Below, in pieces: positions 1 to 64,000 of a stretch of 64,000 nucleotides of DNA (the first letter of the stretch is position 1; every line of letters starts with the position of its first letter). The stretch comes from Octopus vulgaris. Its lineage: Eukaryota. The notes beneath the pieces were generated by a model. The model made no database searches and had not been told where the DNA came from. It saw nothing but the letters and a program-made list of their open reading frames with translations. Location of the stretch: the NCBI GenBank assembly GCA_951406725.2, contig OX597815.1, forward strand, positions 69,006,001-69,070,000, in the 5' to 3' direction. Both the position numbers and the translations under genes were made by a program.

Positions 1-908
1 TTTCATCTGACCCATTTTAATGTTAGCACCATTTTAATGTCCACTGAAAAGGTGACAATAAAACACCACCACCCCTGCTAATAGTGATGATGGTGATAAT
101 GACAGTGATGGTGATTATGATGGTGATGGTGGTGATGGTGATGATGGTGTTGGTGGTGGTGGTGATGATATAGAGTAAAATGTAGTGTCTAACAAAAAAA
201 AAAAAATAATAATAAAGGAGCAACCAATGTCAACATATATTTTAGGAAGTCAAATTTTAAATAAAACTTTATGAAAATAACTTAATCTATAATGTTTTTA
301 GTTATTATAGAATTATAAGGGAAAACTTAAACAGCAAAAGGCTAATCTAGATAATTTGAAAGATCAGTGATGTTGGCCTATTTTATAAATATCAAGCTCA
401 TATATAATGCATCATTCAATTCTGACCTTTAATTCTCGTGTAATTGTGTTTTTCTTTCATTCTTCATTATATATACACTGCTGTGATGATACATCGAACT
501 TAAACTATAATAATAAAGAAAATTGTGTTTCAAAGTAGAAACAGTTAGTATATGTCAGTGATGAGACATGGGTAATGAAACATACCTGTATTGTTATTGA
601 CTGTTTCTTGTGTCTCATCATCATCTTCTTCATTGTTTTAATGCCCTCTTTTCTATGCTTGCATGGGTCGGGTGGAGTTTATTGAAGTAGATTTTTTTTA
701 CCATGGCTGGATGCTTTTTGCTGTTACCAACTTCCCCCTGTTTCCAAATGAGGTAATGTTTCCCATGGTCAGATATGTTCTTCACAGTAAATTGGAAATG
801 AATGACGCTGCTCGTATGACAGTGACTCTCATTTACAGCTATCACATTATGTCAAGACAAGGGAACACAAATATACATACTCTCTCTCACACACACACGT
901 GCACGCAC

Positions 909-944
<36 letters not shown>

Positions 945-2203
945 CAAGCTTCTTTAAGTTTCTGTTTACCAAATCTATTCACGAGGCTTTGGTCAGCCTT
1001 GGACTATAGTAAAAGACACTTGTCCAAGGTACTACTGAACCTGAAATCATGTGGTTGGGAAGCAACCTCATAGTCAGTCATGCCACATCTGTCTGACAAT
1101 ATCATTTCCTCCCTGTTGAAGGAAATATCAACAGGAAGAAATCCCAATATTGTGGGACTGCTTATAGTGAATCTCAACTTGTTATGGAGAGATCCCCAGG
1201 ACCATCCTCTATGGCACATGTAGAATGTAATGAAATGACAACAGACAGTCAGCCCATCTGGCAATGTCCCCTAAAGTCAATTAAAATGTTATTTACAACA
1301 AACATTACTGTTGTCTACAACTGCTTGAAATGAGGTTGGTTGTATTTACTATGGGCTGTCTTCCTCAACCTTACTGCCATGATATGTGTGTGTGTGTGTG
1401 TGTGTGCATGTGTGTTTGTATGTTTAAAACCTACATTGGTCTACAGTTAAAATGGCATCAACATTTCCATCTCAGTCACTAATGGTGATGCCACCATTTT
1501 ATGGTTGGACTGTCAAACAAATTACCCACTAGCTCTCTGCTTTCAAATTCCTCTTGCATAAAATAATCCCTTACTTAAAAAAAAGTTAAAGGTTGTTGTT
1601 AGGAAGAGCATCCAACCATAAATATCCTACTTCAAACACCTCACATCTAAGCCGGGGGGGGGGGGATAGACATTAAAATAAGCTGACAAACAAATGAAAC
1701 ATAAACATGGATAGAACATATATAAAAGTAGATGTTATAATTGATTGTGAAAGGATGAGAATAAAGACAATGAAGGTGATGAAAATAATGATAATGGTAA
1801 AAGTTAAAACTGAAGAACTGTTGAAATTTATCAAGCCAATAATCAAGGTTTTCATGTGTTAAAAGCATAACACCAGAGATTTCTATAGGACTCATAGGAG
1901 TCCCTGACTCTTAATGGAAACATTTATTAAATTACATCTTTACACACACACACTTGCTTTATTCTGATTAACATAACACAATAGAAAAGATTTAATTTAG
2001 CATTTGGCTACCATCTTCCTACAGCTGTCTTTGTCCTCTCCTTCCCTTACTTTTTGCTCCCTATGAAAGTTACTTTTATTCTGCAATCAGCCACATGAAA
2101 AAATAAGGAACCATTTTCACTTCACTTGTGAAAAGAAAGATTTGATTCTACAGTTGAATAAAACTCCTCTAACTCCTGGCTTCTATTTTCAGAACCTTTC
2201 CTT

Positions 2204-2244
<41 letters not shown>

Positions 2245-2480
2245 AATTACAACTGCAATACACTAAAATTGGGTCAATACATTTGAGTAGGAATTTTTGG
2301 CACCACCACCACCACCACCAAAAAGGAAATCACAGTACAATAAAATTACTGGAATTTATGTCTATAGTCTCTGTTGCCATTGACTGCTCAAATAAACACA
2401 GTTATATGTAAGAATTCATATATGCTCTGGTTATATTGTTCATACAATTCTACATTAAATATATATACATTTATATATAT

Positions 2481-2680
2481 AGTTAATCCAAACATGAACA
2501 AAGAGAAAACACAATACGAGGGCGTGGAACAAGTATAGTGTTATTGGATGCTAAGGAAAGGAAAGAAAGGAGGATTTAATGTTTCGAGCGGAGCTCTTCG
2601 TCAGAAACATAGAAAAAGGAAAGGTCTAAGGAAGGGAAGATAGAGAAAGAAAATTACCAACGATACACACGCGGTCACAT
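2481..2680 (-). mobile_element. Short microsatellite-anchored element with a minimal hammerhead ribozyme motif (copy 1)
   Basis: The minus strand of 2571-2610 reads GUUU-CUGACGA-A-GAGC-UCC-GCUC-GAAAC-AUU-AAAU. The element abuts a TA tract. Confidence 0.7.
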
Positions 2681-3675
2681 TAGGTACAGTGTGACTAAAT
2701 GGTTAAGTAGTTACTCTGCAGTCAAAGGCCCTAGATTTGACTCCATTGTATGATATCTTGGGAAAATGTTATTTTGTATAGCTTTGGGCCAATCCATATC
2801 TTGTGAGTGAAATTAGGTAGATGGAAACTGTATAGGAGCCCTTGGGTGGATTGTACCTAGAATTCACATTCTACTTGAGAATTACATTAAGGGTACATAT
2901 GTGTCTGGGGAATACTCAGTCACTTACATATCAATTCAGGGGCAGGTAATTCAGGCGATTGAAAACTGAATCCTCATCACAAAGATCCACCATCACCACA
3001 ACTATCATCTCTACATTGAATGAATATATATGGTACCGAGATGGCTGTGTGGTTAAGAAGTTTGTTTCACAAACGATGTGATTCCAGGTTCCATTCCTCT
3101 GTTTGGTACCTTGGGGTAATCTTCTGTTATGATCTCAGATTGTGCAATGCTTTGTGAATAAAATTTGATAGATGGAAACAAGGTTTACTATCAGCAGCAT
3201 TTCAATGTCCAGTTTTTTATGCCTGCATAGATCAGATAACATTTATTGAGGCAGATGCTCTTTCTGTCCCCAACCCTCTCCTGTTTTCAAGCAAGATAAT
3301 ATTTCTCCATGGCCAGACATGTTCTTGCAGGATACCGGAAATGAACAGCACTGCTTGTATGACTAACAATCATTTTGAAACTTTCACACAATGTCAAAAC
3401 AAGGAGACACACACGCACATGCACGCGCACGCACACGCACGCGCACGCACACGCACAGACACATACACACACACTGAGTTTCTTTCAGTTTCTGTCTACA
3501 AATCCACTTACATGGTTTTAATCAACCCACGGCTATAGTAGGAGACATTTGTCCAAGCTGCCATACAGTTGGACCAAATTCAGGACCTTGTGGTTGGGAA
3601 GCAAACTCATTATACAACACAGCTATGTCTGTACCAATTGCTTGTATAAATTAATAAAATTGATAAAAAGAATAC

Positions 3676-4250
3676 AGTGAATTTGCTGTGGGAGGTGGAA
3701 AATCCAGTGTTCTGGATAGAGTCCTTCTTCATGAAAACATTGATGGGAGAGAAATTGAGAGACTGGATCCAGTGTATCATTTGGTTGGCAGGCCTTAATC
3801 TTCTTCTTGAGATAGCATTCATCCGGGGTGGGTTGAGCTGGCTTCATCCTCAATGCTGCATCTCTCACAAACGTCAACCAGGCCTGTGATCTCCAACCAC
3901 TTCTTATTCCAGTGGCAAATGTCACAGACATGGGAGCCTAGGTTGGGTTCCAGATCAGCCTTGACTGTCATCAGCCAGGTTTTTCGTTGTCCACCACATC
4001 GTTTTCACCAACCCTGAAGTGGAGCTGGGGCAATTGCTTCATAGATGAATTCTCCTGGTTAACAACGGAGGGCATGATCCAACCAATGCAGACGTCTTGT
4101 TAGGATGACTTGTCAGAGGGAGGTGATTTTGCACTGGTGTTGCACCGAATTGTTGGAGACAAAGTGATACCATCGGACACAAAGGATGCGGCGTAGACAG
4201 AGGTGATCAAAGGACTCTAGTCACTTAATATACTAGGTTAGCAAGCCCCT
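3676..4250 (-). mobile_element. Probable 5' portion of a LINE (5'UTR plus start of the AP-endonuclease)
   Basis: Higher-GC, non-SINE block. The minus-strand EHWIFH resembles the QEHR(I/F)xH endonuclease motif. Heavily decayed. Confidence 0.4.
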
Positions 4251-6811
4251 TATGCTAATTAACCCATAGCTGGGACCTTAACAGGTGCTGCGACTCTGGA
4301 TCGAAGTAGACCTGGGAACAATAGTGGCTAAGACATTGTTTCACAAAGCCCTGGAATTCCCAAGTCAGGGACCCACTACCAGATGCAGTTTAAAGTCATG
4401 ACCACAACAAAGTGCTGTTGGGAATAGCAGTGCTGCTGCAGTTGTTAAGAGAAGTATTGAAGTAGAGATATTGCAAGTAATGATTGTTGTCGATGTTGTT
4501 GAGTCACAGGTCATCCTTGATTAAACAATGAATGACTGATTGAATATATCCAACCTTATTGTTGAGGTTTATGGAACCTCAGATCCAACCACCACTTTTC
4601 ACCACACACACACTGCAGTCTTGTGCTGCAGTCACAGACTCTTCCAGTAGACCTTGACATCATCACCTCATTTTTGCCTTTGTCACTAGGTATCACTAAA
4701 GAGCTCATAGAAGGGAGGGAGACAAACACAATTTGATCATATGAAAACTCACTTTTTGCTTGATCATTTTCATGTCAAAATACATGTTTTCTGTGGACAG
4801 TTATATATCATTCAAAAGTTCTGGGTGTGGACTTTCTTCTCATATAATTTTGGTCAAAATCTGACTCTTACATATCATGCCCGGTTTCCCCAATTACTTT
4901 GGTATTCCCACTAATTCATAAAGTTTGTCCTGTTTTTGTTTTTTTATTGCTGAACTATAGCCCTCATTCTAATTCAATACGCTGGAGCACTATAACTTGA
5001 GTTGTGTTAAAAATGATAGTCCTGAAGAGGACTGTTTTTGCTTTATTTTGATATAAAAATTGACGGGGGTTGGTCAGATAATCATTATGAATTATAAGAG
5101 GGAAAATTTTATCATTAATTTTCACTTAGAAAAGAACATATTTCTTTCAAGATTTCTACCATAAGAAAGAAACATTTCTTGTGAATTTAATATGGCCATT
5201 ACTAAATCAGGCAATGTGATGGCATAAAGTGCAACGTCAATAAAAAGGGTTGCTTGTGTAGGATTAATGTATACTAACACTACTTGTCAAACTGATGTAT
5301 TCCTGTGTGGCAAGAACAGAAATGGAACATGAATTCAAGGCTTCAAATATTGAGTTTGCGCCAAAATTTCAAGGAATAGATGAACTAATTGCTAAGTAAA
5401 CATATATTTCTATGAAAAATGCATTAATTTGAGCCACATAAGTTGTCTAGAACCCAAAATTATCACGAAATTGTTGTATTGAGGATATAGTTTATTCTCT
5501 CTCACTGTTTTAGCAATGTATGGAGAGCAAGGTTCAAATTTTACCACGCAGATAGCCTTGCATTTGTAAATTTCATTTTTCTTTGAAAAATATTGGTTAA
5601 ATTTTGCCAATGAAAAATTATATTGTGCAAGGAATATTATTTTGTAGACTATTAAAGTCCAAAGTGATGGTGTGGTGGCTTTTGTTTTTTTCTCTGGATT
5701 TTGAAACCACCTTTATTCACCTTTCTGTAACTTGAGGATACAACCTGACACCTCAGCACCAGCTTCTCTCCTTTTTTAATCAAGGTAACCATGTATCTCC
5801 TTTACAGGAAGACATTTATTTCTGTCCCTCTATCATACTTCAAATTCTTGGCAACTGACATAAAAGCCACCTTACCTGAATACTCCTCCTCCACTCAGCT
5901 GAGAGGTTCTTGCCTTGTGAGTTACTTGGTGATCTCACTAGTTCTGGTGTCATATAAAAAACACTTAGTAAACTCTGTAAAGTGGTTGGTATCCAGCTGG
6001 AGAAACTGGACATTAATTGCACATAAGAATGATAATTATATATGTGTACAATCAGTTGAAGAAGAGAAAGAAGTGGTGATGTTCCTCATTGTCTGATTGT
6101 TTGACCTCATGGCAAAGGATGAAGAGAGGTGGTTGTATGTTTGACTGCAGATTCATCCTATCCATGTTGGTTTGGTAAAATAGACATGTTGATGGTGGTT
6201 GTAGTGATGATGATGATGATGATTGTTTCTAATTTAGATACAGGGCCAGCAATTTTGAGGTAAGGGGATTAGTTGATACTACTACTACTACCACTACAGC
6301 TGCGCTCAAGTAGATTTGTTGTCAAAGAATTTCCACTCATGACCATCCTGTTTTCCTGTTAGACTACACTACATTTTACAATGGGTTCTCCATTTGAGAT
6401 GATAAAATGTGATTAGAAGGAAATTTGGCTGCTATTTTTAGCAAGTTGAGCAAGGCTGCAGGTTCTTCCTGTATCTAAATGATGTAACAAAATTTCTCAT
6501 GATTATTTCTTTTTTTCTTCTTCTTGTTTCAGTCATTAGATTGGCCTTGCTGGAGCACTGCCTTGAGGAATTTTAATGAAACTAATTGATCCCAGTACTT
6601 ATTTTTTCTTTAAGCCAGTTGTCAAGTGGTGGTGGGGGACAAACACAGACACCAAGGCACATGCTTGCTATGATCGGCTTCTTTTAGCTTCTGTCTACCA
6701 AATCTGCTCATAAGGCTTTTGTTAGCCCAAGGCTATAGTAGAAGACACTTGCCCAAGTTGCCACACAGTGGGAGTGAACCCAGAACCATGTGGTTGGGAA
6801 GCAAGCTTCTT

Positions 6812-7030
6812 ATTTCTTTATTGCCCACAAGGGGCTAAACATAGAGGGGACAAACAAGGACAGGCAAAGGGATTAAGTCGATTACATTGACCCCAGTGTG
6901 TAACTGGTACTTAATTTATCGACTCCGAAAGGATGAAAGGCAAAGTTGACCTCGGCAGAATTTGAACTCAAAACGTAATGGCAGATGAAATACCGCTAAG
7001 CATTTCACCCAGCATACTAACGATTCTGCC
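6812..7030 (-). mobile_element. Family B SINE inserted into the head of a family A SINE
   Basis: CTTCTTA is duplicated on both sides and the host sequence resumes afterwards. Other family B copies at 24988-25200, 28425-28570, 51680-51900 and 58395-58800. Confidence 0.8.
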
Positions 7031-7719
7031 TTCTTACCACACAGACACATTTTTGTGAAATATTTTTATTGAAAGCTGTTAAATACTTTACTATGTAGTA
7101 AATGAATTCCATCAAAGGTACCTTGGAAAGATCCTAGGAGATTCTGAGAAGAGTGAGGTTCAAGACCATTGCAAGAGAATGTAGTAGAGCACCAAATCTG
7201 CCTGGTTGGCCACATTCTCTGTCTAGCTAATCAATGGTACTCAAAAGCTGTCATAATTGCAATACCACCTGTTTGTAGGCATCAAAGGGGCAGGCTGAAG
7301 ATCAATTGGTTGTGGATATTTCCAGATGACCTGGAGACAATCATCATTATATAGAATAGATGTGCAAGTGTAGTTGCTGACCAAATCCAGTGGAGACACT
7401 TGTTGGCCAATGTAGTGAGCAGTGCAAGAGGACAGCATTTAAAAAGCAAAACTTTTATAACTTATAAACTTTTTGTTGTGGCAGACATCCCCAAGTGATA
7501 AGTGGGCTGTTCCACTACTGATAAATGGTGGACAGACACAGCAAGCAGTATCAGTCAGTGAGTCATGTAGACGATGAAATTATGTCGTCATAATGCAGGA
7601 CATATCAGGGGCAATGAGGAGCTGAACTACATGCAGTGGCAGATAAGACTAACTCAGAACTGAACTACACACAGTGAAAAATAATATGCACACAGTGAAA
7701 AATATATATATGCACTCAA

Positions 7720-8530
7720 TGGTATTCCTCCCAGGATTGTTGATGCTAATAGAGCACTATACCAAACACCACTGCCACAGTCATCTCCTGATGGAGAGAC
7801 TGATTTATTTGAAGTTGAAGCATGTGTTCTGCTGGGTGACACACTTGCTCTTCTCTTGTTCATCATTGTTATCGACTATGTTCTATGCATTTCCCTAGAC
7901 AGTATGGAGGAAAAGGGACTCCTTTTGAAACCCCGCCAGAGCAATTGGCATTATGCACAATATTTAACTGATCTTGACTTTCCTGACAATCTTACCTTGA
8001 TATCTCATTGTATTAAAGATGCAGAATCTTTGTTATAAGCACTGGAGGAAGCAGCAAACCAGTTCGGCTTTTGCTGCAACGAGAGTAAGACAGAGTGTAT
8101 CACGATCTCCTCCAAGTTAATTGAACCTAAATATATCAATCAAAAATGTTGATGACTTCAAATATCTTGGATCACACATAGTAGACTCCCAAAAACTCTG
8201 CAAAGCTCTTGCTTGGGATGCATGTAACAGACTTGATAAGATCTGGTACTCGAACCTTTCACCCACGTTTAAAAGTTAAAATATTTAGAACACTGATTGA
8301 GCTGGTCCTTCTCTATGGATCAGAGACCTGGACCTTACTGGCTGTCTTAGAAAAACAACTAGATGAAACATATACCAACCTGCCCAGAAAGATACAGAAA
8401 ATCAGTTGGAGATCACACCCAACACTTAGTAACCTCTATGGAAATCTGATACCAATATCCCTCAAGCTAAAGCAGAAATGGCTACAATTTGCTGGCTACT
8501 GTCATTGAGCAGAGAAAGAGATCTCATCCC
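7720..8530 (+). mobile_element. Decayed non-LTR retrotransposon reverse transcriptase (RTE-like clade)
   Basis: Across frameshifts: SPDGETDLFEV...GDTLALLLFIIVIDYVL...LTDLDFPDNL (FADD position)...VDDFKYLGS...LLYGSETWTL...LQFAGYCH. Sequence 7140-7650 may be its 5' part. Confidence 0.88.
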
Positions 8531-9214
8531 TTCTGCCTTGTTTAGAAACATTTGGGATTGTTGACAGGAGAAGCATCCAGCCATAGAAAACTTTGCCTCA
8601 GCATACTCTTGCCTGACCCATGCAAATATGGAAAATCATACATAAAGTGATGATGATGGAATAGTAAAGAGACTAGCAAGCTTGCTTGCTATACTGTGCT
8701 GGAGAAACATTTTTGTTCTCAACCACAGCATATTGCCAGTTGTTTCGATTCTTCAACATCTTCTTTGTGAGGCTTAACATCTGAAGATCATTTCTCACCA
8801 CTTCATCCCATGTCTTCCTGGGTCAGTCTCTTCCATAGGTTCCTTCCACATTTAGAGATTGGCACATCTTCATTCAGCTCTCCTCATCCATATGCATCAC
8901 ATGGCCATACCAGCACAGTCTTCTCTCTTGTGCACTACAACAGCTGCCTCTTATACCCTATTTCTCTCTCAAAACATTTACGCTTTGTTGAGGTGTTCGC
9001 ACACACATATATTTTATATTTTGCTTGTTTCAGTCATTGGACTGCAGCCATGCTTGGAACACTACCTTGAAGGGTTTAGTCAAACAAATTAATCTCAGTG
9101 CTTATTTTTTTAAAGTCTTGTACTTACCTTATCGGTCCCTTTTGCAGAAACCAACACTGGTTGTCAAGTGGTGGGGTAGGACAGACACAGAGACACCCCT
9201 TCCCTACCTCACAT

Positions 9215-9362
9215 AAATTTATTATTCATTAACAAGAATGTTGTTGACAGTGACTATAAAGTTTCAGTTAGGTAAGCTTTGTCAGCCGGCTGACAAATAG
9301 CTTAGCTAGCCAAAACTTTGAAGTCACTGTCAACACCATTCTTGTTCAAGAATAATAAATTT
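9215..9362. repeat. 148-bp imperfect palindrome (fold-back MITE-like)
   Basis: AAATTTATTATTC..AACAAGAATG.TGTTGACAGTGACT..TTTGTCAGC|CG|GCTGACAAA..AGTCACTGTCAACA.CATTCTTGTT..GAATAATAAATTT. Confidence 0.85.
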
Positions 9363-9413
9363 GTATTCTACAAAAGTATCAGATTAATGTAAAATTGTTT
9401 TTATTATATCATA

Positions 9414-9824
9414 GGTGCAGGAGTGGCTGTGTGGTAAGTAACTTGCTTACCAACCACATGGTTCTGGGTTCAGTCCCACTGTGTGGCACCTTGGGCAAGT
9501 GTCTTCTACTATAGCTTTGGGCCAACCAAAGCCTTGTGAGTGGATTTGGTAGATGGAAACTGAAAGAAGCCCATCATATATATATATGTATGTGTGTGTG
9601 TGTATGTATATGTTTATGTGTCTGTGTTTGTCCCCCTAACATCGCTTGACAACTGATGCTGGTGTGTTTATGTCCCCGTAACTTAGCGGTTCGGCAAGAG
9701 AGACTGATAGAATAAGTACTAGGCTTACAAAGAATAAGTCCTGGAGTCGGTTCACTTGACTAAAGGCGGTGCTCCAGCATGGCTGCAGTCAAATGACTGA
9801 AATAAAATAATAGAATAAAAGAAT
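9414..9824 (+). mobile_element. tRNA-derived octopus SINE, family A, well-preserved copy
   Basis: A-box TGGCTGTGTGG, B-box GGTTCAGTCCC, internal TA/TG microsatellite and a GAATAAAA tail. Many other copies, e.g. 35035-35445, 6520-7045, 48885-49280. Confidence 0.9.
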
Positions 9825-10604
9825 TACAGATTTCAGAACAATAATATATTAGTAAAGAAAAAGATTGACTTGTAATCCAACAGAGAAAAGAATTTTGATT
9901 GTTAATCATCAAAAATTATCCAGATATTTCATTAGCAACTTCAGTTACAATTGGGTCAAAGTTGAAGAAAATTTTCTTGAAAAAGAAAAACAGTTACTGT
10001 CACCTGACTGTTTCAAACTCTCTCAACCTGAACACCAACAATTCTGCCCAATTTTTACTCCCAGTAATGATGTGATACTCGCAATATAACAGTTTCAAAC
10101 AAATAGAGAAAACAATAACAAAAAAACCCCAGAAATTACTCATTTTACTCTACTTACCCATTTTGCCTCATCCCCTCTCTCTATATATATATGATGGGCT
10201 TCAGCATGGCTTTTGTCCACCAAATTTACTTACAATGCATTGGTCAATCTGGGGCTATAGTAGAAGACCCTTGCCCAAGGAGCCATGCAGTGAGGCTGAA
10301 CGTCAGAGCACCTGGTTGGAAAGTGAACATCTTAATCATACAACCATACCTGCACCTAAGCTTAAGATGCATTGACCTTTACTAACTAATATGAAATAAT
10401 GTGATTGCAACTCAAATTCTTTGACAAACACTAAAAGAGCAGAGCAAGGCTGAGAAAGTTGAAGATATAGCAAACCTACTCAAAAATTAACTTAAAATTG
10501 GTTCCTCTATGAATTTTTAACAAATGTATTCCTAAATTAACAAGCAAATTAGTTCTGTTTTCTTGGTTAATAGATTTATTGTAATCCCATAAGTATGTCA
10601 GCTT

Positions 10605-10608
<4 letters not shown>

Positions 10609-10679
<71 letters not shown>
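10609..10679. repeat. (AG)n microsatellite, about 35 units
   Basis: Perfect AG repeat. Confidence 0.97.
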
Positions 10680-10681
<2 letters not shown>

Positions 10682-11630
10682 CCACCTCTTATACATTCAT
10701 ATATAAATGGAAAAAAGTGTAGACTTGAAGTTTTGTTAAATTCTTAACAATAAATGTTCTGAAGAAGATTTAACTCAGAATGAGCCTTGGTTACTTACTG
10801 GTATGTCTTTCCGAAAAGAGGAAAAGGAATCAAAATAAATCTAACAAATACCCTTTTGATTTCCCTATGTAAATTTTTCTTTCCTACTGGGTACCAAAGC
10901 TTTCCTTCTCATCTCATCTCATTTATTTGCCATTTCAGGAGCTGTTTGTATCTTAATATTTTATCAAATTAACCAGTTTAAATTTATGCATATTTAGAGA
11001 ATACTGTGAGAGCAAGAAGAGTAAAGCTTATAGTGAGTTTAAACCTATATGACAAAGTTTCAGTTCTTAGTTGAAGCTGTTTCAGTTCATAAGCATTACT
11101 TAGTGCCATTTAGAAAGACGTGAAGGTTGCAACATCTTATTACGTCGCCTCCACCCCACTCAACTCTTAATTTAAGACTGAGTGTTGTGTTTAGTTTAAA
11201 ACAAAATCTATACATGAGTAAAGGTTGTAAACCCTTAATCCTTAACGTAAACCTTTCTGGTGAAGACGAACGATGTAAGAGAAAAATTAAAGAACTACTA
11301 CTACTACTACTACTATGATCAACAACAACAACAGTAGTAGTAGTTGTAATAATAAATAAATAAATAAAGACAACGAACGAGACCAGAAGTGATGCAGTAA
11401 GTGAAATCGATAAGTTAGAATCGAATGCTGATAGAGAGTGGTATGAGGGGAGGAAGGGAGCGAGGAAGAACGTTGGCGACGGTAGTGGGGGTAAATGGAG
11501 GGGTGCAGAAAGCTTGTGGAGTGGAGGAGACAGTCGGAAGCATCTGCTTCGTGGTGGTGCTTGGCATTCCTTGGACTAATATTTCTCACAGAGCTCGTGA
11601 TTTCCAGATATTACTAGAAATGCAGAGAGA

Positions 11631-11660
11631 ATGCGAGCAGTAATGCCGATGTCACCGCAG
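11631..11660 (+). CDS. NEDD4: Candidate alternative first coding exon of NEDD4 (MRAVMPMSPQ)
   Basis: In-frame TGA at 11598-11600, ATG at 11631, 30 nt to CAG|GTAGGG (phase 0). Lies at the end of a CpG-containing, repeat-poor segment resembling a 5'UTR (about 11100-11660). Confidence 0.5.
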
Positions 11661-12509
11661 GTAGGGAATTCAGGATTAATTATTTCTCTTCTGCTGCCCT
11701 TAATTAATTAAGCACGCTATCGCTATCATTGTTATTATTATTGTTATCTTAAGTGTTCCCGGTTATGGAGATATTCCGCTCCACTTAAGCCGTGTCTAAC
11801 ATTCGAATTTGTCACGAATATCCACTATTAAATTTCAGTAATCTTATATTTAAAGAAGGTTTTAGTTTCCTTCAAGAACCAATTAGGGTATCAGCATATT
11901 TCTGACGGGATTCAAATGGAAAATTGTAGTAGAGTAGAGAACTGAACCTTTATCATTGTTATATCTTATCATCAGTTGCAGAAGAATCACAGCAGAAAAC
12001 TTGCTCCCTTCGTTTCTTATATTAACTCCCTCCGTAATGTTTTAGAAAGAAAGGTTTGTTAAATGTAAATTTTAACTGAAGCGGTAGGTTTGCGAACAAT
12101 TGAAATTTAAGTCATCCTAAATTTGATTTATTTTTGTGTATGTATGTGTGTATAATTATGATTTTACTCTATTTATTTAGATTATAAATATGATGACCGA
12201 AATATAATGGATATTTTGCTGTTCTCAATAAACTGCTACTGTATAAATCCGTTATTTCCTCCGTGCTACATCGAAACCCAGCTGTTCTTGTAAGAAAGAA
12301 CTGGGTTGCAGCTATACCTTTAACAGAAAATGTATTCCATCTTTTTTTTTTTTTTTTTCACATTTCAAGGCTTTCAATAAAACATTTCCGCGTTAGTTCT
12401 CACTCTATTTCCCCTAACTTTCTCTCTCTGATGTGTGTGTCTAAATTAATCTATTTGTATATATACGTTATTACATATGCGCGCGTGTGTGTGTGTGTGG
12501 ATCTATAAA

Positions 12510-14060
<1,551 letters not shown>

Positions 14061-15493
14061 TGCCCTAGCTTATTGAAAATGCTGTACACTCAAACTCTTA
14101 CCCATCCTTTCAACCACTCATTTCTGTCCTTCCTATTGCCTTCCTTCCGTCCTCCTCAGTCTACATGTCTTTTTTATGTTACTAAGTATTCTATATTTAC
14201 TTTGTACAAACCACCCTCTCCTCTCTTGTGCTAGTACTATCTGGAACCACCCAGCCCTACATCTTTTCCCCAACAGGTGTTTGCTGAGCAAAACAAGCTC
14301 TCTGGTATTGGTGCCTGGAAAAATTCACCCAGTACATACTAGAAAGTGGTTGGTAAATGGGCTCAGTGTGCAGTTAGTTTCCTGGGGCCACACAGATTTA
14401 GGGGCCCAATTCTGATTTATATTTGCTGTGGCCTGCTGTCTATAAATGAATACTATAGTGCCAAGTGCATTGAATGCCGCAGGGTGGATACATTGCTGCT
14501 AAGTCGGCCCTGTTTCTAAGAAGTATCCAACCTCTCTTGTGTTGGTGTCAGGAGAAAATGCACCCAGTACATTCTGTAAAGTGGTTGGCAATAGGAATTG
14601 CATCTAGCAACAGAATCTGAGCTAAATGACATGTATGAGCACCAAGTCTTTGGGCGCTGTAGATCTTAGTAAAATAGGACTCTGACCGTAAAGAGCAGCT
14701 CAGCCAATGCCACTATGGAAAGTGGACGTTAAATGATATGATGTTGATTCTGTCTGTCTACTCCTCAATGTCTATCTGTGTGTGTGTATGTACACACACA
14801 CATATTTATCTTTGTGTGTGTGTGTCTGTGTGTGTATACATATTTGGTATAACAGTATATTTTATTGCAAACGGTAGAAATTACAATCTGACTTCGTTCA
14901 CGCAACTTTCGGAACTTGAGACACTTTTGTGACTTCTGCTTTTAAAATAATAAAACGCACACATTACAAGCATACTTACATACACACACACACGAGAGTA
15001 TTTATGGCGAATTAATGCGAGAGCACTTGTACCTTGACTAAATTTTCATTTGTACCTATCATCATAGGTGTATTAGCCTATGTAGCTATAGATTTACATA
15101 CACCAAGGAGTCCATTCACATGACACACCCTATCTAAGCGACCAACCATAAATTCTTTTCATAGATTACTAACACACCATTCATTGGCTTTAAAAAAAAT
15201 CCCTTTTCTATCCGTATTCACTCATAACAACTACAGGCAACCCTGCCTTTACTTCCTTCTTTCCTTCAATCATATCCCATTTCTACTCAGTTTTTCTCTA
15301 GTTTCACTTACAATCTCCCTACGCCTTTACCGTCCTTTCAAACCTTTTATCATTCAATACTCGAAACTGACATACATTTTAACCGATTCAAAAATTACCT
15401 TAGAAAACAAAAGTCTAAACTCAAAACAAATGGTATTTATTTTTGAAATCATTATTTCTTTACGTATATATATGTTATTTGTAACATTGTGTC

Positions 15494-15547
15494 ATGTTTC
15501 GTCTAAAATTTTTGCGTTTTCGTAAAGTTCTCCGGCTTTGGTGGGAG
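15494..15547 (+). CDS. NEDD4: Candidate alternative first coding exon of NEDD4 (MFRLKFLRFRKVLRLWWE)
   Basis: In-frame TAA at 15482-15484, gtcATG at 15494, 54 nt to a strong donor GAG|GTGAGA (phase 0). Unique sequence that retains CpG. Confidence 0.45.
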
Positions 15548-17294
15548 GTGAGAATACGGTACTTATTTACAGAAGTAATGAAGTCTGATGTCTCAAAATT
15601 GTTAATTGATGAACTAAATAAATTCTCAATTAGCGAGCATGGTCTTTGATTTGAGGACGGGGAGTACTTTTTCAATTGCTATATTTGTGAAACTATCCAT
15701 GTGCGTATACACACGCACACGCACGTATGTATATATTTATATACTCGCATGTGCACATACATTTATACATGCATATACACACATAAGTACACCCATATGC
15801 ACATGTATATACATACATTTTATATATGCGCACACATATATATATAATGTTTTTTGTTAAATATACTGTTCTACATCTTAGAGTGTGCTTCTTTCAGATT
15901 TATGTTTTCTACAAACGATATATATATATATATATATAATGTGTCTTTCTCGGTTACTGATCCAATATATATATATATATATATAAAATGTGTCTTTCTC
16001 GGTTACTGATCCACTCCACCAACAATAAAGTAGGAAACGAATATATGTCAATATTTTTTCATCCAGTAACCTCGATTATATTTTTACCTCGTGTCAAGTT
16101 ATCAGCTAGAAAAAGACCTTCTTAGTATTAGCTGCTTCTTCTAATACATACAAAGGTGTGATTAGGGCTGGAGATATGGTAATTATGACGAAATTTCAAT
16201 TTTTCTTGTTTTTGCTTTATCCTTTTGTAACAATAACTACAACAACAATAATAATAATAATAATAATTATTATTATTCTGTGTTGTATACGTAACCTCTT
16301 AGCTGTTGGTATTTTTCTGTTTCAGCTATTAAGCTATTAAATATGAATGTGTATATATAACAAATTGTTTATCGATTGTGAAATAGTTTTTGGTTTTCCG
16401 GATCGTATAATAATTATAGATTACTGTTATTTATGTGTGTTAATAAATATGTAGAAGGCTTGCTGATAGTAATAGTGTTGTTAATAATGGTTTTGCTTTA
16501 TGCTTTTGTTTTCAAACATACCGGCCGTAATTTAATTTTCACGTCATTTATCCAACACACACACCCAAACATGCAGACATACCTAACATGAGCATATATA
16601 CACAAACTCAGAGACAATCAAGCGGCATACGTACATATTCGTATATACACACTCACGCACGCACATACACATAGGCAATCGAACTGCTACATACATTCAT
16701 ACATGCTTGCACACACACATCATATAATTACCTATGAGCACGTGCTCACCAGGCACGAGATTCGAATTGTTTCTCCATGGAAACCGTGCAATCGCGCAAA
16801 TTTGACATTTAAAGAGAGAAGCATTTCAGAAAAATAAAACAGTTTACACATCAGCTTTCTCCTCCTACCACCTTTTCTGTAGTTCTGTTCCGTGCTCTCC
16901 ATATTTTCATCAGTCTTTTGACTGATGCCATAACAAATTAGTTTTTACTAAGAGGTTGCTAACTCTTCGCCATTTCTCTTAGAAAAGGATGCTGGTAGTG
17001 GACCGTAACACCTCTTCTCATGGAACAGTATGTATATTTATGTATATATGGCGGAGGTAAAGAACATGAACCGCACCCTCTTTCGGTTATTTATTTATTA
17101 TTTTTTTTCTACAGAAACCCACCTTTTCGACTGCGGATATTCCGAATCTACAAAGAAAATCGGCATTTAAAAATTTTAATATAATTTTAATATCTGCCGC
17201 AGAAACCTGCGATATAAATTAACCAGAAAAATCCGCGATGTACTGAGGACGCGATAGGTGAACCGCTATATGGCGAGTGATTACTGTATGTATA

Positions 17295-17349
<55 letters not shown>

Positions 17350-18434
17350 GTGGGTGTACGAACGAACGAACATAGATATGTATATATGTGTAAGATGTAT
17401 GTATGTAGTGTGCAGGCATGTATGTGTAGTTAAGGAGTTTGCTTCCTAACCATGTGGTTTCAGATTCCCTCTGACTGCACAGCCCTTTGGGGAAGTGTCT
17501 TCTACTACTGTATCCTCGAGCAGACCAAAGCCTCGTGGGTGGCTCTGTTAGATGGAAACTGAATGCAGCCTGATATATGTGTATGTGTTTATACTGTCTC
17601 GCCTTGACATCGTGTGATAGTTTTAAACAAGTGTCAGTCTCATCGAAGAGGTGTCATTCATTTCCAGTCCTCCATGAAAACATGTTTGGCCAATGGGGAA
17701 ATATTAACTTGCTTTGAAACATATGAGGGTTGATGACAGGAAGGACATCTGACTATTGAAAATGTGCTTGAAGATTTCAGCCTGACCCATGCAAGCATGG
17801 ATAAGATGATGATCATGATTGTGTGTGTATAATGGTTGGTATTAGGAAGGGCATCCAGCTGTAGAAACCATACCAGAACAGATTGGAACCTGGTGCAGCC
17901 CACTAGCTTTCCTGTTTGCAGTCAAACTGTCCAACCCATGCCAGTATGGAAAATGGATGTTAAATGATGATGTATATATCAGAGACGTAGCCAGGTTCTA
18001 TAGTTGAGTAAGAGTAAGCACATTAAAAACAAAAGGCACCATGATACATACCAAACAATTATTAACTCATTCCTCATATTAAATTGAAAATATTTCATTA
18101 GTTATAGTACATGTAATTGTATTCTACATTCATTAATTTCATGTTTCAGTAACAATATTATTATGTATGAAACTCACAACTAATGATATAGGTAACTAAA
18201 GAGTTAAAAGAAATTATTGAAAAGGTGCCAATTTTGAAAAAATGTGCTTGTGGGGAGTAGTCACATCTCTTTGCCCCCCTATTAGCTGTGCCACACTCAC
18301 ATATACACACACACACACATTATTATGCTCACTTTCTTGTTTCTTGAGAGTTTGCTCTAGCACCCCATCACTACTTTCCTCTTTCTCCTTCATCCATGCA
18401 TCTGCTGTGCTTGTCCCTCTATCATACTTTAGCC

Positions 18435-18737
18435 CAGGGGTTCTCAACCATTTTTTATCTATGGACCCCTTTGGTTGCTATTTGATGTTTAAAAACTAGT
18501 TTTGTAGAAACTTCTTTCAAAATTCCTATTTTGTTTTCCACACATTAACTTGTGTAGGTTGAACTATGTAAAATGCTGGAGAAAGAAACCTAGCTGTTTC
18601 TTGCAATACATACCACTACATACATCTAAAAAAAATTTTGTCAGGGGCCCTTAAAATACTATTGTGGCTCCCAAATTTATCATTTTGTTGCATGGACCCC
18701 CACAGAATCTTATATGGGCCCCTTTTGAGAACCACTG
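18435..18737. mobile_element. hAT (Charlie/MER5-like) MITE
   Basis: TIRs CAGGGGTTCTCAA / TTGAGAACCACTG; 8-bp TSD CTTTAGCC / CTTTAGCT. Confidence 0.9.
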
Positions 18738-20254
18738 CTTTAGCTTTTCAACATCTGATATAAAAACCATCCACCTCCACCTTCCAAATACTTCCTCTTA
18801 GAAGTGGGAACTTTTTTCCTTTATTCTTTTCTGTCTTGCAAGATTCATGGCAACCTCACTAGTTCCTGTGGTACATAAAAAGCACTCACTACAGTCTGTA
18901 AAGTGGTTGATATTAGGAAGAGCATCCAGCTGTTGAAGTCGTGCCAAAGATGATATTGAAGTTTGATTCTGTACTGCAGTTTGCCAGTTCCTTTGCAAAC
19001 TGTCCTATCCATGTCAGCAAGGAAAGCAGATGTTAAATGATGATATATTACTTGTTTCAATCAGTGAAAGGTGTAGCACTTTTAAGTCTCATTCTTATTC
19101 TGTCTTTCTCTTTTGCTGAACCACCAAGTTATGGGAATATAAAGAAACCAACACAAATTGTCAAGCAGTGGGGGGACAAACACCAAAACACACAGACACC
19201 CACACATATAAGAGTGAAAGGGAAAAAGAAGAATCAACCCAGCACTTTACTTATTGACATAAAGGGGCAATGTCTACATTAGAATCCTTAATTTTTAAGA
19301 AATCAATATCCAACAACTTCAGAAGTTACCAAGCAATCAACCAACCAATTTGTTTTATCTATTCTTTATAATGAATGGTGAGCATGTATGTACATTGGAC
19401 ATTCGTAATCTCATAAATCTACTGTTTGTAATTAACAATGTAATTAACCAATTATGCAATATCCAATACTACATTCACTACACAACAATGAAATTCCTTT
19501 AGAAGAAATGGCAAAAAGTTGGTAATTCGTGAGCAGAACAAAACTCAGGAGTTAACAATTGAAAATCTAACAGAAAGACGCCTCCATTGTTTATTGTTGG
19601 AACATTATAATTATTCAAATAAGCAGGCAGTTCTTGTTATTTTTGGTCTGTTAGGATTGTTTATTGCACTTGTAGCAGATTGCTGATTTGATATCCCCTT
19701 CCCCACCTCCATCTGTTTCCAAAATTATGTTATCATCATTAGTGTATAAGTTTAAAAATGGTATATCCAAGCATTTGTGATTTTCATCAGAGTTCTCCTG
19801 TTTTGATGGTTCTTGGCCTAGTGGTTTGGGTATCACAGATTTATGATCAAAAGATTATGGTTTGAATTCCTGGATTGAGCTGTGCTTTGTGTCCTTAACA
19901 AAAGCGCTCCGTTTCATGTTCCAGTTCACTCAGCTGTGAATGAGTAATCTTGTGATGGATTAGTGTCCCTTTTAGGGAGAGATGTTGTGATCTCTTATAT
20001 ACCATGGAAACTGGGTAAGCAGTTGTGAGAGCCCTAAGACTCAAGATAGTAATGTTTAGGAGTTGATAATATCTTGTCTTGGGATAAATGGTTTGTTTTT
20101 GAGACTGTTACACCAAGATAAATTGTTTTTGAAGCTGCATCATGTCTCCCTGTTGCAAACTGAATTAGAAGATCACGGTATGTGTTAAACTAATGGGATT
20201 TACTAATGGCTCCCCACAACCACACTCGCTTTACAGTGATTGGCGAGTGAGGTG

Positions 20255-20700
20255 ACCTCTTTAATGTTGGTACCATGAAAGTTCACCCAGTACACACTAT
20301 AAAGTTGTCAAATGAGCAGAGAAACTATAGGGTTATGAGGTCCCTTTTAGTTACCCTGTCTTGTTGAGAACTCTTCAACTTCTCTAGTGTTGGTACCGTG
20401 ATAAAAATTCCACTGTGTAAAGTGGTTGGTAAATGAGGAGAGAAAGCATGAAACTGTGCTGTCTTTTTAGTGTTGTATCAACAAAAACAAGTTAACTTCT
20501 TTAATGTTGGTGCCAGGAAAAAAAAAGTATATGCAGTACATGTTGTGAAGTGGTTAGTAAATGGGCAGAGAAAGCATGGGATTGTGAAGTCCTTTTAGTC
20601 TTGTCTTGGCAAAAAACTAGTTGGCCTCTTTGGTGTTGGAACCAAGAGAAAAGTGCACCCAGTTTATGCTGTACAATAGTCTTTAATAGGGAGAGTATCC
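20255..20700 (+). repeat. Diverged tandem array of about four 120-bp units derived from a SINE segment
   Basis: Recurring CTCTTTAATGTTGGTACC..AAAA..CAGTAC..AAAGTGGTT.GTAAATG.GCAGAGAAA unit. Confidence 0.75.
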
Positions 20701-20728
20701 AACTGTAGAACTCTAGTCAAATGACATA

Positions 20729-21984
20729 CGAGGGACGTTCAATAAGTAATGCCTCTGACCCACTTGCAGTTGTTTGATCTAGCTGAAATTTTGCATGTGC
20801 AATCATTTATATCTCTATAGAGTAAGTGGCAAATTACAGCTCTGAATTAATTGTGGTTTCTGATTTACAGGTGTTTGAACCGAGTCAAGTGTGAAATGGA
20901 GCCTGTTGAGTGTCGAGCAGTGATCCGGTTTTTGTATTTGAAAGGACGCACACCACGGGAGACTTTTGATGAAATGAAAGTAACTTATGGTGATGATGCC
21001 CCATCATATGACCTTGTAAAACGCTGGCATCGTGAATTCAAACATGGTCGGAACTCTGCCATTGATAAGGCATCTGTCCGTCAAGTTGAGGCTGCCATTT
21101 TGGAAGATCGATGCATAATTATTTGCCAAATAGCCCATGAGGTCAAGATTAGTACCGGGTCTGTGGAAACTATCATTCATGACCATTTGCATATGCAAAA
21201 GGTGTCTGCCAGATGGATTCCCAGGTTGCTCACGCCTTTCCAGAAGCAAGAACGCGTCGAGTGCTCGAGGGTGAATTTGGAGATGTGCCAAGAAGATGAG
21301 TCAAAATTTTTCAAAAGACTGATTACACAGGATGAAACCTGGGTCCATCACGATGATCCAGAGACCAAAGCCCAGCCAATGCAGTGGAAGCACCATGACT
21401 CACCCCCTCCAAAGAAGGCAAGGGTGCAGCCCTCCGCTGGCAAGGTCATGCTCACAGTCTTCTGGGACCAGGACGGAGTAGTGATGACAGATTTCCTGGC
21501 AAAGGGTACCACAATTGCAGGAGCCTATTATGCTTCACTTTTGAGGAAATTAAGAGAAGTTATCAAAATCAAGAGGCGGGGCAAGATCAGCAAAGGTATC
21601 CTCCTCCTGCAGGACAACGCTCCGGTCCACAACTCGCTTGTCGCCAGATCAGAAGCACAGGCGTATGGCTATGAACTCCTCCTCATCCCCCCTACTTTCC
21701 TGACCTTGCACCCTATGATTTTCACCTCTTCTCAATCATGAAGTTGTTTTTGAAAGGCAAGCATTTCCCAGATGATGCAGCCTTGATTTCTGAAGTCATG
21801 TTGAGGTTAGAGGACCAAGCTGGGTTCTTCTACAAAAACGGTCTCCAGAGCTGCATCAAACGATGGGAGAAATGCGTAACTCTGGGTGGTTCCTATGTAG
21901 AAAAAGACTAATAACTGTGCCAAGTTTCGTTGCTCTACTGCTATGGGAAGTGGGTCAGGGGCATTACTTATTGAACGCCCCTCG
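20729..21984 (+). mobile_element. Near full-length mariner (DD34D) transposon, irritans/Bytmar-like
   Basis: TIRs CGAGGGACGTTCAATAAGTAATGCCTCTGACCCACTT / AAGTGGGTCAGGGGCATTACTTATTGAACGCCCCTCG. TA on both sides; 1256 bp. Confidence 0.96.
20896..21911 (+). pseudogene. Mariner transposase with a 1-bp frameshift near 21680
   Basis: Motifs WIPRLL, TQDETW and LQDNAPVH. After the frameshift the frame reads PHPPYFPDLAPYDFHLF...RWEKCVTLGGSYVEKD*, giving D34D spacing. The usual RSGRP linker is missing after GRNS. Confidence 0.93.
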
Positions 21985-24780
21985 TATATGAGCACCAGTC
22001 AGTTAGTAACAGTCTCTGGGCATGAATCTGTTAGTAACTGTCAGTGAGCATCAGGGTATAAAATGGCCCTGCCCATGGCAACCCATCCAACCCTCACATC
22101 GGTATGGAAAGCAGACGTAAAACTTTTTTGTGTGTGATAAATAATCTGGTGTTTCCAGTGTTGAACAGTTTGCAAACTTAAAACATTTTGCTTTGAGATG
22201 CTTGCATCTTTAACCCTCTTCATACCAACTAACCTGAGATCATGTGTTGCTTTATGAAATAAAATTTAAACTTACTGGATTTAAAGTGATCATTGTCATG
22301 ATCATCATCATTTAACATGTGTTTTCTATGCTGGCATGGGTTGCAGGTTTGACAGGTTTCGAGGCTGCATTAAGTTGCAGTGTCAGCTTTGGCATTGTTT
22401 TAAACTTGGTACTTATTCTATCAATCTCTTTTGCTGAACTGCTAAGTTATAAGGATCTAAACACACCAACATTGGTTGTCAAGCAGTGGTAGGAGACACA
22501 CACACATGACTGGCTTCTTTCAGTGTCTGTCAACCAAATCTACTCATGAGGTTTTGGTCAGCCTGAAGCTCATTCAACTGAGAAGAGTTGATCCATATTG
22601 ATGACATTGTTAGTGATAGTAACTTCTAAAGCGTGGAAATTATATTTCTTCAAGCAATCAATATTCAACTATAGATGATGTTGCATTCTTTTTTATAATA
22701 AATAATGACAAACACGTTGCGTGAGAATCTCACTTTATACATAATTCAGTGGTGAGAAATTAACATAATAGGACAATTATAGAAAATCCAATATTACATA
22801 GTGCCGTAATAAAGTATACATTGGTGTCACAAATAGTTGAAATATCATCCATGTAATTCATATGCTTAGTGGTACAATTATTTGAAAGTGTTGTTAGCAG
22901 AATAATAAATGGGATGGGTGGCCATATTGTAAATAGATTTTGTTTTGGCTGTGAATGATGTAATACAGGTAAAATATATTTGTGGTTGTCAAAATGATTT
23001 AGATGGATTCTATGCTCTTTAATAATCCTTTATGATCAAAGGGATCCTGACCACAAGTGTATTGTATCACCTGTAGTTATTTCTCCTACTTATCATGTAA
23101 ATTTCTAAAATAAGATGATGTGACCCAAATTGCCCTAAACTAATAACCCAAACTCTGTTGTTTCTTACCAGAATGTCAGTCCTCTGGAACCCTTCCCCAC
23201 CACCACTTATGTTTTTACTGGAAAAGTTCAACAAGAACATTAACCGTATTTACCTCAATGAATTCTCTCTGACTCATATCATCATCATCATCACTGATTA
23301 ACGTCCGTTTTCCATGCTGGCATGTTTTGGACAGTTTGACTGAGGTTTGGGGAGCCAGTGGCTGCTCCAGTCTGGTCTGGCAGAGTTTCTACAGCTGGAT
23401 GCCCTTCCTAACACCAACCACTCTGAGAGTGTAGTGGGTGCTTTTTACGTGCCACCGGCACAGGGGGCCAGTATGGCAGGCCTGGCAACGATCACGTTCG
23501 GATGGTGCTTTTTACATGCCATATAGTATGGAAAAGCTGACACTAAAACACATACAAACACATTCCAAATCAGGGGTTCTTGGGTTTGTTTTCCCATCCT
23601 ACCATTTCATTATATCTAGCAGTGTTGGTGTATCCTGAGTGAAAAATATAATGTAAAATGGTTGGATATCGTAGAACAGACAAGTTTGGTTGTTTACCAT
23701 GCTACAAAAATATTGTTCAAGTAACTTAGTTTGTATTATATCTATCCAGGTGGTGGCAAACTTCTTATATTGTTGGCCCCTTCATGGAACCATTGAAAAC
23801 TTATTTCCCCCACCTATCATGTAAGTTTCTAAAATAAATTAAGAAGTTTGACTAATAAAAAATTCCTTGGTTCAAGAACCATAATTCCTTCATTCTTTTG
23901 TGTCAATACCAATTTTTAATCAGAAATATTTAAAGAAATATAAGGAAATTGATAAAGAACAATAAAAATTCTGCAAAATTATATTGATTTATTTAATGTG
24001 AAATAAGTGTTTGGTGGATACTAGTTATTGCATCAATATTTGGCTGGAAATTACCCATGTTATTCTGGATTCAGTTTACTAATAATTCAGTTCCCTTATT
24101 GCTCAAAATCATTTCAGGTGTTTATTGACCCCTTTAATCAGTAAATACTATTGACCACTTTATTTGACTCCCCCTTCCCTGCCTTAATTCATTAGTTGGA
24201 TAATGGAGATAACATTGGGTATTAAGTTCATGCATCTTATTCTGCTGTTGTTATTCTCATGTTGGTAACCATTTGGATGAGAAAGTGCATTTTCCATGCT
24301 GACATGGGTTGGATGGTTTGACTGAAAACTGGGGAGCTGCATCCGGTTTCAGTCTGATTTGGCATGGTTTCTACAGTTGGATGCCCTTTCTAATGCCAAC
24401 CACTCCAAGAGTGTAGTGGGTGTTATTTATGTGTCATCAGCATGTGTGCCAGTTACAAAACACTGATATTGGCCACAACTATGATCCCACTTGGCTTCAC
24501 AGGTTTTCTCAAGCACAGTATATTGCCAGTGATCTTGGTCACTTGTCACTGCCTCCATGAGGCCCAAAGTTTGAAGGGTGATTCTTATGTGCCAAGTATG
24601 CGACACTGGCATTGGCAGAAAATTTGAAGACCTCTTCCTAGTATTTATGCACTGCTAGAATGAAATGTGAGTAAAACCAGTCACCAAAGATATGCATGTT
24701 GAACATCTTAGAATGGTAACAATGCACAGGCAACTGATGCATTGAACTTTGAAAATACATACTGTGTTTGACAGCAGCAC

Positions 24781-24877
24781 TTTGAATTTAAACAGCTTGG
24801 ATGTAGTTAGCATGGGATTGTTGCTGGAATTTGAATTTAAACAACTTGGGTGTAGTTAGTATGGGATTGTTGCTGGA
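24781..24877 (+). repeat. Tandem duplication of about 49 bp
   Basis: TTTGAATTTAAACA(G/A)CTTGG(A/G)TGTAGTTAG(C/T)ATGGGATTGTTGCTGGA occurs twice. Confidence 0.9.
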
Positions 24878-25199
24878 TAACCAACTTTGTTACTGCTTTC
24901 TTAGGATTTGTGCCTTTTACATTTTTCATAGCCTTCTATGCACCAACTAATAATGATTTAAAATTTGCATTAGTACTATGTCTCAAAGAAGGCAGTGAGC
25001 TGGCAGAATTGTTAGCATGCCAGATGACATGCTTAGTGGTATTTTGTCTGTTTTCTTGCTCTGAGTTCAAATTCCACTGAGTTCAGCTTTGTCTTTCATC
25101 TTTTTAGGGTTGATAAAATAAGTACCAGTTGAGTAATCAGGGTCAATGTAATCAACTTACTCTCTTCCCTGAAATTGCGGGCCTTGTGCCAAAATTTGA

Positions 25200-25380
25200 A
25201 ATCAGTATTATATTTCAAAGAAAATGTAGTCAGTTTGTCTTTAGTCTTGCATATTCTTGAAATTGTCTGCTTTTTAATGTCATACTTTTCAGAAACTTTC
25301 GTCACTGAAACACAAGTATGAAACATCACTATAAGTTTGTTTCTGCTTCACAGATAGTATGACATGCTTCTTCTTGAGTT
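25200..25380 (-). pseudogene. pogo/Tigger transposase N-terminal HTH (psq-type) fragment
   Basis: KKHVILSVKQK...VSVTKVSEKYDIKKQTISRICKTKDKLTTFSLKY resembles the Tigger/CENP-B N-terminal HTH. Confidence 0.65.
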
Positions 25381-26121
25381 GCATATGAAGATTATTATGT
25401 TAGTGTGTTCTGTGATGCCATGCTGGCACAAGTATTGCTCAAAAGTCAACATTAAAAAGGAATATCTAGGTGTTTCAGTCTGTTTTAATCTTTGTTTCTA
25501 GGTTTACATTAATAGATTTGTAAAGGCATATTATTTCAGTCTACCACATGAACAGAATTACCATAAGGAAAATCAATCTCACTTGCTAACATCTATTTAA
25601 ATTTATTTATGCATATACGAAAATGTATGCAAATACAAAAATGCAGTGTTTATTAGAGGGAAGTGTGAAAATGAGTAAGAAAGAATAAGTCTTAACTAAT
25701 AAGCTGAATATTAAAAAATTGGAAGAGGAAAGGGGTTCAATGAATTTGAACAACCAAACTAAAGAGGCTAGTTTGTGGGAGAGGGAGTGTAGAATGCTAG
25801 AAAGAAAGAGTATTTTTCTTCGAGAGAGATGTAAAAGTGAATTTAAAAAAACTGGTGAAAAGACCTTATTTTTATCACTCTCCCATTATCTCTCCATCTA
25901 TCCAGTATATATAATGCAACAAGCTGTGAGATGTGCAGTGCTATCTCAGTATAACTCAGAGTATTTCATAACAAGGGACAGAATAATGAGTTTTTCCATT
26001 ATGGTTCATGACCATATTATTGAGTGATAACGATATTTATGATAGCTTTTACTACCTCTGATGGTTGTGCGGTGCTCACAGTGCACACCCAATATACATG
26101 GCCCTACAACACTATTTCTCA

Positions 26122-26132
26122 AAGATGGCGGC
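26122..26132 (+). promoter_or_regulatory. YY1/Pho consensus site AAGATGGCGGC, a motif typically found near a TSS
   Basis: Exact AAGATGGCGGC in unique sequence upstream of the 26248 candidate exon. Its ATG opens a 12-codon uORF. Confidence 0.4.
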
Positions 26133-26247
26133 AGAATTCAATACTGAATTTTGCTTAGTTTAACCAATATTTTGCATAATGATGGATGTTTTCATGAGAG
26201 TTGCATGATAGACGAACGAACGATAAAAAGGTGATGCAAGCGAACAT

Positions 26248-26310
26248 ATGACTATGATGGCATTTCTTATATGGATGAACCATCAGAAAGCTTGTGATTG
26301 GGAAGAAAAA
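26248..26310 (+). CDS. NEDD4: Candidate alternative first coding exon of NEDD4 (MTMMAFLIWMNHQKACDWEEK)
   Basis: In-frame TAA at 26224-26226, ATG at 26248, 63 nt to AAA|GTGAGT (phase 0). About 120 bp downstream of a YY1-type motif in a CpG-retaining patch. Confidence 0.45.
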
Positions 26311-27779
26311 GTGAGTGTATTTTGAATGGACAAAATTTAGCTGTTTCACTAAAACAGTGTACACCTCTCAGACGCACTGTCTTCTACCATCCTGTTCTGG
26401 CAGAAGTCTGCTTTTACCTTCCGAGCTTTAACTGCACTTAGGTCTTGTGAGAATTAACAGACAGCATTTGTTGTGTCGTAAACATAGCACAAACACACGC
26501 ACACACATTCAACGACCCTGTCTTCAGTGGAGCATAGCTTTTATGTTTTTACTTCTATTACTTGTTGTCTTGTCATTTGTCCAGGCAAGTGACACTAATT
26601 TATGATTACAGTTCGTTATGCTACATCAGATAAAACTAGTGTGTATACTGAGATAGAGTTAGAATAACATTATGTATAGTGTTCACTAACTAACATATAT
26701 GTGAGTGTTCAGCAAAGCGGCTAAGATGCTGAAGTTAGTGCATAAATATATGTATTTAGGTATACTCACTTGCACGTGCGCGCTGTGTAGGAAATAGCAA
26801 CACAGACTGAAGCATGCATATACACCCCAAAATGCTAGTATATAAATACATATACGATGCATACATACGTTTTACTTGTCATTTTCTCTCTCATATGTTT
26901 TTGTACGTTGTGTGTATGTATGATGTATATAAATAAATGTGTGTGCATGTATAGTCTTTAATCTTCAAAAAAGTTTTATGTATATGAATTAAATCTAAAT
27001 TTAGATTTTTTTGGTAAAATAACATTTAAATTTTTGTTTCATGACTAATTTTGCATTAGATTAAATGTAATAGAAGTACATTAGAATAATAGAATGGTTA
27101 TGTAAGAAAAATGCCACCTCAATCACCCACACTTTAAAAAAAACAAAAATATATATGTATATATATAACACTCCTTTTTACACTCCTTGTATGACGCTGG
27201 CTACTCCTAATAATAACCAATATGAACACTGTCACTTCTACCCTTCTACGCACTGTCAGTTCAATGCCCTGTCTTTTTCTCTCTACCTCCCTTTCTACAA
27301 CCTTTCCCTCTCTTTCTGCCTTCATCCTTCCTTTCTATAACTTTCTCCCTCTTTACATATGTCTTCTATTTTCAAAGCTGTCTTTTTCCTACTCTTTCTG
27401 TAAATATCTTTCTATAGATTCTTCCCTCTATCTCTGCCTCCTTTCTTTCATGGCTCTTCCTCTCTTTCACCCCCTTTCTATAACTATCTCCCTCTCTCAC
27501 CTTCTTTCTATAGCTGTTTTTCTCTCATATAATCTCTATAGTTCTGTGTATGTGTGCGTGTGTCATGCTCTCTTTCTCTCTCCCCTCCTTTCTACAGCTG
27601 TCTTCTCACCCTCTTTCTATAACTCTTTCTCTCTCTGTCTCACTTCTTTTCTATAGCTGTCTTTGTCGCTCTCCCATTCTCTCACTCTCCCTCTCTGTTA
27701 GTGCTACTATTTATCACCTCCCATCACAACTAACTCACACACTATCTCACGACTGTCTAACTGTTAACTTCGCTTGTTT

Positions 27780-27821
27780 ATGGCTGCCCAAAATGAAATA
27801 TACGGCTTGCAGGAAATCCCT
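27780..27821 (+). CDS. NEDD4: NEDD4-family E3 ubiquitin ligase, first coding exon (MAAQNEIYGLQEIP), phase-0 donor
   Basis: ATG at 27780 with in-frame TAA upstream (27765-27767). 42 nt end at a strong donor CCT|GTAAGT. The EIYGL motif resembles the N-termini of vertebrate NEDD4L (EPVYGL) and NEDD4 (EVFGL), recalled from memory. Joins the 28611 exon in frame. Confidence 0.85.
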
Positions 27822-28610
27822 GTAAGTAAACATGAACAATCAGCAGTTTTTTTTTCCACTTCACACCTTATTCATTTCTATGTATGCATACAGTACATAA
27901 CCAACACATCTGTTAACGCCTTTTATGCATTATATATCTGTACCACACTATATAACGTGTTTGGCGTAGAGATGTTGTGGCCTCCCTCTTCTGGTAATCA
28001 TAATAATAAAAGAAAATATATATGTAAAGTTTAACTTTAAACAACAGCAACATTTAATTAACCATGGAAAAATTATGTATGACAACTTCAAAATGTCATA
28101 TTAGAAATTATTTATATTGATTTTTCCACAATTTTCTCCCTCTTTCCATTCATCTGTCACTTCTTAAGCATCTGTAGATATTGCAAATTTAATTTTGATG
28201 GTTGACTGTTATTTGTCTTGTTACCACTGTTCTTGTGGTTCCTTCGACATGTGTCAAGTTTCGAAGTTTATAGAATTTGGTTCTCTAACATTCACGTTCC
28301 TACATTGCAACCTTTAAATTCCTGTGCCATCTTTCTATAAACATCTCTATAAATTGTTGTCCTCGTCCTACACTCTACTTTATTGGCTGTGGGGTGGGGA
28401 AATAATGGTTTGCAATTTTTTGTTGCTGCTCTTTACGTCCCGAGTTCAAATCCAGCCGAAGTATTTACCTTTATTCCCTCTGGATTTGATAAAACGCAGT
28501 ATCAGTCAAATTCTGGGGTCGATGATATCGACGAACTGCTTCCCTTTAAAATTGCTGGCCTTGTGCCGCCTATTGTTGTTGTTATTATTTAGTTTTTTTT
28601 TTGTTTGCAG

Positions 28611-28696
28611 AGCGACGTACCTGGAACTACTCAGATAATTCATGTAAAGATTATTGCTGGAGTTAATCTCGCGAAAAAGGATATATTCGGCGCTAG
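28611..28696 (+). CDS. NEDD4: NEDD4-family E3 ligase, exon encoding the start of the C2 domain (SDVPGTTQIIHVKIIAGVNLAKKDIFGAS)
   Basis: Acceptor tttttttttttgtttgcAG at 28610 and donor AG|GTGAGT at 28697; 86 nt, phase 0 in and phase 2 out. The translation matches the NEDD4/NEDD4L signature V(V/I)xGxxLAKKDI(F/L)GASDPY. Confidence 0.93.
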
Positions 28697-30276
28697 GTGA
28701 GTCGTTTATCCTTCCTCTTTTACCTATTCATTCTCTCCATCCAGCATTATCGAACACAGAATACACACACGTATGTATGTGTGTGTATAATAAATACATG
28801 TGTAATATGTATGTATGCATGTGTACGTGTGTGTAAAAAAAAACATATGTGCGTGTGTAATATATAATATATATATTAAACCGCGGTGCCCCAGCATGAC
28901 CGCAGCTCGAGCTGAAACTAGTAAAAGATAAAAGATGTATGTATGCGTGTGTATTGTGTATGTGTGTGTATTATTCATAAAGTGTGTGCGTAATGTCTCC
29001 AATAAGTCTGGCAGCTGGTTTATATCCTCCCCCCCCCATCTGTTTCCCTCTCTTTCTCCTCCCTCACATCTTTTCTCAAGCGAGAGATGAGGCTTCCGTT
29101 TTCTCGCCACTGGAACTGACACAAAGTAATTGGACATTTTACGCCAAATACCATTCTGGGTCTACAATAAAAAGAACCATTTCCCCCTCCACCATCAACT
29201 GTTGTTCGGAAACACTTTTTTTCCTTTTCCGTTGTCATGTTTCCTGTAAAAATGACATTTGTTCTGAGTGTGACTTGCGGAGGCCATGTTTCTAGTCGAG
29301 AAGCTTTTCATGTAAACTCCACAATAACTTGGCCCACTAAATGAGTGAATATAGGGGCTATATACATATATATGTAACGTGTGTAAATGTGTGTGTGTAT
29401 TCATTCCACTCTTAATTGTTGAAAGGAATGACAATAACAATTAGATGTTGAAGTTCTGACATATTTTGCAAGTTTAATCAATAGTATGTGTGTAAACATA
29501 CGTAGTGTACGTGTAATCTCGTATCGTCACCGCTGAGCTACAAGTTTATTATTCATAACTAAGTAGTAGGGAAAATGGCATAACTACAGTTTAGCGCCCC
29601 CTCTTTGACTTTGCGTAAACAAAATTTAGAGAAACGTTTTCGAGTGTAGCTTTTGTTGATGTTGCAAACATAAACCTTCCCCCACCTCAAGAAAATGAAA
29701 ACAAATAAAAACGTGAAAGTTATGAAAATCGTCAATAACAGAATCAAAGTTAGTGGAAGAATGATCCATAACTCCACCAGATTTCCTCCTTAAGTTTTAT
29801 CAACGTAATCGTAATCTACACCGTTGAAAACGTTCATGTGCAAAATTACTTTTAAAAACTATACACTCTCGGAAAGTTAATAGGAAACAGATTTTATATT
29901 AATTACGACAGGGCATTAATGACGTTTCCAGTGAAATACAAACAACCGAATACCTTAATGATCGAAATTCGTGTCTGTATTGCACACATTGATAAACCCT
30001 GGTGAAGTTTTGTTTTGTTTTCTCTTCCAGTTGAAATCCGATCGTGTTGGTGCTACCTACATTCTTATCACATGCCAAAGTCTAACAACATCAAAAGCAG
30101 CAGCTCACCCAGAGTCGAGTGCTTGCATATGTGGTGTATATGTGTGTGTTATAAAATGCTACAACTATATGATACACTATAAACATTTCAAGGCTCTGTG
30201 TGTGTATATATACATATATAGTTTACTTGTTACTAGTTTCAGTCAAGGCTGTGGCCACGCTGGGGCACCACGTGTA

Positions 30277-30326
<50 letters not shown>

Positions 30327-30328
<2 letters not shown>

Positions 30329-31581
30329 GGGTGCAGTAAATATATTGTCTAAATTATACAAAAATGACACTGACATCTCCTTTTAACAGATATATTTACC
30401 AAAATTACGTAAAAATATCTTGAAAAACTAAAGAGTAAATTTATTCAATAAAATCACCACTGGATTCAACCACGGCCTCCAGACGACTTCAGAATCTCCT
30501 GCAGCTCTTCTGGACGGTCTCTTAGTTTAAGTTGATGAATGCTGCCATAATCCTTGCCTTCTGTTCATCTTTGATTGTTACAAGGAGTTTTGTTGGTCTC
30601 TCGCTCAACTACATTCCACACATAATAATGAAGCGGGTTGTAGTCTGGAGAGTTAGGTGGTTAGATGTTAGGGGTTATGTAGTCACAGAAATTGTCTGGC
30701 AACTATGACTGGGGTCTCCTGCTTATGTGGAATGGTGCAGAGTCCTGTTGCCAGACATAGGGTCTTCCAGTAGCCACCCTCTTGACCCAGGGCAGCACTA
30801 CCTCCTCCAGGCATTTCGTGTAGGCTTCTGTATTGAGTGTGAGGCTGTGTGGGAAGATGATTGGAGGTATAACGTCACCATCACTGGTGATCACTCCAAA
30901 CACCATGATGTTGATGGGATGTTTGATTTTTATCACTCTAGGTGTCCTCAGATTGACACCCAAACACTCTGAAATGTTTGTAAAAGAGCTTCCAGTGCAA
31001 ATGCCAAGCAGTACAGTATGTTGTTTCCAAATTTGTGGCAAAGTGAATTGTATCACGGTGCTGTTTTTATCATAGACAGTGCCCAACTGACTCTACTGTT
31101 CCATAGCACTCCGTCGGTTACGACGATGAGGGTTCCGGTTGATCCGAATCAACAGAACAGCTTGCTTGTGAAATTAACGTGTAAGTGGCTGAGCACTCCA
31201 CAGACACGTGTACCCTTAACGTAGTTCTCGGGGATATTCAGCGTGACACAGAGAGTGACAAGGCTGGCCCCTTGAAATACAGGTACAACAGAAACAGGAA
31301 GTAAGAGTGAGAGAAAGTTGTGGTGAAAGAGTACAGCAGGGATCACCACCATCCCCTGCCGGAGCCTCGTGGAGCTTTTAGGTGTTTTCACTCAATAAAC
31401 ACTCACAACGCCCGGTCTGGGAATCAAAACCGCGATCCTATGACCGCGAGTCCGCTGCCCTAACCACTGGGCCATTGCGCCTCCACAACTCTACTGTACT
31501 GTGTACTTGACAAAATCAAAAACAATGTGCATGCACAAAATTAAAAATATAAAATGGTGACAATTTACCCATCGCATCCTG
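30327..31581 (-). mobile_element. DD37D (maT) transposon relic, internally deleted and interrupted by a SINE
   Basis: Minus-strand IMVFGVITSDG...WQQDSAPFH...PPNSPDYNPLHYYVW, with 37 residues between D and the D position (now H). Degenerate TIRs CAGGGTGC..ATTGTC / GACAATTT..GCATCCTG. Confidence 0.85.
31100..31487 (-). mobile_element. Young tRNA-derived SINE inserted in the maT element
   Basis: Minus-strand head GTGGAGGCGCAATGGCCCAGTGGTTAGGGCAGCGGACTCGCGG...GGTTTTGATTCC with A and B boxes. Exact 10-bp TSD ACTCTACTGT at 31090-31099 and 31488-31497. CpG-rich. Confidence 0.92.
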
Positions 31582-31654
31582 TATATGTTTATATACACAT
31601 ACAGAATAGGGTTATATATATGTGTGAATATGGATGTGTGTGTGTGTATGTATG

Positions 31655-31692
<38 letters not shown>

Positions 31693-34600
31693 AATATGCA
31701 TATTTATAAATGACCGTTTTTGTTAATATAATCAGATGGACTGCACAAATAACTAGTTTGTTGCACAAGAATGGTGCCTTAAATTTTCATTGCACCTTTG
31801 CACTATTTCCACACTCAACACATGAAGTTTGTAAAACACCCACACTTTGTTACTGAAGTTTTACTGCTTCTTCACCCAAGAAACATCAAATGCTTACTTC
31901 AGAGTTATTATAGTGGCAGTTGTTTGTGTCCTTGTCTTCACATCACATAATTGTTGTAAATGAATGTTGTTTATTTCCAGTATTTTGGAAAAGCATATCT
32001 GACGATGAGGAAATGTTACTTTGCTTGGTAACAGGTAAGGCTTGGCTGTAGAAGATTTACATCAGTAAATTTCATCGGACCCATGTAAGCATGGAAAAGT
32101 GAACATTTAAATGATATTGATGATACTTGACTTTACTCTCTGTTGGGAGTTGAGAATGGAGTCATCTCTGAACATTTCCAGTGACAGTGTGGCAGTCAGC
32201 ATGAAGAAAAAGGAAATCTTTTCTGCTTTTAACATAAACACGTACTTTTAGAACAAAGTGTAGTGTCAGTGTTTTATTTTTGTTGAGTTGCATGCATTTT
32301 GTATGACAATGTCATGTGACTCAACCCAATGGTCATGTCACCAAGGCTATTTTAACCTTCCCTGTGTTGAGAAGTCTTTCTTTTCTGATTGTCTTCCATA
32401 CACCTAGTTTTACTTGGTTATTCAGTTGATTAAAGCCAGCAGAAAGTATGGTGCCTAGTGTAACTGCTGTTTTACTTTGATAAACACTTTGCTGTGGAAT
32501 TACATCATCATCATCATTCTAATGTATGTTTTCCATGCTAGTACAGCTTGGATGGTTTGACAAAGCTGGCAAGGCCAGGGACTGCATCGAGTATCATCGT
32601 CTGTTCTAGCATGGTTTCTATGGTTGGATACCCTTCCTAATGCCAATCACTCTGCCGAGTGTACTGGCTGCTCTTTATGTGGCATTAGCACGAGTGATTT
32701 TAACATGGTTTTATCCACATTAAAAGCGCTTTGTCAACATTAATTAATACAATTTGTTTGGCAATAGTAGTTTCTTCTAACTGGTGACATAACAGGAAAT
32801 AGTTGCTAATGAGCTGGCATAGAAAAGTGTTAGAGTGAATGTAGTAAAGTCTGGTTATGATCAAAATTGGATTAAGTTCCTTCCCACTATTTTTTTCTTT
32901 TTCTACAGCATTGATCTGTATATGTTCAAGCTAAATATCAAGGTTGCATCAATCTCACCAGTGGCAGCATCCACAAAATTTATGAGCATATTTTTGCTGC
33001 TCATCTTCTGACACTCATCATCATTTAACTGTCATGTGAAACCCAGACAAGGAGACATGATTACTTTTGGTGCACTCACATATACACATGACAGACTTTG
33101 AGTTTCTACCTACAAAATCCACTCACAAGCTTTGGTTGGCCCAAACTTTATTAGAAGACACTTGTCCATGGTGCTCTGCATTGGGACTGAATCTGAAGCT
33201 ATGTAGATGGGAAGTAAACTTCTTAACCACAAAGCCTTGTTTGTATCTATTTTAAAAGTATGTACTAACTATAAACAACGAGCTAAAAATGTTCAGTTAT
33301 CTTCTGTAAGTCAGTGCTGATGTTATGAAGTTAACTTTACAATATCAGTCTCTTGTATTAAAATCTCTCAGCTTCAACCAAAGTTTTTTGCCTGTGATGT
33401 TGCTAAATTATTTGAAGTACATTTGAGATTATTAATTGAAAACTACTATTTCATCATCGTTTTCATGTGCACTTTTCCATTCTTGCATGGATCAGATGGA
33501 GTATTTTGAAGCAGATGCTCTCTAGTTTGATGTCCTTCTTGTCACCAGTTTTCAAGCTAGGTAATATTTCTCTGTCAGAATATTGTAAGTGAATGACACT
33601 GCTTGTATGATAGTGATATTCATTGACAACTATTATGTAATGTCAAGATAACGAGACACAAACGTATTCATGCACCTACACCAATATTTACATTCATACA
33701 CATAGTCAGTAGGCTTCTTTTAGTATCTGCCTACCAAACGGGCAGCACAAGACTATAGTTGAAGATACTTGCCTAAGGTGCCATATTGTGGTATTGAACC
33801 TGAAACCATGTGGTTGAGAAGCAAACTCCTTCACCATATGGCCACACTAGCACCTATAAGGCATGGTGTGTGTGAGCTGGCAGAACACATTACAAGATAT
33901 TAACACTTTTCATATCCACCTGCCTGAGATTGCCCTTGGTTTGGTAATATAAATTTTCCGTTTTAACCCTCTAGTATTCAGATTACTCAGTCAAATGTAA
34001 TGCTTATTTATTCACATTATTTTGAATTAATCATACAGTATCTCATAATTATGAGATTTCAATGATGTGACTTTTTATTTTTTAGTATGACTTTATAGGG
34101 TAAGTGTGAGGGGTTAGATCTGGCCAGTTTGAACTTAAAACAGAATATTTGGGGTAGATATGACCAGTTTAAATGCTAAAGGGTTAAAGTGATCCAAATT
34201 AAAACCTTCCATCAAAATATCATGTTAATTTATGGTCTAAACACTGGTTTAATAATGCAGCTATTTTACTCCACTCTTCTGTGTGGTTGGTGTTCGGAAG
34301 GACATCTAGTTGTAAAAACCACACCAAAATAGACTCAGAAGTCTGGTGCAGGTGCCTGCCTGGCCAGCTCCTGTCAAACTGTCCAACCTGACCATGATGA
34401 GGATGATTAACAACTATTTTAAACAAAGGCAGTGTATGTCTACAGAAATTTCGTAACAAAAAGGTTAAAGATGTTTTAAGTAAATCAACTCTCTCTTTGC
34501 TCCTTTGATAAGTACTTAATGCCTTGTAAACAAACTCCTGTAAATTATAATGTTGCAACTTTACTGAAGACTTCGACCAATATTTGAAGGAGTTTTAGAC

Positions 34601-35458
34601 CTGTTTTTACAAGTCTTTGCTGAACTAGTAATTGATAGAACTTGAGGGATGCAAGTTGATTTACTTTGCTTTTGGTTTGGATACAAGAGCTGTAGGTTTC
34701 ACATTAGTACACCATGGATGTTCTCTTCTGCCATAACAATACATCAGATATTCACATCTGCTGGACAGCTGAACTTTACAATAGTACATACAATAGATTT
34801 GTTGTGATTGCACCGGATTGCTGCTTTTTATGTTTCACCAGTATTTATTCCTTGTTTTCAAAAGTGTAAATATATTCCAGTTCTGGGGTGATTTTGGTTT
34901 GACAATTAGTTTTATAGACAAATGGTTTACTGTAGCTTTCTCCAAGCCAGTATAAGGGTGTGTACTTAACTATAACATCAATTATAGTGTTTTTTTACTA
35001 CTTACATTGGTGAATAACTGCTTACAGATTTGGTGCACAGGCGTAGCTATGATATAGATACAGCCATGGATGTATGGTAAGAAGCTTGCTTCCCAACCAC
35101 ATTGGTTCTGGATTCAGTCCCACTGCGTGGCATCTTGGGCAAGTTTCTTCTATAGCCTCAGGCTGACCAAAGCCTTGTGAATGGATTTGGTAGATTGAAA
35201 CTAAAAGAAGCCTGCCGTGTGTGTGTATGTGTCTGTGTTTGTTCTCCCACCATTGCTTGACAACTGATGTTGGTGTGTTTACATCCCTGTAATGTAGTAG
35301 TTTGGCAAAAGAAACTGATAGAATAAATACTAGGCTTACAAAGAATGTCATAGGATCAATTTCTTTCACTAAAAAGCCCTTTAAAGTAGTGCTCCAGCAT
35401 GGCTGCAGTGAAAAATGACTGAAACAAGTAAACAAATAAAAGAATTACTATTGACTGG

Positions 35459-35508
35459 ATGTGACCTTTAACCTTTTGGTTGATAGAGCAAAAGGTTAGA
35501 GGTCACAT
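35459..35508 (+). other. 20-bp stem / 10-nt loop hairpin
   Basis: ATGTGACCTTTAACCTTTTG-gttgatagag-CAAAAGGTTAGAGGTCACAT; the single deviation is a U-G wobble on the + strand. Confidence 0.7.
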
Positions 35509-35925
35509 AGTTTATTTTGACAAATGAACATTTGTATTATATAATGTTTAAGTAAAGTTAATTGACTCTATAGACTTATTGGAAAATATATTTCCTAAAA
35601 ATATTATTTTCAAATTTTGGTACATCAACAACATTGTACAATTGATAGTTATTTTATTGATCATGAAAGGGAGGAAAGGTGAAGTTAACTTCACTGGAAT
35701 TTGAACTTAGAACACAAAGTCAGATAAAATGCCGCTAAGTATTTTGCTCAATGTGCTAATGATTCTGCCAGCTTTTCACCTTACCTAAGAATGAAATATT
35801 AAATAATATTAAATATTGTTTATAATTTGATACCTTATTTTGCGTATATTTAAGCCTTTGAACATGAGTGGCTAGTTTTGTGAGTACTAAAGGCTCTGTA
35901 GCTGAAACACAAGTGTGTTTTCTGG

Positions 35926-36392
35926 TCTCCATATATATAAACGAGCAAAACGCCCCCGTCCAATGGACGGTGCTGAGTTGTCAAATATTTAAACCAAATT
36001 TTCACAAAACAACTTGTCCGACCGTCCCATAGGCCTCCCCTTTAAGAAACACTGATTTAACCTAAATTTGAGACACCAGCAAAAGAAGAAATAAAGATAG
36101 ATTTTTTTCTATTCCAAAGAAAAACGATTTTATTCACACAAATATACAACCGAAGAGTTTAAAGTACCAGTAAGTACATCGCAACAGCTGATGTACTTGT
36201 GCATACAAATGCATGTACCCATGGCTTTATCGATCGCATTCTCACCTGGAATTGATTTTTGTAATTTTGTCAAGACTTATACATACTCTGATACTGTCGG
36301 TATCTAAATATCAAATTTGAGCGCAATTGGATGGAGGATGCCCGAGATCCTAGAAGACACACACACAGACAGAACAGATTTTATATAATAGA
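35926..36392. mobile_element. Helitron-like non-autonomous sequence(s)
   Basis: The right end on the minus strand is A|TCTATTATATAAAATCTGTTCTGTCTGTGTGTG, like the 5' end of the 53352 element. The left end on the plus strand is TCTCCATATATATAAACG. CpG-rich. Confidence 0.55.
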
Positions 36393-38022
36393 TGTATATA
36401 AATGTCACCATTATCATCATGTAATGTCTGTGTTCCATGTGGGCATAGGTTGTACAGTTTGACAAGATCCAGTGTGTCCAAAGATTGCATCTCGGACATA
36501 TATATTTAATGTGGATGAATTTGTTGACCTACATGTCATCCTAACTGACCAGCAGGTGACTTCTATGAGCCAAACAATGGAATTGGTATTTATTTGATAT
36601 CTATTATTTAAACAATTCAGCAGAAGTGCGTATGTTTGTGTATGAATATATGCATGTGCGTGTGTGTGTGTATAGATATGTATGCGTATGATGTATGTAT
36701 GTGTGTATAGATGCATATATTAACCAAAGGTTACACTTGGTTATTGGTTGCATGTGAATGTATTCTACATCCTATTTATTGCACACACAATATGTATGCT
36801 ATCTTGTACATAAATACCCAGACGTTAATTATGCCACACTAAATGGAACATACTATTTTGAAATTCTCCAGTTGCTTCTCCTGTTTCTCAAGTTGTTTCT
36901 TTGACTTGTACTCACTCACCCATTTCTGTTGTTGAATTGCTTACTCTTCCTCTGTACTCTCTCTTAGTATTTCCCTGCTTAGAAGTAGTTGTACTTGAAT
37001 GCGTGTAGACATGGCTGTGAAGTTAAGAAGTTTGGGTTCCACCCATGTTGTTTTGGGTTCAATCCCACTGTGTGTCTGTTATATTAGGCAACTGTCTTCA
37101 GTTATAATCCTTGCCTGACCAAAACTTTGGAAGTGTATTTGGTAGACAGAAACTGAAAGAAGCCTGTTGTGTATATGTATGTGTTACTGTCACATTGCTT
37201 TGACTTTGAGTGATAGTTGTAAACAAGTGTCACCATGTAAGTGGTGGTCTTCATTCCTAACCATATGGTTCCAGGTTCAATCCCACTGCATGGTACTTTA
37301 TGCAAGTGTCTTCTGCTGTAGCCTAGGGCCGACCAAAGTCTGGTGAGTGATTTGGTAGATGAAAACTGAAAGAAGCCCTTTGTATATATTAATATTTATA
37401 TCTATATGACTGTTTGTTCCTCCCACCACCACTTGACAACTGGTGTTGGTGTGCTTTTGTCCCCTAACTTGGTGGCTTGGCAAAAGAGACCGATAGAATA
37501 AGTACTGGGTTCTGTAAAAAAATAAATCCTGGGGTTGACTTGTTTGACTAAAACCCTCTGAGGCAGTGCATCAGCATGGCTACAGTCAAATGACTGAAAC
37601 AAGTAAAAGAATAAAAGAATTACAATGAAACAAGTGAGAGTTGGTAACAGGAGGGGCATCCAACTATAGAAAATCCACCAAACAAATTCTGACCTATACA
37701 AGCATTGAAAAGTGGATGTCAAAGTGATAATGATGTATTATATGTGTGTATGCCTTCCTTTGTTTTGATATCACATACTAATTGTAAACATCACACAAAT
37801 AATGTCATTTGTTTGCAATCTTCCATAGAACCCTGTCCAACCATCCACACTGCTCATTTTTGAAGGACGAGTGGAAATATTACTTAACATGTGAGTGGTG
37901 ACAAGAAGAACCTGTAGAAATTTTGCCTTGATGAATTTTGACTAATCTAGGCAATCACAGGAAAGTGGATATTAAAATGATGATCTTATAGATGTCTAAT
38001 GTTTGTAAATATTTGTCTAGTG

Positions 38023-38349
38023 CAGGGGTTCTTAACAATTTTTTAGCTGGGAATCCTTTTCATGACTATTTTATTCTGGTGGACCCCCATAGCCATTCTA
38101 TGTTTAAAAATTAGTTTCATAGAAATGTCTTCTAAAATAACTATTTTGTTTTTCACACATTAACCTATTTTGGTTGAACTATTGTAAAATGTTAGAGAAA
38201 GAAGCCTGTTTTTTGCAGTACATATCAATACATACATCTAAAGCAAAATTTTTTCAGGGATCCTTAAAATACTACTGAGGATCGCCAATTTACTATTTTG
38301 TTGTGTGGACCCCCAAAAATCTTATATGGATCCTGGTTGAGCGCCACAG
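38023..38349. mobile_element. hAT MITE, same family as the 18435 copy
   Basis: Alignable to 18435-18737 along its length; exact 8-bp TSD GTCTAGTG. Confidence 0.9.
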
Positions 38350-39312
38350 GTCTAGTGATTTATTAAAATCTTGCTGATGAGTAACCAAAGCATGCTACAC
38401 ATTTACTTTATCCTTTGCACTGATGTATATAGCCTGCAGAGCATTTATAGCAGTATCACGTATAGTAGACACATCAGCTACATGTTCAAACACTTTTGGT
38501 GATAGGTAATTAATGAAGGGATTCAGCTTGATATCTTGGCCATTGACTGGTAGCATTGCCACGAAGTTTTGAAAAGTTTTCTACCAGTGTAGCTATTGTT
38601 GAGCATCACATGTATCATTGGGGTTAGCATCCAAACATTCAGGGCAATTTTTCTAAGCCCTGTAAAAAAACTTGGAAGGTTGGGCCTCCAACCAGGCCTT
38701 TTGCGATACCCTTAAAGTCAAGAAATTTTCAGTAACCCCCTCATGTATATATATATAAAAACACTTTACCTTTGTTAGGTTATAGTTCATATATGCGTGT
38801 GTGTGTGTGTAAGTTACAGAATAACTCTTAACATCTGATTATTAAAATTATTAGTAATTATCTATCTATCTATCTATCTATCATAAATGGTGATGTTAAA
38901 TGTATTTTCATAAACAAATATTTTGTAATATTTCTTAAAATTTCTTTAGGATCTGTTTAAATTTGTTTGTTTGAATATTATATCTACTTGTATTAATGTG
39001 TCTCTTACATTTCGATGGATGGATCAGAGGAAGGAATGGAAAGCATGTTAAAGAGATGGGAGAGGAGATTAAACATTGGAGTTAATTGAGTAGATTGCCA
39101 AGTTCAGCTTATAATGTGTTGATGATATTTGATGAGGTCCTATGAGATTTCTCACCTGTATAGGTTGAGTTCAATCAAACCTTACATACAACACAGCTAA
39201 TTTACTGTTCATTTTCAGGTTAAATTATAGTCACACATCGAGGTCATGTGATAACATTGATCTAACTGCCCAGACAACATTTTACAAGTTGTTGAAAATA
39301 ACACATAATAAC

Positions 39313-39346
<34 letters not shown>

Positions 39347-39516
39347 GTATGTATGTATGTGTGTGTGTGTGTGTGGGGCAGTCATTTTGCTTATGTAATG
39401 AATTGCTGATTTTTATATAATCATTTAATGTCCACTTTTCCAAGCTGATGGAATTTGTTTGAGGCAGCTTTTCTATAGTTCCATACCCTTCCTGTTGTCA
39501 ACCCTCAACCATGCAT

Positions 39517-39736
39517 ATTCTTTTATTCTTTTACTTGTTTCAGTCATTTGACTGCGGCCATGCTGGAGCACCACCTTTAATCGAGCAACTCGACCCCGGG
39601 ACTTATTCTTTTGTAAGCCCAGTACTTATTCTATCGGTCTCTTTTGCCGAACCGCTAAGTAACGGGGACATAAGCACACCAGCATCGGTTGTCAAGCAAT
39701 GCTAGGGGGACAAACACAGACACACAAACACACACA

Positions 39737-39773
<37 letters not shown>

Positions 39774-39934
39774 GACGGGCTTCTTTCAGTTTCCGTCTAC
39801 CAAATCCACTCACAAGGCTTTGGTCGGCCCGAGGCTATAGTAGAAGACACTTGCCCAAGGGGCCACGCAGTGGGACTGAACCCGGAACCATGTGGCTGGT
39901 AAACAAGCTACTTACCACACAGCCACTCCTGCGC
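39517..39934 (-). mobile_element. Family A SINE, young CpG-rich copy
   Basis: Reverse complement of the 9414 copy with most CpGs intact. Confidence 0.9.
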
Positions 39935-40224
39935 TGTATATTCTTTTATTTTTTTTTTTCAGTCATTTGACTGTGGTCATGCTGGCGCATCAACTTGAAA
40001 GGTTTTTTGTTGAATGAATCAACTCCAGTACTTATTTCTTTTTAAAGCCTGCTACTTATTCTATTGGTCTGTTTTTGCTGCGCCATTAAGTTACGGCAAC
40101 GTAAACACACCAATACCAGTTGTCAAGCAGTGATGAAGGGGAACTGACACACACACACACAGATATGTACATACACACATACACATATAATATACACGAC
40201 AGGATTCTTTCAGTTTCCATTTAC

Positions 40225-40558
40225 TGCCAGCCTCGCCTGGCCCCCGTGCCGGTGGCACATAAAAAGCACCATCCGATCGTGGCCGTTGCCAGCCTCGCCT
40301 GGCCCCCCCGTGCCAGTGGCATGTAAAAAGCACCATCCGACCGTGGGCGTTTGCCAGCCTCGTCTGGCACCTGTGCCGGTGGCACGTAAAAAGCACCCAC
40401 TACACTCACGGAGTGGTTGGTGTTAGGAAGGGCATCCAGCCGTAGAAACATTGCCAGATCAGACTGGGCCTGATGCAGCCTTCTGGCTTCCCAGACCCCA
40501 GTTGAACCATCCAACCCATGCTAGCATGGAAAGCGGATGCTAAATGATGATGATGATG
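40225..40558 (+). mobile_element. Family C SINE-like repeat with a (GAT)n tail and internal 62-bp tandem units
   Basis: Three GCCAGCCTCG..TGGCAC.TAAAAAGCACC units, then the common body and TAAATGATGATGATG. Other copies at 23278-23520, 56292-56906, 59420-59708 and 60910-61225. Confidence 0.8.
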
Positions 40559-40655
40559 ACTAACAAGGTGCCATGCAGTGGAACTGAATCTGGAATCATG
40601 TGGTTGAGAAGCAAGCTTCTTACCACACAGCCATGCCTGCACCTATATAAATATA

Positions 40656-40877
40656 CAGTAATACCTTGCCATATCACGGTTCACCTATCGTGGTTTATTA
40701 CTTAAAATTACGTTGATTCCTCTGGTGTTGTTTTGCATTTATAATAAAATAAATATATACAAATTATAAAAATAAGAAAACAAAATATACAGTACAGTAC
40801 CGTTTCTACTTTGTGGATTTTCACCTATCATGCGTTTTTTTTGGAATGTAACACCTGCAATAGTCGAGGGATTACTG
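40656..40877. mobile_element. pogo/Tigger-type MITE
   Basis: TA-CAGTAATACCTTG ... CGAGGGATTACTG-TA. A reverse-oriented copy lies at about 60717-60909 and a related end at about 17230-17287. Confidence 0.8.
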
Positions 40878-41154
40878 TATATGTATGTATGCATATGTGT
40901 GTAAGAAAAAGACGACACAGGAAAAACAGTGGTTATGTTATGAACTTCATTAGCTTACAACTGTTTCTGCTATAAGATGCAGTGGACTCTTGGTTGAGTA
41001 TAAAGTGCAATTTATTTGAGGAAAAAGAATTACAATTTTGCAATATTTGGGGAAGACACTACCAGTGAGAAAGTCATTGCTAATGTATATAAAAAAAAGT
41101 GCATGTCCAAAAAGCAATTAGATTTACTTATATATATAAAAACACATATATATT

Positions 41155-41382
41155 TAACCCTTTAGCATTTAAACCGGCCATATCCGGCCAAAAGTATTCT
41201 GCCTGTTTTAAGTTCAAACTGACCAGATCTGGTCTCTCAGACCAACCCTACAATATTGTTTTAAAAATTAACAGCTACTTCATCAAAATCTCATAGCTAC
41301 AAAATAATGCATGATTAGTTCAAAGCAATGTGGATAAAAAAGGATTAATTTTGGCAGAATAATGTGAACACTAAAGGGTTAA
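41155..41382. mobile_element. piggyBac-like MITE (TTAA target site)
   Basis: TTAA-CCCTTTAG ... CTAAAGGG-TTAA. Other copies at 33963-34187, 56236-57080 and about 63520-63745. Confidence 0.85.
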
Positions 41383-42821
41383 AAGCCTTGTGAGTGAATT
41401 TGGTTGATTGAAACTAAAAAGCCTGCGGCATATTTATAAGCATATGTTGTGTGTTTGTCACATTGTCTTGACATTGTAAACAAATATCTCCATCATACAA
41501 ATGGTTTTTGTTTTTCTCTCCAGTCTCCTATGCTTGCAAAGGAGTTGATTGAGGTAAATTTTCTATAACTACATTACCCATCCTGTTGCCAACCCTCACC
41601 TGATTTGAAACAAGGTAATATTTCCCCCATGACTGGGCATATATTCAGGAAAACTGAATGAGGTATTCTACTTGTATGATACTGACTGCCATTCATAACT
41701 ATTCCATGATGTCAAGACACAGACGGTCACATCCACAGACACACACAAAAAATGTGGTAGGCTTCTTTCAGTTTCCATTCACCAGATCCATTCATAAGGA
41801 TTTAGTCAGCCTCAGGCTATAACAGAATGTACTTGCCCAAAGTGCTAAGCAGTGACAACGGACCTGAAACCATTTGGTTAGAAAGTAAAAATTGGTAATG
41901 TAATAATTTTAAAAAAGATTATTAGCTGTTCAGTTAACTGTTTTGTTGATCTAGACATTTCTTACGATTACAAATATTACGTGTCCCACCCATGCTAAGA
42001 TGGAACACGGACGTTAAATGATGATGATGATGTTCCAAATTAGCATTCTGGTGTGGAACACACTAAATTTATACACAACAAATTTAGAGGTGATTTCAAA
42101 ATGGGAACTAGGATTGTGTCATTGTTATTAGAAACGATAGCAACCAGTGCAAAACAAACTTTGTAGTTTTTACTTTCATACTTTTTCACCCTACAATCTG
42201 ATCCCACTATAGTTGATTTTGCTTTTCAGCCTTATGAAATTTATTTTAAGTGCAGTTGATAGTTGAGGCACTAACGAAAATGATCTCTGTTTAACGATGT
42301 GGATTCAGTTGTTTGATCAATCGAATTAACGTAAAATCAGGTGACGCAGTGTCGCAGTATGAGACAAGGCTTTCGAAGTGTAGGTACAATCAACTATCTC
42401 ATGGCTTCTACCAAGTTTTACTCACTTGAGTTAGATAGACCAACGACAAAGGTTAAAGTCACTTGCCCAAGATGCCACAGAATGGGATCGAACTCGAGCC
42501 CTTGTCGATTTCGATGCGAGCTTCCTTACCATTCAGCCATGCTGCACCAAGCGAAATTCCTCTTATCCTTAACGGCTTCACATTTCATTGCCTTATATTA
42601 AATGTCAGTCAAGTTTTAGGGCGGCCTAATTGATTGATTCCTGTCGATTAATTTGATTTCGAGGATGTTGTCTGTTCTCAATCGTGTGTGCTAGCTCACG
42701 TTTGTGTTGACAAAGATGAGATATGATAATTGAGGTCTTACGATTGATTGCGGAAAACTGCTTTAAAAAATTCATCATGTGTACTTGCGCGCGAACGCGC
42801 ACACACACACACACGCTCGCA

Positions 42822-42880
<59 letters not shown>

Positions 42881-45578
42881 GATCAATATTGGTATGTAGA
42901 GTATGAACATTCATTTCATGCCACACCCAGGTGAAGGGACCACATATAATTTGCACTTAGCTCCATCCATACAACAGTAATTGCATCGTGGAAGATGTTT
43001 ATAAACCTACAGTTGTTTGTATGTTAGGTATTTTGACTGTCATACCAAGTCACATGTACTATTTTTTCTCCAATAATTAATATGATATGTATGTATTATA
43101 TTAATTCTCCCAATACACACTGTCGACTGTTTGTGTGTGTCGTGCAATTGATGGCTGCCCTGTGTCGGTAGGTGATGTCAGTGTGACTGGCTTCCACCGA
43201 CCAACTTCCCCATCCAGAGAGTCTTTGATCACTTGATATATATTCATGACAAATGACGTTAACTGAACTAGTTTGCTTCTGGTGATCGGTTTTACTTGGT
43301 TGAATGAACGATGCGACAGTTTGCTAGCCTATGGAAATCTCTAAGTAACATATTCTGAAAATATATCAGTTCTATGAAGCCAGATGGACACAAACGCATT
43401 GCGCCATGCTGCTGCTGTTGCTGTGTTATTGTTAGTGGTCTTGAAAGTTGTTTTGTGTGTGCGTGTGTGCGCGTGTGTATAATATATTTTGTATGATCTG
43501 TTTTATATATAAATGTATGCGCGTGTGTGCATATGTGTAGATACAACGTAAAGGAGATGAATGGCATTTTTTTTTACTGCAACGCGAACTGAATGTATAA
43601 ATGGTCGACCACACCCAAAATTACTGACCGAGGTGGAGTCGTGTCATTGTGACATCCCTGCTCCTTTCTTCATCTTTTACTTCACTACTGTCAACCTTCT
43701 CAGTCAAAACTGTTTCAATTTATTCAGTCATCATATCGTTTATAACCAACAGGTGCCTGTGTGAGTGTATGTGTGTGTAATTAATATGCTGCCGGTCTGT
43801 TTTTAAAGATTTTATCCATCACACTTTATTTTTACTTTGAATATAGCCAAGGCTTTTTTAAAAATATTTTACTACCGTCTTATGATAATAAAAACAACTG
43901 TTCACGGTGAGACATGCTCAGTGATCCAAATTTTACGAATCGGTTTCGGATCCCAGCTTGAGCTATTTCCTTTTACAAGTTTCCTGGGAGAAACTTGCAC
44001 GTCGTATCTTCCGATATGTCTTTTTTCTTTTTTTTTTTTTTTTTACGTAAAATATTAAAGTTTCCTGCTGGTGTATGAAATATTTTTATTATCTCAAAGT
44101 ATTATTAGATTGACAGAAACTTGTGCAGTGACTAGAGTGACCATCGCTATGTTGTCCAGCTCCTGTTTCCCTTCCCTGTTCTGATTTCAAACCCATCGTA
44201 ATCGACTTTACTTTTCGATCCCCTCCCTCCTTTCACACCTGCCACTGGAGATCAATAAAACGATCATCGAATCGAGTATATCTCCTCAACAAATTTCTGG
44301 TCTGGTGCCAATTTTAAAAATATCTCTTTCCTAATTCAAATCCCGCAGGAAAATGATATTCTTGTCGATCTTTATTTCATTGGCTTTGGAAATAAGAAAA
44401 TCAGGGACGAGTATATTTGCTCTATTTAAAAAAAATATTTTAAAATGGCCTTGTCAAACGAAATCACTTTTCTCCTCCGTATCAAGTAATCAAAATTATA
44501 TCATTATTGGCTTACATAGTCAACTGCCACAAAATCTCTAATGATTATATATTTTTGTCATTTTTTTTGTATGAAGTAATACATTTATCCGCATTTGTGT
44601 ATCGTATTTTGTGGTATTTTTACGACTGATATAATCCATTGACTTACACCAGCAAATGTTTGTTTTAAAATATCTTATATCTTTATATTTTATACAAGAT
44701 GAAATTAATAGAAAGTTGGGTTTTTTTTAATTATTAAAGGAACGCAAACATTTTTTTCTCTAGCAGACATCCCTGAACCATTTACTAGAATTTATTATAT
44801 TCCTTTATTTACTTCTTTGCTCTTCGACAGGAAAATTTCCTCTCGAAACTCATTTAATTTGTTTATTGATGGCTTGGTGGTTAGAGTGTTTGATTCATAA
44901 GATTGGGAATTCGATTGCTGGACATTGTGGCGTATTGTGTTCTTAAACAAGGCACTTCATTTCATGTTGCTCTAGTCTACTCAGGTAAAATGAATAATGC
45001 TCTTGTGCTGGCGCAGTCCTTTTTGCCTAGCTGTGTCAAAGGTGGAAAGGCCAAGAGAGTATCAAGGTCTGCTTGGTCTGCTATATAGGTACCAAGACAT
45101 TTAGTGAAAGTATGGTACATGTTACCATATCAAACTCGCCTGTGAATGATGTGATGTGGAGTCTTTGTTTTATTCATTTGCAAATATGTATCCTTGAGAT
45201 CTTATTCATAGAATCCCGACAGTATATTGTACTTTGATATGGTTTTGATTTTTATTTACAAGAAAGTGTTCCTTCTGTAAACGTTAACAGTCAAGTAGCC
45301 CCAACTTTCACTAATTTCTACTGTAACTATATTGAGTTAAACTTATTTGTGAAGTTTTTGCTTAACTCTATAAGGTTGAACTAAAAGCTGTACAACAAAA
45401 TGTTTCTTGTTTAAAAATCCTGGATTTGTATGATGGTGTCTGTGTAATATTGGTAATAATCTGATTCTTTCAAACTGATCGTATGAGAAAGATTAAGCTT
45501 ATTTATTGTATGATGAATTTAATGCACCAAAAAGAGAAAAATAGATTGCAAGTCTATTAATTATCATCTAACAAATAT

Positions 45579-45810
45579 CAGTTCTCAACAGGGGTCCATT
45601 TAAAATTTTGTAGTTAAAATTAATGTGCAATAAATTGGTTATATTCCTGCAGTACACAAAATATTTTAACTATTTTTTAAATACAATTCCTAATAATATT
45701 TATTTATAAAATATATATGATTTTTTAAACATTGCATGGCTAGGAGGGTCTATCTTTGTATTAATGAAACCCAAGGGATCCATAGGCAAAAAAATGATTG
45801 AAAAACACTG
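45579..45810. mobile_element. Related hAT MITE, more decayed
   Basis: CAGTTCTCAAC...TTGAAAAACACTG ends; ACAAATAT occurs on both flanks. Confidence 0.6.
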
Positions 45811-46574
45811 GACAAATATCTTTGAACCCATTTTATACAATCCCATCAGAATCTGCCTCTGATCTTCTGATACAAACTTTGTGTTTTAAAATGGTCTAAA
45901 TGTAAAATCTTCCCCAAAATTTCATGTTAATTTATGTTTCAAACATTAAATAATGATAAAGTTATTTTGTTAAATTCTTCATTATTCTGATAATAATAGG
46001 TTTGAATTGCAATATGGTAACAAAAAGGTCAAGTTTTCCCATTTATATTTTCATTCAATTTGATTGTTACTATTTGTTTCAAGTCTATTCGATCTTGGAA
46101 GTATTCCAAGTCCTGGATCATTCATACTTAAACACTGTGTTGTTCATAGCAGTTGGAGGCAGTATAGCATTACACGACTACAGCAAGTACATAATCACTG
46201 GATCAGAATTCATAATTAGCAAGTATTTATTGGATCTCAAAAACATTCTGAGTGTTGGATTGACAGTAAGCAGCCAGTCAGTCAATAATAAAAAAAAAGG
46301 CTGAAGACAGTATGGGGGGGGGGGGAGAAGGAGCTGTGGGCTTATTGCTGCTCTTGTTATTAGGTTAAACTGATTCATAGTGATTTGGTGCTGATGAATT
46401 GGTAGATCATTAGAATGTTGGATAGAATGTGAATTTTAAATCCTAATAAATTCATCATTACTTTTCATCATTTCCTTGGGTAGTCACACTGGGTAGCACC
46501 TTGGGCAAGTGTTTTCTGTTATAGCTCCATGCCAACTAAGAAAGTAGCATATTGTATGTGTGTGTGTATCCTGC

Positions 46575-46723
46575 CACATTTTTTCCTTTTTCCATCCTTT
46601 TCTGTTGAAGAGCACGGGCTCAAAATGTCAAAGACTTTTCCATTTTCCCCAACATCAAACTAATACACCTTGCTTGTTGTTCCCTCACCTGTCTCTGCCT
46701 TTTGTTTTTTGTACATTTGAACT
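46575..46723 (+). mobile_element. Related hammerhead-bearing element (copy 2, CpG-decayed)
   Basis: UUUU-CUGUUGA-A-GAGC-ACGG-GCUC-AAAAU-GUC-AAAG at about 46598-46633. The downstream 90 bp align with copy 3. Confidence 0.6.
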
Positions 46724-47649
46724 GTGCACATGCATGCACACACACACAGATGTGTGTGTGTATCTAAACCTTGACATTGTGTGATGGTTGTAAATAAACA
46801 TCACCTTCATACAAGTGATGTTCTAGTCTTCCATGGAAAATATTTCTGGTCAGGGGAAATATTACCTTGCTTGGAAGCAGGTGAGGGCTGGTGGTAGGAA
46901 GGACATCAGACCATAAAATATCTGTCTTAAATTCCATCTAACCAATACAAGCATTAAAAAGTGGATGTTAAATGATGGTGATGGTGGACTGGTGAAACTG
47001 TTGAAGAGTTGGGCTAGATGTCTTTTGGTTCCAGCTCTTAATGTTCTGACAGCAACAGTTGTAATGAAACTGTTGTCAAACTGTATCAATCCAAGTCAGT
47101 GGCCTTCACTTTGGATAAACATTGATGGTATAGAGAGGTGAGACTTGAATGTATGAAAAAATATCAGTCTTCCTGTAGAATTCTTTCTCAAGCCTGCACT
47201 TACATATGTAGATGCAGGGCCAACCTTCAATATAAACTAATTGCTTGGCACTGGTATGGTGCAGGAATATACTGTTACCAATTTTTGGTCTTTTCTGGTA
47301 AGTATTAAATAGATCCATGAGGTTTTTGGTAATCAACAGTGAATCTTTGGTTGTCAGATTAACCTAATCTTACTTACTGTCATGTAATGTAGAGTTATCT
47401 TTGAGGGTCTGTAAATGTCAGACGTTTTAAGTATTTTGTATACTGTTACTGCTTTCAGATATTGGTCTGTGGCCATTTTGGCATACATTCTTGAAGGATG
47501 CAAACCAGTAAATTGACTGTGTTACTTATTTTGGTGGCATCAGAATGATAAAAGGCAAAGTTGATCTAAGTAGGATTTGTTCTTAGAACATAAAGGAATG
47601 TAGCTAGCTAAACACCTGTCCTTTGAGCATGCGTGTGTGAATGTATATA

Positions 47650-48841
47650 CAGGGGTTGGACAAATTAATGGAACACCTAAAAAATGTCAAGCAAATTTAT
47701 TTTAATATGGGGTAGGACTGCCTTTGGTAGTAATTACAGCTTGAATTCTATGAGGTATGGACTCATACAAAGTTTGAATTGTTTCCAAAGGAATGTTCTT
47801 CAGCTAAAACAGTCTCCAGTTCTTATAGTGATGATGGTGGAGGATATCGACTCTTTACTTGTTTTTCTAAAATGCACCATAAATGTTAAATAATATTGAG
47901 ATCTGGGAACTTTGGTGGCCAGATAAGATGTTCAACTTCACTAGAATGTTTTTTGTGCCATTCAGTAACAACTTTATCTGTGTAAATTGGTGCATTATCA
48001 TCATGAAAGATGGCATTTCCCTCTGGAAACAGTTCCGCAATCATAGGATGAATTTGATCAGATAAAATGCTTAGTCTTGACTATTAATTTTGCCATGAAA
48101 GGAAACCATTGGGCTAGTGGATTTCCAAGATATAGCCTCCCAGATCATCACAGATCCTCCATGTTTAACAGTTGGAAGAAGGTAGTCTGGGTCAAATACT
48201 TCTTTTGGCTGTCTCCGTACGTATACTCGGCTGGTGGTCAGAAGTAAGGTAAAGGATCACTCGTTTAAGAAATTGACATTCTTCCACTGCTCTGGGGACC
48301 AATTCTGTAGGTTTTTATTCCACTCTAAACGCTTTACAATGTTTGTTTTTAAAAGTAGTGGTTTTCTGATTGCAGCCCTCCCATGAAATCTGGCTTTGTG
48401 TAGCTCCTGGTGAACAGTTTTTGTGGAAACTGGGTTCTGAAGGTGGTCATTAAGCTCTGCAGTAATTTTGGGAGCTGAAAGTTTTGGTTTTCTTCCAGAG
48501 TTTTGTTTCAACAAGGTTTTTTCCTCTTTCTCAAAGGCTGTCATTACTTTCGAGACAGTACTTCTTGATACACCAAACATTTCGGCTGATATTGGTATGC
48601 TAGTGCCTGCCATACGAACACCAACAATTTGACCTCTTTGAAAGTCTGATAGATCTGTCATTTTAATGAATTTTAGTTGCCTTTTTCTGATGATATCTGA
48701 AAAGAAACAGCAATTTTAGCAAAACATATTAAGCAACACTATAATAAATCAAAAAACATAAAAATAAACAAGCTTTTGACGGCTTTATAGATATTTCAAA
48801 ATTATGATGCTAAGTGTTTCCATTATTTTGTCCAACCCCTG
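47650..48841 (-). mobile_element. Tc1-type transposon with DD36E spacing (Incomer-like), decayed
   Basis: TIRs CAGGGGTTGGACAAA.TAATGGAA(A)CAC at both ends, TA on the left. Minus-strand transposase MTDLSDFQRGQIVG...TVKHGGSVMIW...FHDDNAPIYT...WPPKFPDLNII*HL, with 36 residues between D and the E position (now TAA). Confidence 0.92.
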
Positions 48842-49295
48842 TGTGTATATGTATAAAGATCACACATCTCTCTCACTATCTTTTATCTTTTTTCAGTCAT
48901 TAGACTGAGGCCATGCTGGGATACCACCTTGAAGTTTTAGTCAAATGAATCGTCCCCCTTCCCCCATGACTTATTTTTAAAGCCTGGTACTTATTCTATC
49001 AGTCACTTTGGCTGAACTGCTAAATTACGAAGATGCAAACATACCAACACTGGTTGTCAAGTGGTGGAATGGGGGGACAAACAGACACAAAGACATACAC
49101 ACACATAGATACATAGATAGATATAGATACATATATATATATATATATGATGGGTTTCTTTCAGTTTCTGTCTACCAAATCCACTCACAAGGCTTTAATC
49201 AACCTGTGACTATAGAAGGCACTTGCTCAAGGTGCCATGCCGTGGGACTGAACCTAGAACCATGTAGTTGGGAAGCAAGGTACTTTCCACGCTTG

Positions 49296-49323
<28 letters not shown>

Positions 49324-49333
<10 letters not shown>

Positions 49334-50189
49334 AAAAATTATATATAAAAATACAAAATGGGACAAGAACGCAAAACACACAAAGAGACGACACAAAAAA
49401 CGGACGGGTCATTCGAAGCCTCTAATCTTCAGTCAGGAACTGGATCATTCTAGCAATTTCGGCTGATTAATCCTGATATCGCTCTGATCCGGCCAGCCCC
49501 AAGGAAAAACTAAGCTGCAAGCATTAGATTTCTTGGAAAAGGATTGAATGTCTCCCCCACTCTCTCACATTTCTCTGTCTTTCTCACTTTGCACCACTGA
49601 TTCTGTTGCCAAGCCAATCCTTGCTCTGTTTCTCCCCCCCCCCCCCCGGTGTCTTTGTCCCTCTTTTTCTCTCTCTCTTTAATTCCTTTGCCCCCCGGTT
49701 TTCTCTCTCTTCTTCTCTCCTCTCACGTGACCGCTGGTTAACTAGCCTTTCGGCCTTTGACCGACGCCACGACAACACCGTTTTCTTCGTCTGCCGCAAA
49801 GGCATTTATTTCAAAATACGCCAGCTAAGATAAGTTAAACTGTCTAAAGTTGTAAGACACCCGCTGTTTTTGTCCTGTTATTACTATTCTTGTTTTTTAT
49901 TTTTGTTTTTTGTATTTATATTCGTGTGGCATCGTCCGTTTTTCTGTCCTTGTTTCGTATACATTCGATTCTTTTTCCAAGAAATCTAATGCTCGCAGCT
50001 TAGTTTTTCCTTGGGGCTGGCCGGATTGGAGCGATATCAGGATTAATCAGCCGAAATTGCTAGGATGATCCGGTTCCTGACTGAAGATTAGAGGCTTCGA
50101 ATGACCCGTCCGTTTTTTGTGTTGTCTCTTTGTGTGTTTTGCATTCTTGTCCCATTTTGTATTTTTATATATAATTTTTATACATATAT
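49324..50189. mobile_element. About 228-bp near-perfect inverted repeat around a 410-bp spacer; possibly a Penelope-like inverted pLTR arrangement
   Basis: 49324-49551 is the reverse complement of 49961-50189 (the ORF track gives near-identical peptides on opposite strands). Embedded in (TA)n. Confidence 0.7.
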
Positions 50190-50235
50190 TATTGCGGCAT
50201 AACGTACACCTTGTTCTCTTATGTATATATATATA

Positions 50236-50537
50236 TGACAGCACTAAGCAGTGATGTATATAAAAACAAACTTATGTTACCAGTTCAAATATGCTTGAGG
50301 CATGTTTGAACCAGCAAGAAAGCCATTCACTGTATTTGTCATGGGGGAAATTTCTCACTGCAGATAAATAGGTACAAATACACTGGGTCAGCACACAGCA
50401 CAACTTAACCAGACTGAGAGATGTATGTATTTCAGAGTGGTTATTTTGTTTTCTTCCACAGAGATTGGAAAGACAGGCACTGTGAACTGGTAACAAGTTT
50501 CTATTTATACACAGCTCTGCTTAGTGCTGTCACCCTG
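50236..50537. mobile_element. MITE with about 50-bp TIRs, plus an adjacent inverted partial copy (about 50633-50837)
   Basis: TGACAGCACTAAGCAG..GTTACCAGTTCA / TGAACTGGTAAC..CTGCTTAGTGCTGTCA. The second copy is the reverse complement of about 50275-50480. Confidence 0.8.
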
Positions 50538-51220
50538 AATTTTATTTACTGCAAGCTGCTGAATATCACAGTTAATCATTGAATGATGATAGGGATATCA
50601 TAAGAAAGACCTGTCTCTCATATCAGTTTGTGGCACCTGCTTTTCCAGTCTCTGTAGCTGAAGAGGAGATCACTACTCTGAAATGCATGCATCCCACAGT
50701 CTAGTTAGGTGGTGCTGTAAGCTGACTTGGTGTATTTGTACCTATTTGTCTGCAGTGAAAAATTTTCAAAATACAATGAATGGCTTTCTTGCAGGTTCAA
50801 GCATGCCTCAAGCATATTTGAACTGGCAACAAGTTTGCATGTATATATATATATATATAATGTTCACATAAAAAGTTTATATAGTTATAATTAATCCTTC
50901 TCTAAAGATCCACATCATTTTGTTTAGTTGTGGTTTAACTTTCTGTTATTATACTTTTCTCATAAACCACTTTTGTTTATGCTATTAATATGGCACCTGT
51001 TTAGATTACTTCTGTGTGTAAACATTCTTGAGATGTTTCTTTATCTTTAATCTGTTGAGCTCAGCCATTTATCAGTCAAATTTGAATGCTTTTGCTTTTT
51101 CTAACTCAAGAAGCTTGGGTGATGAATGAGATTAATATTTTTTTTTATCAGATCAGCATCACATAATTTAATGTTACAGAATGATTATGTCCAGTGCTAC
51201 TCCAAAGAATGTCACAATGC

Positions 51221-51400
51221 TATTGGGTTGTCCAGAAAGTTTGTGCCAATTTATAGTAGCTTACCTTTCAACTTATTTTAGAACATGGTTGAGTCCATAA
51301 AATAGGATTTTACTACACTTCCATTTAGAACACAGTTTAAGCTATCTTTTCATGGAAGAAGGTTTATGTTCCTATAACCTGTGTTAATTCTGTAACCCTT
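51221..51400. mobile_element. Mariner-like terminal fragment
   Basis: TA-TTGGGTTGTCCAGAAAGTTTGTGCCAATT resembles mariner TIRs. No partner end seen. Confidence 0.5.
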
Positions 51401-52968
51401 TTCAGTTTCCATCTACTAGATCTACCCACAAGGCTTTAGATAGCCTGGGGCTATAGTAGAAGACACTTGCTGAAGGTGACATGTTGTGGGCCTGAGCCCA
51501 AGATCATATGATTGGTAAATGAACTGCTTACTCACTCAGCCATACCTGTATACCTGTGCACACTCTCTTCTATCTATAGTAATACATTATTTAGTGTTGC
51601 ATCATTAAACAATGATTTGTTTAAGCAGAGACAGTATTTTTAGTGCTACATCGCTACATTATTATTATTATAGCAAGCAGGCAAGGTGGCAAGCTGGCAG
51701 AATTGTTAGCATGATGGATGAAATGCTTAGCAGTATTTTGCCCGTTGCTATGTTCTGAGTTCAAATTCCACCGAGTTCAACTTTGCCTTATATCCTTTCA
51801 GGGTCGATAAATGAAGTACCTGTGAAACACTGGACGATGTAATTGACTTGTCCCCTCCCCCCAAATTTCAAGCCTTGTGCCCAAAGTAGAAAGGATTATC
51901 ATTGCAAGCAGAAGCCATGGAAATTTCACATTTTTATAAAACTTCTTTTATTTTGCTGCATAAATGTATATGCCTTTATAACATCATTTCATTATTTAAA
52001 AGATTTCTATGTCAATGAGCGTATAATTCTCTGACATTGTCTTTTAGTTTGAATATTTCTCAAATTAAGCGACCATTCCATGTTCAGGTTTGCATGTTAC
52101 TTTCTGTAAGTTCTTCCTCATATTCTGACTTGTATTTCATTCGTTTTATTTTGTCACACTTCTATCTATCTTTTGATATTATTGTATACAGTTAGTTTGC
52201 TGTTCAATGTCTAGGGAGGGTTCTCTCTTTGTATCTGTTAACTTTTCTCAGATACCATTAGTATCCTGCAATTTCATGTTCAATCTTGTCGGCTCTTTTT
52301 CATTTTATCTCTTGGTTTTATCCTAAGTTTATTGTGTTTTCCTTTCTCCTTTCTCTTTGTTCGTCACTTGTCCATTGCCTGTATCTTCTCATGTCTTATT
52401 CTTTCATTGCTTCAGAGACTTTGATTTTATTTCATAGAGAATGTTCTGTAATAGGAAGTGAAAATAAATAGGTATTGCTTTGCTCAAGTGTAAAAAAGGT
52501 AATTAAGAATAACAAAGAACTAGAATATCTTTCTTGCTATCGTACTGTCTGCTGTCCCATGTTAGTAAAAGTGAAGGTGGAATAAAATAAATAAAATTTA
52601 AGAACAACATTTTTACCTCGAGAAAGAAATTCAGTAACTAGTGTCTTTTGAGAGAATTAACTTATCCTGGTGGCCATTTATTGTAAGGGAGATAATCATT
52701 TCTAGATAAATTTTGGTGGGATTACAAGTTTGAATTTTAAATTGAAGATCAACAAAAAAGATGCATTGGATATATGATTTAAGTTTTTTTGATTACTCAT
52801 TACAAAATAAAATAAAAAATTTCTAAGCTTCTGTTAGAAATTGTCAGCATGACTTAACCTGAGGCAAATGAATTAAACTAAATTAAACATTTTCCATGTT
52901 TTCATCATAACTTTAGATAAACCTCACACAAAATTGCATTACATATTATGATGTAAAGTTATTAAAGA

Positions 52969-53352
52969 CTAGCAGTATCGCCCGGCGTTGCTCAGGTTTG
53001 TCAGGGAAATAACTATAAAGCATTTTTAGAGAGTTATAGCCAAAAAATAGCAAAAAAATGGAAAAAAATGGTAAATTTTTTTTTGGGATTTAAAAAAGGT
53101 GGAGTTGCGTCCCCTAGACAGTTTGTGGTTTGTGTTTCTCATTGTCGACCCCATGTTGAATTTATCGATTTTTTTCAGAACTGGGGGAACTTTTCAAAAT
53201 TTTCGCTGCGTTAGTTTTGAATTATGACATTGGGCTATGTGTGTGTCAAGTTTCATCAGAATCGGTTGAAAGCTGTGGTCAGGGTGAGGGTACAAGCAAA
53301 CAGACACACAGAAACACGCACAGACAAACTGCCGTTTATATATAGAGAGAGA
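52969..53352 (-). mobile_element. Non-autonomous Helitron
   Basis: The minus strand starts A|TCTCTCTCTATATATAAAC, then a GTCT/GT microsatellite, and ends with hairpin CCTGAGCAACGCCGGG followed by CGATACTG-CTAG|T. AT target site, no TSD. Confidence 0.85.
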
Positions 53353-56094
53353 TTTGGAAGGTGTTAGAATGAGTGAGTTTTTGGAGTTTTCAGTCATTTA
53401 GCGATGTTCATTACCATCAGTTTTCTCTGTATTACTATTATAAATAGCCCCTCTATCTCATATCTATATTTATGCTATGTTATAATGACGTCGCCATCTA
53501 GAACTGTTTTCTTTAGTAATGCATTTTAGGAAAATGTCTAAAGTACTGCTTTACTTATTGTGTGTGCGTGTATATATATATGTTATGGGATTTAAAGATA
53601 ATTTTTTTATCTTGCCTGTATAGTACTATTATTAATGCTGATTAAATAACAAAGGAATATTCAAGTTATTTATATCTATTTTTGAATCTTACCATTTTTT
53701 TTGACTCAGCATCCCTAATATTTATAGCTGTTGTTACTTGTAAACAAACTTTTTATTTTGACCTAGGCTGATATAAATGGTAGTTTGTAACTGGCCCTTG
53801 TCTCCCTCTCCACCCCCTCACACACATATACAATATCTTCATAATCCAATAAAAAAATAAAATAAAAACTATTTATTTCACATTTACACAATTAAGTGCA
53901 CTTAATTCCTTGTAAGCTTTCCTTCCTGTTACCACATGTCCTGGTCAGGAATGTGGCTGAAAGATAAAAACAATGTCCTAGTCTTCAGAAATAAATTAAG
54001 TGATGACACTGGTTATTAGAAGTAACTATATAAATGTATAATAGACACAAGTGTGACTTTGTCTTGACATCACATGATTGTTGTAAATGAACATCTGGTT
54101 ATTAATTTGCTATTTTTTGCGAAAAACATATCTGACTATGGGGAAATATAATCTTGCTTGGAATTAGGCGAGGTTTAAAAACAGGGAGGGCATCCAGCTG
54201 TAGAAAAACTGCCTCAGCATGTTCTGTCTGACCCATGAAATGATGATAATGAAAAAAAAGAAAAAAATCCCTGACAGATCCTGTTGACAATGAGCTTGTT
54301 TAATAGTGAATCAAAATAGGGTCAGCAGAGATTTTGTTTTACTGACTCGCTCTCTGATCCTAATTCATTTTTTGTAAGAAAAAGATGATCTTCTACACAG
54401 GTATATTCATCATCATTGTTTCAACATTCACTTCTCCACAATTGCATGTGTCAGATAGAATTCATTGAAGCAGATTTTCTGCAGCTGGATCCTCTTCCTG
54501 TCACCAACCCATATGTTTCTAAGCAAGGTAATATTTCCTCATGGGCAGACATGTTTCCATGGAAAATTGGAAACAGATTGCATTGCTCATGTGAAAGTAA
54601 TGCTTGTTTACAACTTTTGCATGAAGTCAAAACACACACACACGTGTGTGTGTTCGATGGGCTTCTTCCAGTTTCCATCTACCAAACTCATTCAAAGCTT
54701 TAGTCAGCCAGGGATTATATGTAGAAAAAACTTGCCTAAGATGCTATGCAGCTGGACTGAACCTGAAACCATATGGTTGGGAAGCAACTTTCTTATTACA
54801 TAGCAAGCCATAAATATTTTTGTGTATTTAATTATCCATAAATGATTTCTCTCCATACAGAAAGAACACTTTATTGAGAGAGAGAGAAAGAGAGAGTTGG
54901 ATATGCACTTGAAGGTGGAACATGTCCAGCGATTGCAGTTAATCTGGAGAGATAGAAGATGGACATGTTGAGTGTGAAGGATTATCTTGAGATAAGCAAA
55001 CCACTTAACATCAAAAGTCAATGTATACAATGTCAGCCATTGTATGCCTGCAATGTGATGTCTGTATATGATGTATATTGTGAAAAACATCGTGAGTTGT
55101 TGACATATGGAGAATATAGAAAAATGAAATTGATGGATAGGGTTCTTAAATAAAAAGTGTAGGAATTGAATAGCTATATCAGATCTAAGAAAACTAGAGA
55201 TCACACATAATTTATATGCAGATTCATCCTGCTTCTTCTTTCTAGCTTCTTCCTTGCAACTTACGCTTACTGGTTGAGGCTGACTCATAAGGGCTGGTTT
55301 CCCAGTTTCATGGTGTATAAGTTCTCCACCTGGATGGGATGTCGGTCTGTCACAAGATTTCTCATTGTTGCCCAGTCCAGGAATCGAAACCACAATCTTA
55401 CAATCATGAGTCCAACACCATAACCACTAAGCCGTGTTCCTCCACTGAGGGGATAGAGAACTGTCATGAGCTGTAAGATTTATTGGGCTAGAGCTTAATT
55501 GGTTTCTATGGTGTATAAATAACTGAGACTACAATACTTAACCATGAATTGGATGATGGTCTGTTGTAGGGTTAACTTCTAAGCTGCTACTGGAGTCATT
55601 TACAGCTGAGTAGATTAGAGCATTGTGAAATGAAATGTTCTGCTCAAGAACACTATGCATCACTCTGTCTGGGAATCAAAACCATGATCTTACAATTGTG
55701 AATCCAATGCTCTGATCACTAGACCACGTGACTTCATGGTTGAGGAGAGCCAGGCTGTTAATTGTGTATGATATCATAAAGAACCTCAGTTCTATGTATC
55801 TACATATATATTTTTTTAGATGTAAAATTAACCAAGTGGACAGGTTATTGGATTAGCAATCTCCAGGTACTGAGTTCTGATGTATTACAGGTGTTCCATT
55901 CTGTATTTGAATGGTACACTTTGTTCTATGTTCCCTAGTTAACACAGCTGTTGGGAGTAGCTAGAATGGTACTAATAATTGGTATGTAGGCTAAAACATG
56001 GAATATATTATAACTGGGAGCTTGGGTTGGTAGGTAGGGGACATTCAAGCTACAACAATAACTACTTGCTCCTTTTAATGTTGTTGGATTGGGT

Positions 56095-57335
56095 TTAACC
56101 CTTTTGTTACTATATTTCTGTTGAAATTAATTTTGAAACTAAAGAATTTAGAGAAATAATTTAGTGGTTATTAACTTGGGGTTTGCAACATAAATGAACA
56201 TGAAACTTTGATGGAATGTTTTAATTTAGATTACTTTAACTCTTTAGCATTCATATTACTTTATCAAATGTGATGCTTGTTTATTCACATTCATCATCAT
56301 CATCGTTTAACGTCTGCTTTCCATGCTAGCATGAGTTGTATGATTTGACTGAGGACTGGTGAACCAGATGGCTGCACTAGGCTCCAATCTTGATCTGGCA
56401 GAGTTTCTACAGCTGGATGCCCTTCCTAACGCCAACCACTCCGAGAATGTAGTGGGTGCTTTTACGTGCCACTAGCACGAGGCCTAGTCAGGCAGAACTC
56501 AAATGCCATGATCAAATAGTGTTTTTTATGTGCCACCTGCACAGGAGCCAGTCCAGTGGCACTGGCAACAACTTCGCTTGAATGTTTTTTCACGTGCCAC
56601 CGGCACAAGTGCCAGTAAGACAACACTGGTAGCGATAACGCTCGAATGGTGCTTTTTATGTGCCACTGCCATGGAAGCCAGTTAGCCGCTCTGGCAATGA
56701 TCACACTCAGATGGTGCTCTTATTGCTGTGCTAGCATGGATGCCAGTCATCAAATTTGATTTCGATTTCACTTGCCTCAACAGGTCTTCGCAAGCAGAGT
56801 TTAGTGTCCAATGAAGGAAAGGTATGCATAAGTGGGCTAGTTACACCCCTGGCATATGGTCTCATTTGGCTTGCCTGGTCTTCTCAAGCACAGCACAATT
56901 TCCAAAATTGTTTTGAATTAATCATGCATTAGTTTGTAGCTTCATGATTTTGATGATGTGATTCTCTGTTTTTAAATGACATTGTAGGATAAGTGTGAGA
57001 GGCTGGATCTAGCCAGTTTGAATATAAAACAAGTAGAATATTTAGGCTGGATATGGCTTGTTTAAATACTAAAGAGTTAAAATAGTTTTGTGTTGTTGAA
57101 CTTGGCAGGTTAGTATCACAAGGGTCAACCCTTTTGTTACTATATTTCTTTTGAATGACATTGCCTTTATTTCAATTAATTTGGAAAATAATGAATAATT
57201 TTGTAAAATAACTTTTCAGTTTTTAAGCCAGAGTTTTGACAAATTTAATCTTGCTTGAAATTTTAATTTAGATCACCTTCATTTGAATAATAGGACCAGG
57301 AGTGATCTCAAGGAGGCTAGGATCAAAAGGGTTAA
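56095..57335. mobile_element. Nested cluster: TTAA-MITE type 1 containing TTAA-MITE type 2 containing a SINE, followed by a tandem type-1 copy
   Basis: Type 1 starts TTAACCCTTTTGTTAC (56095). Type 2 spans 56236-57080 and is split at CACATT|...|GTTTTGAATTAATC by a SINE (about 56292-56906). A second type-1 copy spans about 57128-57335. Confidence 0.8.
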
Positions 57336-60285
57336 AGCTATATTGAGACACATAACGTAAAATACGTAGCACTAACATTTAGATCAGGGAGAGCAGCTCT
57401 CAATAAATCACACAGCTTATTTGCACCATAGTTCTAACATGTGTAAAACTATGTTAATGTTTATATTTTTACTTATTTTTCATTTATTTACTAAGGTGGA
57501 TTTGTTGCACCCCACTCCACTTTATTGATGAATTCAAAATAATTTCCAAAAAGGAATATTCTTGTAATTATTTTATTGAAGTATTGTTTTTGTGTTTGTT
57601 TTCTTTTAATAAAATAGATTAACTGTCATTGCTTACTAATGTTCACTTTAGAATTCTTGTATCATTATCTTTAGATCTTTTACATTCTTCATTTCATAAT
57701 GGCTTTTAGCCATCAGGCAAAGTGATATTTATTATCAGCTTAAGTGATATTATCATAGCTAGGTTTCAATGTGCACCGCTATAATTGTCTTATGAGCTGC
57801 AAATTACAATTATGATATTAAGATTAAATGCAGGCATGACTGTGTGGTTAAGAATCCACTTTTCCCTCCAGAAGTTTAGGGTTCAGTCCCACTACATGAT
57901 ATCTTGGGTATGTGCTTTCTACTATAGTCTGAACTGACTAATGCTATGTGAAAGAATTTGTTAGACAGAAACTGAAAGGTATGTGTGTGTTTTATGGCCA
58001 TTTTTTTGCATGCCAACATGGGTTAGATAAATTATCAAGGCATTGTTTAACAGCTGAATGCCCTTCCTGCTGCTAACCTTTATCTGTTTTTCAAATAAGG
58101 AATCCCTTTATTTCCTATGGCTTTGAAAGTATGAAGCAAGAAGAGAATTTGACAGGAGAAATATCGAGTAAACTGAGTGAATTTTGTGTCTTTCAAATAA
58201 GTGAGTGAAGACTTAAACATAATGCACACACACAGATGCATATGCAAAAGGCTTCTTTTTCAGTTTCTGTCTGTTAAATCCACTCATAAGGCTTGAGGCT
58301 ACAGTTTGTCACTTGTCTAAGGTGCAATGCAGTGAGATTGACATGTGCTTTTGTCCCAGTGATAGAAATTAATTGATTAATTAAGCATTTGTTAAGATGG
58401 CAAACTGGTAGAATCGTTAGCACGCCCAGCAAAATGTTCAATGGAATTTTGTTTGCGTTCTGAGTTCAAATTCTGCCAAGGTCGACTTTGCCTTTCATCT
58501 TTGGGGTTGATGAAATGAGTACCAGTTATGCACTGTAGTTGATGTAATCGACTAACCTCCTTCCCCCAAAATTTCAGGCCTTGTGCTTATAGCAGAAAGG
58601 ATTATTATTATTATTAACGTGACAAGCTGAGAGAATTGTTAGCACATTGAACAAAAATGCTAGATCTTTATGTACTGGAGTCAACTTTGCCTTTCATCCT
58701 TTCAGAGCTGATAAGATAAGTACCAATGAAGTACTGGAGGTCAATGTAATTCACTCCTCACTTCCTTCAAAATTGCTGGCCTTGTGCTAAAATTTGAAAC
58801 TATTATTATTATTATTATTATCATTATTATTATTATTATTATTAATATTTTATATGGTAGAAACAATAGGATATTTGACCTAATGCCTTGTATTCAGTCC
58901 CACCCACTCTTATCTTCCACATTCATTTTGTGTCAGGGTAATTTTGTTTTTCATTCCCATGGACTTAATAATATCAGGTATCTACTGCATTGAATTTTAT
59001 CAGCTCTAGCACTCTCTATAAATAAATGTGTGGCCTTGGAGTCACTAATAACTTAAAAGCAGTGAGTTTGAATGTTTGCATAAAGCCACAAATTTGAAAG
59101 GAAGAAATAAAATGAATCCTACAATATTACTGGTACTGAGTTTTGTTATTAGCCATCAGAGGGAAGCAAAGTGAAGTTGATAGAAAAATTAAAATAGACT
59201 TCTACTACTACTACCATCACTACTACAAAAGTGTATTGTGGTTGTACGTTTTTGTTGTAACGACAGGCTAAGCTCAGTTTCTCTGAAATACATAACACAA
59301 AATACACATCACCATCATACATCTGTTTTTCCCTGCTCACAGAGGTTGGATAGTTGTTTTCCAACAGTATCCCAAGAGATAGAAAGCTATTAGAGAGTTT
59401 TTACACAACATTCAAGCATGGTCATTGCCTGTGCCACTGGACTGGTTCCCATGCAGCTAGCATGTAAAAAACACTTTTTGAACGTGGTCGTTGCCAAAAC
59501 CGCCTGACTGGCCCTCATGTCAGTGGCATGTAAAAGCACCCCCTACACTCTCAGAGTGGTTGGCATTAGGAAAGGCATCCAGCAGTAGAAACATTGCCAG
59601 ATCAGATCGAGCCTGGTGCAGCCTTCTAGCTCACCAGTCCTCAGTCAAATTGTCCAAGTCATTTGTCCAACACGGGAAATGGACATTAAACGACGATGAT
59701 GTTGATGATATGTGTGTGTGTGTGTGTATATAGCCACAGCCTTGGTTACACCCCACGTTCGGATGTGCTTATATATGTATATATATCTAATATAATGAAT
59801 GTGAAAACTAATTTGTGTATCAGTGTGTCACACTTAGACCTCCCCCTCACTATTCAGTGACACTCCTACTATTCCTCATGATGGAGTAAGAGTAACAGTA
59901 GGCATAGAAACAGTGAGGGCAGTGGTAAAGACAGAATGAGAGAAAGAAAAAGAGGGAGAGAAAGAGAGACAAAGAAATTTAGGGAGAGTTGATGATGCTT
60001 TATTAAAAGTGGCAGTGGGAGTAATAAATAATAAGAGAGAAAGAGGGAGATGATGTACAACTTTGTTTAACCATGTCTCTTTGACAGCAATTCCTGTGGC
60101 CAATTTTTGTTTTATTTTTTGCTTTCTTTAATACACACACACACACACACATGTATACAATGTTAATTGAAATAAAGTTTCCCCAATATTAAACATATCT
60201 AATGTAACAAATGTGAATGTTAGTGTGTCAATAACTTTTTCAACTTTACTCCTAGGGGCCCAACATATCATACCATTTTGGAATC

Positions 60286-60650
60286 AGGCTGACTCTGTGA
60301 GTAAATTAAAAACATTCCAGGCTGAATCCAGACCCACAATCCTGACATTTTTGATTCCTAAGTTTTCATTACTGTGGTTGCTTTTGGCGATTTAAAAAAA
60401 ATTTTTTTTTTTAAATTTTTTTTTTTTTTTACATGACATTTTGTGACAAATTTTCTTGTATGATAACAATTTTAATAATTTAAAGGCTAACTCTGTGAGT
60501 AAATTAAAAACATTCTGGGCCGAATCTGGACCTGCAATCCTGAAATTTTGGATTCCTTTGTTTTTATTACTGCAATTGTCTTTGGCGATTTTTTTTTTTT
60601 TTTAAATATGATTTCTTGCAACAAATATGATCATTGCAACAAATTCTCCT
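60286..60650 (+). repeat. Tandem duplication of about 200 bp
   Basis: AGGCT(G/A)ACTCTGTGAGTAAATTAAAA..TTTGGCGATTT occurs at about 60286 and 60485. Confidence 0.85.
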
Positions 60651-61236
60651 GATCAAGTTAGAGATCTGTTTGCAGATCTTCCCATTCAGGGTCAGTTACT
60701 TAAAAGCTATATGCTAGTTACGTTCCAAAACCACCTGTGATAGGTGAAAACTTGTGAAGTAGAAACAATACTGTACTGTATATTTTTTTATATTTTTATA
60801 ATTTGTATATATTTATTTTATTATAAATGCAAAACAACACCACGGAGTAATCAACGTAAGCTCAAATAATATACCGTGATAGGTGAACCGTGGTATGGCA
60901 AGTGATTACATCATCATCATCATTGTTTAATGTCTGTTTTCCATGCTGGCATGGGTTGGGCGGTTTGATTCAGGTCTGGAGAGCCAGCAGCTGCACCAGG
61001 CTCCAATCTGATCTGGCAATGCTTCTACAGCTGGATGCCCTTCCTAAAGCCAACCTCTCCAAAATTGTAGTGGGTGCTTTTTACGTGCCACCGACACAGG
61101 AGCCAGTCAAGCGGGCCTGGCATTGATCATGTTCAGATAGTGCTTTTTATGTGCCTCCAGCATGGGGGCCAGTCAGGGGACACTGGCATTGGCTATGTTC
61201 GGTTGGTGCTTTTTATGTGCTACTAGTGTGTGTATG

Positions 61237-61280
<44 letters not shown>

Positions 61281-61286
<6 letters not shown>

Positions 61287-61446
61287 GAATTTACAAGAAA
61301 AACAAAATGAAGACAGGTGTGTAAACAACAAACAGATGCGTTAGTTTAATGCTCAGGAAGTGAGAAAGTCTTTTACGTTTCGACAGAAAGGAACACAGAA
61401 ATAAACAGGGAGAGAAAATAGAAAAAGGTTTAGTGGCTAGTGATAC
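61281..61446 (-). mobile_element. Related hammerhead-bearing element (copy 3, stem II deleted)
   Basis: Minus strand CUUU-CUGUCGA-AAC-GUA-AAAG at about 61369-61390. Directly abuts (TA)n. Confidence 0.6.
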
Positions 61447-64000
61447 TCAGTTTCATGTTCCTGTTTGTCAAATAGTTGTGATGTATTCATATATATATTG
61501 TAACTTGTACTTTTATTGGCCGGATGGATTTTATTGAGTCAGATCTTGTGCAGCTGGATGCCCTTTCCCATTGCCATCTCTCATGTTTCCAGGTAAAGTA
61601 ATAATATACCGTGGCCTGATGTTTCAGTAGAACATTGGAAATTAATGACACTGTATGGCAAGAATATACAGACAGGCACACACGCACACACACAGAATAA
61701 ATGGTTAGCTATTGTCCAAGTGAATGCCCATTGTGTAAGGTAGAAATTTTGCAATAAACAACCAAGACATGTCTAATTGTACAAAATATAGAGATATTAG
61801 ATGGTGATCTTGTTGCTTAGAGGAAATATTGTTTACTTTCGGTGTAAGCAACAATGTAAACAAAGGAAATATCACTAAATGTTGTCACATTGCACCTATT
61901 TAGCATAGATAAGGAGTAAGCACTATCGTCTTACCATCATTGACATGGCATATATTTAACATATGGTAAATAATTTCTCTTTCATGCAGCCCTATCAGCA
62001 CCTTGGTTTCTGTTTTATTTGGGATAATATCAGATGTATTTCACTGATGAAATTAGAGTATTTTCTTTCTCTGATATGCTTGTCTTGTTCTGTATTATAT
62101 GGTGCATCATATGAACCCTTTTGATACCAACCTGCCAGAAACCACCCCTGATTCTGTGATACAAGCTTCCTGTTTTATTAAAGTGATAGAAATTAAAATC
62201 TTCCAGCAGAATTTCATGGTCAGTTATATTTCAAACACTAGCTGCTGGTATTTTATTAATTTTTTTATTATTTTTAAAAGTAATTAAAAGGGATTTCAAC
62301 AGAAATATAATAGCAAAAGTGTTAATCATGTACATGTAGCTAATACACACTCATGTAATACATGCATAGTATCTGTTACATAAATGCACACATGCATTCT
62401 CAAACACTTTCTCTAGCTTGGACATATGTACACACACATACACACACTGCTTGCCTGCCTATCTTACATGGCTTCTAAAGCTAAGCTTCATTCAGAAACT
62501 AATTTCTGTTTGCAGCACAAGGTTTCTGTTTTGCAAAACAAAATATTTGTATTAAGTATGTTCATGATATAAACCAAATGAATAGAATACCTTGATGTTG
62601 TAGCTAATACAAAGGTCTACTAATGTGAAAGTGTTTGATATCATCATTGTAAACCACTAATATAAACTATTACTATGATGCTTATACTGAACTGAAGTCT
62701 TGTGTTATCACTTACCTAGGACCTTCTTTGTTTACTGCAACTTACTGAATTACACTTTTTTTCTTACTTCATTTTGTTTTTGTAAGTGTCCTGTGTGTTG
62801 AAAGAAATCAAAGTGCTATAGGAGAGTGATGTATTCTAGTGATTTTCACAAAGAAAGATCAGCCTCTCTCCCTCCAAATATTTATAAATTCTGTTGCCCT
62901 CTTCTCCCTCTTTATCATTAATTATCATCCTCATTATCATTTCATATCCATGTTCCATGGTGGCATGGGTTGGACAGTTTGACAGGATATGACTCATTCT
63001 GGAAATGCCACATACTCTCCTGTTTTCTTTAGCATGGTTTCTGTAGTATGATGCCTGTCCTGCCTAATGCCAACCACTTTACAGTGTGTACTGAGTGATT
63101 TTCTTTTTCATGCTACCAGCACTAGAGTAAATTGTCATGCAGCTGGCAAGACTGAGCCCCCCCCCCCCAAGAGGTAGCTTTATGCTAGGAGGTGAGAGAT
63201 TGAGAGGAGGAGCCAAAACCAAGCAGCTTTCTCACTATAGAGGAGGTATATAACTATTCAAACTGTAGAAGAGAGGGTAAGCGTGAGCGGAATGCAGCTG
63301 GGAAGTGATAAAAATAGTAGGTGGATCCTCAAGGTACAAGATGATTAGAAATAGAAGAACAAGATGTATGGATGAGTAGAGGTTGCAAGAGTGTATGGGG
63401 AATGGGTGAGTGTGAATATGATAAATGAAGAGCAAGAGTTGAGAGGGTATTAATGAAAAGATAAAACAGTTTACATCCACATAATCCTCCTATCTTTGCC
63501 ATAGTATTGAACTTGTTTAATTTTTTAGTATTTCAGATTATTCTGTTAAATGTGATGTTTATCTATTTACATTGTTTTGAATTATTCATGCATTATCCCA
63601 TAGCTTCAAAATTTTAATGATGTGATTGCATATTTTTAGAATGACATTGTAGGATAGGTGTAAGAGGCTGGATCTTGTTGATTTGAACATAAAACAGGTA
63701 GAATATTTGGGCTGTATATGGTTGGTTTAAATGCTAAAGTGTTAAGGTTGATAACGATCTTAATTTTATAATGACACCACTTGTTTGACAGTGACACTTA
63801 TTTACAACTGTCACTTGTTGTCAAGACAAGGAGACACAGGTACACACACGATGGTCTTTTTTTCTGTTTCTGTTTACCAGATCCATTCCCAAGATTTTAG
63901 TTAGTCCTGGGCTATAGAAGACACTTGTCCAAGGTCCCATGCAGTGGGACTAGGCTCAAACTGATGTGACTGGGAAGCAAATTTCTAAACGATACAGTCA

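What the first reader, a model, noticed from the sequence alone, without database searches (positions are those of the whole stretch)
2481..2680. Microsatellite-anchored short element family carrying minimal hammerhead ribozymes (three copies in 64 kb)
Seen: the minus strand reads GUUU CUGACGA A GAGC-UCC-GCUC GAAAC AUU AAAU, a type I hammerhead layout (stem I, CUGANGA, stem II, GAAA, loopless stem III, NUH, stem I'). Two diverged relatives (46575-46723, 61281-61446) keep this layout while the flanks differ. Stem II is GAGC/GCUC with a different loop in copy 2, and stem I covaries (GUUU/AAAU versus CUUU/AAAG). Copies 1 and 3 abut (TA)n at the same end. Established: minimal hammerheads with a loopless palindromic stem III occur in Penelope-like element pLTRs and non-LTR retrozymes, and are thought to cleave as dimers. 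Inference: this is a non-autonomous, Penelope-mobilised, (TA)n-targeting ribozyme retroelement family in octopus. In copy 1 the cleavage-site G appears lost by a CpG transition.
Basis: partly seen in the sequence, partly recalled or inferred. Interest (0 to 1): 0.75.

Follow-up and report, generated by a model that had tools for sequence, protein, structure and literature searches.

The report
Penelope retrotransposon end with minimal hammerhead
This is the detached 200-base end piece of a Penelope-type jumping gene, one of many thousands of such ends in this genome, and it carries a mutated copy of a small RNA motif predicted to cut itself, a feature already known for this class of elements.

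Summary
Copy 1 (2482-2680, minus) is real: a minimal type I hammerhead layout in a 199-bp repeat ending in (TA)n. It is not a separate non-autonomous family. It is the solo terminal repeat (pLTR) of a coding Penelope-like element with RT, CxxC linker and C-terminal GIY-YIG (Neptune/Nematis type). The same end lies downstream of the endonuclease region in 25 of 39 loci and upstream of the 5' ORF in 17 of 29. The genome holds 18,943 such 3' ends against 46 exact internal junctions. Copies 2 and 3 belong to two other families and do not keep the layout (G12A; 15-nt deletion). Copy 1 lost G16.2, breaking the dimer palindrome. Minimal hammerheads in PLE pLTRs and as dispersed truncated copies are published, so this is a new member of a known kind. 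What adds value is a sister subfamily at 99.6% identity, likely still active. Its insertions are scarless, longer than one unit and mostly inside (TA)n, and whole families carry fixed core changes (U4C, A6U). That suits a test of what PLE hammerheads do. Cleavage is untested. The scan's notes held no look-alike of this sequence.

The parts
2482..2680 (-). Copy 1: solo pLTR of PLE family A, 199 bp, 5' end at -103 from the predicted cleavage site, 3' end ...GGATTAAC
   Evidence: the same sequence flanks both ends of coding PLE copies
2574..2608 (-). Minimal type I hammerhead layout: stem I GUUU/AAAU, CUGACGA, extra A, stem II GAGC/GCUC with UCC loop, GAAAC; predicted cleavage between 2578 and 2577
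   Evidence: layout as defined in PMC4209133
2580..2580 (-). G16.2 to A (CpG transition); breaks the ACGU palindrome needed for the predicted dimer stem III
2456..2481 (-). TA-rich 3' flank ((TA)5, then degenerate); inferred target microsatellite
   Evidence: family-wide pattern
46575..46722 (+). Copy 2: 3' end of family C; hammerhead remnant 46598-46633 with A6U, G12A, C15.2U; no (TA)n tail; link to an ORF not shown
61283..61445 (-). Copy 3: 5'-truncated 3' end of PLE family B; hammerhead remnant 61370-61390 with a 15-nt deletion of stem II and core
   Evidence: RT+EN ORF directly upstream of the B end in L043/L062 and L059/L063
61233..61282 (.). (TA)n array abutting the 3' end of copy 3

Best explanation
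Copy 1 is a solo pseudo-LTR, the 5'-truncated 3' end of a protein-coding Penelope-like retrotransposon, likely inserted by the element's own reverse transcriptase and GIY-YIG endonuclease at a nicked TA tract, and its hammerhead is a predicted dimer-cleaving ribozyme that in this copy is likely dead. Shown: the full element reads pLTR(HHR) - T(T)TATATAC - 5'UTR - ORF (RT, CX4CxxC linker, C-terminal GIY-YIG) - long CA-rich 3'UTR - pLTR(HHR) - (TA)n. Solo ends outnumber internal junctions by some hundreds to one. Inferred: the endonuclease nicks (TA)n, and the DNA end pairs with the short U/A tract that follows the pLTR in the RNA and primes cDNA synthesis. Most reactions stop after about 200 nt, near a conserved motif about 100 nt upstream of the cleavage site, giving solo pLTRs; rare ones run on through the ORF into a second, partial unit. 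Also inferred: in the parent transcript the hammerhead is held off by a competing hairpin (UUUC with GAAA) and would cut only when two copies pair through ACGU, perhaps with protein help.
For: Linkage: a same-strand A end lies 0.3-1.9 kb downstream of the EN region in 25 of 39 non-seed loci (one more has 22 nt only). Chance is about 1% from the 18,943 ends in 2.8 Gb. An A end lies upstream of the 5' ORF region in 17 of 29 non-seed loci. In 9 elements whose two pLTRs gave a usable alignment they are 93-97% identical; two more alignments (L177, L181) were artefactual. Protein P0001 (626 aa open frame, L172) has YIDD, CSRSRCNTC and LIYCIKC..YIGQT, with Pfam RVT_1 E 1.6e-3 and GIY-YIG E 0.025, both below the curated cut-offs. 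It has 1,024 homologues at E<=1e-20; of the 120 listed, the four that carry a species name are two gastropods, a sea urchin and a coral. Junction: TTTATATAC-type in 17 of 20 near-full-length loci, with 46 exact copies genome-wide. Of the first 100 listed 3' ends, 38 begin TTT and 44 TATA, and about 96 run into (TA)n (hand count). In the young sister subfamily 10 of 12 3' ends keep the junction's TTATA and 12 of 12 run into (TA)n; 7 of 9 resolved 5' flanks are (TA)n. 5' ends of copies found with a 3'-only query: family A 15 of 30 at -95 to -113, 7 longer, 0 within 4 nt of the cleavage site; family B 7 of 30 at -100 to -110 (seeds included). Short copies interleave with 5 ORF-linked ends in a tree. 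In an intact copy the competing hairpin scores -7.1 kcal/mol against -3.0 for stems I+II. PMC4209133 describes exactly such min-HHRs in pLTRs and as dispersed single motifs 'probably related to truncated PLEs'.
Against: No cleavage data. 13 of 39 EN loci had no A end downstream. The tree is star-like and its short copies were picked for likeness to copy 1; several columns differ between the short set and the nearest 12 ORF-linked ends, which mix subfamilies, so a hidden short master is not strictly excluded. The pile-up near -100 is not seen in upstream repeats of young full-length copies (-174 to -1692). In family A that pile-up coincides with an AT-rich stretch, so microhomology with the target could explain it. 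Family C gave no ORF hit in 1.5-kb flanks of 30 loci or in about 8-kb flanks of 5 loci. Clade rests on the linker motif only; no reference PLE tree was built.
Confidence: 0.88

Rival explanations
1. An independent non-autonomous element (SINE-like or non-LTR retrozyme) that replicates from its own short master and borrows PLE enzymes.
For: Large excess of solo ends (18,943 against 46 exact junctions) and a shared 5' boundary near -100. A few head-to-tail short tandems exist (L026; three A ends at the 3' side of L166).
Against: The identical sequence is the pLTR at both ends of coding elements. Truncation lengths form a continuum out to the ORF. Short and ORF-linked ends intermix. Retrozymes are tandem arrays with canonical type I HHRs (PMC7229834 passages), whereas these copies are mostly dispersed singletons with minimal HHRs.
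Confidence: 0.07
2. The motif is a hammerhead relic kept as a structural hairpin or protein-binding signal, not as a working ribozyme.
For: Whole families carry core changes: A6U in B/C (2,235 exact copies), and U4C in older A copies and in the youngest subfamily, which also has a U-U mismatch in stem I. PMC3088659 passages report low activity for A6C and reduced in vitro activity for U4C. The monomer folds into a non-hammerhead hairpin. No 5'-end pile-up at the cleavage site. In the anole PLE, HHR mutants did not affect insertion in vitro (PMC11167929).
Against: C3, G5, G8, A9, G12-A13-A14, the ACGU palindrome and a GUH triplet are kept in the majority of every family examined, and stem I keeps pairing through one compensatory change. 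The same paper notes that U4C keeps enough activity in vivo for a viroid. The anole PLE HHR cleaves when protein is added.
Confidence: 0.25
3. Solo pLTRs arise by recombination between the two pLTRs of full-length copies, like solo LTRs.
For: Direct terminal repeats of 93-97% identity exist. Recombination or deletion was suggested for solo pLTRs in a rotifer (PMC3846280 passage).
Against: Variable 5' truncation inside the pLTR and inverted 5' pieces (L006, L099) fit aborted reverse transcription. A ratio of hundreds to one is hard to reach by recombination alone (inference).
Confidence: 0.05

Closest known systems
Minimal hammerheads in pLTRs of metazoan PLEs (Cervera and de la Pena 2014, PMC4209133; parts 1-2 of 4 read: results, discussion, start of methods; supplements not opened)
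   Same: Type I layout, no loop 3, palindromic 15.2-16.2, extra base between A9 and G10.1, G10.1-C11.1 pair, location in pLTRs, thousands of dispersed single copies in several consensus families, predicted dimer cleavage.
   Different: Helix II is 4 bp with a 3-4 nt loop (7-8 bp in the Schistosoma examples). Families are fixed for U4C or A6U rather than U3-A8. No cephalopod example in the parts read.
Neptune/Nematis-type C-terminal EN+ PLEs (Craig et al. 2021, PMC8557442; abstract and passages seen)
   Same: RT, then CX2-5CxxC linker, then GIY-YIG with cysteines inside the core; pLTRs; partial tandems; microsatellite bias attributed to the linker; canonical HHR.
   Different: Long (1-3 kb) CA-rich 3' UTR and very strong excess of solo pLTRs. 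Neptune versus Nematis not resolved here. Not a Naiad, since EN is C-terminal.
Poseidon PLE of Anolis (Frangieh et al. 2024, PMC11167929; parts 1-2 of 4 read)
   Same: AT-rich target, reverse transcription starting downstream of the upstream pLTR, no reads ending at the HHR site, protein-assisted HHR.
   Different: There RT starts about 111-118 nt into the ORF at a site not homologous to the target and leaves a 30-40 bp tail. Here the end maps to a short T/A tract right after the pLTR that matches the (TA)n target, and the end varies by only 1-2 nt.
Metazoan non-LTR retrozymes (Cervera and de la Pena 2020, PMC7229834; passages seen)
   Same: Short, hammerhead-bearing, high copy, suspected PLE mobilisation.
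   Different: Retrozymes are non-coding tandem arrays with canonical HHRs and circRNAs. This is part of a coding element and is mostly single-copy per site.

Membership tests
EN+ Penelope-like element (C-terminal EN) | Single ORF with RT followed by GIY-YIG endonuclease | tested here: met
   P0001 and the 949-aa ORF in L296: RVT_1 then GIY-YIG, both below Pfam cut-offs, motifs clear
EN+ Penelope-like element (C-terminal EN) | pLTRs from partial tandem arrangement | tested here: met
EN+ Penelope-like element (C-terminal EN) | Hammerhead motif within the pLTR | tested here: met
Neptune/Nematis clades | CX2-5CxxC linker between RT and EN | tested here: met
   CSRSRCNTC in P0001; definition from PMC8557442
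Neptune clade proper | RT phylogeny with reference Neptune elements | not testable with these tools
   no named reference PLE proteins among the 120 listed homologues
Minimal type I hammerhead (PLE type) | CUGANGA, extra N, G-C closed stem II, GAAA, palindromic 15.2-16.2, NUH, stem I | tested here: met
   Met by the family A majority (2,230 exact copies). Copy 1 itself fails the palindrome (G16.2A). Copies 2 and 3 fail the core.
Minimal type I hammerhead (PLE type) | Covariation of stems | tested here: inconclusive
   1 of 8 pairs with a two-sided change, 5 never vary; 11 hand-picked related rows
Minimal type I hammerhead (PLE type) | Self-cleavage as dimer | not testable with these tools
   needs in vitro assay
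Non-LTR retrozyme | Non-coding unit independent of an ORF-bearing element | tested here: not met
Non-LTR retrozyme | Tandem arrays of short units with canonical HHR | tested here: not met
   mostly singletons (4 of 30 loci have a further related end within 1.5 kb); minimal HHR
Non-LTR retrozyme | Abundant circRNA | not testable with these tools
   only assembled contigs of uncertain RNA status were offered

The most novel reading that the evidence does not exclude
This lineage records the PLE replication cycle unusually clearly. Reverse transcription starts in a short U/A tract right after the pLTR, paired with the (TA)n target. Most products stop at a fixed point about 200 nt later, giving strong-stop-like solo pLTRs by the ten thousand. 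Successful ones go round a closed or pseudo-closed template: scarless head-to-tail junctions, upstream partial copies up to 1.7 kb or more, trimers, and both repeats of one insertion sharing private variants. A weak, self-silenced hammerhead (U4C or A6U, conserved off-hairpin, ACGU palindrome shared by all families, so heterodimers are possible) would then be the switch that makes the circle. The 99.6%-identical subfamily with a 949-aa intact ORF would be a live system in which to show this.
Probability: 0.3. Interest if true: 0.7.

Novelty: new member of a known kind. Interest (0 to 1): 0.4.

Why it matters
As filed, it matters modestly. It reassigns tens of thousands of short octopus-type repeats, which look like SINEs or retrozymes, to Penelope pLTRs. 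PMC13282606 lists many unclassified SINE families and has no passage with hammerhead, ribozyme or Neptune; whether these repeats are among those families I could not check. The open question it touches is what PLE hammerheads do in vivo and how pLTRs are regenerated: PMC2377424 says there is no obvious mechanism, and PMC4209133 proposes circles. A near-identical, likely active subfamily with clean insertion footprints and natural core variants makes that question directly testable.

Tried and rejected
Rfam scan: no hammerhead among the 80 window matches at E<=5, which is expected for minimal motifs. Whole 199-nt copy 1: no unusual folding (z 0.11), so no retrozyme-like rod. Idea that solo copies start at the cleavage site: rejected (0 of 30 within 4 nt in A, 0 of 30 within 25 nt in B). 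Selection on the core among genomic copies: non-CpG change 11/570 in the core against 120/4774 in flanks, no clear difference, as expected for dead copies. Intron in the pLTR as in D. virilis: none of 7 listed joints had GT..AG ends. Expression: no RNA holder listed. Four contig sets of guessed RNA status cover the pLTR far more deeply than the ORF side, but contigs cannot show level, ends or circles. Target-site duplication at copy 1: none visible. No PLE ORF remnant in the window. Family C ORF link: no hit. Host gene around copy 1: none recognised from long frames. Lunse et al. 2017 on PLE hammerhead dimers is not held, so I saw it only as cited in PMC6765202 passages; core variants it may list, including A6U or U4C, could not be checked. 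Not-in-print basis: searches for hammerhead+Penelope+Octopus, Penelope+Neptune+Octopus and hammerhead+cephalopod returned only PMC8557442 and PMC11662667 (the latter seen as a listing only). Repeat libraries (Repbase, Dfam) and paper supplements were not examined and may hold these families.

Full report
Observation. It is the only core match in the window, with 0 in 100 shuffles. A search of G000 gave 3,226 first-look candidates, and 30 fetched loci align as a ~200-bp family (A) ending GGATTAAC(TA)n with majority core CUGACGA A GAGC UCC GCUC GAAAC GUU AAAU. The exact canonical 30-mer occurs 2,230 times, control 0. These 30 copies, chosen as the best hits, differ from their majority by 3.7% on average, 12% at CpG sites against 2.5% elsewhere. 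Copy 1 has 11 differences, one being G16.2 to A at 2580, which breaks the ACGU palindrome but is not the cleavage nucleotide.

Copies 2 and 3. They belong to other families, C and B, whose restored core is CUGUCGA (A6U; 2,235 exact copies for B and C together, control 0). Copy 3 has a 15-nt deletion of stem II and core. Copy 2 has G12A and C15.2U and no TA tail. So only one of three window copies keeps the layout. Across 11 hand-picked rows from six or seven variants, 98.9% of cells pair, but only one pair changes on both sides and five never vary. Covariation support is thin.

What the element is. Following longer copies upstream led to ORFs. L020/L061 (family A) and L043, L059 (family B) carry RT and GIY-YIG remnants ahead of the hammerhead end. 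Using the family A endonuclease region as query, 25 of 39 non-seed loci have a same-strand A end 0.3-1.9 kb downstream, across a CA-rich 3' UTR; 13 have none and one has 22 nt. With 18,943 A-type 3' ends in 2.8 Gb (control 81), chance is about 1%. Using the 5' part of the ORF, 17 of 29 non-seed loci have an A end just upstream. Of 20 such loci fetched at 10 kb, 17 show the junction pLTR-TTTATATAC-5'UTR. In 9 elements with a usable alignment the two pLTRs are 93-97% identical; two further alignments (L177, L181) were artefactual. The exact junction occurs 46 times. [quoted passage not shown] By PMC8557442 (passages) that linker marks the Neptune and Nematis clades. The 200-bp repeat is therefore the pLTR of a canonical coding PLE. 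In a tree of 34 short and 18 ORF-linked ends, five ORF-linked ends fall among the short ones, though resolution is poor.

A young sister subfamily. Searching G000 with P0001 returned 70 scored matches, 66 without a stop inside. Fifteen stretches covering 12 elements (plus one locus of the older type) show 6.2-kb units, 99.2-99.6% identical, including a trimer on C10 and a dimer on C16. L296 has an uninterrupted 949-aa ORF. In the other copies the long frame does not reach back to that ATG; I could not tell real indels from assembly errors in the C-rich part. Their hammerhead has CCGACGA (U4C), GUC and a U-U mismatch in stem I. All 12 3' ends run into (TA)n, 10 keeping the TTATA of the internal junction. 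7 of 9 resolved 5' flanks are (TA)n, and upstream partial copies reach -174 to -1692 and beyond. Repeats within one insertion differ by 1.5 substitutions on average against 4.4 between insertions (17 versus 236 pairs, 0 of 5,000 permutations), with exceptions such as L304.

How it likely works. Shown: layout, target, junction and end sequences. Inferred: the endonuclease nicks (TA)n, the nick pairs with the U/A tract after the pLTR, and reverse transcription copies the pLTR first. Two end registers (38 TTT and 44 TATA among the first 100 listed, hand count) occur even within single elements. With a query limited to the 3' 91 nt, 15 of 30 family A copies start at -95 to -113 and none at the cleavage site; in family B, 7 of 30 start at -100 to -110. 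A similar motif sits there in A, B, C and the young subfamily. Run-off at a transcription start is my reading, by analogy with the pLTR promoter of D. virilis Penelope (PMC2377424 passages), but microhomology with the target is an alternative. Scarless multimers and homogenised repeats need a template that continues from the 3' pLTR into the 5' UTR: either a circle as proposed in PMC4209133 or repeated homologous strand transfer. The data do not separate these. The hammerhead monomer prefers a hairpin that pairs UUUC with GAAA (-7.1 against -3.0 kcal/mol). The UUU strand is invariant across variants while its stem I partner varies, which fits an off state released by dimer or protein, as seen for the protein-assisted anole HHR (PMC11167929). 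In copy 1 the palindrome is lost and no partner lies near, so it is likely inert.

Comparison and novelty. Minimal hammerheads in PLE pLTRs, and thousands of dispersed single copies from truncated PLEs, are described in PMC4209133. PLEs in octopus genomes are known (PMC13282606, part 1 of 3 and passages; PMC8967140 passages), and neither text mentions hammerheads. My searches found no paper on cephalopod PLE hammerheads. Repeat libraries, supplements and Lunse et al. 2017 were not seen. The retrozyme reading fails on independence from an ORF and on tandem arrangement. The scan's notes held no look-alike by sequence and none by words; notes on the same genome concern rewired Naiad hammerheads and true retrozyme arrays, which I did not test.

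Verdict. A real feature, partly misdescribed; a new member of a known kind; interest 0.4, mostly for the young subfamily as a test system.

Noticed in passing
G000:C16:15990178-15993027 minus (L296:1179-4028); arrays at C10:97.805-97.825 Mb and C16:15.98-15.99 Mb: Young sister PLE subfamily, 99.2-99.6% identical 6.2-kb units, one intact 949-aa ORF, trimer and dimer arrays; likely active.
   Followed up: yes
L279, L280, L281 (G000:C1): A-type and B-type ends sit head to tail, the second in the TA tail of the first. At least 5 pairs lie within 2 kb among the first 100 exact hits of each on C1, against about 0.3 expected (hand count). All share the ACGU palindrome, so heterodimers are conceivable.
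   Followed up: partly
L283 (G000:C4:101.39 Mb): 75 nt of another family's pLTR end is fused to a 5'-truncated family A element at a short microhomology, suggesting a template switch.
   Followed up: partly
L095:1855-2056 and L005 upstream flank: Further pLTR variants with cores CCGAAGA and CCGAUGA and different stem II loops; more PLE families than the three in the window.
   Followed up: no
L006, L099, L130, L169, L302: Inverted A ends adjoining elements, the inverted 5' arrangement known for PLEs.
   Followed up: no
L035 and window 61370-61390: The same 15-nt deletion between short direct repeats occurs in copy 3 and L035; recurrent or a small sublineage.
   Followed up: no
window 20851-21740 plus; fragments at 48715 minus, 31092 minus, 7685 plus: A 296-aa frame resembling a mariner transposase, two Tc1-like fragments and an RTE-like RT fragment (by eye; labels recalled, not scanned).
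   Followed up: no
window 12638-14057: A 1.4-kb degenerate (TA)n array.
   Followed up: no
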